From NCBI GenBank assembly GCA_037447605.1, contig CM074805.1, forward strand, positions 3,877,361 to 3,941,360: a DNA stretch of 64,000 nucleotides, read 5' to 3'. The notes below the pieces were generated by a model. It searched no databases. It had not been told where the DNA came from and was given only the letters and a program-made list of their open reading frames with translations. The translations under genes were made by a program, and so were the position numbers. Position 1 is the first letter of the stretch. Every line of letters begins with the position of its first letter. Below, piece after piece: positions 1 to 64,000 of this stretch. This DNA comes from Zygnema circumcarinatum SAG 698-1b. Lineage: Eukaryota; Plantae; Zygnematophyceae.

Positions 1-299
1 TTGCCACGGAGTTTGTCCGTTGGTGCATTAGAAGTTTCCACAAGGTGCTGTTTCTCAAGAAAGGAAGGGGGTGGAACTGGGAGGCTGCCTTCGAGTCATG
101 ATTCAGCTGACTCGGATGTTTCTGCTGTGAGCAGGAGGAGGTGCACAAGAAACTCGCAGAAAGGAAAGTAGCGTTTGAGGCAAGGGACAAGGCTCGAATT
201 GAGCGGTGGAATGCTGCGAAAAGTCGTGCGGATGAATGGCAGTTATTCTTGCAAAACAACGGTGGCACAACCTCTAAAGTGGCAGAAGCTCAGCAATGA
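1..299 (+). CDS. 3' end of an unidentified protein-coding gene (partial)
   Basis: Exon 1-44 (..ATEFVRWCIRSFHK), a GT-AG intron at 45-134, and exon 135-299 (EEVHKKLAERKVAFEARDKARIERWNAAK..QQ*) join in frame. I do not recognise the family. Confidence 0.6.
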
Positions 300-1239
300 T
301 CACTAACATGTATTATCAACAGGATATGTTATAGAGGTTTTCTCAATTTCCTTCTAGTGCTGGGACCCAGAGGGAAGCACTGAGGAAGAAGAAGCAGCAT
401 GCCACTAAATCTATCAAAGTTGGAGCGTTTGAACAGATTTTTGGACAGGATGTATCCTCCGCTACTCCCGAATCCTTTCCCCAATGCTCCCAAGGAGTTC
501 TCCAGAGGGTATCAACTCCTCACGTCCCGGTTTCGGTAGAACCAAACCTGTTTTTGGAGCTTCTGTCAGTAGCCAGCCAGTCCCTTGAGGAGATCACCCC
601 CAGGCTACGGCTGTACTCCTGTAACCTGCGTCTCTTGGGGCGTTATTTACCCTCCAGTGCTCCGGACATTATATTGCAGAAGTTTTGCCGTTAAGAATTC
701 AGCTGACGTCTTTTAAGACATTCAAACTTATTTTTTTGCGCTCCTGTAAAGGACAAACTAGGCTTAGTTCAGAACGCTCTCATAGTGTCAGCCTCCTCTA
801 TGTGGATAGCTTAGGCTTTGGGACAAATTAAAGGCCAAGGGAAATCTGGAATGTTGTAGCGTTGCTAATTGCCAATGGTGTAGGGCCCTATGGGCGCACA
901 TTGGCTGGGGGGATGCTCCTGTCAATTGCGGACTCTGTCGCTGAATTCTTAAAAAAGGGAGTTGGTAGTGGTCCTGGTACGGATGCACATTCTGCTGGTG
1001 AGGCGCGTTCGGCGACATCATAGTGGGCATGGCTTCACGATGTACTCAGTTTTTTGAATGTGGTAAATATTTACATTATTATGGACGCGCTCACGGTTTT
1101 TGTGAAGTCAATGGACGTAAGCGCCGCCGTCCGTCCATTTTCTGCCCCATCTCGTGCAAGGGCTGATGTCATCAAACCGCAAGTTTTCCCCTCATTTTGC
1201 GGGAATGGCGTCAGCAAGCCGCAAGTTTTTCACAGCTCG

Positions 1240-1356
1240 AACCATTGGATAGGCAACCATTGGACAACCATTCGATGGCAATGGTTGGACGTCCAATGGT
1301 TGCCAACCATTGGCATCCACTGATTCCGAACCATTCGACTTTGCCAACCATTGGCG
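1240..1356. repeat. Cluster of AACCATT(G/C)G / CAATGGTT motifs in both orientations, upstream of PUX2
   Basis: About 8 copies in ~117 bp. The same motif forms the array at 46190-46430. Confidence 0.85.
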
Positions 1357-1660
1357 CGGGAATTGCCAGTGAACGAAATCTTACGAACAAGAAAGTTTCG
1401 GAAGTACTCCGCCGCACCAGAATCGCGATGTCGCCAGAGTACTCGTTCTGGTCTCAAACTTACGATCAACTTTTGTCTGACACCCCCTAATGGTCCGACC
1501 CGTAAAGATTTTTTCCTCCTTTCCCGAGTGCTGATGTCGGTAATCCGCAAGTTTTTCCCCTCCGCGGAGACACGACCTGAGGCCTGCAACTAGTTGCGCT
1601 TCCGCTCGCTGCCGAGTTATCTGGTGGAGAGGCAGAGTTCTGTGGGGTGGAGGAGCAGCC

Positions 1661-4292
1661 ATGGACGACATCCAGAAGCAGGCGAAGGAGATTATGAACA
1701 AAATTGCCAACCCTTTCAAGCCCAAGTTCAAGGGTCAGGGCCACCGCTTAGGCAGTGCAGACGGCTCGTCGGCTTCAGCGTCAACCCCTTCAAAGGGGGG
1801 GGCTGCTGGGAGGCCTTCAGCCAGCAGTGCGAGAGGAGTGGCATCTCATGGCGCCGCAGGCAGTGGAGACTTGCCTTCCAGAGAGAAGGTTAGACAGGAA
1901 TTTGGTGGAGTACAGCGAGGCAGTGGCTCTCAGCCAGCAAAAAACACTCGCACTGAAAGCCAGGGGGTTGTAAGGAATGATGTTGGAGCTCAGAGTGTTC
2001 CTGTGAAGACTGTCGGAAGTATTTTGCAGGAACGTGAAGCAGGGGTCCGATCACATGAGGAGCGTGGACCTTTTAGTCCGTTTAGGCCTGATATAGCATC
2101 TGCTGGAGCAGCGGGGGGAGGGATGGTCGGCTTTTCCAGCATGGAGCCTCCTGCATCTGGAAAGGTTCGGGAGGGTCCTCAGAACGATCAGCGTTATCAG
2201 TGCCCCGTTTGCCAAGAATGTTGGAATTCCGAGGTTGAGGTTGCCATGCACGTGGACGAGTGTCTCTCCAGAAAATTGGCGGAGGGAGGAAATGCGCAGG
2301 AGATCGCCAGCGGAGAAAGCAAGATGTCAAGCATAGGGAGTAACGACCTTGCTAGGGGGATACGTAGCAGTTCTGAGTTGACAGCGGACAGGGAAAAGGT
2401 AGAGGGCCACGTAGGTGAGAGAAGAGGATTTTGGGAGATTCATCAAGCAGCAGCAACAATCATCTCTGCTGCACCTCAGCAGGCCTCGTTGGAGATTTTG
2501 GTCAAAATTTTGAGGAACATCAGCAACGAGCCATCGCTAGAGAAGTTCCGGCGTCTCCGGATGGGCAATCCGAAGATAGCTGAGTTGGTGGGAAGAGCTG
2601 TTGGAGCCATGGAACTTTTGCAAGCCGTTGGATTTGAGCTCACTGAGGAGGGTGGGCAGGGGGCTGAGAAGGAGGTGGTAGCAGTGATGAAGCAGCCTGA
2701 TGAAAATCAGTTAACAGGTATAAACGAAGCTGTGCACCTCTTGGAACTGCAGCTTCCGAAACCGCTGACAGTCCAGACAACTGAGTCGAGTTCAGGAACT
2801 CCAATGTTTTCATTAGTCAAATCAAATTCGGCATCAGGCCAAAGCTCCAGAGGCGAAAGCGGCACGGCCGGGTCGGTGGCTGCCGTACCATCTGCAAAGC
2901 CCTCCGTGCTAGCAAGGAAAAGGGACAGAAAGGTGTGCATACTTGCTGTGACTCTTAGCCAGTTTTCGCACAGCTGCCTTAGGGTTGGTCTGCTCGCTTC
3001 AATATGTGCAAAAATGAAACTTACTCGAGTGGAGGGGTGAGCATTGGTTCAAGGGCTGGTAATGCTGAGTCAAGGTGCATTTAGACTATATTGAACCTCC
3101 AGTGATGAATGCAAGTGCAAGCAAGCGGGCATTTTATCGTCCTGAGAGAAAATGACAGTGACTTGCAAGTAGCAGCCTGAGTTGGACTTTTTTATCCTGG
3201 TGTGGACAGTTGCGCGTGTTCTTGCCATCACCTGAGAATATGGCGGCCCGCATAGAGGTTCCCGATTCGTTTTTTGTACGCTCGGCTGAAGAAGTTCGTA
3301 ATGAGGTTCTGGCTCGAAAGAAACAATTGGAAAATTCACAGGTACTTGTTACAAGGGCCTGGAGAGAGAAGCAGGCAGCTGCTAGTAAACGGCGCTATTC
3401 AGCAGCCATTTTGCGGATCCAGCTTCCAGACATGCTTGTCCTGGAAGGCGTTTTCCATCCATCAGAGCCAACTTCTGCACTTTATGAGGTCTGTCTTCAC
3501 TCCCAGACGTGAATTCTAGTTGGCATGGTCTTGGTCTTGGTCTAAAAACCCTAAAAACCCTAAAAACCGTAAAAACCCTAAAAAGGGCTTTAGGTCTGGA
3601 ATGGATTCAGGCCCTTGCTCTGATTATCAATTTTATCGGGGGAAAGAATTGAAGGTAGCCAGCTTTCCTGTTAGTCTTTTTCTATCATTTGAAGGCTCCA
3701 TGCCACGAGTCATAATGATTGTTTTCAATCCTGAAGGTCGGACCATCGGGAAGTTGGTTGGCTTCCTTTTATTTTCTGTTTAAGCGAATCTGTGCTCTAT
3801 ATGTACAGCTAAATTTAGGTCATATAGTCCTTTCCCCTGTCTTCTTGATCGAGAGATGCACTAATTTCTCTCTCGTTGAGCACATAGACCGATTGATCTT
3901 GCCTCTCCTTAAACTTCCGGCCCAGTCACCATTAGCCAGTGGCATATTGGCATGCTTGTCTTGGAGAGCTCAAGTCAACCCACTCACTGCATCTTTGTGG
4001 CCGGTGGTGAATGGCCGGCCTTTGTGACTCGCAGTTTGTTGCAGAAGCTTTGCTGGACCCCTCTCAGGAGTTTCAGCTCTGCCACCCCATTCCCACTCGC
4101 AGTCCCTTCATCCCCTCTGTGGCGACCTCTAAAGCCGCCATTCCTACCTTGGAAGAGGCGGACTTGGTCCCGGCCTCGCTCATCAAGTTCCGGGCGGTCG
4201 ATATCGGGCCGGGAGGGTACACAGGGCTCAGGAAGGACCTCATTTTGCGGGCAGAGCCTCTCACCTCTACTCCATACCCGACCAGCCAGTGA
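1661..4292 (+). CDS. PUX2: Plant UBX-domain protein 2 (UBZ-like zinc finger + PUB + UBX; CDC48/p97 adaptor), ~602 aa
   Basis: Exons 1661-2932, 3210-3488 and 4035-4292, all GT-AG and phase 0. Motifs: N-terminal NPFKPKFKGQGHRLG, CPVC..MHVDECL zinc finger, PUB (LVKILRNISNEP..KFRRLRMGNPKI), UBX (ILRIQLPDMLVLEGVFHPSEPTSALYEFV) and C-terminal LVPASLIKFR..TGLRKDL. Confidence 0.93.
3542..3584 (+). repeat. Telomere-like 9-mer array (CTAAAAACC)x~5 in PUX2 intron 2
   Basis: Direct reading: CTAAAAACC x3, GTAAAAACC, CTAAAAA. Confidence 0.85.
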
Positions 4293-4386
4293 GGGGGCCG
4301 CGGCTGTACAGCAGGGTATATTATAGTCTTGGGGATATCCATGGGTTTTTTGTTCTTTTTTTTTGTTTTTTAATTTTTAATTGTTT

Positions 4387-4755
4387 GAAGGAATTGCGGC
4401 GTACAATAGTTTCTTTCCTGTATAGCTTTAGCCATTGGCTGCGTCGATTCCACTCGAAGAAGCCTGTGTATGATTGTAGGGATTTTCTTTACCGCTTTTT
4501 CGCAGTTTTGTCCTCCAAATAATGCTTTGACTCATTGGGGTTCGAAGAGTCAAGTTATTGAACTAACTTTGTTTCCTGTCCGCGTGACATTCTGCTAGTC
4601 ATTGTTATCAAAGTTGATATTCCAAATTGGTTTAAGGCTTATTGGTTGTGGAAGAAGAAGCACGCTTTTATATGTGGTTGCAATGTCTGTGCTTTGCAAG
4701 AGAAGTGGCCCTTCAAGCAAGCACCATGCTTGTCCTTTTTTGGCAATCAGATGTG
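4387..4755 (+). repeat. 369-bp dispersed direct repeat, copy 1 (downstream of the PUX2 stop)
   Basis: Aligns end to end with 8771-9139. Confidence 0.95.
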
Positions 4756-7353
4756 CATCTCTCTTTTGTTTCTTTTGCTTTTCATTTCCTGTCGACCACA
4801 CCCTCGTTTTTACATCTCAAACTACTTTTCCAGACATGCGAAATTACAGAACAAAGCCTACTTTGAAATTTACAGCACCAACTCCAGTTAAGGAGACAAT
4901 CTGGTTATTCTGATTTTTTTGCATTCTGCAGGACCTTTAAAAATGGCGTGAAGAGTCAGCTCACTTTATTTTCCACTCCGTTGGCACCGGAAAGAGGCGC
5001 GTGGTTTCTCAGTGGTAGTATCCCCCCCGCCTCTCCCATTCCGATATATCCAAAGTCCGGATTTCATTCCGCACCTCGACATGGAAGGCATTCGGAGAGG
5101 TTACGCTCTTACAAATAACACCACAGATTCGCCACTGATTGAAGAGAGTGGGTGCTGACTTGACGGTCAGCCACAACCCTAAAAAACCCTAAAATCCGCA
5201 TTGTGAAGGACAGTGTCGTAGAATGGATGTAGGCTGTATGGTGTGTATCAAGGTGAAGGGAGTCTCACTGCTCCTTTCGTTTATTATTTAAAAAAAAAAT
5301 GAGAATCATCATTTTTTACTGCATTTCATATTGCAAACCAGGTTTTGAAACATAAAGCGCAAAATTAAATAAATTTCATGTGAGGCGGATATTAGAAAAA
5401 GTCATTATAGAACCATGCGAACACATAAATTAGGGTGACACACGAGCGGATCTGTCACTCCGCTCATTGCCAGCTCTCTATCTACAAAGCTCGATACGTA
5501 ATTTCCGACCATCATAAAGACTACTGCAACAAAGATCACCACTATCGTCATATAATTTAGAGACCCAAAAGATCACAAAAGTTCACTGAATCCTCCCCAT
5601 ATTAGGGGGGGCTCAGACTTAGCACATGGCCAAATCAATTTCGTAAGCCTGTCGGGCGACAGGCTCGACTTAACTTCACTTTGCTAAATTCTTCTGCTCA
5701 AAAGTCTAAATTTAACCTTTCAGCAAGGCCACTTTGCTTTGCTGAAAGATTGAGAGAGGGTCCCACCTGTGAGAAAGGAATTCACCGCGTTTCCAACAAA
5801 ACGGGAGGTGGAAATTGAGCCATAGTAAACGTAAAGGCTGGTCGTGGATCCTTCAAAGTACCAACAGCCCTATGTCGTTTTCAACTCAGTGTATACTTCT
5901 AGAACATGCACTTCTGTGGGAATCACCTGTACTTTCGTTAATTGCTTTCTCCAGAGAAATGGATTACCGGAGCTGTTTAGTTGTTTGTCAATCCTGCACC
6001 ACAGGCTTGCAGTGTAGTGCATCTGGAAGGAAGACAAATGAATGGGCTTAACTCAGGAGCTGAATGGTCTATATCACCCTGCTTGTGTTTACAGACTGGG
6101 GAATGCATGCACGAATGCTGCCCTTATGTCGTTCGCCTGCTGAACCCTCGCGTTGTGGAAGTTCTGCCTCCTGAGCAGCTTGCCCGGAGCTTAGGTCTGC
6201 CTTGCTCGCTGGTTGAGCCCCCTCGCAAACCCATCTTACAGGAGCTGGCAATGGCTATGGTTGTTGGGCCACAGCTGACCTCGCTGCCAACCGTATGGGC
6301 TGACCAGTCCGTGGCCGTAAGCCTTTTGAACTTGAATTGAAACCTGATGAAGTCGACTCCCGGAGGCTTTGGGGGTTGGAAGGCAACAAGCAGGAGTGAT
6401 TCTGACAGAGGTGCATTCGGAGTATCCATCGTTATGCAAAATGCTACTGGCCGCTTTGCAGCCACAGCAGCCGCAGCTTGTCCGTGAGTCTGCAGTAGAA
6501 GTCCTCGCAGAGCTTGTAGCTGAAGTGGACTTGCTGCCCGGGAGGAATGAAGCTGTCCGAGCGACTATAGCGGGTGGGTATTGTTGGTGTTCCATGGTGG
6601 TCTTATCTGCTTCGGTAAGCTGATTCAAGAAGTATGCATAACATTTGGGAAGGTTCTCCTTCACCGGGTCTTGCTTGCTAGAGCTTTTCTCAAATTCACG
6701 CTGCACAGTCTTATGGTTGGACCTGACATTCTACTGCCATTCACTTATCCGAACAGGTGGAGGGTGCATGAAGGGCATGCTCTCCAGTAACGCTTGTGCA
6801 GAAAGGTGAACTTTCGATGGTGGGGATTCGTTGCAGGTGTGGCCGCAGCAGGGACTGCAGCAGGTGTATGCAGTGAGGAGTTTAAAGTTCTTCTTCCCCT
6901 TTTGACGACCCTTGGGAGGGCAGAAGCTCCCCTGTTGGCATCTTTGCATTCATAAATCTATTATGTTTATGAATAAGGAGCTGCAGCTGCTGCAGTGGCT
7001 CGTGCAGCTCACGGCGGAAAGAACACTCGGGCGAGACCTGGCGGGAGCATCTTGAGGTCGTTTTCATGATCATGATCATCCGGGGAAAGGTCTCATGAAC
7101 TTAGTTTGAAATAGTTTTCTCAACGGGTTGATAGATGCCCTAGGTCGCTGGATCATTTGGACAACTCATGTGGTAGTAGAAACTGAAACATAGATCCGTG
7201 CTCCATGTCAATAGTGAAAAGGCTCTGATGTACTCACTCCCACGTGCTAGAATCAAACAAGGAAAGACAAGCTTGACTGATGATTTCTGTATGATAGGCA
7301 TAAGTTTGATTGATTCAATCAGCGACCGCCACCGTCATACGAGAAGTTACACG

Positions 7354-7777
7354 AGGGAGAGGGAGTGAGCGAGAGGAGCGAGAAGGAGAGAGAGGGAGGG
7401 AGAGGGAGAAGAGGGGAAAATGAGAGGGAGAGAGGGACAGTGAGAGAGGGAGAGAGGAAGAGAGAAATGGAGAGGGAGAGAGAGAGAGAGTCAGAGAGGG
7501 AGAGGGAAAGAGGAGAAAAAGAGAGGGAGTGAGGGACAGTGGGAGAGGGAGAGAGAGAGAGAGTCAGAGAGGGAGAGGGAAAGAGGAGAAAAAGAGAGGG
7601 AGTGAGGGACAGTGAGAGAGGGAGAGAGAGAGAAAAGGAGGGGGAGAGGGAGAGAGGAAGAGAGAAATGGAGAAGGGGAGAGAGAGAGTCAGAGAGGGAG
7701 AGGGAAAGAGGAGAAAAAGAGAGGGAGTGAAGGACAGTGGGAGAGGGAGCGAGAAAGAAAGGGAGGGGGAGAGGGAG
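7354..7777 (+). repeat. Polypurine (G/A) minisatellite with a higher-order unit
   Basis: The unit GAGTCAGAGAGGGAGAGGGAAAGAGGAGAAAAAGAGAGGGAGTG starts at 7488, 7561 and 7686. Confidence 0.9.
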
Positions 7778-8770
7778 GTTTGAGACGTGGTCTGGCTATG
7801 CAGGGAAGCCGGAGAGAACCCTAATTCAGCTCCAAACATGCCTAACTCTCATCGAAGTTAGTCTCTCGGACAGACCTTTATTGGTGGGAGAAGCCCTCCC
7901 CACAGCACAAAGGCGCTGAGGCCACAGCCAAAGCCAGCCTTCCATGCGGCGCTGTTCACATTCCCGTTATTTTCAACGGAGGGCGGAGAAGTGGCCGCCA
8001 TTGCAGGGAACTGGCAACGGAGGAGACTCCAAAGGTCGCCTTCGGCAGAGGTCCTCGGGACTGCTGCCGCAGGCGATGGCCACTTCCTCCTGCAGAGCCG
8101 CCTTCCTCGCAGCGAGGTGGGCTCTGAGGAAGATGTTGCTTAACTGAGTGTGGGTGTACGGAGACGTCATCATTGCTCCTCCCTCCCCCTTTTTCCCTCC
8201 CCTCCTTTTCTCCTTTTCTCTCCCCTCTCCCCTCTCCCCTCTCCCNNNNNNNNNNCCCCCCCCCCCCCCCCCTTCGGCGGCCAGGGAAGAAATCCACGCT
8301 CGACGAGTGGTCCTGTTTTTCTCAACCCAAAAAAAAAAACCATCAGTATATGGCTGCGAATGAGACTGCGGAAAACACTGACCGGAACATGACTGCTCAG
8401 TGCAAACAGAAAAAAACAAAAGAAGGAAACGGGGGGGAGGGGGGGGAGGAGAAAGGAAAAAACAAAGTCTTGCCAGCTGATTTTGAGGAGAGACGAGGGA
8501 GGAGGGAGGAGGGGGGAGGGAAGAGGGAAGATGGAGCCTCACTTCTTTCAGAAATGAATCAAAGCGCGTGATGTCCACATCGAAGCTCCCTTCAACCCGT
8601 GGCGAGAGGAGGGGCTGTGCGTGCAGCTCCACTTCCCCAACCGTACAAATTGAAAGGGCAGGAAGGCTGCTCCTCGCTGAGGTGCTTTCAGACCAACGGC
8701 ACGTTTTCTTACGACAAAGATTCCAGAAAGCCTGCAAATTTGCCCCTTACAAAATTTTCTATGATCTATT

Positions 8771-9139
8771 CAAGGACTTGTGGCGTACAGTATTGTTTTT
8801 CCTGTATAGCTTTAGCCATTGGCTGCGTCGATTCCACTTCGAAGAAGCCTGTGTATGATTGTAGGGATTTTCTTTACCGCTTTTTCGCAGTTTTGCCTCC
8901 AAATAATGCTTCGACTCATTGGGGTTCGAAGAGTCAAGTTATTGAACTAACTTTGTTTCCTGTCCGTGTGACATTCTGCTAGTCATTGTCATTAAAGTTA
9001 TTATTTCAACTTTGTTTAAGGCTTATTGGCTGTGGAAGAAGAAGCACTCCTCTATAGGTGGTTGCAATGTCTGTGCTTTGTAAGAGAAGTGGCTCTTCTA
9101 GCAAGCACCATGTTTGTCCTTGTTTGGCAATCAGATGTG
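8771..9139 (+). repeat. 369-bp dispersed direct repeat, copy 2
   Basis: Aligns with 4387-4755; the central ~190 bp is nearly identical. Confidence 0.95.
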
Positions 9140-10571
9140 TCTCACCGGAGGAATTTCCACTTTTATTGTAAGCCTTGTGGCCACAGCACTGCCTATGTGT
9201 ATGTGTCTAGGAGTTGTGCATGCCATTGTTTGCCCCACGCACTTTCCGATCATTGGCCAACCATGCGACCATCTGCGTGTTCGACTCATGCGCTCTAAAC
9301 TCTCGGTACTGTACGGACAGTGGCCTCCAGGGGCCAAAAATGTAAATATTCACAGGCGCGTCACATTTTTTCATTGGAAAAATGAAAAATGAAGACGCGA
9401 CGAGCGCCGTCGACCGCTCGGCCTACGTCCCGTCACACGCAGTTCCATGTTCCGTTCTATGCTGGAAATCGAACTGAGCTGAGATCTGGGACGGATGCGC
9501 CGCATAGAACGGCGCGCCGAAAGCTCCTGTCATGTCCCTGTCAGGGGCTCGCTTGCAGCCTCCGTTCGGGGCATTTCAGGGGGGGCAGAAGCTGCTGTAT
9601 TGCCTTGCCTGACTGTACGTTTTCAGCAGAAGCAGCAGCATTGGAAGGGCTTGGACAGGGACAGGGGTAAGGCTTCGTCGCAGGGTTTTGAGGGTGCGCT
9701 TTTTTCCTGTCTTTAAGGAATTTGAAGTGTTTATGGACTGCTTGCTAGTCTTGCTGCTCAGGTTGCAGGCTGGATTGACTGAAGGAGGTTTGATAAGAAA
9801 GATTGACGGGTGTGTGATGTAGACGGAGCATAATGACAAGCAGAACAGCGGACAAAGTAAACCGCCGTCAACTTGTTGGAGGGCATGAATTAAAAGGGTA
9901 AGGCCGCTAAGGAGATCAGCTGTCAGTAAGGGCTTGTAAATAGTGAGCTTGTTACTTAACGCAATCGAATCTGATTAATTCATAACAACTGAAGGTGAAT
10001 ATGTAGCATTTCATAATTTAGCAAGTCATATGCTTACATAAACCATTTTGACATCAACAGTATCCGCTTATAATCTGAACGCTTAATGCCAGGAGGGAAC
10101 TGTGGCTGCTGATTCACCTGTTGTAAGGATGGCTAGTAGCCATTGCCATGCAACTGTTGCGACAATGATAATTTCGTTGAATTATTACATTATGACTACA
10201 TTATTCCTTTCTCTGATTTGGACGTACAGCTTTGCAGGATTTCCCGTCCACCGCTTTCCTCATCCAATAAAAAAAGAGATAAAAATTTCTGCTGTGCGCA
10301 GGTATAATCTGCCCTCCTTTCAATCGCTGTTGCTTTACACATAGATTTTGCGAATGGGAGGTGTGCAGACTGGCGTGTCATCATCTGATCGGTGCCTTAC
10401 GTATGTGTAATAATTCTCTGTCTCCTATTTTTTTTCGGGAAACACCTCTCCGCACATCGATATACGAACTTGGTTTATGCCAAGAGTTTATTGAATGGAT
10501 ATTCCATTAACAAAGTATCTCAGCAGGAAACAATTCTGCTGGTGCTCTGCCGTATTGCGGTCATGCTTCAG

Positions 10572-11750
10572 GGTTATACCAATTTCATGACGAATCCAAT
10601 CTTCAAGCAAAAAGCAAGAGAGACCGTGGCGAGCTCAGCAGCAATAAGTAACTTCGATGAAGAATGCTCGGCATGTGTAAACTTAAAGAAGGAGCGAGAC
10701 CTCACATCAAAAGGATGGGAATTACAGTCGATGGTCACTAAGTATTTAGAGACCAGGATCACCAAGCTAGAGGCTGAGAATATCAAGCTACAGGCTAAGA
10801 ACAGCAAGTTAGAAGATGAAAACGAATACCTTCGAGAAAAGGCTGAGCTCCTTCCCACTGAACGTGAACAGGACCTGGATCCCCTGGAGAGGAAGCCGAT
10901 CATACTCCCAGCTTTCGACAAGGTACGTTACGATTAGCACAAAGAAGTTGTCAGGGTGTAGCCTTGAGCTGAAGGAACTTCATTGACGAAGTAGAGTGAG
11001 CGTTTGCTTGTGCAGGAAAACAAGCTACCACGTGTTCACGCTCGTACGCGATAACAATTTGTTCTTTGCGTCTTCAAAGAAATTGGTATGAATTTCATAC
11101 AGCTCCACCAACCGGTCTAAAAAATTGTTCAACAACGCTCTCCTCCAGAAAACTCTCGTATGCGTTTTTGCGCATGACCCTGAAACTCTGTGCTCTAACT
11201 CACCTCGCAGGTCGCTTGTAACTGGTCGCTTGCGTGCGCTTTTTGTCACTTTACAAATGCCCGAGATTAAGGTCTGCTCGTTCAGCTTCCCCCTCCTCGA
11301 GCACATGCTCGACCACCCTCAGACACAGGGGGGCATGTTTGGCTCATCACAAGGCTGCCTCCTCTCAGCTGTTGCCAACGGCAGTTCCGTGCTCCTTCCA
11401 AGGTTTCAGATTGCCGATGCGTTGATGGCCAGCGGCACAACACAACCGAGCTTTTCATAGGTGTTCTTTTTGCTATACCTTGCAGAATGCCTCGTCAGAA
11501 TTTCAGATTATCCTTTCTTTTGATAGACGGTTTTTATTGCATAGACTTCGGCAACGAAATGGGAACCGAAATTGACCTGAACGCCCTCCAGAGCAGTCTG
11601 CTTTGCTGAGTTTGAGCTGACATGTGTGTACCGAAATTTTGAGAGTGCAGTAACTAATAAATGCCATGGTGATTCCCTACGAGGGCATTGCAAAAAATGT
11701 GTTCTTTTTGTGGATTGCAACGATGTATTTTTTTTCTCTAAAATGTCGAC
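10572..11750 (+). pseudogene. Probable decayed multi-exon gene with a coiled-coil exon; family unknown
   Basis: A phase-0 exon at 10572-10922 is bounded by AG/GT and encodes CxxC plus a heptad coiled coil (ETRITKLEAENIKLQAKNSKLEDENEYLREK). Phase-compatible downstream exon-like blocks start at 11016, ~11211 and ~11487 but carry in-frame TAA/TGA stops. Confidence 0.35.
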
Positions 11751-12666
11751 TTGATCGAGTCGAAGATGTTCTTATTGGCATTCCTCGTGCTTCACGGTCT
11801 TTTAGAAGTTTGCGCTGTCCGAGCCGAAAGGAGGGCTGGCGGAGGGGAGGGGAAGCCCAAGGGGGCCGCATGCTTCTGCTGATCCTGCAGCACCCTTGGT
11901 ACCCTTGGGACCATCCTTCAGTCGGCGCCTCCTAGAGGATGCAACACCATAGTCGCCGCACGCAAGGGCTTGCCCTGAAAGGCGAAGCAGGCAGCAGCAC
12001 AGGCGCTCTGGCGACGGCGTGTGAGCACTCATCATGGCGTCCGCACTATCTTTCGCGCAGGTGTTGGCGAAGCGTGATGCGAACGAGTGTGGGTGTGGGG
12101 GGGGGGGGGAGTCGCAGCTGTTGGAAATTACCCGACTTGGCTGCGCAAACTCACCTTCCAAATTTCAGATACGGTAGCACTGACAGGATGAATTCATTGC
12201 CTAACCCATAACTAGACCAATCCAGTATCATCCTCCTTCCCTTTTTTTAATTTACCCGCCTCATGTTCAGGGTACTCAAGATGGCGCCTGGTCCCGCTCG
12301 GGCTCTAATGGCCTTGAGCCTTGAGGTCCCCTCCTGCCAGCGCCATGGCCCCATGAGATGGTCGCCATGGCTGCATGCATGCAAGATGGCCCACCCACGA
12401 CAGCCGTCCGATCTCGACCCGGCAGATCCTGGCCGTCGGTGCTCCTCGTAGTTCTCCCGCACGACCTTGTCGGCCCTTCGGCACCCAAGATCGTCCCCGG
12501 CGAAACCGACACGCTCTACCGTCCGTACCACACGGCCCGACGGATCGTTCGGAGTCGCCCCCTCCTCCCTCCTCATATACGGCCGCGTCCGTACACGAGT
12601 TCGTACACGAGTTTGTACTTTTGTACGTTAATTTCGTACAGATTTGCCCGAAAAACGCGATCCCGA

Positions 12667-12759
12667 GTACTGTACAGTACAGCACGCACCGTACGGCAGT
12701 CCGTACGGTCAGTGTGCCCCCTCAGCAGGAGCACTCGCCTCCAGCCGGTGCCACGTGGC
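12667..12759. promoter_or_regulatory. GTAC-rich palindromes, tandem CCGTACGG and a G-box upstream of MNS3
   Basis: GTACTGTACAGTAC at 12667-12680, CCGTACGG at 12689 and 12701, and GCCACGTGGC at 12750-12759, all 150-240 bp upstream of the ATG at 12908. Confidence 0.45.
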
Positions 12760-12907
12760 GTTCCCTCCGCGAGCGGGCGGGAGGGAGGGAGGGAGGGAGG
12801 GAGGGAGGGAGGGAGGGAGGGAGGGAGGAAGGGAGCGAGGGAGCGAGCAGGCGCCGCCCCGGCGGATGGCGCAGCCCTAGCCCTATAGTAGAGTAGAGCG
12901 CGCGATC

Positions 12908-15900
12908 ATGGCGGGGCTGCTGCCCACTGCGCGGGGCGAGGCGGCCTACGACAACGCCAAGGCACGGCGGAAAGGCCGGCTTGCAAAGGTCAGGGGCCGG
13001 CTCTTCGCCTTTCACTACTGTCCAATGCGTTGACGGATGGTTTCAGGGCCCGCTGAACTCAGGGCATAAGCGTACAGGTCGACGTCGAGGCTAAGAGCAG
13101 CATTACTCGTCGAGTGGCTTTATTTAGGTTGTGGTCTATCTTGAGTTGTTTGTTTGTTTGTTTTTTTTTTTTTTTTTTAAGTAAGGTTTCTGGTTTACTG
13201 CAACGGAAGCCTGCAGCTTGAGTATTTAGGTACAGGGCTGTTTTCTGCCTCATATTGTAAGACAAGCGGAGGTTTTCGGATTTTCGACCCGGGACTGTTT
13301 TACTAGGAATATGGAAACATTGTAACCTATTAAGCTTAGCCGAGGGATGATACGGGTTGGAGGCATTTGGGCGCATGTTGAGCATAGTGATGCGCCTATC
13401 GAGACTATATATTTATATGTAGCGCATTTCAATGCTCAACATGAACCCGCATTGAAGTTAGCGGGAACTTTGATCGAACAAGAATTGTTCCAGGTTTACC
13501 AATATTGCCACATTGTTTTGAAGTGCTCAAGGAGAATATATCAACGCTTTGTGGCGGAAATTTCGACTCATAAAAACGTTCATTCATTTTACGTGATTGT
13601 TTTTTTTCTTTTTAGCGTCCTTGCTCTTGCCTACTGAGCATTGTAGGGTTTGAGGTTCGCCTAAACCTCCAGATTAACTAGCAACGAGAGGAGCCAGACT
13701 GAATGCTTTGTGCTTCACCTTCAGGTATTTTTGAAATGTAAATTTTCTATGGATAGTAGCGACGATGAGCTTTAGCATGGGATCTACCCATCGCCACCTG
13801 CTGGCGTCTCTGAACCCTGAGTTTTTTGGCTTCGCAGTTGTTCGTTATTTACAAGCGAAAGTATCCAATCCTCCGGCTCTGCAGCCCCACCTCCCTTCTC
13901 GCGGTATTTGGCATCTTCTGCTTCGTCTACGTGGTGACCGGCCACACGAGTGTGGGAGAGGCTTATAGGAACTCCAAGCATGGCATTGCCATCAATGAGA
14001 GAATATTAAGAGCACGTAATGGATCTGCTCTATTGAAGGGCCAGCCCTTGGAGAAGAAGTTTATAGAAAAAATTGAGGGGACTTCACCAAAGGTAGAAGA
14101 AGTTAACGCTGGAGGTCATGACTCGGCACTTACTTCTGATCCTGTAGAAAAGAAGGCGAAGAAAGAATCTGCCGTTAATGGCGAAAAAGTGATCCGGGGG
14201 GATCGGGAGAACTATGAAGACGATGAGTCTGACGCGAAGGTGAATGCGGAAGGAGGTTCGACGTTAGGTCTGACAGATCCTTTTGGAGATGATGTTGGCG
14301 AAATAGATAAGGACGGACAGGACATTATAGTTCAAGTAGACGAAGGGAAAAAGTCTGAAAAGAACAGAGGTAAAGCGAAATCAGTCGACAATTCCCCCGA
14401 GGGGGAGACTGGTAGTATGAAGGAAAAAGCAAACAAGCAGAGCGTTGAAGGAGGTGACTCAACGGACGGAGGTGATGCAGATGCTGGTGTGGGAGCGGAG
14501 GAAACTGAGGAATTCAAGAGTATAGACGAGTCTGAATCGAAAGTGAGTGTTTCCAACGTACGGCAGGAAGAGGGAGTAGGCGGGGATAGACAAGAGAAAG
14601 GAGGTAAGGGTGCAGATGAGCATGGCAGCAATAAAAAGAGGCAGCGACACTTGATTGGGGGTTCCGATTCAGATGAGGCAGACAGTGCAGACGGAGAGGT
14701 GCTAAGGGAAGGGGAAACGGGTGATGGGAGTGATGTTGAAGCTGAAGTGAGGCAACGCGAAGCAAAAAGTGATGGACGTAAAATTGGCGGCCATTTGAAT
14801 CTGCCTCGGCGTGATGAGCATTCACTTGAAGCGAGGAAACAGTTCGGAGATGTGCAAAATGCTGGCAATGTCTCTTTGGGCGATGGGAAAGGTATCCACC
14901 ATTTGAGGGATCCTCAGACTGTGGAACACAGAAAGATTGTGCCCAGGACGCACTGGGAGAGGCTGGAAGCAAGAAAAGGACATAATGTGCTGAATGTTCT
15001 AGACAAACTGCAGGTTAAAGACATGTTGAAAAACCATTCTAGGAAAGTTGAAGGAAAGGGTGCAGGGAGTGAGGGACATCATGAAACAGATAGACTAGTA
15101 CACAGTGATGCTAGCGATAGTTTGCTGCAAGGTGGGATAGATGGGGCTGTGAAGAAGGATAGTCCTCACGTTAATGCTGTAAATTTGGAAGGTATGGAAG
15201 GGCTTGATGTTAACGTAGAAGGGTTAGCAGACGAGAAGGACCGAACGGTGCATGACCCGCGGCTGTCAAAGGACCGGCAACAAGCTGTTGTTTCTGCCTT
15301 TAGACATGCGTGGAATGGGTACAAGAGCTATGCTATGGGGTTTGATGAGCTCAAACCAGTGAGCCGCAGTGGTGCGAACAACTTAGGGGGGCTTGGGGCT
15401 ACCATTATTGATGCTCTGGATACAGCCTTGATCATGGGCCAAGGCGAAATAGTTGAAGAAGCTGGGAAATGGGTCCAGAATGAGCTGCAATATCACATCG
15501 CGAATGCGGGACAGGTGAATTTGTTTGAAACAACTATCAGGATTTTGGGAGGCCTATTGAGTGCATTCTATTTGAGTGGAGGGAGGCCAACAGGTATGGT
15601 TGGGGGTTGGGAGCACCGGTGGGGCCCACTTCCAGAAGTGTACTTACAGCGAGCTCAAGACTTGGGAGACCGTCTCCTTGAAGCCTTCAAGCAGAGCAAG
15701 ACTGCGATTCCACTCTCCGATGTCGTACTCTCAAGCAGGTGGGGCCCTTGTACCTCCCTTCTTTGCTTTCAATGGGAGAGAAACCACTTCTGAGATTCAT
15801 TTCGGCAGTCATAGCACTGCTGGAGAGATTGGTCGGTACAAACAAAGTGACCCAAAATAGTAGCCCTTTCCTACATCTGAAACTGCCCCTTTGGCTCACA

Positions 15901-18334
15901 TGAGTGGATGGCAGATACCTCAGTCACCGTAATGACTCGAAAAGACAGATTTTGATTTTGTAAAGTGGGTCACTCTTCTTGCCTAAAGCGAACCCTTGCA
16001 GACTGAACCGAAGCTTCACCACATAACTCTTATGCCATGAGTAATCCCCCTTCTCCCTTCCCCTTCCGCCCTCTCCTCTGCAGGTCTGCCCGGTCTGCCG
16101 GCTTCAATGGCGGTGCGAGCAGCACTGCTGAGTGCACAACTGTGCAGTTGGAGTTCTTGGCTCTGAGCCGTGAAACTAACAACTCCCAATACGGCGAGGC
16201 GGCTATGCGCACTATGGAACACGTGCGGAGGCTTCCCAAGTTCCGAGGGCTTGTGCCCATCTTCATAGAGTGCGGAAGCTCACCCTCTTCAGCTACCTCT
16301 ACCTCTTCCTCCCCTTTCCTAACTTCCCCCAGACTGTCCCACTGCCTTCCTGCCCCGGGTGCACCCTCTCACAAGGACGGGTTGTCTTTGTTTGGGCGGC
16401 TTTCGCCGCATACTGTATCGTTTTAAAAGACCAGTGTCTTTTACTTTGGCAAGTGATGTGTGTATTTGCAGCATGGTTGGTGTTTTGGCCGTGTTCTCAC
16501 ATTTAACACCTTCAATCAAGAGCGATCTTTTGTTCCTGTTACAATTCCCCTCCGCCTGTGAGAGTTTGACTTGACGAGCATTCCTTGGTGCTCACTCTCT
16601 TTCCTTTCCATGCGGGTGCAGTCCAAACTCTGGGGAGTTCTATGGACAGGAGATTCGGTTGGGCTCGCGAGGGGACAGCTACTACGAGTATCTCCTAAAG
16701 GTGTGGCTACAGCAGGGCCGCTCTCCCTCCTTTCTGAGGACGCTCTATGACGAGGCAATGGAGGGAGTGAAGGCGCGTCTCGTTGCGAGGTCTGTTCCCA
16801 AGGGGTTGCTCTTCATCGGCGAACTGCCCTCCGGGGGAGAGGGGCATTTCCATCCCAAAATGGACCATCTTGTAAGTTTCCAATCCGCAATCTCTGCGCA
16901 GATGTTTGACGATTTTCTCCAGCTGGGCAATGAGAGAGAGTTGTCCCGTCATTTTGGCGATAAGTGAATTGGCATCTCTTCATGTTTGGCAAATTAGTTC
17001 AGCTCACGAACATGATGCTCCTTAGATGGAACTCACTACCAAACCAAACCAAACCAAACCAAACCAAATGCCGTTAAATATGTTTTGCAGCTGTGAATGC
17101 ACAATCTTTAGTTAAACTTGCCCGGATGCTCCCCTGCAGGTCTGCTTTCTGGGGGGCACCTTGGCGCTGGGGGTCACGGGGGGGCTGTCCCTTAAGCAGG
17201 CGGAAATGAAGCAGCCGCTGTCCAAGGAGGCAAGGGACACTTTGGAGCTCGCAAAGGACTTGACGCACACCTGTTTCGAGATGTACAACGTTACGGCCAC
17301 AGGCCTTGCTCCCGAAATCGCCTACTTCAGCACACACGTAAGGACGAAACTGCGAGCGGTTGCAGATGCCACATAGAACAGGTTCTCCGTTTTGGCTCAG
17401 GTTGTGTGTCGTGCTTTGATTGCATTCTCAGGGATGCTTGTGCTCGGACGCAGGGCCTTTTGTGTAAGGATCAAACAGGGAATGAGTCGTGGCTGTGTAA
17501 AAAAATCAACGTGATTAACTTTCACATTTAAGGTCTGTTAGGATGAGTTTCCTTTGCTCGTGCTTAGAAGGTTCAGAGGAAGAGTGTGGAGAACTTTCTG
17601 TCAATGGAATGCCTTCAGGATGCAACTGAAGCTGAATCGTTAGGGAAAGCAATGTCTATTTCCTATTCGTTGACCTTGTTTTGGTGCGTTTTTTTATGTG
17701 TAGATGGAGAGCAACAGTGACCACGGGACCCGTCCTGATGCTGAGTACAGGCAGGACATTGACATTCATCCCTTGGATCGTCACAACCTGCTGCGCCCAG
17801 AGACAGTGGAGTCCCTGTTCTACCTCTACCGCATCACTGGGGACAAAATGTGAGCCGCCCTGAGGGAGATTGTGTAGGGTTTAAGCATTTGGAGGTTTGA
17901 CTGTGACGTGCTGCCAAGTATGGAAGAAGGAATTGCATCTTTTGAACGAGTGGCGGTGTGCTGTTTTTTTTGTAAGTGACGTTCTTTGTGTATGGCATCT
18001 GCAGCTGTGATGTGATGGGCTGCTCACAGAAATTGAACCTTGATAGGGAGGAGGAGTTGGGCCTTCTTTCTTTCTTTGTGGCAGGTATCGCGACTGGGGA
18101 TGGCAAATTTTTGAAGCATTTGAGAATTACTCGCGAGTGGAAAGCGGAGGGTACTCCTCACTCAACGATGTGACGAGGGTGCCTCCGCCGATGAGGGACT
18201 CCATGGAGACCTTCTTCTTGGGAGAAACGCTCAAGTACTTGTACCTCTTGTTCGACGACAACAACCTCCTTCCACTCGACAAGTTTGTGTTCAACACGGA
18301 AGCGCACCCGTTTCCAATATTCGCAAAAGAATGA
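12908..18334 (+). CDS. MNS3: Class I alpha-1,2-mannosidase (GH47), MNS3 / ER-alpha-mannosidase I type, type II membrane protein
   Basis: Exons 12908-12988, 13838-15738, 16084-16269, 16622-16871, 17140-17337, 17704-17849 and 18085-18334, all phase-consistent. Exon 1 ([13 protein letters not shown]..) matches the MNS3 cytoplasmic tail; TM segment [16 protein letters not shown]47 motifs: [85 protein letters not shown]. Confidence 0.95.
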
Positions 18335-18838
18335 GATAAAGGGAGGCTACAATGTCTCAGCCAATGTCTGCATGCCACGTCTGGGCAAAGCTTATTAAGG
18401 CAGAGCTAAGCAGCACCCTTGTTGTTGTTGGTACTTGAAGCTCTCTAACAGCGAGCTGTCCGTACCCAATTACTACCAGTTAGGTTGAGAAATCGAACCT
18501 TTATTTTAGTTAATTGTTCAATGTTCAATTGAAAAATTAGAAAAAGTTACAGTTGAACGTTTGAACAGTCGGATCGAATGTTTTGAAACTTGAGAATTAT
18601 TTTAACAATATGAAAGAAAAAGTTCAAAAGCTCAATATTTTCGCTTGAACGTGTGGACTCCAAATTTTGCCACGTATGATTCAAGCAGTCTGAGGGATTC
18701 GCCGTACGAGTTTTTGCGCCAGATCAACTATCACCGTACGGTACGGATAGATTCCACGACCGTACCGAAGTTTTTGGAAACCAGAAATGGGTCCAGCGCT
18801 TGGCGATTTGCCAAAATCTCATTGTTGATGGGTGGATT

Positions 18839-18869
<31 letters not shown>

Positions 18870-18879
18870 NNNNNNNNNN

Positions 18880-18911
<32 letters not shown>

Positions 18912-20369
18912 TGACGCAGAAACTGTATTTTTTTTCGAACTACGGTTTTGAAATTTTATTTTTTCGAGAAGCCAAAATCTTTAGTTCCTTGTGTTCAACC
19001 TAAGTGGTAGCGGGGTACATCCTTCCCCCACTCCTCGCCGCGCCAAGGACTGTCCAATCCTTCTGCCCCAAACGCGGCCTTCACGTGCAGCACGTCCAAA
19101 GCGTGTGCTGTGCGCGAAGTCCTCCACACTTGCTGCCCAGTTTTGTGCCGGGTTGGTCCACTTGCCAATGGAGCATTTTCACATGCATGTGCACTTTGAC
19201 CCGCCATCAACAACTGCTAGCTAGAACAATGCATGGCAGCGCTTGTTCTTGAAAGTAGAACCTTGAAAGCCTACAGTTAGCGCTACTGCTTCAGTCGTCC
19301 TACGAACTTTTTCCCTTCTATGGGGGAAAGGCTGATTAGGATTATTTGGTGGCAGCCATGTTGGTCACTTATGCAATGTGTGTGCTTACCATTCGTTTGT
19401 CGCTTCTTTCCTTTGTCATATATTGCTCCACAAAAAAACGTAGTAGGTAAGTTCCATGTTGAAGGGCCCCGTCTGAAAAAGCACAAAGAAAAACACGATC
19501 TCGTGCTCTTCTGTTTTACGGCGGCGGATAACGGAATGGGAGTGGATAACAACGGAACGGGAGTGGATAACGGCCAGCCCGGCGCTGGAATTAATTCCGG
19601 AGAATCGCGATATTAAACGGAGGGAATATTCTCCCAAGATCTGCGCGCAACAACGCCCTTCCCCCCGGCATTGTGAGCGGGACGAAACCAGTCCGCTGGC
19701 CGTGTGAATGGGCCAAGACCTGCTTTCTAGCTGTGTGAGCGGGTCGAAACCAGCCCCCACTTCCCCTCAGCGCCGCAGCCACGAATTCGGCCTCCCACGC
19801 CCTCCCCCGCCGCAAGTCCTGTCACGTGGCACAACCTCCTTCCCTTACCGTCCGATTCCCACTCCACGCGTCCTTTCCACCGTCCGATTTCTCAGTACTA
19901 GTTATAGATTCACTTTACACGTGTAATGATTCCCCGTGATTCGTAAAGAATCCTCCAGCACGTGCGGGCCCTCCGCCGCATCATCCTCAGCCTCAAGCGC
20001 GATTCCTATCCGCCGAAATTCTTTTCCTGGGCTGCCCGAAGTTTCTTTTTTTTCGGGAGCGCTGCCCCGCTGAGCGCCGCGGACCACCAGAAGCGTCCTC
20101 AAGTTTTTTTGTTCACGCCAGCGTGGCATATTATCGACCGCCGGATCTGGAACCCACCCACATCGGACGGTCGAGGGTGCGCCTGATCGGATGGGCGCCT
20201 CCTTGCCACTTGTAGAACGGACGGCTCTCCGGACGCGGGGGCGTACGCCGGCGGCCCTTTATTTGGCGGAGGGCTAGGCAGGAGGGGCATTTGAAGCAGC
20301 AGCAACAAGCAGAAGCAGGAGCATTTTTGGACGCTGCAAGCACTCCTAGCAACCCTAGGAATATCAGAC

Positions 20370-22160
20370 ATGGCGTCCCTCGCTTTGAAGCAGGCGGTGA
20401 CCATCGGCAGCAGCGAGTTTGTCGGCGCTGCCGTGAGGAGCGCGGCTCCCGCCAAGGCTGTGCAGAATGTGTCTTTCACCATCCGCGCAGCTGGATACGA
20501 GGAGGAGCTCAGGAAGACCGCGGTCAGTGTGCTTGATGAGAAAGGGGGTTTTGGCGGGTTTGGTTGCTTGCGATTGATGTTAATGTTGAGGCTAGAGTTG
20601 TGAGCTGGGGGAAGGGAGCCTCACAGATCAAGATGTTTTGTTTCTGTGCAGAAAGCCATTGCCACCACTGGCCGCGGTATCCTGGCCATGGATGAGTCCA
20701 ACGCCACCTGCGGACTGAGGCTGGCTTCCATCGGCATGGAGAACACTGAGGCCAACCGTCAGGCATACCGCACTCTGCTCGTGGCCACCCCTGGCCTCGG
20801 CGAGTATGTCTCCGGCGCCATCCTCTTCGAGGAGACCCTTTTCCAGAACACCACCGACGGCAGGACCATGGTGGCTGCTCTCGCCGACAACAACATGATC
20901 CCCGGTATCAAGGTCGACAAGGTACATTCAACAATCCGTTCCAGATCCAATAGATTATAGGCGCATTCATGGAAATCGACTGTGAAAAGTTGTATTTTTT
21001 GTAAAACTTGGAACTCACTTGGATTCGTTCTGCAATCCGCAGGGTCTTGTGCCCCTTGCCGGCTCCAACGACGAGTCCTGGTGCCAGGGCTTGGACGGCC
21101 TTTCCTCCCGCTGCGCTTCCTACTACAAGCAGGGCGCTCGCTTCGCCAAGTGGTGAGTTTCCTTCAAGTCGCCAACCGGACGCACGCGTGCATTGGTACT
21201 GCTTGATGAGATAATGGCTCTAAAAGCATCTGACAGTTTTTGGCTCGAGTCTGCAGGCGCTCAGTTGTGAGCATCCCCAACGGCCCATCCGAGTTGGCTG
21301 TTACTGAATGCGCATGGGGACTTGCCCGATATGCCTCCATTGCACAGGTACTTCGACTAGTACATGGTGATTCATTAAGCTGAGAACAGCTCGTCTGCAG
21401 CATCTTAATTAATGGAGGGAACAGCTGGGACATTTGGGGATGACGGCACAGCTGATAGGGTTTCCGCTGTTTTGCAGGACAACGGACTTGTGCCCATTGT
21501 TGAGCCTGAGATCCTCCTGGACGGTTCCCACGGTATCGACAGGACCCTCGAGGTTGCCGAGAAGGTGTGGTCAAAGGTGTTCTACTTCCTCGCTGAGAAT
21601 AACGTTGTCTTCGAGGGCATCCTGTTGAAGCCTTCCATGGTTACCCCCGGTGCTGAGTGCAAGGACAGGGCCACCCCCGAGGTTGTTGCTGAGTACACTT
21701 TGAACCTCCTCAAGAGGCGTGTGCCCCCTGCCGTGCCCGGTATCATGGTAAGCGGCATCTTCTCCACTTCTCCTTCGCCGCTTCCGTTGCACGAAGCATG
21801 AACGCCGAACAGCAATCAGTGAAGAAGCTTGTTTGCCCGTGTTCTCGACCTAAGCTTGTCAACTGTTGTTTCGTTTTGCAGTTCCTGTCCGGCGGACAGT
21901 CCGAGGTCGAGGCCACCTTGAACTTGAACGCCATGAACCAGTCCCCCAACCCGTGGCACGTGTCTTTCTCCTACGCCCGTGCCCTCCAGAACACCGTGTT
22001 GAAGACATGGAAGGGACAGCCCGAGAACATTGAGGCTGCACAGAAGGCTCTCCTGATCCGTGCCAAGGCCAACTCCCTGGCCCAGCTCGGCAAGTACTCT
22101 GCTGAGGGCGAGGCTGAGGAGGCCAAGCAGGGCATGTTCGTCAAGGGATACTCTTACTAA
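20370..22160 (+). CDS. FBA: Plastid class I fructose-bisphosphate aldolase, 390 aa including transit peptide
   Basis: Exons 20370-20522, 20652-20921, 21043-21152, 21257-21347, 21478-21747 and 21882-22160. Motifs [46 protein letters not shown] and C-terminal MFVKGYSY; Ser/Ala-rich transit peptide. Confidence 0.97.
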
Positions 22161-23306
22161 GCGATAGCGTCAGGGCACTTCAGGCTGTGCTACACGTGTG
22201 TGTAGTCTTGTACAATGACTCTACTGCACGGATTGCAGCAGGCAGAAGATATATTTTTCGTAGGAGCGCGACTGGAATCTTTGCTTCTCCCGAACTGGGA
22301 GATAGAATATTGAGAAAATAGGTAGACCACTCAGTTAGGCCACAAAATGAAAAAAGTTTGTTTACTCCCACCTCAAGAAAGAGAACATTTCTCCGTACGT
22401 CGTGTTCTGTCTCTCTTGTCTCCGTCTGCTCTTTAAAAAAAAAAAAAAGCTTGCATGCTTCTCCTACAGCTCAGGCCTGTTTCAAGCATTAAAAATGTGA
22501 ATCCAACCCGCCGCATATGTGTTGAACTCATAATATTTTTGAAGCAGCAGCAACTGTACTTGATCAATGAGCTTTCAAGAGTGGAAGGGATGAGGCAGAT
22601 GAAATGGGAGTATGAAACCTAGCAGACAGCTCAATTGTCTCCTCTGTTACTCCCTTAGGTGTTTACTCAAATCGCGAAGGCCGTGCGACCAAATGGGGTG
22701 AGGGAGAGGAGGGCTGCCTGGGAGAGTGCGAGCCAATGCCTCCATGGCGAATCGAATGGGGAAGTGACGTTGTCCGACGTGGCTGCCACGTAGGCGAAAC
22801 TGAAATACTCCCCGGCATTGTATGTCCTCTCGGAGCGCGGCTCCGCCGTGACCGTGACCGCGGCGGACCAATACGCGAATGCCACGAGGCTGCGTTGTGC
22901 CACTTTGTCCCACACGACAACGGTTTATTATTCGCCACGTGACCGTGACCGACTGGTGGTGCAATTGTTGTTGAATTTCGGGCTTCATTTCTATGTGACG
23001 TGCCACCGAGGTGTTTGAGACAAAAAAAAAAGGATCACTCCAAAAGTTCGGAATAAAAAACTATTCAAAGCTAAAATCTACTAAAATTTCCTTCGTAGAA
23101 AACTCGGCTTTTCTCATTTACATGCGGATGCAAATTTGCAAAAAAGGAAAAAGAAAATCGTTACTTTCTTACAAATAAGACAGCGCATCAATTCCGAGCC
23201 GCGCACCTCGAATTGATTTAAGGCATTAAGAATGTCTGCACATATACAACGACCTAAAAAAAGAATGGCAGCCGGCCGTCTCCGGAAGCACGCGAGCATG
23301 ATGACG

Positions 23307-26227
<2,921 letters not shown>

Positions 26228-26908
26228 GTCGCAGCCCTTTCTTCCCCGCAGTCAGCGCTCCCTCTCCTCCCCTCGCCCTCTCCCTCTCTCCCTCTTGCCC
26301 ACTCTCCCTCTCTCCCTCTCTCCTTACACGGAAAGCAGAGCGAAGTTAGGGTTTCCAGCTTTCCCCTCCCTTGGCTCCAAATACAGGAACAGTACTCCGC
26401 AATTTGGACAAGACAAAACAGAAAAGGTTCTCTGCCACGATGGCATACGTGGACTGCCATGCTGGCACTTACGGGCCATCTGGACATGTCCGCGTGGCAG
26501 AATCCTGCACTCGCAAATCGACAGCTACAACAGGTGGGCCCCTCTCGGGTGTCAATCTTGAAAATCTTCCGTAAATCAAAGTTGAAAATCAGTACATTTT
26601 TTAGATAAAATGCTCTCATCAAAATACTAATTCTTATTTGACTTCAGTATACGGGAGAGAATCTCCCGTAGCGATTTTCCTGACGATGACAGCTCCTAGT
26701 GGCCTGCCATACCCAGCGTGTCAACCTTTTGAAATAGGGCGTCAAAATTTAATCGGAACCAGTATTCTAAAATCCACTATTTGATAGGTGTAACAGTCTG
26801 CAGTGTACTGCGTTTTCTTACCAGTTCCAATTGATGTCGCCTGCCCCCCGCCCGCTCTCCCGCGTCCCGGGGCCTCGCTCGCACGTGCGGCGACTTTCAG
26901 GTGCCCGC

Positions 26909-26916
26909 GCGCCAAA
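26909..26916 (-). promoter_or_regulatory. E2F-type site TTTGGCGC in the divergent RPN11/DEL promoter
   Basis: Exact match to the TTTSSCGS consensus ~215 bp upstream of the first ATG of the DEL gene. Confidence 0.4.
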
Positions 26917-27130
26917 CCCGCGAGTTTACTTTCCAGGACGGCTCGGCGACTCGTACAAAACCAATCCTGGACATGCATCGCACGTGTGAATCTCCACTCT
27001 GCCCGGAAGGTCTCTGAGGGAGGGAGGGAGGAGAGTGGAGGAGCGGAGAGGGGAGGGAGGAGAGAGGGGGGGAGAGAGGGCGGTTGAGGTTGACGGCTTG
27101 CATGGGGTGAAGGAGATGGCCTGTTGAAAT

Positions 27131-30100
27131 ATGCCGGACGAGTCAGTGGGCGCTTGGCGCCGAGGACGCTGGCTCGGGGGAGAGGGAGAGGAAATGGACG
27201 CGTGTGATGTTGCGCTAGTTGCAAATACGTTGAATACGGGAGACAAATCGTTGCTTTCTTGTTACGCGGGCAGAGAAGACGACATACTGTGTCCTATTGC
27301 CACGAAAAATGCATTCTCACCGAACGAGGACGAAGTTAGGTCAGTTGGAATGACAACTGTACCATGTCTGTCTGATTAACATCTGTTTATTCTGTCTAGA
27401 CATGACGCTTTTTCAACAGGCTGAAGCAAAGAGGTAATATGTCAGCTCGCTCAGTCCTTACTGTTTAACTCGCTTGACCTTTCGAGCATTTAAAAAACCC
27501 TTTTGTTGTATGTCAATGCTCCGAATCCTCGTAAGTTCTTGAGCAACTTGGATCAACTGGAGATCGCTTGTCTAAAGAAGGATTCACGTTGGGCTGTTCA
27601 CAGGGCCTACAAACTTGGCAGAGGAAAATGTTCTTATAATCAAATTGAACTGCTCCTTTTGGAATCAAACGGCAAGGTCTCGAACTTGCTGGGAATCGCT
27701 GAAGCTGCAGAAGTTGCAGTGGGTGGTGATGTGGACGACAGCCTCTTGGACAGTTCCTTGCGGTACAACCTTCGCTTCAACGATGGTCGTCAGATTAGGC
27801 TATACTTATTTCTGGTTTATGCAGTTCCACATGGACTCACATATGGAAAAGACCAATGTCCAGAGTACCACTGGGTACCAGTCACCAGACATAGGTGTCA
27901 AAGAGGCTGCAAGGGCCCTGTTCTTCGAGGTCTGCAGAGGTTTGGCAAGTTGCCAAAACGAATCGCTGTTTCGCCAGGACCATGCGACGGGGGCTGGAAA
28001 GAGACAAGCAAATTGTATGTTGCAATTGATGAGGCAAGCAACCATGTCCGCCAGGGCTGTGGAACTACACACTTCAGGCTGCTGGTGGCTGCCTATACGG
28101 ACGACCAGGTCCTTCTTGGTAGTGCTGTTTCCCCCAGCATCAAGGTTGTTGCAAACAACGACGTGCCTGGCGGGTCAGCAAACTTCCAAATCCACTGTAA
28201 CATAAGCGGTGGGTCCTTGATCTGCTGGCCTGTATGAGCTGGGACGAATTGCGTGCCACAATCTGACAGGAGCTGTTTTATCTGGAAAATTGATTCTCAA
28301 TTGCGTTAGTGCTTTTCGCTTGCCTTTCTTGTTTGCACTCTAAATTATTTGCATTGCATTGCAAAGAACAGTGCGTGTATATGTCTATTAGTCCATTGCA
28401 CCTCCTTCCCACCCGCCGGAGCAGGAGAAAAGGATGGAGCTGTGGAAGGTGGTACTGTATCAAGGACAATTTTTCCCCACTGCATAAGTTAACAATAGTA
28501 CCGGTCAAGGTCGCAATCTTGTAGATTGCTCCATTTCTTGTTTTCATTTCCGTCATGTCCGTTTTCTGCCATGCAGAGGTGCCGATGAGCACTGCGGCTC
28601 CAAGACAACCTGAACCCTCTTTCGTTCAAAGAAGCACAAAACGAGGTGTACAGTCTGGTATCACAAGTCACAAGATCCTCCAGGTACTTGTCGATGTATA
28701 TTCAATTTTACGACCATTTCTTTGTTTTGACTTGTGCTATCATGGAATTTTCGCGTACCGTCCCCTTCCATGTTGTATGCGGCAGTCATCGTCGTCTGAA
28801 TGTAACTACTGCAAACTATACGATCGGCCTGTTTTTTTCTGCAAACATGGAAACTGCATTAGCATGCACTCACTAGTCATGATAATATACGGAGAATGTT
28901 GTTTGTGTTTGTGTGTTATTGCAGACAGGTAGTGGTGTACAGACTGCGGGAGGGCCATCGTCACACCTGCCATCATCTTTTGTAGCTGCAGCGCAGTCTG
29001 ATTTTACAGCCGCTTCTGCTAAGCCTCTCACAGAAGTGAGGGCAAATGCATCTTTAGATCCAGTCGTGTTCCAAATTGGCGATGTAATAATGGAAAGCTC
29101 AGATAGGCCAAGATTGGTACTTAAAGAGGAACTAGACGACACCAGCCCGAGCTCTTCTCCTTCATCTGAAGACTATTCAGAGTTCTTAAGTGAAGGGACT
29201 TCGTTATCAGAAGAACGAGAGGAGACCTCGTCACAGTCAACAAGATCTATTATCAGCCTTGATGAGGTGAACATTTTGGCAAATTGCTAGTTTACTACTA
29301 GTTAGTACTAATTTTGTTGATCCGGAGTTATGTAACATGAGCATCCTTTTGAAAGCAGAATTTGGCTTTGAGCAATGCTTGGAGCAACGGTTTACTCCCC
29401 ATTATTTATGCTCGATAGTTGTTCGCCTAACCGGCTGGAAGTGGGATTCAAAACAGGATAAGGACCCTTATTGTCGAAAGGACCACTCTTTATCAACTTC
29501 ATGTCAGCGGTATGTGTGGAGGGGAAGTTGTGAAATCGGCCATCAAAATGCTTTGCTCTATACGGTGATGTTCGTTCTTTGATGGCTTTAGGGAGACTAT
29601 TGGAAATGCCTCCTCCTATCTTGGTTTTTTCAGTTTTTGATTTTATTCATATAATTTGGTGCTTGTGCAGCCTTTTTGAAGCCTACGCGGCCAAAAGAGG
29701 AGCGGTCTTTCAACTGGAGAGTCTTGCAGCTTCATTAGGTATTGGCACTGAATCACATTTGTTCCTGAATGACTGAGAAGCATCTTTGTCTGCGTCGCCA
29801 TCTTCTCATCTTAGTTGCTGACAAGACTCGTGCTTTGAGTCAAGTCGTTCAAGCCACTAAGCAAGCCTGTGAGTTATGTGAGGCTTAAACGTGTATGTGA
29901 AATTGAGTGAAATAGGTGTGGTTGTGCGGTTTTTCAGTATTTGATGACTCTGGGAACTGCTTGTGGCTCTTTCTTTTGAGGTGAAGATACTTCAAAACGC
30001 CGCGTCTACGACATAGTCAACGTTCTAGAAAGCATTCAGGTGGTTCGGCGACGAGCAAAAAACGAATATGTCTGGGTTGGACATGGGAGGGTTGCTAAAA

Positions 30101-33100
30101 CTCTTGCAATACTCAAGGTGACATTCTCTAAACGATCATTTATTGAACAATTTCTTGATGCTAAGTATTGTATGCATTGGGTCTTGGCCGTGTGTTCTCC
30201 TCCGAGTGAGTTGAGATTTTTGCGTGGCTTGGCAGTGCCAGTGCTTTGTAAGTTCAGTTGAAATCTTCCATTTCCTGTGAACTGAAGCGATTACTAGTGT
30301 AGGTCGTAAGAGTAGCCATTTCGAAGAACAATGTGGAGGGAGGACGCTGAAAAGCGAAGACTGTTCTTGTTGGGCAGGGAAGGATCACTAGTGCTGCTAC
30401 AACTGGAGGTAGATATGTGGCCGGTTCTGCGACTCTGAGAGGTAAGGCACTGATATCATGCATTTTTGCTCGCTGCAAGTTTAATGATTGTGTGTCGACA
30501 ACTGTGTCGTAGTTTTTCTTAAAGCTGTAACTAGATGCATGGGTTCACGCAGCCTCTGTAAACACTGCTATCTGCTTTGTTTATCTTTCTATTACGGTCC
30601 TCGTTCATCCTTTTGCAGCCAAGGTCTTCTGCTCCATGCTAAGTGGAAGAATAGACTTTTTTCTTATCAGCTACGCTAACCAAATTGGTTACCGCTTCTG
30701 AGTGCTTTGCTGCAGACCCAGGGGATGACAAGTCTTTGCGAGCTTTGAGTGAGAAGTTTGTCCAAATTTTCCTAGTCAATGAGGTAAGGCTGCCTTCTTA
30801 TTCGGTTTGTACTTTCAGATATTTTCAGTTTGCATACTCCAATGACCGGAACTCGAGTTATTTCTGTAGACCACTGACTAATGTATAGAAACCGGATTTT
30901 TCGGTTTGCAGAAAGTTTGCATTGGACAACATTGGCTCCTTTAAACCTGAAAGCGAAATAATAATCCTAATTTTGTAGATGGTGAGGTTTCAGATTCATG
31001 CTTGCGTACTTTTGACAATTGCAGAGTCGACCAATTGCATGGGAATTTGCACTGAAGAATGTGTTGGAGGTTGGAAATCACCAACACAATATGCACCGTG
31101 AGTGAAATTTCCATTCGACACCCTCGTTTAGCACAACACAAAAGCTAATGTTTTCTGTAAACCGGACAGGAAGCTGTCTTGATGAATAAGATATGATAGC
31201 TCCAAGTGCGATACTGACTGCTATGTACATGTTGCTATTGAATGACCGTAGGGAGAGGCCGACGCCTGTACGATGTTGCAAACATTCTGACGTCGATCCA
31301 TTTGTTGGAGAAACGGTCTCAATGCACGTGGTCCAACGCCACCGCCAAATCCTACTTCCGCTTTCGGGGCTCGAAGGGTGTGAAGGATCACCTCATAGCT
31401 GTTGCTTCTTGTGAGTGCCCACATCCTGTGCCTATCTCACCGCTCGAAGCTTCTGTAATGGCTGTAACATGAGGATGCAGCCGTTGGACGAATGAACTCA
31501 CTTTCTTAGACTTACGGGTTTCGTCAGTTTGAAACCATAGATTTGAGGTAATCTAAGGCAGGCTGATCCATAGTTAACACTACTGTGTCTCTGTGTGTTA
31601 TGCCCCTACACATCACATTATTCGTCCTGGTTTCTTCCTCCTCGGAAATTTCATCATCATCCAATTGTATCTCCGTTCAGGTCGAGCATGCCGTTTCATA
31701 CCCCCATGGAAGACCCTTCGAGCGAGGATTTCCAAAACATCCAAAGTGCTCTTCAATCTTAACCAACCCCTTTCCCCGGCGAAAAGGAGCAGAGAGGAGG
31801 AGAACAGCCCCTCCCCAAAAGGCGTGCAAGTCGCCAGAGTGAGGCTCAGTCCTCCGAAAGTTCCGCCCGGCACCTCGTCTTCTGTCACCTTTTCAGAACA
31901 TCACATTGGCAGACTTACCACTACCTCGAGTTCAGGGAAAGAAGAGAGGGACCTTATGGACACAGCGAGTGCAGAGCTAGACTCAAGCAAAAGGACAACG
32001 TCTCGTAAAAGGCTGCCTTTACAGGCAGTGGACAATTTGCCAAGACCTTCAAAAGTGCAGAAAGTAAACACATTCAACAGGTCAGTAACAGGTGGAATTG
32101 CAGAGAAGCCAAGTGAAAAACAAGTCTCAAATTGTTCGAACAGCATCAGGCCGTTGCCCCATTTGGTGCAGGGCACACCACAGTTTTCAACGGGAGAGTT
32201 TGCTGATCAGATTAGGCTTTACCGGTCAGATCGTGCTGAAAGATGGCCTATTGACTCTGTATTGACCGGAGAGCAGAACTTGACACCTGTCAAAGGGAAT
32301 TTGAGCGAATGTACGCCTATGTCTGTGAGGCCGGGGAAGCCGATAAGTAGTCGCCAGGTAATGTTGGCTAAGGTAGAGGAACCTATGGACTGGGAAGCCG
32401 ATAGTTTGAGGATGAAGGCAGCAGTAATTGATGAAAGCAGTGAGAAGGAAAGCGGAGGTAAAGTACAAATCGCCAGATTTGAGTCTCCAGTTACTCCCAC
32501 CTACGCATCGACTGAGAAGGCATCGGGGATTTCGAGGTTTGGCATGTTTGAGGGCAGGTCCGAAGAGAGACCAAAGGAAGGAGAGTCTCGAAGGGAGCAA
32601 CATCTGCGAAATTGTTTTCCAGAATGGCATTCTCCAGAGCGATCAGGAGGGAGGCATGGAAACTCTCCTACTGCTCAGGATGCAGCTGCGACTAGTAACT
32701 ACGTGATGCATAGTCCTGCTACTCCTTCCTTGAGTGTCCTTCGTCCAGGATTTGCAACTGTACAGAACCACAACAGCTCGCCTGAATCTATTACGCCGCA
32801 GTCAAGACCAAGTGGGGTCTATGTGCATAACAAAGTGCTCGTCGACCCATTGAGCTGTCTTCCTTATCTCTTCACATCCGACCAGTTAGCACAAATCCAG
32901 GCCCAAAACCCATGTAAGTTTTACATCTCCACGGTTGGGCTGTTTTGCAGATGTATGTATGTAAATTGGAAACTGAGGCTTAACTCACATATGTTTTACT
33001 GAGTCCAAGATTTGGGGCCTCCTTTAACCTTTGGGATGCTTCCCAGTATAATGCTTAGTTATGGTGAGAAGATTTTGTATGATAGCCTTCTTGATTCTTA

Positions 33101-33768
33101 AAGCTGACAGTCCCCTTCATTGGTGGCCCTGCGCAGCATTTCTTTCTCGTTACGTGGAATGCTCGCGCCTGCTATTGGAGCTCTGTCACAGTCAGGCTTG
33201 TCCGGAAAAGCAACAAAGTGCAGCTGCTGGAAATTCGCAGCTCTTTCATCCCACTCCCCAGTCTCCTCAAAGTGGGTTCTGCCTCGTAGAAGCTTTAACT
33301 CAGCCGAAGGAGAGTCTTCACGCACCTAGTACGACCATCGGTCGCCCTCAAAGCTCGCACTTGCAGGAAGAGGCGGTGCAGGGAGCTGGGGCATCCACGC
33401 AAGCTGCCATCGGGTTTGTGCCATATGTGCCACCCCATAGAGACACAACCTGTACAGTTCGAGAAGTGAAGGACAAGGGCGTGATGTTATCCCCAAGGAA
33501 GCCTGACAAGGGAGATGGTGCCTGTCAGAGTCCTCTAGAGAATGCTTTTGACCTTGCTCTTGTTCATCGGATGGAAGCAACCACGGTGCCAGGAAGAGTT
33601 GGTTTCACTCCCTATCTTTCTCCGTGGAGAGATGCAACTTGCAGCGCTCGTAGAGTTGAAGACGTATGCAGTTTATCTCTCCAAGGAGTGGCAGTGGTGC
33701 CTGCCAAACAAATGGATTCTGGCGGCGAGGGAGATATGGCAACCGCATATTTGTCTCCGCCATCGTAG
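27131..33768 (+). CDS. DEL: Atypical E2F (DEL / E2F7-8-like, two winged-helix DBDs) with an extra N-terminal domain; ~1220 aa if all exons join
   Basis: Proposed exons 27131-27339, 27604-28208, 28577-28645, 28929-29266, 29457-29509, 29671-29738, 29981-30117, 30378-30408, 30716-30783, 31025-31097, 31252-31410, 31681-32913 and 33137-33768, all GT-AG and phase-compatible. DBD1: YCRKDHSL..KRRVYDIVNVLESI..KNEYVWVG. DBD2: DKSLRALSEKFVQIF..GRRLYDVANILTSIHLLEK. The DEL core is confident; the 5' exons and small exons are less so. Confidence 0.8.
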
Positions 33769-35136
33769 TTGGAGAGACACTAGACACCTGTATTTCCAAA
33801 GGAGTTAGGGAGTTAACGTTGGATTAGCTTTGCTCATTTTGCTCACTGGTGGTTAGATTTAGGTCTGGGAGTTGGTAATTACACTCCTTGAGCTCCTTCA
33901 GCATGATCAGGAGCATATTCGGAAACCTGCGGCCCTCTTGTCAAGCTCCAGGAGTGACAAGAAACCAACTTCAGAGGTGTATCAGTTAGTTCTTGTAGAA
34001 CATTAAATCTCAATTCTTTTTGTAAAAAAATCCGTCACTTTCCTTCTTGTTTAAATTCACGTTCCAATGCATGATAAAGAGATCGTTTATTTGCTTGCTA
34101 TGAAATTCGTCCAGTCAGGGTCACCTCGCCCACCAGCCTCAGCGTTGCGTGGGTTCATGGTAGCGACGCTTTGGAGTTTCGAGTTGCGACCTTGGGTCTT
34201 GGGAGACCCACTTGCAGAACGTGGCTCCGATATATTGCGGACATGTCGTTCAACGATCCATATCGATTATCGCCTCGTATCGAGTATACCGATTGTACTG
34301 GAACTCTCTGGAGCAGCCATCCTCCAAACGGAGGTTACGCCTGCCCTGCACTTCTGCTGCATTGCAAAAAGCGCCCAGCGACAGCACTTCAGGAGGGGGG
34401 AACAAGGGATTGGAGCTTCGCGAGAATCAGCAGAGCAGATATTCGTCACAAATGTAGTGCTCTTTCGTCTGCCCGCTGCCTGCGCTACAGAATGAGCTCG
34501 CAACTGCTAAATTCGCAATGCTGATAGTTGAGCCATAGACGACATGAACGAGTATTTAAGTTATAAGGCTGCACATCGATAATCTGAACTCCCTATCGTT
34601 TTTTTTCGTTTGCTACATCGTTTATTCACGTGAAAACGGCCTATCAGTCACGTTCTGGAGAAAATGCAAGCGTACGTTGCTTGACAAAACACCAAATACG
34701 ATAGGAAACCATAAGCGAAAAAAGTGCAGTGAAACGGCAGCGATTAAAAAACGTTTCAGATATTTTTAAAGTACAGAAGCACACATCGGAGTCTGTAATG
34801 CCGTTTTTGGTCAAACAAATGTGAATGGCTTTGGAAATGCTACTGCTAGCCATGGCATGTTTAAGGTGGTGAACTGTTAGTCCGTGCTGGTCAGAGCGAT
34901 AGCGTAGCAAGTACTTGGAAACCAGAACATTCTCAACCTGCAATATTTGTCGTTAGAATTCGTTGAATCCGTCACTTTACAATGCAATCCAATGACATGG
35001 TTCACAGAAGTTCAAAAAATCTCTATATGCTGATTCGTAGGGCATTGTCCGCCTCTTGAAGCAGCAGTTCAACAGAAATGTTTATGCTTGCATTTTCTTA
35101 AAAACTGTGCAAGTGTGTTTTTAACATTTGCAGAGA

Positions 35137-37304
35137 ATGGAGATTGTTAAGCGTGCTTATGCCCGTGTTGGACTTCTGGGAAATCCAAGCGACGGCTATT
35201 TCGGAAAGACTGTCTCATTTTCTCTACAGAACTTCTATGCCGAAGTGAATCTTAGTCCTTCTGATCGCATCTCATTTGTACCCCATCCAGTCCATGATCC
35301 TTCAGAATTTGACTCCCTCGACAGTTTGGTAAGATGGGATTTCTTAGGCTCTAGTTTTATGGTATACAATGTTGCAAAGGGACAAACCTGCATTTCCCAA
35401 GCAAGGTTCCATTTCCCTAAAAGCCTTCACAAAGGCGCATTTCTATGCTAGAATGAAGAAGAGCATAAAGATATCTTTCAGATGCTTGAGTTGGGCTTTC
35501 GGAATCACCTATTGATTGGAGTTTGTCAGTTTTCGAGGACAAGAAAATGTCTTTTTCTGCTAGCAAGTTCCCGAAGAATTGAGCAATTCAGGATTACAAA
35601 CAAAAATTTATAATTGCTATGTACTTAGCTGAACGCATTGTGAAGAGGATCGATATTTGAGCAGTAGGCTGTCTTGGAGCTCAGACAAATCTAGGCTCAT
35701 CGTATTTCCGTAATCTGATATTGTTTTTGTGCGATTTACTTGGCCTTACAGGCTTCTCGCACTAAAGCTGAGGGTTATTATGGGGGTATTCGTCTACTTA
35801 TGGCTATCTGCAGTCGATTTTACACGTATTGCACAGAACATGAAATCCAACTTCCTGCTAAACAAAATTTCAGCCTTTCCTACGACACAAACATACCTCG
35901 TCAGGTACTTCACCTATACTGCTGAAGTAGCGCGCCAAAGGAAACTCGTGGTTTTATGGATTGCAAGAAATGTATTAGATTCTACACCGTGCTTTTCCTT
36001 AGTTATCCTTTATCCTTTTGAACTGCGAAAGCAATAAAATGGAGCTCATTGTTGTTGATACTATGCCACATATGTTCATTTCGTACGTGGGCTGTCTTTA
36101 TGCTTACTGCAGAGAAACCATTAGCCTTTTTTCCATGACTGCAGGCTGGGCTCTCAGGATCGAGTGCAATTGTCTGCGCAGCACTGAATTGCTTGCTGGA
36201 GTACTTTGGCGTGGGAGACTCCATTCCGATGGAGGAGCGGCCAGGCCTCATACTGAGTGCGGAGACTGAGCTCGGTATCACGGCTGGACTGCAAGATCGT
36301 GTAATTCAAGTGTACGGCGGCCTTGTCTTTATGGTTAGTTCTCAAACAGTTATGTTGTTTCACTTATATTCTGTAACATCTGGTCTCAGGAAATGTCGAC
36401 CGCCTGTAGTTTGGTTGAACTGGAGCACCTTCCAGTACATCAAGTCATGGTCAGTATCTCGAACAGGTCGTGTAAAGATTGGTAGTTTTGCCATTAGATA
36501 TGGTAACCATCTATCTGTTTTGACGTGTGTATTTGAAACCATTGTGCCTGAAGGACTTCGATCGGGTTACCATGGAGAAGTCCGGGAGAGGATCGTACGT
36601 GCCTTTGGACCCGAATCTGCTACCAAGGGAGTTGTATTTAGTGTATGCTGTCAACCCTAGTGACTCGGGAAAGGTGAGAAAGAAGCATTCCACAAATATA
36701 CCATTCGAGTGCATGGGCTAACTTATGAGACTTACCTAGAAGGCCAGCATTTTTATCGGCGCCCCCGTTCGTTGCATCTCCTCAAGACGTATCCACTTTC
36801 TTTGGCAGGTCCACAGTACAGTCAGGAAACGATGGCTAGAAGGTGAGCCACATGTCCTTGCATCCATGGACGTAATCGCGAGCTTGGCTGAGAAAGGAAA
36901 GGAGGCCTTAGAGAAGCGCGACTATGCAGCTCTGGCGGCACTCATGGACCGGAACTTCGATTTGCGAAGGTATGTGGCAGTGTACATCTGGTAAACGGTT
37001 GCAACTGATTACTAAAGCAAGGGTCGACAAGCCTTTGCCTCCTTTTTCGTGCGTGGCTTAATGACTGCCGTGGTCCGTCTGCAGAGAGATATTTGGAGAT
37101 GCAGCGCTTGGAGAGGTCAATATTCGCATGGTGGAGGTCCCACGATCTGTTGGAGCGGCTGCAAAGTTTACAGGAAGTGGAGGAGCTGTTATCGCCTTCT
37201 GCCCTGAAGGGGAATCGCAGGTCACAGGACTCAAAAACGCTTGTAGGGAGGCAGGTTTTATTTGCATAAAGGCATCTGTGGCGCCCCCAAACACAATGTC
37301 GTAA
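35137..37304 (+). CDS. GLCAK: Glucuronokinase (GHMP kinase), ~344 aa
   Basis: Exons 35137-35328, 35752-35904, 36145-36333, 36554-36673, 36809-36969 and 37085-37304. Motifs AYARVGLLGNPSDGY, YDTNIPRQAGLSGSSAI, GLQDRVIQVYGG, NPSDSGKVHS and KFTGSGGA. A short upstream exon is possible. Confidence 0.95.
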
Positions 37305-38178
37305 TGATTTGTTCATTCCTGGAGGTGTTGGAGGAGTCGAGGAGACTGTGTAGCTTGATGTCATATGATCTTTGTTTTTGTAAGCCTTGTAAATGTTATC
37401 TCTTTCCGATACAAAAGAATATGCCTTTTCTTTTGCGATATTCCCTGACGTTCTATGCTTCACCACAGTACAATAGCCACGGATGGCCCTTTTTATGGCC
37501 CCATTGGAGAAATCAGGAAAGACTCGTGCTCTCTGCCCTTGCCACGAATTCGAAAGGCTAAGGAAATAAGCAGTCTCAGACAGATGATGAACTGGCACAG
37601 GCACGTGCCTGCGGCCTGAAATGAGTGACGTGGCCGGGAATGGGGAGGATGGATAGAGCTCCAAAACGAGGTGCTTCTGAGGGACTGTGAACTGGATGGT
37701 GTTCAGGTCTAAACAGGCTTCAAGTCAATGCTCCGTGCCCTCGAGCACTGCCTCTGTGCCTCGAGCAACATGCACTTCCAAACTAGATTTTAAGCATTTG
37801 AAAGAATAAAAAATAGTGTGATGTAAGCATACACCTGTATATCATTTGCAAGCAAGAAACTTCGATATTTGGTTCATTTTGTGATTTTTTATTTTTTTTA
37901 CAAAAAAAGATAAAAATGTGAAATTAGTCATGGCAACGACAGCATGAAACAGCCCTCCCGGAAATCCTCCCGCTCCGCATCCACGCAAGTGACACGTGGC
38001 ACGAAGGCTTCCCCCACACGTGTATGGTCTTCGGTCGTAACCTCCGCCATGGCTACCTCTCTCTGCTGCTCGTCGGCGGCCCGTCCTTAAACGGCAACCT
38101 CACTGCTAGGGAAATGTACATTCTCTACTCGTAAGGGTTGACTTTCCTGGTCGAACCTTGAAGGGCTTGCAGGCAGCC

Positions 38179-41100
38179 ATGGCAGGAAGGGTGGCCATGC
38201 TTGGAACGCAGAGGCTGCAGAGGAGGGGGAGGCGGGTAGGAAAGCCGCTTCCTCCCCTGGTATGGGCGTTTCCTGGCAGGAGGGAAGTCAGCGGTGGTGC
38301 TGCCGCAGGGCTTTTGAAGGACGCAGAGAGGGGCCTCGCAGTGGTACACTTTCTACTCCATTAATTTGACCTTTTTTCACTTCGTCTTTTGGATGTTACT
38401 ACAGCAGTCTGGAGGGAATGTATGGGAGTGGGAGGATTATATTCAGAGCTGAACAGAAACTCCTTTTTTTTTTTTGTAAATAGTGAGAAGTTTAATTTGA
38501 AAATTGTAGCCAACTATCAATTTACTCTGCTGAATGTCATCGTGTGTAGGGTTAGGGCTGTTTCGTTGTAGGTCGCTTTGCAATTCGGCTGGCTTCATGA
38601 ATTGGAGAGAGAAAATTGGTTGACTTTGTGCATTGTCAGTTGAAAGAATTGACAACGCAAGTCTCCCGAAAATAACTGTCGAGATTTGCTCCCACGCCTC
38701 TACCCTACTTAAAGGAATTTGCCCCTCCTTTGCCTTCGCTTGAAAAAAAAAAAAGCATCCATTCTAAGTCAGCAAGAGCCGTGAGTGAGAAAGCTAATGT
38801 AGTGTATGCCCGAATGTTATTGTTGTGACCTCAGTGAAGTTCAATCAAATTTCAGTCCATTGTGAGGCGCAGAATTTACCTGTATACAGAGGAGCGAGTG
38901 AGAAAATAACTGTTTCTCACACATGATGTTAATCAATTGCTGAAAACAGACCAGTACAGGTGTTGGGGATGACCGTCAATATCGGCGTATGAACTTGTTT
39001 ACGGCTGTGAACGATGCCTTGAGAATAGCTCTGGAGACAGACCCCAGGTAAGCCCAGGTCAAAGGATGACTCCTTAACCTTCTCAATGTTTAATCAATGA
39101 CGGTTCTATGCAAACCATGTAAAGAAAGCAACAGCAACAACGTGACAACTTTCAGCAGGTTTACGTTTTGCTTACGCCATTTAGCAATCTTCACTCCTTC
39201 CTACTTAACTAGCAATTCTCAGGCTGTGTCCCTTTCTTCAAAAAGTTTTGCAAGCTATTACGGTATTAGCGAAATCGTCTTCTTGACTGCCAGAAATTAG
39301 CTGCAATGCTTATTCACGGTCTGCAGATGATTTGGGAGCGTGGCAGGGCCTTCGTATTCGGGGAAGATGTCAGTTTTGGAGGAGTATTTCGCTGCACCAC
39401 CGGACTGGTGGACCGCTTTGGCCGCCATCGAGTGTTCAACACCCCTTTGAGTGAACAGGTATTGGCCCTCAACGGGAATACAGACATTCTACCTTCATAT
39501 TGATATTGGTCCATATGTACCTTCATATTGATCTTTCCTTCTTTGAAATGCAGGGCATCGTTGGCTTCGGTATCGGCCTGGCTGCCCTGGTGAGCGGCAA
39601 AAAGTCCTCCTTCTTTTAAAGGAACATTTGCTGTCAGCTTTGAAGGTGGCGCAGTCATTCCTATTGGCCTCTGTTGATGCAAAAGCAAGAGCCGACATTC
39701 GGAGTGCTAAAGTATAAAAAAAAAAAGTAAAAAAAAAAAAAAAAGTAAAGTAAAGTAAACTTAAGTATGTCGTGGACGAGACTGCTGCATGGAAGGCAGA
39801 AGTTATCTCTGTTATCAGGTTGAGAACGTGGTGGCTTAAGCAATAGAAGCTGTGCAGGACTGCAGAGCTATCGCCGAAATTCAGTTTGCTGACTACATCT
39901 TCCCAGCGTTTGATCAGGTAAAGTGATTGTCTCTTTGCCTGACAGTGTCATTTGGCTCGTTGGCAATGCTGGCAATATTAGACTTCTCGAATTTCAACAG
40001 CATCGTGCTCGTCGCTTCCTTCCTGTCAGTATCTTACATATGGGCTTCTTGAGCCTTGTGAATTTGCAGCTTGTAAATGAAGCTGCAAAGTATCGATATC
40101 GCAGTGGCAACATGTTCAACTGCGGAGGTAAACTATTATCCGAAACCGGACTCCACTTAAGAGCGGCACCTGTCCCTACTTTCACCTTAGCCTCTTTGCA
40201 GCGATAGTGCGCTCTCCCAAAAGGTGGAAAGTTTGAAGATTTGAATTCTCTGCTGCTTGCTGATGCAGGGCTCACTGTCCGTACACCGTACGGAGCAGTA
40301 GGACATGGCGGGCACTACCATTCCCAATCTCCAGAAGCTTTTTTCTGTCACGTCCCGGGACTCAAGGTAGGCTTACTCTCATTCGAGTGCGCTGATTTGG
40401 AATTTGGGGTTCATTCCTTTGGGCAATGGTGCCTGGAAAACAGCACAAAACTGAAACTGGTCGGTGCATGGAACAGGTGATCGTGCCTCGCAGTCCTGCA
40501 CAGGCGAAGGGGCTCCTTCTGGCAACTATTCGGGACCCAAACCCGGCCATCTTCTTAGAACCTAAGGTGAGTTTCTGGGTGGAGTGAAATACTTCTCAAA
40601 CTGGCCTCTAAAGCTCACTGTAGTTTCTCCTCGTATGGGTGATCGCACATGCATTTGGAAGAGTATCAGTTTGGAATGTGGCTTTCACCTTTGTCTATGT
40701 TTTCATAGTTAAACTCGGAGTAACAAGACTTCAAGTAACGTCCCCTTTTTTTAACTGCTGACGCTTCTCTCCATTGTATATGGGTCCCATGGCAGTGGCT
40801 ATACAGGTTGGCTGTGGAAGATGTTCCATTGGAGGACTACGAGCTGCCACTGAGCCAAGCGGAGGTGAGATATGGAGCAGGAGCCCCCCTTAGTTTATAA
40901 TTCAATTGATAACGGTGGGCCGCATCGACGTATTTGACCTGAACGGGGTTTGCCTCTTCAACATGTCAGTGTTAGTATTCATTTCATCGAATATGGCTGC
41001 AGGGGATGGTGGATGGTGCAGGTTATGAAGGCAGGGAAGGACATAACGTTAGTGGGATGGGGGGCTCAAATCGCGGTCATGGAGAGGGCGTGCCAAGCGG

Positions 41101-42315
41101 CGGAGCAGGTCAGCCTCCAATGGGGACTCGGGTGTTTCAGTTTCAGTTTCAGTTTCAGTTTCAGTTTCAGTCTCAGTCAGCTCTATGAACGAGTTTGAAC
41201 GTGGCATGACTTCCCGCCTTAAAGGTCAAGATATTTTTTAGCTTTAGAAACGCATATTTGCATGTCTCTTTGTCTGTTCGTTTTTTTTCGAGTGCTTGTC
41301 GACTGCCTGCAGCAGCTGCCTGTTGAAGCTGTACGGACGTGGTGGCGCAGGAGGGCATATCGTGCGAGCTCATCGACCTGCGGACTCTCCTTCCGTGGGA
41401 CATCGACACAGTGGAGAGGTCGGTGAAGAAGACAGGGAGACTGCTGGTGAGTGGGGGGTAGGCTCTCCCTCCATCTCCTGCTGTCAGCAGGGAATTACGG
41501 CAGAATGATGAGTGTAAGCAGTCAAAGCAAGGGCGCATTAGAAGACAAGAGTTAGCTGGTTATTCATTTTTTTTTGGGAAGGAAGGAAGGAAGGAAGTAG
41601 AGCACTCAGTAATGTGTCCTCCTTTAATCAAAGCATTGAAGTTGAGCAGGTGAGTCATGAAGCACCGATTACCGGTGGATTTGGAGCGGAGGTGGCAGCC
41701 GCCATAACAGAGCGCTGCTTTCTAAGGGTGAGAAACTCTCGTACTCTCCCTCCCTTTCTTATCCGACGTCGTTCTTCCCTGGTTAATATTCCATGAAGTT
41801 TGTTGTAGCCCCTACATCCTTAACCCTAAATCCTAACCCAAACCTTAAACCTCAAACCCGAAATCTCAGACCCTGAAACCCTGAACTCAAGCCACTACAC
41901 CCTGAACCCTAAACTCTGAACCCGAAACCCTAAACAATGCAGGACTGTCAGGGAGGCAGTGTGTATATTGCTATTGCGATATCTTATCTTAATCTTCCCT
42001 CCCTGCCTTAAATATAATGTATGAAGTAGTGAGCCATCTCTCTCTCCCTTGTGCCTGCATGCAGTTGGAGGCGCCAGTCTCAAGGGTTTGCGGCCTGGAC
42101 ACGCCATTCCCGCTTGTGTTTGAGCCCTTCTATCTGCCCAACGAGGACAGGGTGAGTCAACTCAGGCAACTCAATTTCTGACTCGTAAGTATGTATGGGC
42201 TAAGGATGGGCTTGGCGATAACAGGCTGTTGCTCCTTGAAGCTTTGATAAAGCGTTTCTTGTTGTCTCGCCCTTTGCAGCTACTTCGTGCCATCAAGTCG
42301 TCGGTTCACTATTGA
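38179..42315 (+). CDS. BCKDHB: Branched-chain 2-oxoacid dehydrogenase E1 beta subunit (mitochondrial; DIN4/BCDH-beta type)
   Basis: 14 exons: 38179-38343, 38950-39047, 39347-39458, 39554-39589, 39858-39917, 40070-40127, 40269-40366, 40477-40566, 40796-40864, 41022-41108, 41351-41446, 41650-41727, 42065-42151 and 42280-42315. Motifs [61 protein letters not shown] and [10 protein letters not shown]. Confidence 0.96.
41822..41934 (+). repeat. Degenerate interstitial telomere-like (CCCTAAA-variant) tract in a BCKDHB intron
   Basis: Run of CCCTAAA/CCCTGAA/CCCGAAA/CCTTAAA variants. Confidence 0.8.
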
Positions 42316-43144
42316 AAGTGGCGGTCTGTTCTTTTTTTAGCGAAGATGTGTCTTTAGCGCGGGCCGGCTGGCAGGCTGCAGGGGTCAATTGTTGGCACGA
42401 TGTACATATGTGTGAGCTGTGTGGAGGCAAGTAGAAGCAGGGCTAATTTAGTGTGTGAGTTGCCGGGGCAACTTGGCGAGTGTACATAGAGAGGGCTGTG
42501 GACAGCGGGAAACGCTCCCTCTTGGGCAGCGGCTTGGGCTCCGATCTTGTTGTAAAATTTGTTTTTTTAATGTGTTTGATGTTTTATTGCCATTGGGGTT
42601 GTGGAGGATGGCACGCATCTGCCTTATAAGGATGACTTTGTTGGACATTCACATGCCCAGAGGCTGAGGCGATGTAACATGCAATATGCAGGACAAGGGT
42701 CTATGGGCTCATGGCACCCTAAGAAGGCACTCCAATCATCATAGAACAAAAGTTGGTGTCATTGGAGGGCAAACACCGACTGCCCTCCAAAGACTCGAGT
42801 TGATGGCATCCGTGGAAGGACTGCCTTGAGTGCAACCATTTGTTGATCAACGCATCTCTTGCGGTGTGAATCTCAACGTTGAAAAAGTTGACCTCAAGAC
42901 AACATGGCGAGTTCAAGATGTGAATTTCTAATGGAAACAGAAAAGCCCAACTTGTAGCTTCAAGAAGAGTCGTTTCATGGTTGCACCATGAAAAGTTGTG
43001 AGCACTTGGCTCCCAACAGTTGAACACTAAAGTACTTCCACCGCTCAAGCTTGATTGATATCATCAGGTTGGCGGGAGTGAGCCTTTTGACCAAAACCTG
43101 CTGTGGATGAACTGGCAGCTCAGCGAACCAGTTTCCCTGTCCAC

Positions 43145-44774
43145 TCACACCCCCCCTTGCTTGTTCTTGGCGTCCCTGAAGGCCGAGCCTTGCAATCGCC
43201 AGAGGGCCGCCAGCAGACTCCCCATAATGGAATGAGTGACGGACGAGACGGCGCAGGGTACAGCAGTCAGTGGATTCCCAAAATGCTGCAGGGCCAGAAA
43301 CACTCCCAGCACCGAATTCTGCACACAAGGGCACAACTCATCAGTAAAACAAACTACTCCACGTCTCCCAGCAGAGCTATCCCTGCTGCCCAAAGACGTG
43401 CCTTTACATTTTCAACCTTATTGCTGTATTGCACCCCAAAGTTCTTCTGCCCTGGCCCAGCTGCGGTAGTGGCCTTACCTGCATTCCAACTTCAATTGAA
43501 ATCGTTCTCGCAGTCGGAAGGTCGAACCCTCCAAGTCGGGAGAGTGCATAGCCCCCCAGAAAGCCCCCTCCGTGGAGAGCCATGACAGAAAGGAGAAGGG
43601 CTCCCGTCCCCCCCTGCTGCAGAGCAGCTGCACTGGAAGCCACGGCGCTGCCTACCACCGCCGCCACAGTGAGCACAGCGACCAGGGGGGAGAAGGCAGC
43701 CACTCTCTGTACAGCTGCAGGGAACAAGTGGTTTGCAAAGGCGCCTATGGTAACAGGAAGGAGGACCACCTGGCAGGCAGAAGGGAAAGCTAGGCTTAGA
43801 ACAGAGGACTGCGGGAGGACGGGAGTACACGTATGTTTGGTTTGTCTGAAGAGAGGCACTCTTGGAGCATCTCAGGATGCAGGATTCAAAAGCGGGCTCT
43901 CTTCATCTGATGGCATAGTCAATTGGTTTTTGCTTCAAAGTGCAAATGCAGAAAGAGGGAGAGGGAAAGAGAATGGGAGCAAGAGTGGGAGGTGGAAAGG
44001 GCTGAGGGGGAAAGAGAGAGTGGGAGCGGGGGAGTATGTAGAGGTAGGCAACGACGGACGGGGGGATTGAGGGAAGGAGGCAGAGCCACTGACCTGCAGA
44101 GTCGACAAGATCAGGCCCGCCGCATCAACAGGGACTAGCTGGCCAGCAAGCTGGGCTGTCAGGAGAGGCGTCATGACCTGCATTTGGTATCAATGAAGCC
44201 GATAAGTTCTTAATCCACATTGTAAAAAGAATTCATCCTTACTTTGGGCAAACACATGAACACGTCTCTTGACGCTTCTACTTGGTATCAGCCTCAACAC
44301 GCATATGAGAAGGGGTGAGAGCCACAGACCACAGCAAGCAGGGTACTCGACGCTGTCATGAGCACAGATAACGCCACATTTCCTCTGTTCAGTCAGCCCC
44401 CCCGAAACGCCCACCACTACGCCCCCCTCTTGTGCGACTGTCAGATGCTAATCCCGCTTATTCTGCTCACGACATTAGGGGCTTTCTCCACCTTTTCGAT
44501 TGCCAATTTTTTTCATACAACTTCCTATTCCTTAATCCCTGAATGAGAATAGTTTCCGCTTCTAACTTTTTTCCAATTTCAACGTGCATGCTTGATTCAT
44601 GATATTAGTGAAAGACAAAGTTGACAGAGAGGTAGGCAAAGTCAACATCTCCCAACTGTTTAAAGGCATTAAGGAAGAGCCTGCCAGAACGCCCTCATCG
44701 ACGATTACCATCATACAACTTTGCCTGCTCTCAGTCTCACCTTGCCAGATATGTCACAATGTTACTGGCCGTTC
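43145..44774 (-). CDS. BASS1: Bile acid:sodium symporter family protein, BASS1-like; 3' half only, 5' part missing at the gap
   Basis: Exons 44774-44741 ([12 protein letters not shown]), 44384-44330 ([18 protein letters not shown]), 44177-44094, 43769-43479 (..[10 protein letters not shown]) and 43318-43145 ([26 protein letters not shown]), all phase-consistent. Confidence 0.9.
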
Positions 44775-45074
44775 CTGCCAGGCCATACAAATTCTTTATT
44801 AGCTTTATAACTTATACAGGCCCCTTACAAAGACCCGACGTGCACTTAAAATCAACATTCCTTTCTTTCTGCCTACTTCTTTCCTCTTGCGAAGCATAAG
44901 TTCTCCTCTGCTCATAGTTGGCCACGTTCACAAGCAAATGCAATGGTGCGCAGCATTAATGTTGTGCCTGCAAANNNNNNNNNNNNNNNNNNNNNNNNNN
45001 NNNNNNNNNNNNNNNNNNNNNNNNNNNNNNNNNNNNNNNNNNNNNNNNNNNNNNNNNNNNNNNNNNNNNNNNNN

Positions 45075-45170
45075 CTCCTCTCCTCTCCTCTCCTCTCCTT
45101 TCTCTCCTCTCCTCTCCTCTCCTCTCCTCTCCTCTCCTCTCCCTTTCTCTCCTCTCCTCTCCTCTCCTCT
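45075..45170. repeat. (CTCCT)n microsatellite beside the 100-N gap
   Basis: Direct reading. Confidence 0.95.
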
Positions 45171-45230
45171 CTGCGAGGGACCACACTGAGAGTAAAGAAC
45201 ATTACGGCGGCAGTCCCCCCCCCCCCCCAC

Positions 45231-48200
45231 CTGAAGGCGTCACTGGCCGCGCTGATCTCCCCCGCGAGCAGCACCTCGGGGGCCATGTGCCCCACCGTGC
45301 CCACGCCCACGTTCACAAACTCCACCAGCCGCCCCTCCCCGTCCGCACCAACTCTCTCCTGCGTCGAGGGGTCCTGCTTTCGGATGATTCTCGCGCATCC
45401 AAGATCCGCTACCTGTAAACAGCACAATTCAGGACTTCAGCTACATGTTTTCTGTCTCTCTCTCTCTCTCTCTTTCCCCACCTCCCCTCTATCTCCCTCA
45501 TTCGTTCTCTTCGTTTCACTTTTCTTCTGCTCTAGATGTATCATTTCCCTCGCGAGGGTCAAAAGCTACCGCCGAGCAGGCAGCCGCCCTTCACGATGCA
45601 GGAAGCGAGGCAGCCCGTGGCACCTTGGGCTCGAAGGAGGTGGTGAGGAGGATGTTGGAGGACTTGACATCGCGATGCAGAATCTGCGGCTTCTGCGAGT
45701 GGAGGTAGTTCAGCCCCCGCGCGGTTCCCAGGGCGATGCGGAGCCTTCTCTCCCACGTCAGAGGGCCGGTCTCCTCCTTCCTCTTCCCTGCACCCCCGTG
45801 CCCGTCCCGTCACGTCACGTCACGCTGCCGCCTCGCTCTGTTCTGCGCTTTCGGCAAGAAAGGCTGCAACGGCTGTTCTGCGCCTGCGGACACGTTCCAT
45901 GTGAACAGTTAGGGTTTGCGGGGAGGGCGCACCATGCAGGTGGTCGAAGAGGCTGCCGTTGGGCAGAAACTGGTACACCAGGAGGCGCTGTTTAGGGGTT
46001 GTGCAAAACCCTAAAAGCTTGACCTGCAAGCCCGTCCACCCTCCGCTTTTAACTCTAAATTCTGAAGAGAACCTGCTAAGGAGTGCCATAATAACAATGA
46101 GATGAATGGTGACTGGAACCGTCTGTTTGCACTAGACGACACTCCAAAGGAAGAGAGCAAATATTTCACAGGTCGGACCGTTGGATAAAAAATTCGAATG
46201 GTTGCGAACCATCGTTTTCGCGACCCAGCCAACCATTGCCAAAGGTTGGAACCATTGATGCCAATGGTTGCCAACCATTCGAAATGGTTTGGATCCATTG
46301 GATCCAATGGTTGGCACACATTCGAAAGGTTCGAAACCACTGGCCCCGGACCAAAACAACCATTGCCAATGGTCGCAACCTGCCATGGTTGACAACCGGC
46401 CAATGGTTGGCAACCATTGCAATGGTTGCCGATCCCACGGTCCGACCTGCGCCATATTTTGGGCGCCAAGTCGAAGTACACGCAAATATCTTGCACAGAT
46501 ACTGTACGGTACTCCGAAACTGGCCTCGCGTTCCGTGTGCATGTCCGTTCCGGCGCGCTCAACTGCGGCCGTTGAACTGCGGCCCCACGGCCCGCGCCGG
46601 ACCGATCAGCCACTGGATCACTCTGCCGGGGCTGCCAGGCCGTACGGCCGCGCCACGGCCCGGGCCCCACGTGGCGCCCGCCGCGCAAAGTCCTGTACAC
46701 GACAAAACGGGCCGTTATCGAGTCTCAGCCGGCCAGCTGGACCGTACCCCGCCCGCCCAGCCATGTCGGCAGGCATGCAGCCACGTCAGCGACGGACGGG
46801 ATCCCGCCAAAGGCGGGCTGGCAGCCAGCTGTCCGAGCCTGCTCGCCCGCCCGCCCGGCTGTCGGCGGGCGCCAGATTCGGCGAATCCACAGATCCGCCA
46901 GCTGGGGGGGCGGCCGGCCGCCGGCCCCTAGCGGGGTCCTGTGCCGCCCCGCGCGGCTGGCCGGGCTGCAGCGGCAGCCGCCCGGGCGCGCGCCGACAAA
47001 GGGAGCCCGTAGGGCGCGCGGCCGTACGTACGGCCGGGACGATTCGGCCACAGGCCGGCAGGGCCCGGGCGGCCGGCCGGCCGGCAGCCCGCGCGCTCGA
47101 CAAGGTCCGGCGGGGGCGCGCGGCAACCGACAGCCGGCCGGCCGGCAAGTCGCGCGAAGCCGCACGGCGGGGCGCGCGAGACGCCGCATTTGGCGGGCGG
47201 CTCCTCGCGACCCGATCGCCGCGTGGCAGGGAGGCGCTCGCCGCGCCGTACGGTCCGCCGAAAGTCCGTACGGCCGAGACAAGAAATGTGCACATACATG
47301 CTCCGACCCCATCCATGCCCATGCCCATGCCCATGCCCGTGCCCATGCCCATGCGGCCGGAGCATGCATGCATGCGTGAGGGCGAGGGGGGGGCGGGGGC
47401 GTACGAGGTTGCGGTGCGCGAGGCGCGAGAGCAGCTCGAGCTCCGTGAGGAACTCCTCGTCGCCCTGCGCGCTGCCCTTCTTCAGCGCCTTCACGGCGAC
47501 CACCTTCCCGCCCGCCGGCAGCACGCCGCGGTACACCTTCCCGAACCCGCCCTGCCCCAGCACCGCCCCCTCCTCGAAGTTGCCCGTCGCCAGCTGCACC
47601 CGCCCGCGCCCTACCTCCCGTCAGCGCCGCGCGCTCTCGCATCGCGTCTGCTCTCCCCCCTTTCTCGCTCTTTCGCTCTCTCCTCACTCGTTAAGTTACT
47701 CCATCCCTGCCTCCCACGAGTCAGAGAGACAGACCCTCGCACAAACACACAGACACACCCATACCTTGAGCTCCGCCAGCTGGAACTGGGTGTGCTTGGC
47801 TCTCAGGTTGAGCGAATCGAACTTGGCGAGCTTCATGTCTTTGGGAAGCGACCCGCTCCTGCATGATCCGCGCCCATCACACGCCCCCGCTCAGCTCTCA
47901 AGAACAAAACCGCACAATTGCGTATAAAAAATGAAAAAAAATCTATTTAACATCCTGTTAGCCGCGAAAGCATTCAGCTGCTAAACCGCATTTCTCCAGT
48001 CCAACTCAACCAGCCAACCTGCATCAAAATTTGCTCACTGCATCCACCACCTCCCCTGCAAACCCCACTCTTGCCCCATCCCACACCCCTCGTACTGCCG
48101 CAGCGCCCCTCTGCAAGCCAACCTGCCGCACCTCGTGGGCCAATCCGTCTCGCTTGCGCTCTTCTGCGACTTCGCCCGCCAGATCCTGCTGACGTGGCCT

Positions 48201-48370
48201 GCCTGCGTGGCGTCAGGCGAGACGTCCAGCGCGCTCTTCCCCGGCCGCGGGGGGCGCCCCTCGCCGCTCCCTGCAGGCGCGAGGCACGGCAGCTCCAGCT
48301 CCAGCACCCACTTAGCCAGCACGCCATCGAACCGCAGGAACAGCCGCATGCACCTCAGCGCCACTAGCAT
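45231..48370 (-). CDS. Receptor-like (Pelle-family) cytoplasmic protein kinase; subdomains I-VIII visible, C-terminus missing at the gap
   Basis: Exons 48370-48132, 47858-47765, 47593-47405, 46023-45933, 45787-45624 and 45412-45231, all phase-consistent. Motifs [77 protein letters not shown] and GTVGHMAPE. The start codon is uncertain. Confidence 0.9.
46159..46459. mobile_element. MITE-like element in kinase intron 3: imperfect 28-bp terminal inverted repeats around an AACCATTG/CAATGGTT array
   Basis: CAGGTCGGACCGTTGGAT (46169-46186) pairs with ATCCCACGGTCCGACCTG (46432-46449) at 17/18, extending to 24/28. No clear TSD is visible. Confidence 0.55.
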
Positions 48371-48400
48371 GCCTCCTGCCCTGACGCGCGCTCGCACGCG

Positions 48401-48440
<40 letters not shown>

Positions 48441-49579
48441 GGAGACACAGAGAGAGAGGCAGAGACACAGAGGAAGAGAGAGACGAGAGACGAGAGAGAG
48501 GGAGAGGGAGACAAAAGAGGGAGGGCGAGAGACGAGGGAGGGAGGGAGGGAGGCGAGAGGGGAGCACAGAGAGGACGGCGCCAGCCGTCCCGAGGCAATG
48601 GGGTCCTAGTGAGCAGGCCGGCCACGTGGCACAGCTCAAAAAGGCCCCCCGTACGGAACTCCGTACGGACGAATCGCGCCTTCAGCCGTCCCGAAAGCAG
48701 GCCGTCCGTATCGTACGGATAGCGCGGAGCTGCCCTGTCCGTATGGTCCCACGTGGGAACGGTTTGTGCCGTCCAAACTGCCCCCCAAGTAACGGAGGGG
48801 GACAACGACGGGCCGCCGCGCGCGTGTGAACGGAACTCGTTCAAACGGAGGGCCACATTAGGGCTAAGGGCCGAGGGCGAGGGCGAGGGGCATGGCATAG
48901 CATGGCATAGCATGGCATGGCATGGCATGGCCTTGCATGGCATGGCCTTGCACGGCATGGCCTGGCATGGCATGGCATGCCATCCCCTGGCATGGCATGG
49001 CAAGGCATGGCATGGCATGGCAAGGCATGGCATGGCATGGCAAGGCATGGCGTGGCACCCTCCTGGGAAGCAGGGCGCAAGCAGTGCAGGCTTCCGAAGT
49101 CAGAAAGTTGCAGAAGCATGCCTGTCTGCCTGTCTGCCTGTCTGCCTGACTCAAGCGCGCTTCAAGGCCACTGCTGCACAACTGAGAGGGGAACAGCAGG
49201 GTTGGTAGCATTAGTAAAGGAGAGCTAGCTCCGACCTATTCCGACCATGGTGCTGCTCACAGCCACTTACCGCGAACTCTGCAGAGGAGGCATAGTGCTT
49301 CTTCATACTCGCGACGCTATCAACCTTGCAAAAGCTCCTTCATAAGGGAGCCAGTATGAAGCAGCAACAGGGCTGCTCTTTCAGAAACACAGAAGTAACT
49401 CCACGATTGAAGGAAGCCGAAACGCTTTTCCGTCGAAAGAGCTTGTGCGCTCAACAACAGAGAGGTTGAGGTTGATGGTAGCCCTTGACATTGATAATTC
49501 AGGCAATACTTACACATGAAACACTTGTCAAACCTAAAGTGACAAGCATTACACCAAGCCGGGGGGGGGGGGGGGGGGG
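47803..49579 (+). repeat. 1777-bp tandem duplication, copy 1
   Basis: Apparently identical to 49590-51366 (offset 1787; the ORF track repeats exactly). Confidence 0.97.
48886..49050. repeat. (GGCAT)n pentanucleotide satellite (duplicated at 50673-50837)
   Basis: Direct reading. It explains the MAWHG/MPCHA ORFs. Confidence 0.95.
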
Positions 49580-49589
49580 NNNNNNNNNN

Positions 49590-50187
49590 TCAGGTTGAGC
49601 GAATCGAACTTGGCGAGCTTCATGTCTTTGGGAAGCGACCCGCTCCTGCATGATCCGCGCCCATCACACGCCCCCGCTCAGCTCTCAAGAACAAAACCGC
49701 ACAATTGCGTATAAAAAATGAAAAAAAATCTATTTAACATCCTGTTAGCCGCGAAAGCATTCAGCTGCTAAACCGCATTTCTCCAGTCCAACTCAACCAG
49801 CCAACCTGCATCAAAATTTGCTCACTGCATCCACCACCTCCCCTGCAAACCCCACTCTTGCCCCATCCCACACCCCTCGTACTGCCGCAGCGCCCCTCTG
49901 CAAGCCAACCTGCCGCACCTCGTGGGCCAATCCGTCTCGCTTGCGCTCTTCTGCGACTTCGCCCGCCAGATCCTGCTGACGTGGCCTGCCTGCGTGGCGT
50001 CAGGCGAGACGTCCAGCGCGCTCTTCCCCGGCCGCGGGGGGCGCCCCTCGCCGCTCCCTGCAGGCGCGAGGCACGGCAGCTCCAGCTCCAGCACCCACTT
50101 AGCCAGCACGCCATCGAACCGCAGGAACAGCCGCATGCACCTCAGCGCCACTAGCATGCCTCCTGCCCTGACGCGCGCTCGCACGCG

Positions 50188-50227
<40 letters not shown>

Positions 50228-51366
50228 GGAGACACAGAGAGAGAGGCAGAGACACAGAGGAAGAGAGAGACGAGAGACGAGAGAGAGGGAGAGGGAGACA
50301 AAAGAGGGAGGGCGAGAGACGAGGGAGGGAGGGAGGGAGGCGAGAGGGGAGCACAGAGAGGACGGCGCCAGCCGTCCCGAGGCAATGGGGTCCTAGTGAG
50401 CAGGCCGGCCACGTGGCACAGCTCAAAAAGGCCCCCCGTACGGAACTCCGTACGGACGAATCGCGCCTTCAGCCGTCCCGAAAGCAGGCCGTCCGTATCG
50501 TACGGATAGCGCGGAGCTGCCCTGTCCGTATGGTCCCACGTGGGAACGGTTTGTGCCGTCCAAACTGCCCCCCAAGTAACGGAGGGGGACAACGACGGGC
50601 CGCCGCGCGCGTGTGAACGGAACTCGTTCAAACGGAGGGCCACATTAGGGCTAAGGGCCGAGGGCGAGGGCGAGGGGCATGGCATAGCATGGCATAGCAT
50701 GGCATGGCATGGCATGGCCTTGCATGGCATGGCCTTGCACGGCATGGCCTGGCATGGCATGGCATGCCATCCCCTGGCATGGCATGGCAAGGCATGGCAT
50801 GGCATGGCAAGGCATGGCATGGCATGGCAAGGCATGGCGTGGCACCCTCCTGGGAAGCAGGGCGCAAGCAGTGCAGGCTTCCGAAGTCAGAAAGTTGCAG
50901 AAGCATGCCTGTCTGCCTGTCTGCCTGTCTGCCTGACTCAAGCGCGCTTCAAGGCCACTGCTGCACAACTGAGAGGGGAACAGCAGGGTTGGTAGCATTA
51001 GTAAAGGAGAGCTAGCTCCGACCTATTCCGACCATGGTGCTGCTCACAGCCACTTACCGCGAACTCTGCAGAGGAGGCATAGTGCTTCTTCATACTCGCG
51101 ACGCTATCAACCTTGCAAAAGCTCCTTCATAAGGGAGCCAGTATGAAGCAGCAACAGGGCTGCTCTTTCAGAAACACAGAAGTAACTCCACGATTGAAGG
51201 AAGCCGAAACGCTTTTCCGTCGAAAGAGCTTGTGCGCTCAACAACAGAGAGGTTGAGGTTGATGGTAGCCCTTGACATTGATAATTCAGGCAATACTTAC
51301 ACATGAAACACTTGTCAAACCTAAAGTGACAAGCATTACACCAAGCCGGGGGGGGGGGGGGGGGGG
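49590..51366 (+). repeat. 1777-bp tandem duplication, copy 2, bounded by 10-N gaps (likely assembly artefact)
   Basis: Both copies end in poly-G immediately before N gaps (49580-49589 and 51367-51376). Confidence 0.95.
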
Positions 51367-51733
51367 NNNNNNNNNNGGGGGGGGGGGGGGGGGGAGGTGC
51401 TAAGTCTATGAGCACTATGAGCTGAATGTTTGCAAACTACCCCTCTCTTAATATTCCCTCAACACCCAAACCACTGAAACCTGAATCTCGGATTCTGCCA
51501 ACTCCCGCATGGAATCGGCAAAATATCGGAGACCTAAGGGGATAGAGACAGCAGGTGGGCGGTGACAATTTCATTAAACCTCACAAAACTTGATGGGGTA
51601 AAGGACACTGCAGTCTTCAAGAAGGCATGTTGGAAGAACTGGCTCTCGTCCACTCCTTTCCCCCACTCCCTCTGCCCCTCCCTCCGTCACTTCTATACAC
51701 CTGACGATGGAGGAGACGTCCTCGTCACTCTGC

Positions 51734-54247
51734 TCAGAAGGAAGGGAAAGGGTGAGACGGACAAGCCTGCTCACTTTTTGTATGCAGGGGACTCCCAGTT
51801 AAAGGAGAGCTTCGCCGAGGTGTCGAAGGGGTTGTGACTGCACCGCCAAAACTTGGGCGACTAACTGCAAATTGAAGGCTATGCAGGGCAGCAAGCTTCC
51901 TTTGGGCCCTCCTCCACCTCCTGGCCATGGCACTCTCTTGTGAGTCCGTTCCCTCATCTCCACTACCATCTGATTTCTGTAGCCTCTCCTTAGCCACTCC
52001 ACCTCTGTTATTGTCCATCTCCAACTCTCCGCTGTGTCCCAACATTTCACACAAGTCAAGTTTCACAGGAAGGCTGCCGCCTCTTGCAAGTCCAGTGGGA
52101 GCCTCTTTTCCTCCATTTTGTCGCTTTATTGATTGGAGAGCGATTGGACTGCTACGTACAGTTGACATTCTGCTCCACATGAGCGGCTTCAAGTTCATCC
52201 TCCCACCAGGTGACTTTCCAGGGCTTTCCGGAATAGCAACTTCGTGCAAAAAACCTTGAAACTCAAACTCTTTCTCACTGTCAGCTGCACCTTGCTTGTT
52301 TCCAGTCTCCTGTCTCTGAACCTTCTGCTCTGCAAACTGACTACCCTCTGCTTCAGGGTCTCTCGCAGCGAACTTATTTCCAAAGATTGCCAGTCCAATC
52401 TCCTCCAGAGTCCTGCCCCTTGGTTCGCTTTCATTCACCTTTCCCTGCTCTCTCAACTGTGGAGCAATCTCCTCCGTATCCGAGTCCCACTCGTTACTTT
52501 TGTGCTCATGTTCTGAATAAGTCTGAGAGGTTGGAGACTTGTTCAATGAAAAAGCGTTGTTTGTATCTGTGATCGCTGGTCGTGGGAGACGACGGCTAAG
52601 TGGTGACACGGAACGTGCTCGCATGCCAACCTCCCGTGCAGGACTTCTTGCAAGTGGAGGCCGAGAAAGAGGAGGGAGTGAAGATTTAGATTCAGGGGAC
52701 CCCTCAGTATGAGCAGTCACTGGCGATTGGCGGCTTCGGACAGAGGGAGGAGAGGCTCGTGCTGAGAGAGGAGGTCCGAGGAGTGACAAGGGCTCGGCCA
52801 TAGAGTAGTCCTTCTGCATGGGGGAGTAGGAGGTGGAGGGGAAGTCATGGGGGAGGGGAGGGACGGGCATGGGAGGAGAACGGCTGGGTGAGCGAGCAGG
52901 AGAGGCGGAGGGAGAAGCTGAAGGGGACACAGAGGGGAAGGAGGAGACTCCAAATGGGGCACCCAGTTCAGCTTCTGCAGGGATGATGTCCTTTGGAAAC
53001 TGCTCAGTTAACGTGGAGGTAGGAACCCGGGAATTTGCATATATCATGTCAAGATGGGAGACGGGAGGAGTAGGAGAGGGAGAGCGAGAGCGCCTGCGAA
53101 CAGGACGCTCTGTTCTGTGGTTAGGACGGTCAGCCCTTTCCGCGAGTGCAGAAGCATTGTTATCCTGAGGGGCCTCCCATTCCTTCCATGGAGTAGCCAC
53201 TGGAAGGCTTGAAGCTCTTGCCAACGCAATCGCAGGCCCGTCCCTGCTCCTGAAAGCGGGAGGAAACTCGGCAATTTGAGGGTTTGTGAGAGCAGGAACA
53301 TCGAGAGAGTAGCTGCCAGCTCCTTCGCCCTGCCTGAAGGCCGCCATGTGAGAGTAGAAATCAGTGTTGTTTGGCTCAGTAGAAGGGCCTCTACCTGCAA
53401 CTCCTGAGTCATCATTGTTCTCACAGTCAGTGACATCAGTCAAATTCATCTCCTCCAACTCCTTCTGCAGAGCTATCTTCCCCGCGCTTCGCCTACGAAC
53501 TACTTTTGCAGTTCCATGTTGACTAGGCACCTCCCCCTCTCCTGGGTTTGTTTGCCGCGCTGACAGTACCGAGTCCGGAACGTCTACCTCACAAGCCCAG
53601 TCTCTCTCAGCCCAAGGAAGCTCCCACTCACTCTCCCTCCGGTGTCTCTCTTCACGCGTCCAGTCTCTCTCAGCCCATTGAAGCTCCCAGTCTCTCTCTC
53701 CCTGGCCTGAAGTCGCAGTCTTCATTCTTTCGAGCTTCCGTTGCCTCCACTGCATTTTTGTAATCTCGCTTTCTTTGGCCGCCTTGCCAATTTCTTGCGC
53801 GTCCCACTTTGCCATTCCTCGCACTCTCTCATAGCCCTCCGTTGGAGAAACGGACAATTTCTCTGCAGCCCCTCTCTCCACAGGTGACTTCCTGTCACTG
53901 TTTAATCCCCCCTTCTCCACTTCTTCAGAAAGCCCTAATCCGGCCGCATATCTCGGAAGGGGACTGCTACCGCTGCTACTGCTCTTCCTCGAAAAAGACT
54001 TCGCTGCTTTAACAGAGGCATGCGGAATGCTTCCCTCTTTAGTGGGAGCTTCTTTCCCTCTCCCCTTCTCACTCTGTCCTTCCCGATATTTGTGTGACTG
54101 TGCCTCCCCCAGCCGCTGATTAATATCCTCACTGCGATGGCGGATAAGCTTGCTTGTGGAGGCCGGTCGTGAAAGGTGATCTCTGCTCGGAGAAAGGCCT
54201 TCCGGAAGGACCTGCACTCGCATTTGATGCTTTTGCCAGAAATGCAT
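51734..54247 (-). CDS. Large Ser/Pro/Glu-rich, probably intrinsically disordered protein (837-aa ORF); family unrecognised
   Basis: A 2.5-kb open frame with protein-like composition and an internal 21-aa Trp-rich repeat. Additional exons are possible. Confidence 0.75.
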   Translation of the reverse strand: MHFWQKHQMRVQVLPEGLSPSRDHLSRPASTSKLIRHRSEDINQRLGEAQSHKYREGQSEKGRGKEAPTKEGSIPHASVKAAKSFSRKSSSSGSSPLPRYAAGLGLSEEVEKGGLNSDRKSPVERGAAEKLSVSPTEGYERVRGMAKWDAQEIGKAAKESEITKMQWRQRKLERMKTATSGQGERDWELQWAERDWTREERHRRESEWELPWAERDWACEVDVPDSVLSARQTNPGEGEVPSQHGTAKVVRRRSAGKIALQKELEEMNLTDVTDCENNDDSGVAGRGPSTEPNNTDFYSHMAAFRQGEGAGSYSLDVPALTNPQIAEFPPAFRSRDGPAIALARASSLPVATPWKEWEAPQDNNASALAERADRPNHRTERPVRRRSRSPSPTPPVSHLDMIYANSRVPTSTLTEQFPKDIIPAEAELGAPFGVSSFPSVSPSASPSASPARSPSRSPPMPVPPLPHDFPSTSYSPMQKDYSMAEPLSLLGPPLSARASPPSVRSRQSPVTAHTEGSPESKSSLPPLSRPPLARSPAREVGMRARSVSPLSRRLPRPAITDTNNAFSLNKSPTSQTYSEHEHKSNEWDSDTEEIAPQLREQGKVNESEPRGRTLEEIGLAIFGNKFAARDPEAEGSQFAEQKVQRQETGNKQGAADSEKEFEFQGFLHEVAIPESPGKSPGGRMNLKPLMWSRMSTVRSSPIALQSIKRQNGGKEAPTGLARGGSLPVKLDLCEMLGHSGELEMDNNRGGVAKERLQKSDGSGDEGTDSQESAMARRWRRAQRKLAALHSLQFAVSRPSFGGAVTTPSTPRRSSPLTGSPLHTKSEQACPSHPFPSF

Positions 54248-56080
54248 TTTGCCAAAGCCACCGTCGTGCTGCTACTAGGGCAGCCGACGCTCGTCTCAGA
54301 TACAAATGGCCCTGCCTGTTCCACCCACCTGCCACCTGTTTCAAAACCTTCAAGACCTAGCTACTACCGATCACTTCCACACTCGTCCCGTATTACACTC
54401 CGATTCCACAATAAGGATTTCCACCGACTCTCCTCGACTCGTCTCCCCTCGCGCCCTTTGCCCTCCGCTTCCCCCTCGCCACCTCACTCTCTTCTTTCCC
54501 GCACTCGGCCTACTCAGTTCCCCCGCCTATCTCCGGCAAGCATGGGGGCCTCCCCCTCAACCATTCACTCGACCATTCCGAAACAATTCCTACGCAGCAC
54601 TACCTCTCCTCTCCTTCGTCCCTCCCTCCCACCCCCTTCTCTACCTGCAACACCTTCCTCTGCTTAGCCCTAACCCCCCCACCCTGCCCCGCCCCGCCCA
54701 CCCCCCCACACTCTTCCCTTCTCTGCACTCTGCCCCCCACTTGCGAGAGCGAGTAAGCGAGAGCGAGAGATGGCGAGAGGGAGAGGGAGCGAGAGAGCTC
54801 GCGCGAGGCACGCGAGGCTGCGGCGGGGGAGGGGGAGGGCGACAGGCGGCAGGGAGGGGGGGGGGGGCTGGGCGGGCAGGCAGGCGCGCTCTGCTGCTGC
54901 CGGCGGCAGCCCGCCGGCCGGCAGCACTAAATTCCTGCCGGCCGGCGGACGAAGGCGACAAACGGGAGGTGGCTGCAAGTGGATCCGCGCGCTACGCGAC
55001 AAGCGCGGCCGGTGGCGCAATGACGGCCCCTGTGACTTTACCGAGCGGCAGGCTACCGGCCGCTAGCCGCCAAAAGGGGCTGCCGACAGAACGGGTTTAG
55101 TCGGGAAATCGGAGTTGATCCGGCGGTGTTGTTGATCTCGCGAGTGGACGCGCGGACCGACCGCGACATGCCATGCCATTCTATGCCCAATCATGCGGCC
55201 CATGCTGCAGGCCACATGGGACGGGGAACCACGAGGAGAAGCCGAGGCCGCGCCCTCGGACGGACGGAGAGGGCTACGAGCAAAGCTATGAGAGGAGCGC
55301 CGCCTCTACGTACCGTAGGCCTCACAACAACGCGTCTCGAGAAGCAGCCCCTCCCCTCCCCGCAGGTGAGAGGAGAAGAGAGGGGAGGACACGGACCGAC
55401 AAGGCGAGGCGAGCCAACAACAACAAGAACAACCACCAAGGCGATGATGCTGCTGCTGACGATGCTCATGATGATGGCGCACCGCCAACCGCCGCTGCCA
55501 ACGCGGCCGCAAGGCGCCGGCGACGCGCGGACGGCGAACCGACCGGCAGCAAACCGGCGAGTGCGCACCTCGTATTGGCCGGCCGGCTGCACTTTGGCCT
55601 GCCGGCCGGCCGGGCGCCCGCCGCCAGGCGACAGCCTTCTGTGCGCGGCGCCGCTCTTTCCGGCTCTATTTGGCAGCTTGTGCCCCCAGCCGAAAAGACA
55701 AAGCTGCCCGCCCGTACTCCAGCTGGCCCGCTGTACGATCGGCTGATTAGCCCGCTGGTCGCCGTCTGCCTGGCTGCCACGTGGCAATGCAGGGCGCCGC
55801 CGATTCGTCCACGTGCCCGGTTTTAGTGGAATTCGTACGGACCGTACAGGGTACTCCCCTCAAAATATCGGTAGCCCGATCCTTCCCGGATTCGATTTAC
55901 CATACGGTACGGCACAGGCTGGATCCTGACTTTAGCTTGCTAGCCGTTGACCCCGGAAACGCGGGATTCCTGACTTTAACGAGAGCCGCTCGATAAAAAA
56001 ATATCTTTATGTTTTTGTGACCTTATAGGTTGCTCCGCCCGCGCCATGCAGCAGTGAATGGGACAACATTACTTCGTCCA

Positions 56081-56199
56081 TGCACATGTAATGGCATCAT
56101 CGCCATCGTGAGACATCCTTTTCTTGGCAATCTTACTCTTGAAGAAATGGATGTGGCATGCATTGATCTCACGATGGCCATGATGCCATCACATGTGCA
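56081..56199. ncRNA. Pre-miRNA-like or foldback hairpin (candidate)
   Basis: Arms 56081-56113 and 56167-56199 are complementary at 31/33 positions, and there is an additional inner stem. There is no expression evidence. Confidence 0.35.
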
Positions 56200-58170
56200 A
56201 GCACAAAATCAGCATGGGTAACCACGAGGAACTGGTCGCAAAGGACCAAGGGCAAAAAAAAAGCTAGCGGAAGAGCACGCAGAGGTTGAGGCTGTGCCTG
56301 CCTTGGGGGGAGGTCGTTTGGAAGCCCACCGGTACCAAAAGCGGTACTCTTCCTTGCGCTGCTGTGAATTGCAGCGCGGGAGATAGGTACTACTTTCGGA
56401 ATATGCTTGTTCTATTTCCCTGTTTCCTTTCGCGGAGCGACAAGCGGCCTCGTGGTCGTCGAGAGGGCCTTCCTCCGAGGGAGGCGCTGAGTTTGGCCGC
56501 GTGCGCCATCGGAAGGTCACTGCCGCATGTCGGAGCGATAAGGGCTGTACTGCTACCGCGTCTCGCAATGGTGGCTCGCCACGTATACACATCTGTACAC
56601 GTGGCAGAACGCCATTGACCGATGCTGTGCCCGTGTGCCGAGGCATCTGAGAAAGGCTCTCGTTCTCTCTCTTTCTCTCTCTCTCTGTCCGTCGTATTAT
56701 AATTTGCGTTGTCGCTTGGCCCCATATTATTAGGGCGGACAAATCGCGGTCACTCGCAGGGAGAGGGGGAGGGAGGTAGGGAAAGAGGGAGAGGGAGGGA
56801 GGGAGAGAGGGAGAGGGAGGGAGAAAAACATGCGCCAACGGCCGGTCGATATGTGCGCGAGCGGACAAAAAGCGGACGGACGGACGGAGCAGATTCCCAG
56901 AGCGACCCGTCCGTCCGTCCGTCCGTCGTAAAGCAAATCCGTACGGATGGCTGACCGTACGGTACTGCCCGCGGCTGCTCGCGGGCGGGCGGGCGGGCGG
57001 ACGCTCACTCAAGGGCGAGGGTCGGAGGGCGGGGAAGGTAATGGCTCCAAGGATTTTGGACCACAGTCTTGGCACAAGGCAGGCTCGCGGAGGCGAAGAA
57101 AGGCAGGAAGGCAGGAAAGAAGGAAGGAAGGAAGGAAGGCTTCGCCATCTCCGGTCGGTTGTAGCAAAAAGGGGAAGCAGCTTCGGGATAGTCTGTACTG
57201 GGATCGACGATTTTCCACAGCAGGTTGTATCCTTTCCCTTTCGTTATTTTCTTTCTGTTGAGTGAAGGCAATCGCAATGCCTAGGACTAAGTCGGAAACA
57301 AACCTGCTTTTTCGGGTCCGATAGGTGTGAAGTCCTTGGAATCCGCGCTACGTTTTTTTAGGTTTAGCATACCCTACATGGCCCGAAAACAACTTCAAAG
57401 CCACGCCTGGGCCCCTTGAGCGCTAGCAATACAATTCTATGATCCCGACTTCCACACAAATAATCTCTGACGAAGTTTAAGTCAGCCGATAGGGGGAGAG
57501 AAAAGAGCACGACAACTTCGTCGGCATACTGGAGAAGGCTACTCGGCGAGTCTCCGAGACGATCTTTTGATTATTTCCCAAAATGTAAAAGTATTCGCTC
57601 AAGCAAAGGCTTCTATTTTCAGCACTTTCTGCCAGGTTTTACAATAAACACTAGGCTGAATTAAAAGAACTTGCGAATTTCAAGTTTAGCGAATTTCAGA
57701 ATTCAAATTCGAAGATTTGATGACAGTTACGGTATGAACAAACTTTCTCTCACGTAAACCCGCCATAGCGCCTGTAGAACCAAATCATGACTTGAACATC
57801 TGCACTACAATTGAAAACTAGCTCCAAGGAAAACCTACACGGAACAATCTTCAAGCTTGCGCAACCGGCCGCCCTTTCTTGTACTCTTCACGGCCTAAAG
57901 CCCTAGAATCCTATATACCGCCTCAACTTCCCCATCGTTACATCGGAGTTCCTGTCACTCAGAGCTTGGAGGGATAGGTCCTCCAGCCTGCAGGGCCATT
58001 TGCTTTCTCCTCTTCGATGCCTCGATCATCTCACTGACAACCCAGCAGCCCCCAAAATTCAGATACAGAAATCATTCATCAACAAACAAACACACAGATA
58101 CAAGATGATTAAGGCAAAAAAACAGGTGCAGGAAGGGCCTGAAGAGGTCTTTCAGTCAGCGGAGCATCAA

Positions 58171-61100
58171 TCACCTCTTGCGCTTCTTCTTTTGAATGTC
58201 GATCTTGGGCAGGGTGGAGATGTCCTTCCTTCGCAGCACACGAGTTTTTTCGTTCCCACGCTTCCTATGCTTGGGAAGTGAAAGCATCCAAGGTGGAACT
58301 TCGCTTCCTGAAGCTGTGATGACATTTGCAATGGACCTCAGTGACGGACTGTCACTCTCGGTGTAGAGAGTGATTGCTTTTCCCGGGCGTCCAGCTCTAC
58401 CGCTCCGTCCTGCCATAGTCAACCAAAACACCTCATGAAGTTTTCTCCTCTCTTTCTCCAGCCCCAGCTTTTCCTTTATTCAAATCGAACAAACTTTTCA
58501 ACTATCAATTAGCCAGGCCTCTCTGTTTCAGTGAAGTCCTGACTTTGAAAGCGAAAGTAGAAACCGGCAGACAGCCAAAATGGACTGAGGGATGACAACT
58601 AACGAAATTCCCCTCACCTATGCGGTGTACATATGAAGCCGTGCTCTGGGGAAAGTCGTAATTCACCACACAAGCCACCCCTTTGAAGTCCATGCCTCGA
58701 GCCATCACATCCGTGGCTATCAGCACCCATGTTCGACCGGCTCGAAAGCTCTCCACCACTGCCTCCCTCTGCATTTCCAAATTGAACCAAGAATAACTCA
58801 ACTTAACTCAACAGGGACATTGAAAACAGAGCTTCATCCCGAGCTACAATCTCAATCAGGTGAGCGGAGTCCACTTCACAGGCAGACTAGTTGCCAGAGA
58901 TGCCAGCGACAAAGGCACCTTGCAACAAAGAAATAAAATGAAACGAGAAAGTCGACGACGGGTGTGTTCAACGATTTCACGCTACCTTTTGTCCAATAAC
59001 AGTGATTTGCACCGTCAAAAGCTAACAAAAGAAACTCTCAAACCACTTCCATCGGACAACCCGCATACGGGAAGTCGGGCAAATGTTTGGGACAGCTCGC
59101 GGTCATTCCAAAGACACGGGACCAATGACATCTTCCGCTTAGTCTGCTGGACATAATCAGCCAGCACAAGCTAATCCTTGAGAGATTCTACACAAACTCT
59201 CAAGTGGCACAGAAGTGTTGGGTCTTCCAATGGGCACAGGAACACGCAGTGCTGTGCTGGTAAGAGACCGAGCAGAATCTTGCAGGGCGACAACAGGCCA
59301 GGCACATTTCACATGGAAGGTCCACATGGCTGTGGCCTTATACATGCCATGCTTGAAGCCGCTGAACTACTCTGAGAAAGCCCAAGAGTCGTGCTAATCT
59401 GAAGCCAAAGTGCCATCTTCCTAGAGAAAAAATGGGGAGGGGAAAAGGGGAGGGCTTATGTTGATTGGCTGACCTGCGCTTGGGTTCTATCTGCATGGAT
59501 GACATCCACCTTCACGCCATCAAAGGAGAGCTCCTTGTAAAGCTGCTTTGCCCTCTCTTTACTCTGTACAAACATGAGTACTGGTGGCTGCAATCCCTGT
59601 ATACAAAAGCGCCTCCTTTAGTGAATAAGACAATCAGGCCGACAACTGCAAAAAGAAAATGCCACTGTAACCAAAACATAATCCCTCAAAGCAGGTCCAC
59701 AAGGAACTGAAACAAAACTAGGAGAACTGGCATCAGGTTGTCAGAGGTGTAGTTTCTCAACACAGATTTTCAGAACGTAGCATAAGTTTGAGTGTTCATC
59801 ATTTGCCAGTTGCCTCCTAGATTGATCAACATTGGGGAATCAAAAATCTTCATTTTCCAAGCAAGAAGACAATAGACGATGCAAACAAATAAATCACCGT
59901 CTGCCGCACAACAACATTAGATCGACACATATAACATCTTCTGCACATGAGTGAAGTGAAGCAGCCTTTCAGTAGCCCACAAACAAGTGTGAGCATGAAG
60001 ACAATCGACATGGCATCAGTTCCGTCCGCCCGTCTCTGTTTGTCATCATCAAGGATGCCCAAAATCCATGCAATAAACGTAAATAGAATATTTCCAACAC
60101 TATGTGACGACTTTCTTACTATAACTTATGTATACAAAGGAGTGAAAATACCTCTTGAAACATTTGTCGGACAGCTAACAACTTGCCCTCTTCAGAGCCT
60201 ACAAACATAAGCTTCTGTTCCACAGTCTGCGCTGCTGCATTCCTGGAACCATGTCGAGCGACCGGATAGAAATTAGAAAGACAAAAGCAAACACAAAAAA
60301 GAAAGCATAGACCTAAACACTGGAAGCTAAGCAAACAGGTTTAGTGACAAGACATTTCTAGATAATGAAAAGCGCTCCTAGCAAAAACCAATCACGAGTA
60401 TCTGCAAGAATCACATTTACGGTAAAAGTGCCATGGATTAGCATGGCCCCAAAACATTTTCTCAACTACTTCAAAAGAAAAGTAGCCTCTCCACGATATT
60501 GCAGTTGTCAGCAACACCATTTAACAAAAGAGCAATCTGGTGGTGCTCTATGCTGGTAAAACTGCTAACAGTTCTCGCATCACGATTTAACGCAGCAATG
60601 ATAGGCACTGCTGCGCTGGTATAGATGCTTGGCCGAATTCCTAGCCAAAGAGGATTTTCGCTGGACACACATAGCATTATCATTTAGCACGAAGGTGTAC
60701 TTTAACTCTCAAAGACTGTCAGCAAATGTTTTATTTGTTGTCAATGGAGAACAGACAAGTTCTCTCAAGATGAATATTTTCTCACATTGCCTTGAAGTGA
60801 ACAACACAAAAGCGACTGAATGACGGCCATAGCGCGATTAGCAGCAAAAAAAAAGTTATGCGGCACTAACCGCTCTCCGATCACAATTCGAACTGGATCC
60901 TGCATAACGCTTCGGGCCAACTCCTCCACATTCTCTGGCAGCGTTGCGCTGAACAGTGAACGCACCACTTTAGGGTTTGAGCACGCAGCAATGACCTCAT
61001 CAATCTGCTCCACGAAGCCCATCTCAAAAAGCTTGTCCGCTTCATCCAAGACGAGATGCTGAACTCTGCAAATGACAGCAGAACAACAAAATAAGCCAAA

Positions 61101-63655
61101 TGTAAACATAGATTTTCACAAATCCAAAAAAAAAAAGAAAAAAAACTTCAAAATTTGTACAGCTGGCTCTGAGCAGCTTCTTCCTTGTCCTTTAGTACTC
61201 TGTTAATGTTAAACGAATAAAAACTGCAAATTTGTTTGCTTGGCTTCTCGGGTGAATGGACATGCAGAAATTTCACGAAGGGTTCTGCCCGCCATTGCTC
61301 AGGAAATATGATTTGTCTTTATCAACTTTGAGGATAACCTCTTTCAGAAGTCCAGACATAACAGATTTATCATCATTGCAGTGGCAGGCTAGTTAAAGAC
61401 AAGACAAAGAGCCAATTGCATTGCATTCTCGGTGCAAAATTTTGACAGAAGCAGTAACACTACACTAGAGTTGTTCTGGAAACAACTCTACCACAGAGCA
61501 CACGACAAGGTATCCTGTATAAATTGCCTGCAATTCTCCGTTACGCACACCATTGAGCCATCCACATTGATTGGCCACATGTACTCATATGTCACTTCAA
61601 GAAACAATCTTACAGAGAAGAAAGAAGCACCTGCCAAGATCCACTTTGCCCTCCTTCAAAACATGATTGAGGCGAAGTGGTGTGGTAATAAGAAGATCGC
61701 ATGGTGTAGTGGAGAAATCGATGCAGCTGGCTGCTGCCTTTGTCAGCACACGTCCCCTAAGCTTCGTTCTCTTAATAAGTTTCTTTAGCTCTCTGGCTGT
61801 TTGCAGGGCGAGTTCCCGAGTTGGACATAAAATTACAGCTCGTATTCCCTCTTTAGACGGGGCCTGTAAGACACGTCCAAGTTCAGTCCACCATTTCCAT
61901 GTTAAAAAGCAGTATAACACATGCAAGAAAGAGGAACAGTTCACAAAACTCCCTTGTCAGCCGGTTAATTAAGAGAACGAAGCAGTAATGCAATCTGCTA
62001 AATTCCTTCCATATCAGACACCTGCGTTCACATGTCTTCTAGAAAATCACAGCAGTTGATCACTGACACACACTTGAACGACTTCACCGAATATTGTCAT
62101 CCTCCACAAATGCTGGCAGACAAATATACAGAACATACAATTCATCCTGCGGGTTCAAATTGATGAAACAATGCCCACCTGCAAGCTCATCAAGATAGGT
62201 ATAAGAAAAGCCATGGTCTTTCCCGATCCTGTCGGTGCACATGCAAAGCATTCTCTGCCCTGAATCAACCACAACCACATGCATAACACCTCGTTAGCCA
62301 CAATTTTGATTATGTCAAAACAGTATCAGATTGGAAGAAAGGGACATTTTGTAACGGGGATGAGCAGTATCGTCCACTTGACAATGCACCAGCACAAGAT
62401 TCAATTCACTTACTGATGCCAACGTAGGAATGGCCTGTCTCTGGATTGGCGTTGGCTCTGTATAGCCAGCACCCACAACATTTCTAAGAAGGTACCGCTT
62501 GCAACCGAGCCTGCGCACTTCACCAGCATGAGCAGCCACAGAAGACAAATTTGTCAACACTTAACCGCGACTGAAATCGGAAAAAAGTCAGTAACGGACT
62601 GCTTCAATTACTCCAAGACATCCTCGTTCAATTTTGAGATACCTGCCAAACTCGACGAGAGACATTGAACTCATCTTGCAGGAACTCGACTGAAACTATT
62701 GACTCCAAGGATCGGAAGCTGCATGAACAATGAGGGAAAGTAATTGCGTAACCTTACTTGGTAAGCAGGTCCTCGAATCCCTCTAAAGGAGCTGGCACAC
62801 TCTGACCCGATACATGGATTTTGAATTTCTTCCGGAGAATAGCAGCAGCCTGCGGGAAAGAAAGTAAAGGGAGGCATCAGTGAACGACCAATGAATGTTC
62901 CGTAATATTATCCCTCGATGTCCCTCAATGTATGGCCTTTTCACGACATACATTCCTTCTCTGCAACTAATTATGGGTGCTGTCCACGACAGTTACGAAT
63001 ATGAGTAAGAAGGAGCCATTACAACAAAAACCGAACCAGAGAAGACACTGTACGACATGACAAGACACAAGCCCTTCTCCATTTGAAGGAAATTAACCCG
63101 CACCTCTATTTTCGCTGAGTCCAGCTTCCGTTGTTCTCTTTCTCCCAGCTTCGACTTTTCAATGACCTTCTTACCCTTGAAGATCGGAATACCGCCAGGC
63201 TCCAGATCTGCACACAGAGAATGAAGAAGTCAAATCACTAAGACACGTTGCAGTAAGACAACGCATTTCGGTTGAAAATGTCAACGTGTAGGGAAAAACT
63301 GACGACAGGAAACAAAACTCAATCATTCAGTATGCAAAAACGAACATTCTGCTTCACTAGGGCTGGTCAACAAAACAGATAATTACCTGGATCCTTTCCG
63401 TTTGCGACCTGCTTCTTCCTCTTCTTTGAAAGGAGTTTATCAAACCCTTCTGTCGAAGATACATTTCTCATCTCTCGATGCAATCTTTTGCGCTGCGGAA
63501 CCTCGTCTGACGCACTTGAGTTAGTTGCCAACTTGTCCACTTCCACCGACGTACCAGCATCTTGAGCTCCTCCGAAAAAGTCCAAGTTCGTTAACAAAGA
63601 GGATGCCGGAGCACCTTCTGTCTCATTATCAGCTTTCCTCTGCGATGACGAAAAT
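58171..63655 (-). CDS. RH57: DEAD-box RNA helicase RH57 / DDX52 / ROK1 (18S rRNA processing); first exon outside the window
   Basis: Exons ~63655-63387, 63207-63104, 62849-62758, 62510-62414, 62259-62179, 61863-61631, 61065-60871, 60242-60152, 59596-59474, 58768-58618 and 58409-58171. Motifs [36 protein letters not shown] and HRIGRSGRAG. Confidence 0.96.
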
Positions 63656-64000
63656 CTTCCGAGCATGTTAATTGTTGAGTTCTTGCGTGGCGTCAACAAA
63701 AAACAAAGCATAGGTCCATGCTTTAAGGTACGACAACGACAATACAAATTGTCCTTTTGGAACATTGAGCCAAAACATGCGCCATCAAATTATAAAACGA
63801 ATCACATCTTAACAGCGTTTGGCTCCCATGAAATGCCAAAATCATTCGTGTCACAGAGATTGCAGCTTTCACATTGTATTTGCATAGTTACTGCGTCTCT
63901 CACAAACACGAAGCTTAAGCCTTCAGAACAACAGGAAAGACTCCTTCGCCACGTTCAACAATCATCCAACAATCTCTATTCCTGCAGCCTGACAAACAAC

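Follow-up and report, generated by a model that had tools for sequence, protein, structure and literature searches.

A DEL-type atypical E2F of Zygnema carries a conserved N-terminal domain with a predicted EBF-like fold

INTRODUCTION

Atypical E2F factors bind to E2F sites independently of DP and act as repressors of cell-cycle genes. Those of the DEL/E2F7-8 type serve as core brakes on the genes of S-phase and the endocycle, and textbooks give them two E2F domains and little else; we know of no EBF-like N-terminal domain in the Arabidopsis DELs (~400 aa). In the animal factor EBF1, the zinc knuckle of the COE DNA-binding domain (DBD) inserts into DNA, and immunoglobulin (Ig)-like sandwiches serve protein-protein contacts too. 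COE genes have been reported to be absent outside Metazoa, and the COE DBD has been described as exclusive to animals, its origin being unknown (PMC2394523).

Here, we describe a Zygnema gene, located at 27131-33768 (+) of a 64-kb window (the whole stretch of DNA analyzed). Like Arabidopsis DEL1/E2Fe, DEL2 and DEL3 and animal E2F7 and E2F8, its product has tandem E2F_TDP domains, each with an RRxYD motif, and no CC-MB domain. In contrast to these proteins, it carries ~420 extra N-terminal residues, including a 200-aa predicted EBF-like beta-sandwich (N-domain), as well as a ~620-aa C-terminal tail. Our literature searches for the N-domain, or for its combination with a DEL, found no description of either.

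RESULTS

N-domain and E2F domains are encoded by one spliced mRNA

The gene comprises 13 exons and 12 introns, all of the latter being GT-AG (Table 1), and a frame check of the spliced exons gave a single ORF of 1,247 codons, uninterrupted by any internal stop, that opens with the ATG at 27131 and closes with the stop codon at 33766-33768. As transcript evidence, we used spliced contigs from the public runs X1, X2, X3 and X5, which belong to three studies. A single 4,048-nt contig of X1 spans all 13 exons, from the N-domain exon through the E2F exons, and its joints were seen again in X2, X3 and X5, with the exception of intron 1, which is unspliced in X5. The step from exon 12 to exon 13 is read by a loose contig end that continues past 32913 into the sequence at 33137. 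These results demonstrate, with near certainty, that the N-domain and the E2F domains are made as a fusion from one spliced mRNA.

The initial annotation had proposed this fusion from an exon at 27604-28208 encoding ~200 aa that could be spliced in frame to E2F exons. That exon is real: it lies in spliced contigs, codes for a 201-aa segment (27605-28207, +) inside ORF 27503-28237, and is joined to the E2F exons in runs from the three studies. Of the proposed junctions, 28208/28577 and 29266/29457 are used, whereas 28645/28929, though canonical and in frame, is not; transcripts take 28683/28925 instead, which adds 14 codons. The 64-nt exon between the two E2F domains was absent from the earlier model.

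Table 1. Features of the Zygnema gene and of its transcripts (positions in the window)
Feature	Position	Strand	Content	Transcript evidence
5' UTR / transcript start zone	27056..27130	+		Contig starts 27056 (X3), 27080 (X5), 27089 (X1)
uORF ATGs (two, tiny)	27102 and 27116		Within 5' UTR	
Coding exon 1	27131..27339	+	Start codon and acidic 69-aa leader, net charge -8	Joint 27339/27604 in X1, X2, X3
Alternative 5' exon	27402..27433	+	In-frame ATG (MTLFQQAEAKR-AYKLG...)	Minor form
Exon 2	27604..28208	+	Conserved N-domain (predicted EBF-like Ig fold), aa 71-271	
Exon 3	28577..28683	+	Short basic linker	Joints 28208/28577 and 28683/28925 in 4/4 runs
Exon 4	28925..29266	+	Ser/Glu/Asp-rich acidic linker, net charge -13; no Pfam family	
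Exons 5-7	29457-29509, 29671-29738, 29987-30117	+	First E2F winged-helix DBD, RRVYD	Joints in 4 runs
Exon 8	30378..30441	+	64 nt, 21-aa linker between E2F domains	Joints 30117/30378 and 30441/30716, 4 runs
Exons 9-11	30716-30783, 31025-31097, 31252-31410	+	Second E2F winged-helix DBD, RRLYD	Joints in transcript contigs
Exons 12-13	31681-32913, 33137-33768	+	~620-aa C-terminal region, stop 33766-33768	
X1 contig blocks, first half	27089-27339, 27604-28208, 28577-28683, 28925-29266, 29457-29509, 29671-29738, 29987-30117			X1
X1 contig blocks, second half	30378-30441, 30716-30783, 31025-31097, 31252-31410, 31681-32913, 33137 onward			X1

The mini-exon ending at 27433 is left out of the main form; its joint, 27433/27604, was found in X3 only, at a depth of 12. 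The linker encoded by exon 4 is probably disordered. The C-terminal ~620 aa matched no Pfam family, and a stretch at aa ~970-1035 bears weak similarity to the Closterium homologue. At 26909-26916, ~150 nt before transcripts begin, there is an E2F consensus (TTTGGCGC); since the motif is no commoner in the window than expected by chance (8 found versus 10.5 expected), we did not use it as evidence.

The E2F part is of the DEL/E2F7-8 type

Pfam E2F_TDP (PF02319) matched the gene twice, at 29980-30117 (E 6.9e-13) and at 31251-31409 (E 5.7e-7), with an additional weak N-terminal piece of the domain at 30718-30783 (E 0.043). The RRVYD and RRLYD motifs stand at aa 466 and aa 577, respectively, and both E2F domains, each of which keeps RRxYD as the initial annotation had stated, lie in one ORF and one spliced contig. 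Apart from E2F_TDP, none of the translated exons matched E2F_CC-MB (DP-dimerisation/marked box) or any other Pfam family at E ≤ 1. Two E2F_TDP domains together with the lack of a dimerisation domain point to a DEL/E2F7-8-type factor and, as assigned by domain content, 27131-33768 is an expressed atypical E2F of this type.

The N-domain is predicted to adopt an EBF-like fold

AlphaFold2 (AF2) gave a confident, compact model of the N-domain (pLDDT 86.3, pTM 0.83), for which the EBF1/COE DBD (PDB 3LYR, 3MLN, 3MLO and 3MLP) was the top structural match by two independent methods. More specifically, two AF2 models matched EBF1 at VIA Z 8.4-8.6 (rmsd 3.4-4.0 over 133-140 residues), of which Z 8.4 barely exceeds the 7-8 typical of models without a clear match. 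The alignment covers residues 7-189 of the model and 63-242 of the EBF1 chain at 15-16% identity, and EBF1 stands at least 2.6 Z units above the next unrelated match (Z 5.8). Likewise, the top eight Foldseek matches were all EBF1, with probabilities of 0.89-0.98 and weak E-values (2e-3). The Rel/NFAT, velvet and Grainyhead/CP2 DBDs ranked below EBF1: p53, CEP-1, Grhl, CP2c, VosA-VelB and RelA reached Z 4.5-4.9 over 94-118 residues, with unrelated sandwiches scoring similarly (other beta-sandwich proteins, Z 5-5.8). At this level of similarity, the p53, Grainyhead-CP2, velvet and Rel DBDs may have their beta-sandwich topology in common with the N-domain, but no family-specific motifs are shared. 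The fold matches nonetheless show a clear enrichment of DNA-binding members.

Support for the fold is moderate rather than decisive, and we consider it probable that the N-domain forms an EBF-like pseudo-Ig beta-sandwich. This agrees in part with the similarity to p53-like Ig-fold DBDs that had been suspected from the sequence, with EBF1 as the best match. That suspicion had also extended to NDT80/MYRF; the predicted fold is closest to COE/EBF, followed by the p53 type, but no NDT80 or MYRF chain appeared among the best 50 matches of any fold search, nor was there an NDT80_PhoG match in Pfam.

The N-domain has its own signature rather than that of COE

At the sequence level, the resemblance to COE claimed by the initial annotation was not recovered. 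The Zygnema N-domain had no COE1_DBD or other Pfam match (E ≤ 1), no match in NCBIfam and none among PDB sequences; an ESM Atlas feature search gave nothing, and an Atlas fold search returned only the chlorophyte cluster of the domain's own family. Scanning all 43 aligned family members with Pfam at E ≤ 10 yielded no COE, p53 or NDT80 match, and the family profile found no EBF chain among PDB sequences at E ≤ 10; its match to SNX7 (E 1.1) was rejected as due to chance. Neither the Zygnema gene nor 58 long family members had an IPT/TIG or HLH match in Pfam, again unlike COE proteins.

The alignment of the 43 members revealed 15 residues invariant across chlorophytes and streptophytes, namely (domain numbering) W90, R95, C98, C102, R112, K132, D142, E143, H147, R158, N184, N185, D186, P188 and G190. 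The only conserved Cys/His columns are C98 and C102, which form a C-x3-C pair, and H147, each present in 43/43 members. The initial annotation had read HRCQRGC as a possible zinc knuckle: its two cysteines are invariant, but position 94, a His in the Zygnema domain, varies across the family. Since the His preceding C98 and C102 is variable and the sole other invariant Cys/His is H147, the pattern is not the H-x3-C-x2-C-x5-C (HCCC) knuckle of COE; the N-domain has a C-x3-C pair and a distant invariant His instead. In other respects, the N-domain resembles EBF1: (i) the invariant Cys pair lies mid-domain, roughly at the position of the EBF1 zinc knuckle; (ii) both domains are basic, the N-domain family having a median pI of 9.0, a net charge of +6 and 14 conserved Lys/Arg columns; and (iii) the C-terminal strand appears to end similarly, as suggested in the initial annotation.

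The N-domain family extends from prasinophytes to a conifer

We found 307 cluster representatives of the N-domain family in Viridiplantae at E ≤ 1e-3, of which 164 remained at E ≤ 1e-10; one further match (P0114, 14 matched stretches) was discarded as a translated tandem repeat. Members range from prasinophytes to a conifer and include mosses, liverworts, a lycophyte and a fern, all annotated as hypothetical proteins, and no angiosperm was among the matches. By these sequence matches, the N-domain is an ancient, unnamed Viridiplantae family. The fold had been thought atypical of green plants; because the family spans prasinophytes to a conifer, it is not foreign to them.

PF02319 was present in every long streptophyte member scanned (11 listed), i.e., in algae (Mesotaenium, Closterium and Chara), bryophytes (Riccia fluitans, Calypogeia, Sphagnum, Physcomitrium and Ceratodon) and vascular plants (Diphasiastrum, Adiantum and Cryptomeria), so that the N-domain and E2F co-occur in one protein in at least 11 streptophyte species. 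At three chlorophyte loci (L001, L004/L005 and GCA_041447055.1), E2F sequence lies 1.5-2 kb downstream of the N-domain on the same strand. Another locus (L002) has the N-domain and no convincing E2F sequence downstream, and in the closest metagenomic relative (L003) the sequence ends soon after the N-domain, leaving the E2F linkage unreadable. No E2F part was found in the gene models of Ostreococcus, Trebouxia, Micractinium, Myrmecia, Apatococcus and Picochlorum, using a streptophyte E2F HMM and the E2F region of L001 as queries, and two short streptophyte N-domain proteins, from Selaginella (384 aa) and Riccia sorocarpa (419 aa; outside the Pfam scan), likewise had no E2F match. Because several chlorophyte and these two streptophyte models lack an E2F match, the N-domain can apparently occur without E2F, unless the models are incomplete.

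DISCUSSION

A DEL-type E2F fused to an EBF-like N-domain that would itself contact DNA is, taken as a whole, the reading towards which we lean. Within it, the likeliest role for the N-domain would be that of a third DNA-binding module. The two tandem E2F domains would bind an E2F site (TTTSSCGC type) by themselves, as E2F8 does; a linker of ~150 mostly acidic residues separates this pair from the basic 200-aa beta-sandwich on its N-terminal side. The N-domain may be stabilized by a putative metal site formed by C98, C102 and H147 (plus D142 or E143); by touching DNA as a third module, it would recognize the flanking sequence and thereby narrow or shift the promoter set of a repressor-type E2F.

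A less probable, though serious, alternative accepts the fusion and takes the N-domain for a protein-interaction or regulatory module, which would recruit partners, mediate dimerisation or control the E2F domains, and which would have the common s-type Ig topology of EBF/p53 by coincidence. The moderate fold scores (Z 8.4-8.6; Foldseek E ~2e-3), the Z of 5-5.8 reached by other beta-sandwich proteins, and the failure to find a COE sequence signature or a COE zinc knuckle conserved as such are all consistent with this possibility. Against it, the best fold matches are DNA-binding members—EBF1, then p53, CEP-1, Grainyhead, CP2, velvet and Rel—and the domain is strongly basic, with its conserved Lys/Arg columns, and is located in a transcription factor.

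It is very improbable that the locus holds two genes, one for an N-domain protein that terminates at the 28235-28237 stop and another, downstream, for a classical DEL, joined only by hypothetical splicing. That stop lies 27 nt 3' of the N-domain exon, intron 2 is covered by low-depth contigs in X3 and X2, and the annotations of Selaginella and Riccia sorocarpa include short proteins with the N-domain alone. However, the stop falls within intron 2 and is removed by splicing, joint 28208/28577 is present in 4/4 runs at a depth equal to that of the exons, one contig covers 13/13 exons with a continuous ORF, and at least 11 streptophyte species have this fusion in their annotated proteins; these data contradict the two-gene reading. 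That the N-domain arose as a chance ORF, or as an insertion (e.g., transposon-derived) confined to one lineage, and has no conserved function, as might be supposed from its lack of matches in Pfam, NCBIfam, PDB sequences and the ESM Atlas feature search, is a negligible prospect in view of its 307 representatives (164 at the stricter threshold), 15 invariant residues, confident compact model, and expressed and spliced segment.

A bolder proposition, which we regard as doubtful, is that the N-domain and the animal COE/EBF DBD are truly homologous, though very divergent, with the N-domain serving as a third sequence-specific reader on DEL-type E2F repressors. If this were true, the "metazoan-only" COE DBD would be older than animals and would have persisted in the green lineage, and non-flowering plants and green algae would hold cell-cycle repressors with composite site specificity, lost in angiosperms.

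Our data thus point to a second, older-looking DEL architecture, in which a conserved, predicted EBF-like domain of 200 aa stands ahead of the E2F pair, from prasinophytes to a conifer. Because Physcomitrium, a laboratory moss, and liverworts carry this architecture, knockout or deletion of the domain is directly feasible. If the N-domain binds DNA, the choice of E2F sites in most of the green lineage would involve a third reader, which would have been missed because it is absent from Arabidopsis. The N-domain also bears on the origin of the COE DBD.

Transcript structure of the fused gene

Six sequencing runs from the same organism, belonging to three studies, contained 52-73% of the sampled words of the stretch searched, approximately the fraction of it that is occupied by exons alone. 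Contigs of four public runs (X1, X2, X3, and X5), which give neither transcript ends nor isoform ratios, were compared with window positions 26950-32949 (6,000 nt). A single 4,048-nt contig of X1 joined twelve exons from 27089 to 32913, and its loose end after 32913 was sequence beginning at 33137. The X1 joints were found again in X2, X3, and X5, except for 27339/27604 in X5, because the X5 contig retains intron 1. Since the contigs are spliced at twelve GT-AG introns, they derive from RNA only. By a script check, the exon chain forms one open reading frame (ORF) that starts with the ATG at 27131, runs uninterrupted for 1,247 codons, and terminates with the stop at 33766-33768; this was the sole computation on the joined chain, the exons having been searched individually.

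The initial annotation had proposed that an N-terminal domain (N-domain) is fused to two E2F domains. This fusion is confirmed: the X1 contig spans both parts, the joint 28208/28577 is present in all four runs, and the frame is continuous. Of the junctions proposed with it, 28208/28577 and 29266/29457 are used in transcripts; 28645/28929 is canonical and in frame but unused, the transcripts having 28683/28925 instead. The stop at 28235-28237, at which a separate upstream transcript might have ended, lies within intron 2 and is spliced out.

Positions of features in the gene, its transcripts, and chlorophyte relatives
Feature	Position	Strand	Remark
Multi-exon gene	27131-33768	+	
ORF containing exon 2	27503-28237		
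201-aa N-domain segment	27605-28207	+	coded by exon 2
Exon 1	27089-27339 (in X1)	+	
Exon 2	27604-28208	+	
Exon 3	28577-28683	+	
Exon 4	28925-29266	+	
Exon 5	29457-29509	+	
Exon 6	29671-29738	+	
Exon 7	29987-30117	+	
Exon 8	30378-30441	+	additional 64-nt exon between the E2F domains
Exon 9	30716-30783	+	
Exon 10	31025-31097	+	
Exon 11	31252-31410	+	
Exon 12	31681-32913	+	
Intron 1	27340-27603		retained in main X5 contig and one X2 contig
Alternative 5' exon	27402-27433		X3; joint 27433/27604
GT..AG joint	32077-32555		X3 alone
PF02319	29980-30117		E 6.9e-13
PF02319, beginning of second copy	30718-30783		E 0.043
PF02319	31251-31409		E 5.7e-7
Consensus E2F site (TTTGGCGC)	26909-26916	-	~150 nt upstream of transcript start
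GA-rich purine-only tract (GGAGGGAGGGAGGAGAG...GGGGGGGAGAGAGGG)	27016-27085	+	exactly at start of transcript contigs
L001, N-domain	10283-11181		
L001, E2F region (RKDHSL...RRRLYDVMNVLE...)	~12800-13400		same strand as N-domain
L004/L005, N-domain	10235-11119		
L004/L005, E2F	12993-13706		within ORF 11463-14579

Minor forms were also present. Upon retention of intron 1, the frame from 27131 would stop after 82 codons. The ATG at 27402 in the alternative 5' exon is in frame (MTLFQQAEAKR-AYKLG...), and the resulting protein form begins 11 residues ahead of the conserved domain, like many relatives. Intron 2 is covered by low-depth contigs. The joint found in X3 alone removes 477 nt (159 codons, in frame) of the large C-terminal exon, and may represent an alternative internal intron of the disordered tail. 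Upstream, the GA-rich tract may be a GAGA-type promoter element. The window contains 8 copies of the E2F motif against 10.5 expected, hence no enrichment; the upstream site would be in keeping with autoregulation or control by E2F, both known for E2F7/8 and DEL1.

E2F part and flanking regions

Pfam searches of exon translations identified the E2F/DP winged-helix family (PF02319) as tabulated, and RRxYD is kept in both domains (RRVYD and RRLYD), as first read. No dimerisation or marked-box domain was found by these searches in the gene, which identifies its E2F part as DEL/E2F7-8-like. The N-terminal segment, linker exons, and C-terminal exons matched no Pfam family. The linker between the N-domain and the E2F pair is acidic and Ser-rich (net charge -13). 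Approximately 65 aa of the C-terminal tail (exon 12) are 38% identical to positions 933-1001 of the Closterium homologue P0025 (E 4e-4), a resemblance that hints at a motif conserved among zygnematophyte proteins.

A conserved N-domain family

Searches of Pfam, NCBIfam, and PDB sequences with the N-domain were negative, as was the Atlas feature search. A word-index protein search nevertheless recovered 16 relatives (E 1e-61 to 1e-12), all of them free of Pfam domains. When 1.84 billion representatives were searched with a profile, 307 passed E<=1e-3; at the stricter cut-offs of E<=1e-10 and E<=1e-30, 164 and 72 remained. One of the 307, P0114, was rejected as spurious: its 842 aa, with 14 matched stretches, are a translated tandem repeat of ~60 aa (its cluster mate has 3,150 aa). 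The best matches to the N-domain of this gene were from Mesotaenium (55%) and Closterium (54%).

Alignment of 43 full-length N-domains revealed 15 invariant positions (W90, R95, C98, C102, R112, K132, D142, E143, H147, R158, N184, N185, D186, P188, and G190) and the blocks AYKLGKxKxSYNQ, LVY, W..V.R..C.KGC.GP...IQRFGK, K....LY.SIDEA..H, FRLL, and S.PIRVLANNDVP.GAA. Members are basic, having a median pI of 9.0 and a median net charge of +6, and at 14 columns >=80% of them carry Lys/Arg. Only three Cys/His columns are conserved; a C-x3-C (C98, C102) lies near the domain middle, together with an invariant D-E-x-x-x-H helix (D142, E143, H147), and these residues may plausibly form a Cys2-His-carboxylate metal site.

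Predicted fold of the N-domain

AlphaFold2 gave a first model from 15 sequences (pLDDT 78.8) and a better one from 43 (pLDDT 86.3, pTM 0.83), in which the domain folds as an all-beta sandwich that also includes two short helices and a pair of disordered loops. In Foldseek searches of the PDB, the first model matched EBF1 best, followed by p53/p73 (E 0.012-0.09), and the eight best matches of the better model were all EBF1 (E 2.2e-3 to 1.4e-2, probability 0.89-0.98). VIA-align against 48,161 representatives placed the EBF1 DNA-binding domain first for both models (Z 8.4 twice; next 5.2 and 5.8), over 134-138 residues at rmsd 3.4-4.0 (model 7-189 versus chain 63-240), and a second look with the better model returned four EBF1 entries at Z 8.4-8.6. 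Because best Z values of 7-8 are common in models without a true match, the assignment is moderate and homology unproven. The two methods agree on a predicted EBF-like fold, with moderate confidence.

Of the proposed likeness to COE/EBF, the fold component was supported by the models; at the sequence level the COE signal is absent, and the family lacks the COE HCCC knuckle. Neither NDT80 nor MYRF, also proposed, appeared among the fold matches listed. Among these, EBF1 was followed by Grainyhead/CP2, CEP-1/p53/p63, velvet, and Rel/NFAT DNA-binding domains (Z 3.8-4.9), interspersed with unrelated sandwiches.

Distribution and linkage to E2F

By source names, N-domain members occur in streptophyte algae (Mesotaenium endlicherianum, Closterium, Chara braunii), liverworts (Riccia fluitans, R. 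sorocarpa, Calypogeia fissa), mosses (Sphagnum magellanicum, Physcomitrium patens, Ceratodon purpureus), vascular plants (Selaginella, Diphasiastrum, Adiantum, Cryptomeria japonica), and chlorophytes (Ostreococcus, Pycnococcus/Pseudoscourfieldia, Picochlorum, Trebouxia, Micractinium, Myrmecia, Apatococcus). Their database labels are hypothetical or uncharacterized, at most "E2F/DP winged-helix domain-containing". As proposed for this gene, both parts share one protein: PF02319 lies downstream of the N-domain in all long streptophyte members scanned. No E2F match was found in a 384-aa Selaginella N-domain protein, nor, by E2F query searches, in a 419-aa Riccia sorocarpa protein.

Linkage in chlorophytes is mixed, some N-domain loci having E2F and others no match. 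Contigs L001 and L004/L005 carry both, and in GCA_041447055.1 a product matching E2F_TDP lies 1.5 kb downstream of the N-domain; several chlorophyte gene models gave no E2F match, and in contig L002 an E2F part was undetectable. L001 (4500-20600) and L004 (4300-17800) have a common gene order of PAP_fibrillin, F-box, TsaD, the N-domain/E2F gene, ankyrin, and RRM, which goes on in L001 with HPAT and aldehyde dehydrogenase; L002 (13000-16400) has RRM, HPAT, and aldehyde dehydrogenase in common with L001. As the linkage occurs in both chlorophytes and streptophytes, it probably predates their split.

The conifer (Cryptomeria) domain has bryophyte sequences as its nearest relatives (~61% identity). 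No angiosperm N-domain protein was recovered by the searches, including a Cryptomeria query against 5.8 billion clusters (length band 433-1379 aa), and flowering plants therefore seem to lack the domain.

Discussion

The nearest known kinds for the E2F pair are plant DELs and animal E2F7/8, and for the N-domain, in fold alone, EBF/COE. Tandem E2F domains of E2F7/8 and DEL bind the E2F site without DP and repress; by analogy, the pair described here would bind DP-independently and repress. We lean slightly toward a mechanism in which the N-domain would contact DNA adjacent to the E2F site or at separate sites, a contact that would alter target choice. A non-DNA role for the N-domain sandwich is less likely, and some weight is left for other readings.

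Plants, fungi, and protists are reported to have no COE genes, and how the COE DNA-binding domain originated is described as unexplained (PMC2394523). DELs, among them two from Marchantia, are covered in a recent survey of cell-cycle genes in plants that mentions no extra domain (PMC13237563), and we found no published description of the N-domain or its DEL architecture in the literature. As gene models are already in public databases, the novelty lies not in the proteins themselves but in the recognition that a conserved EBF-like domain marks a long-DEL architecture across non-flowering green plants.
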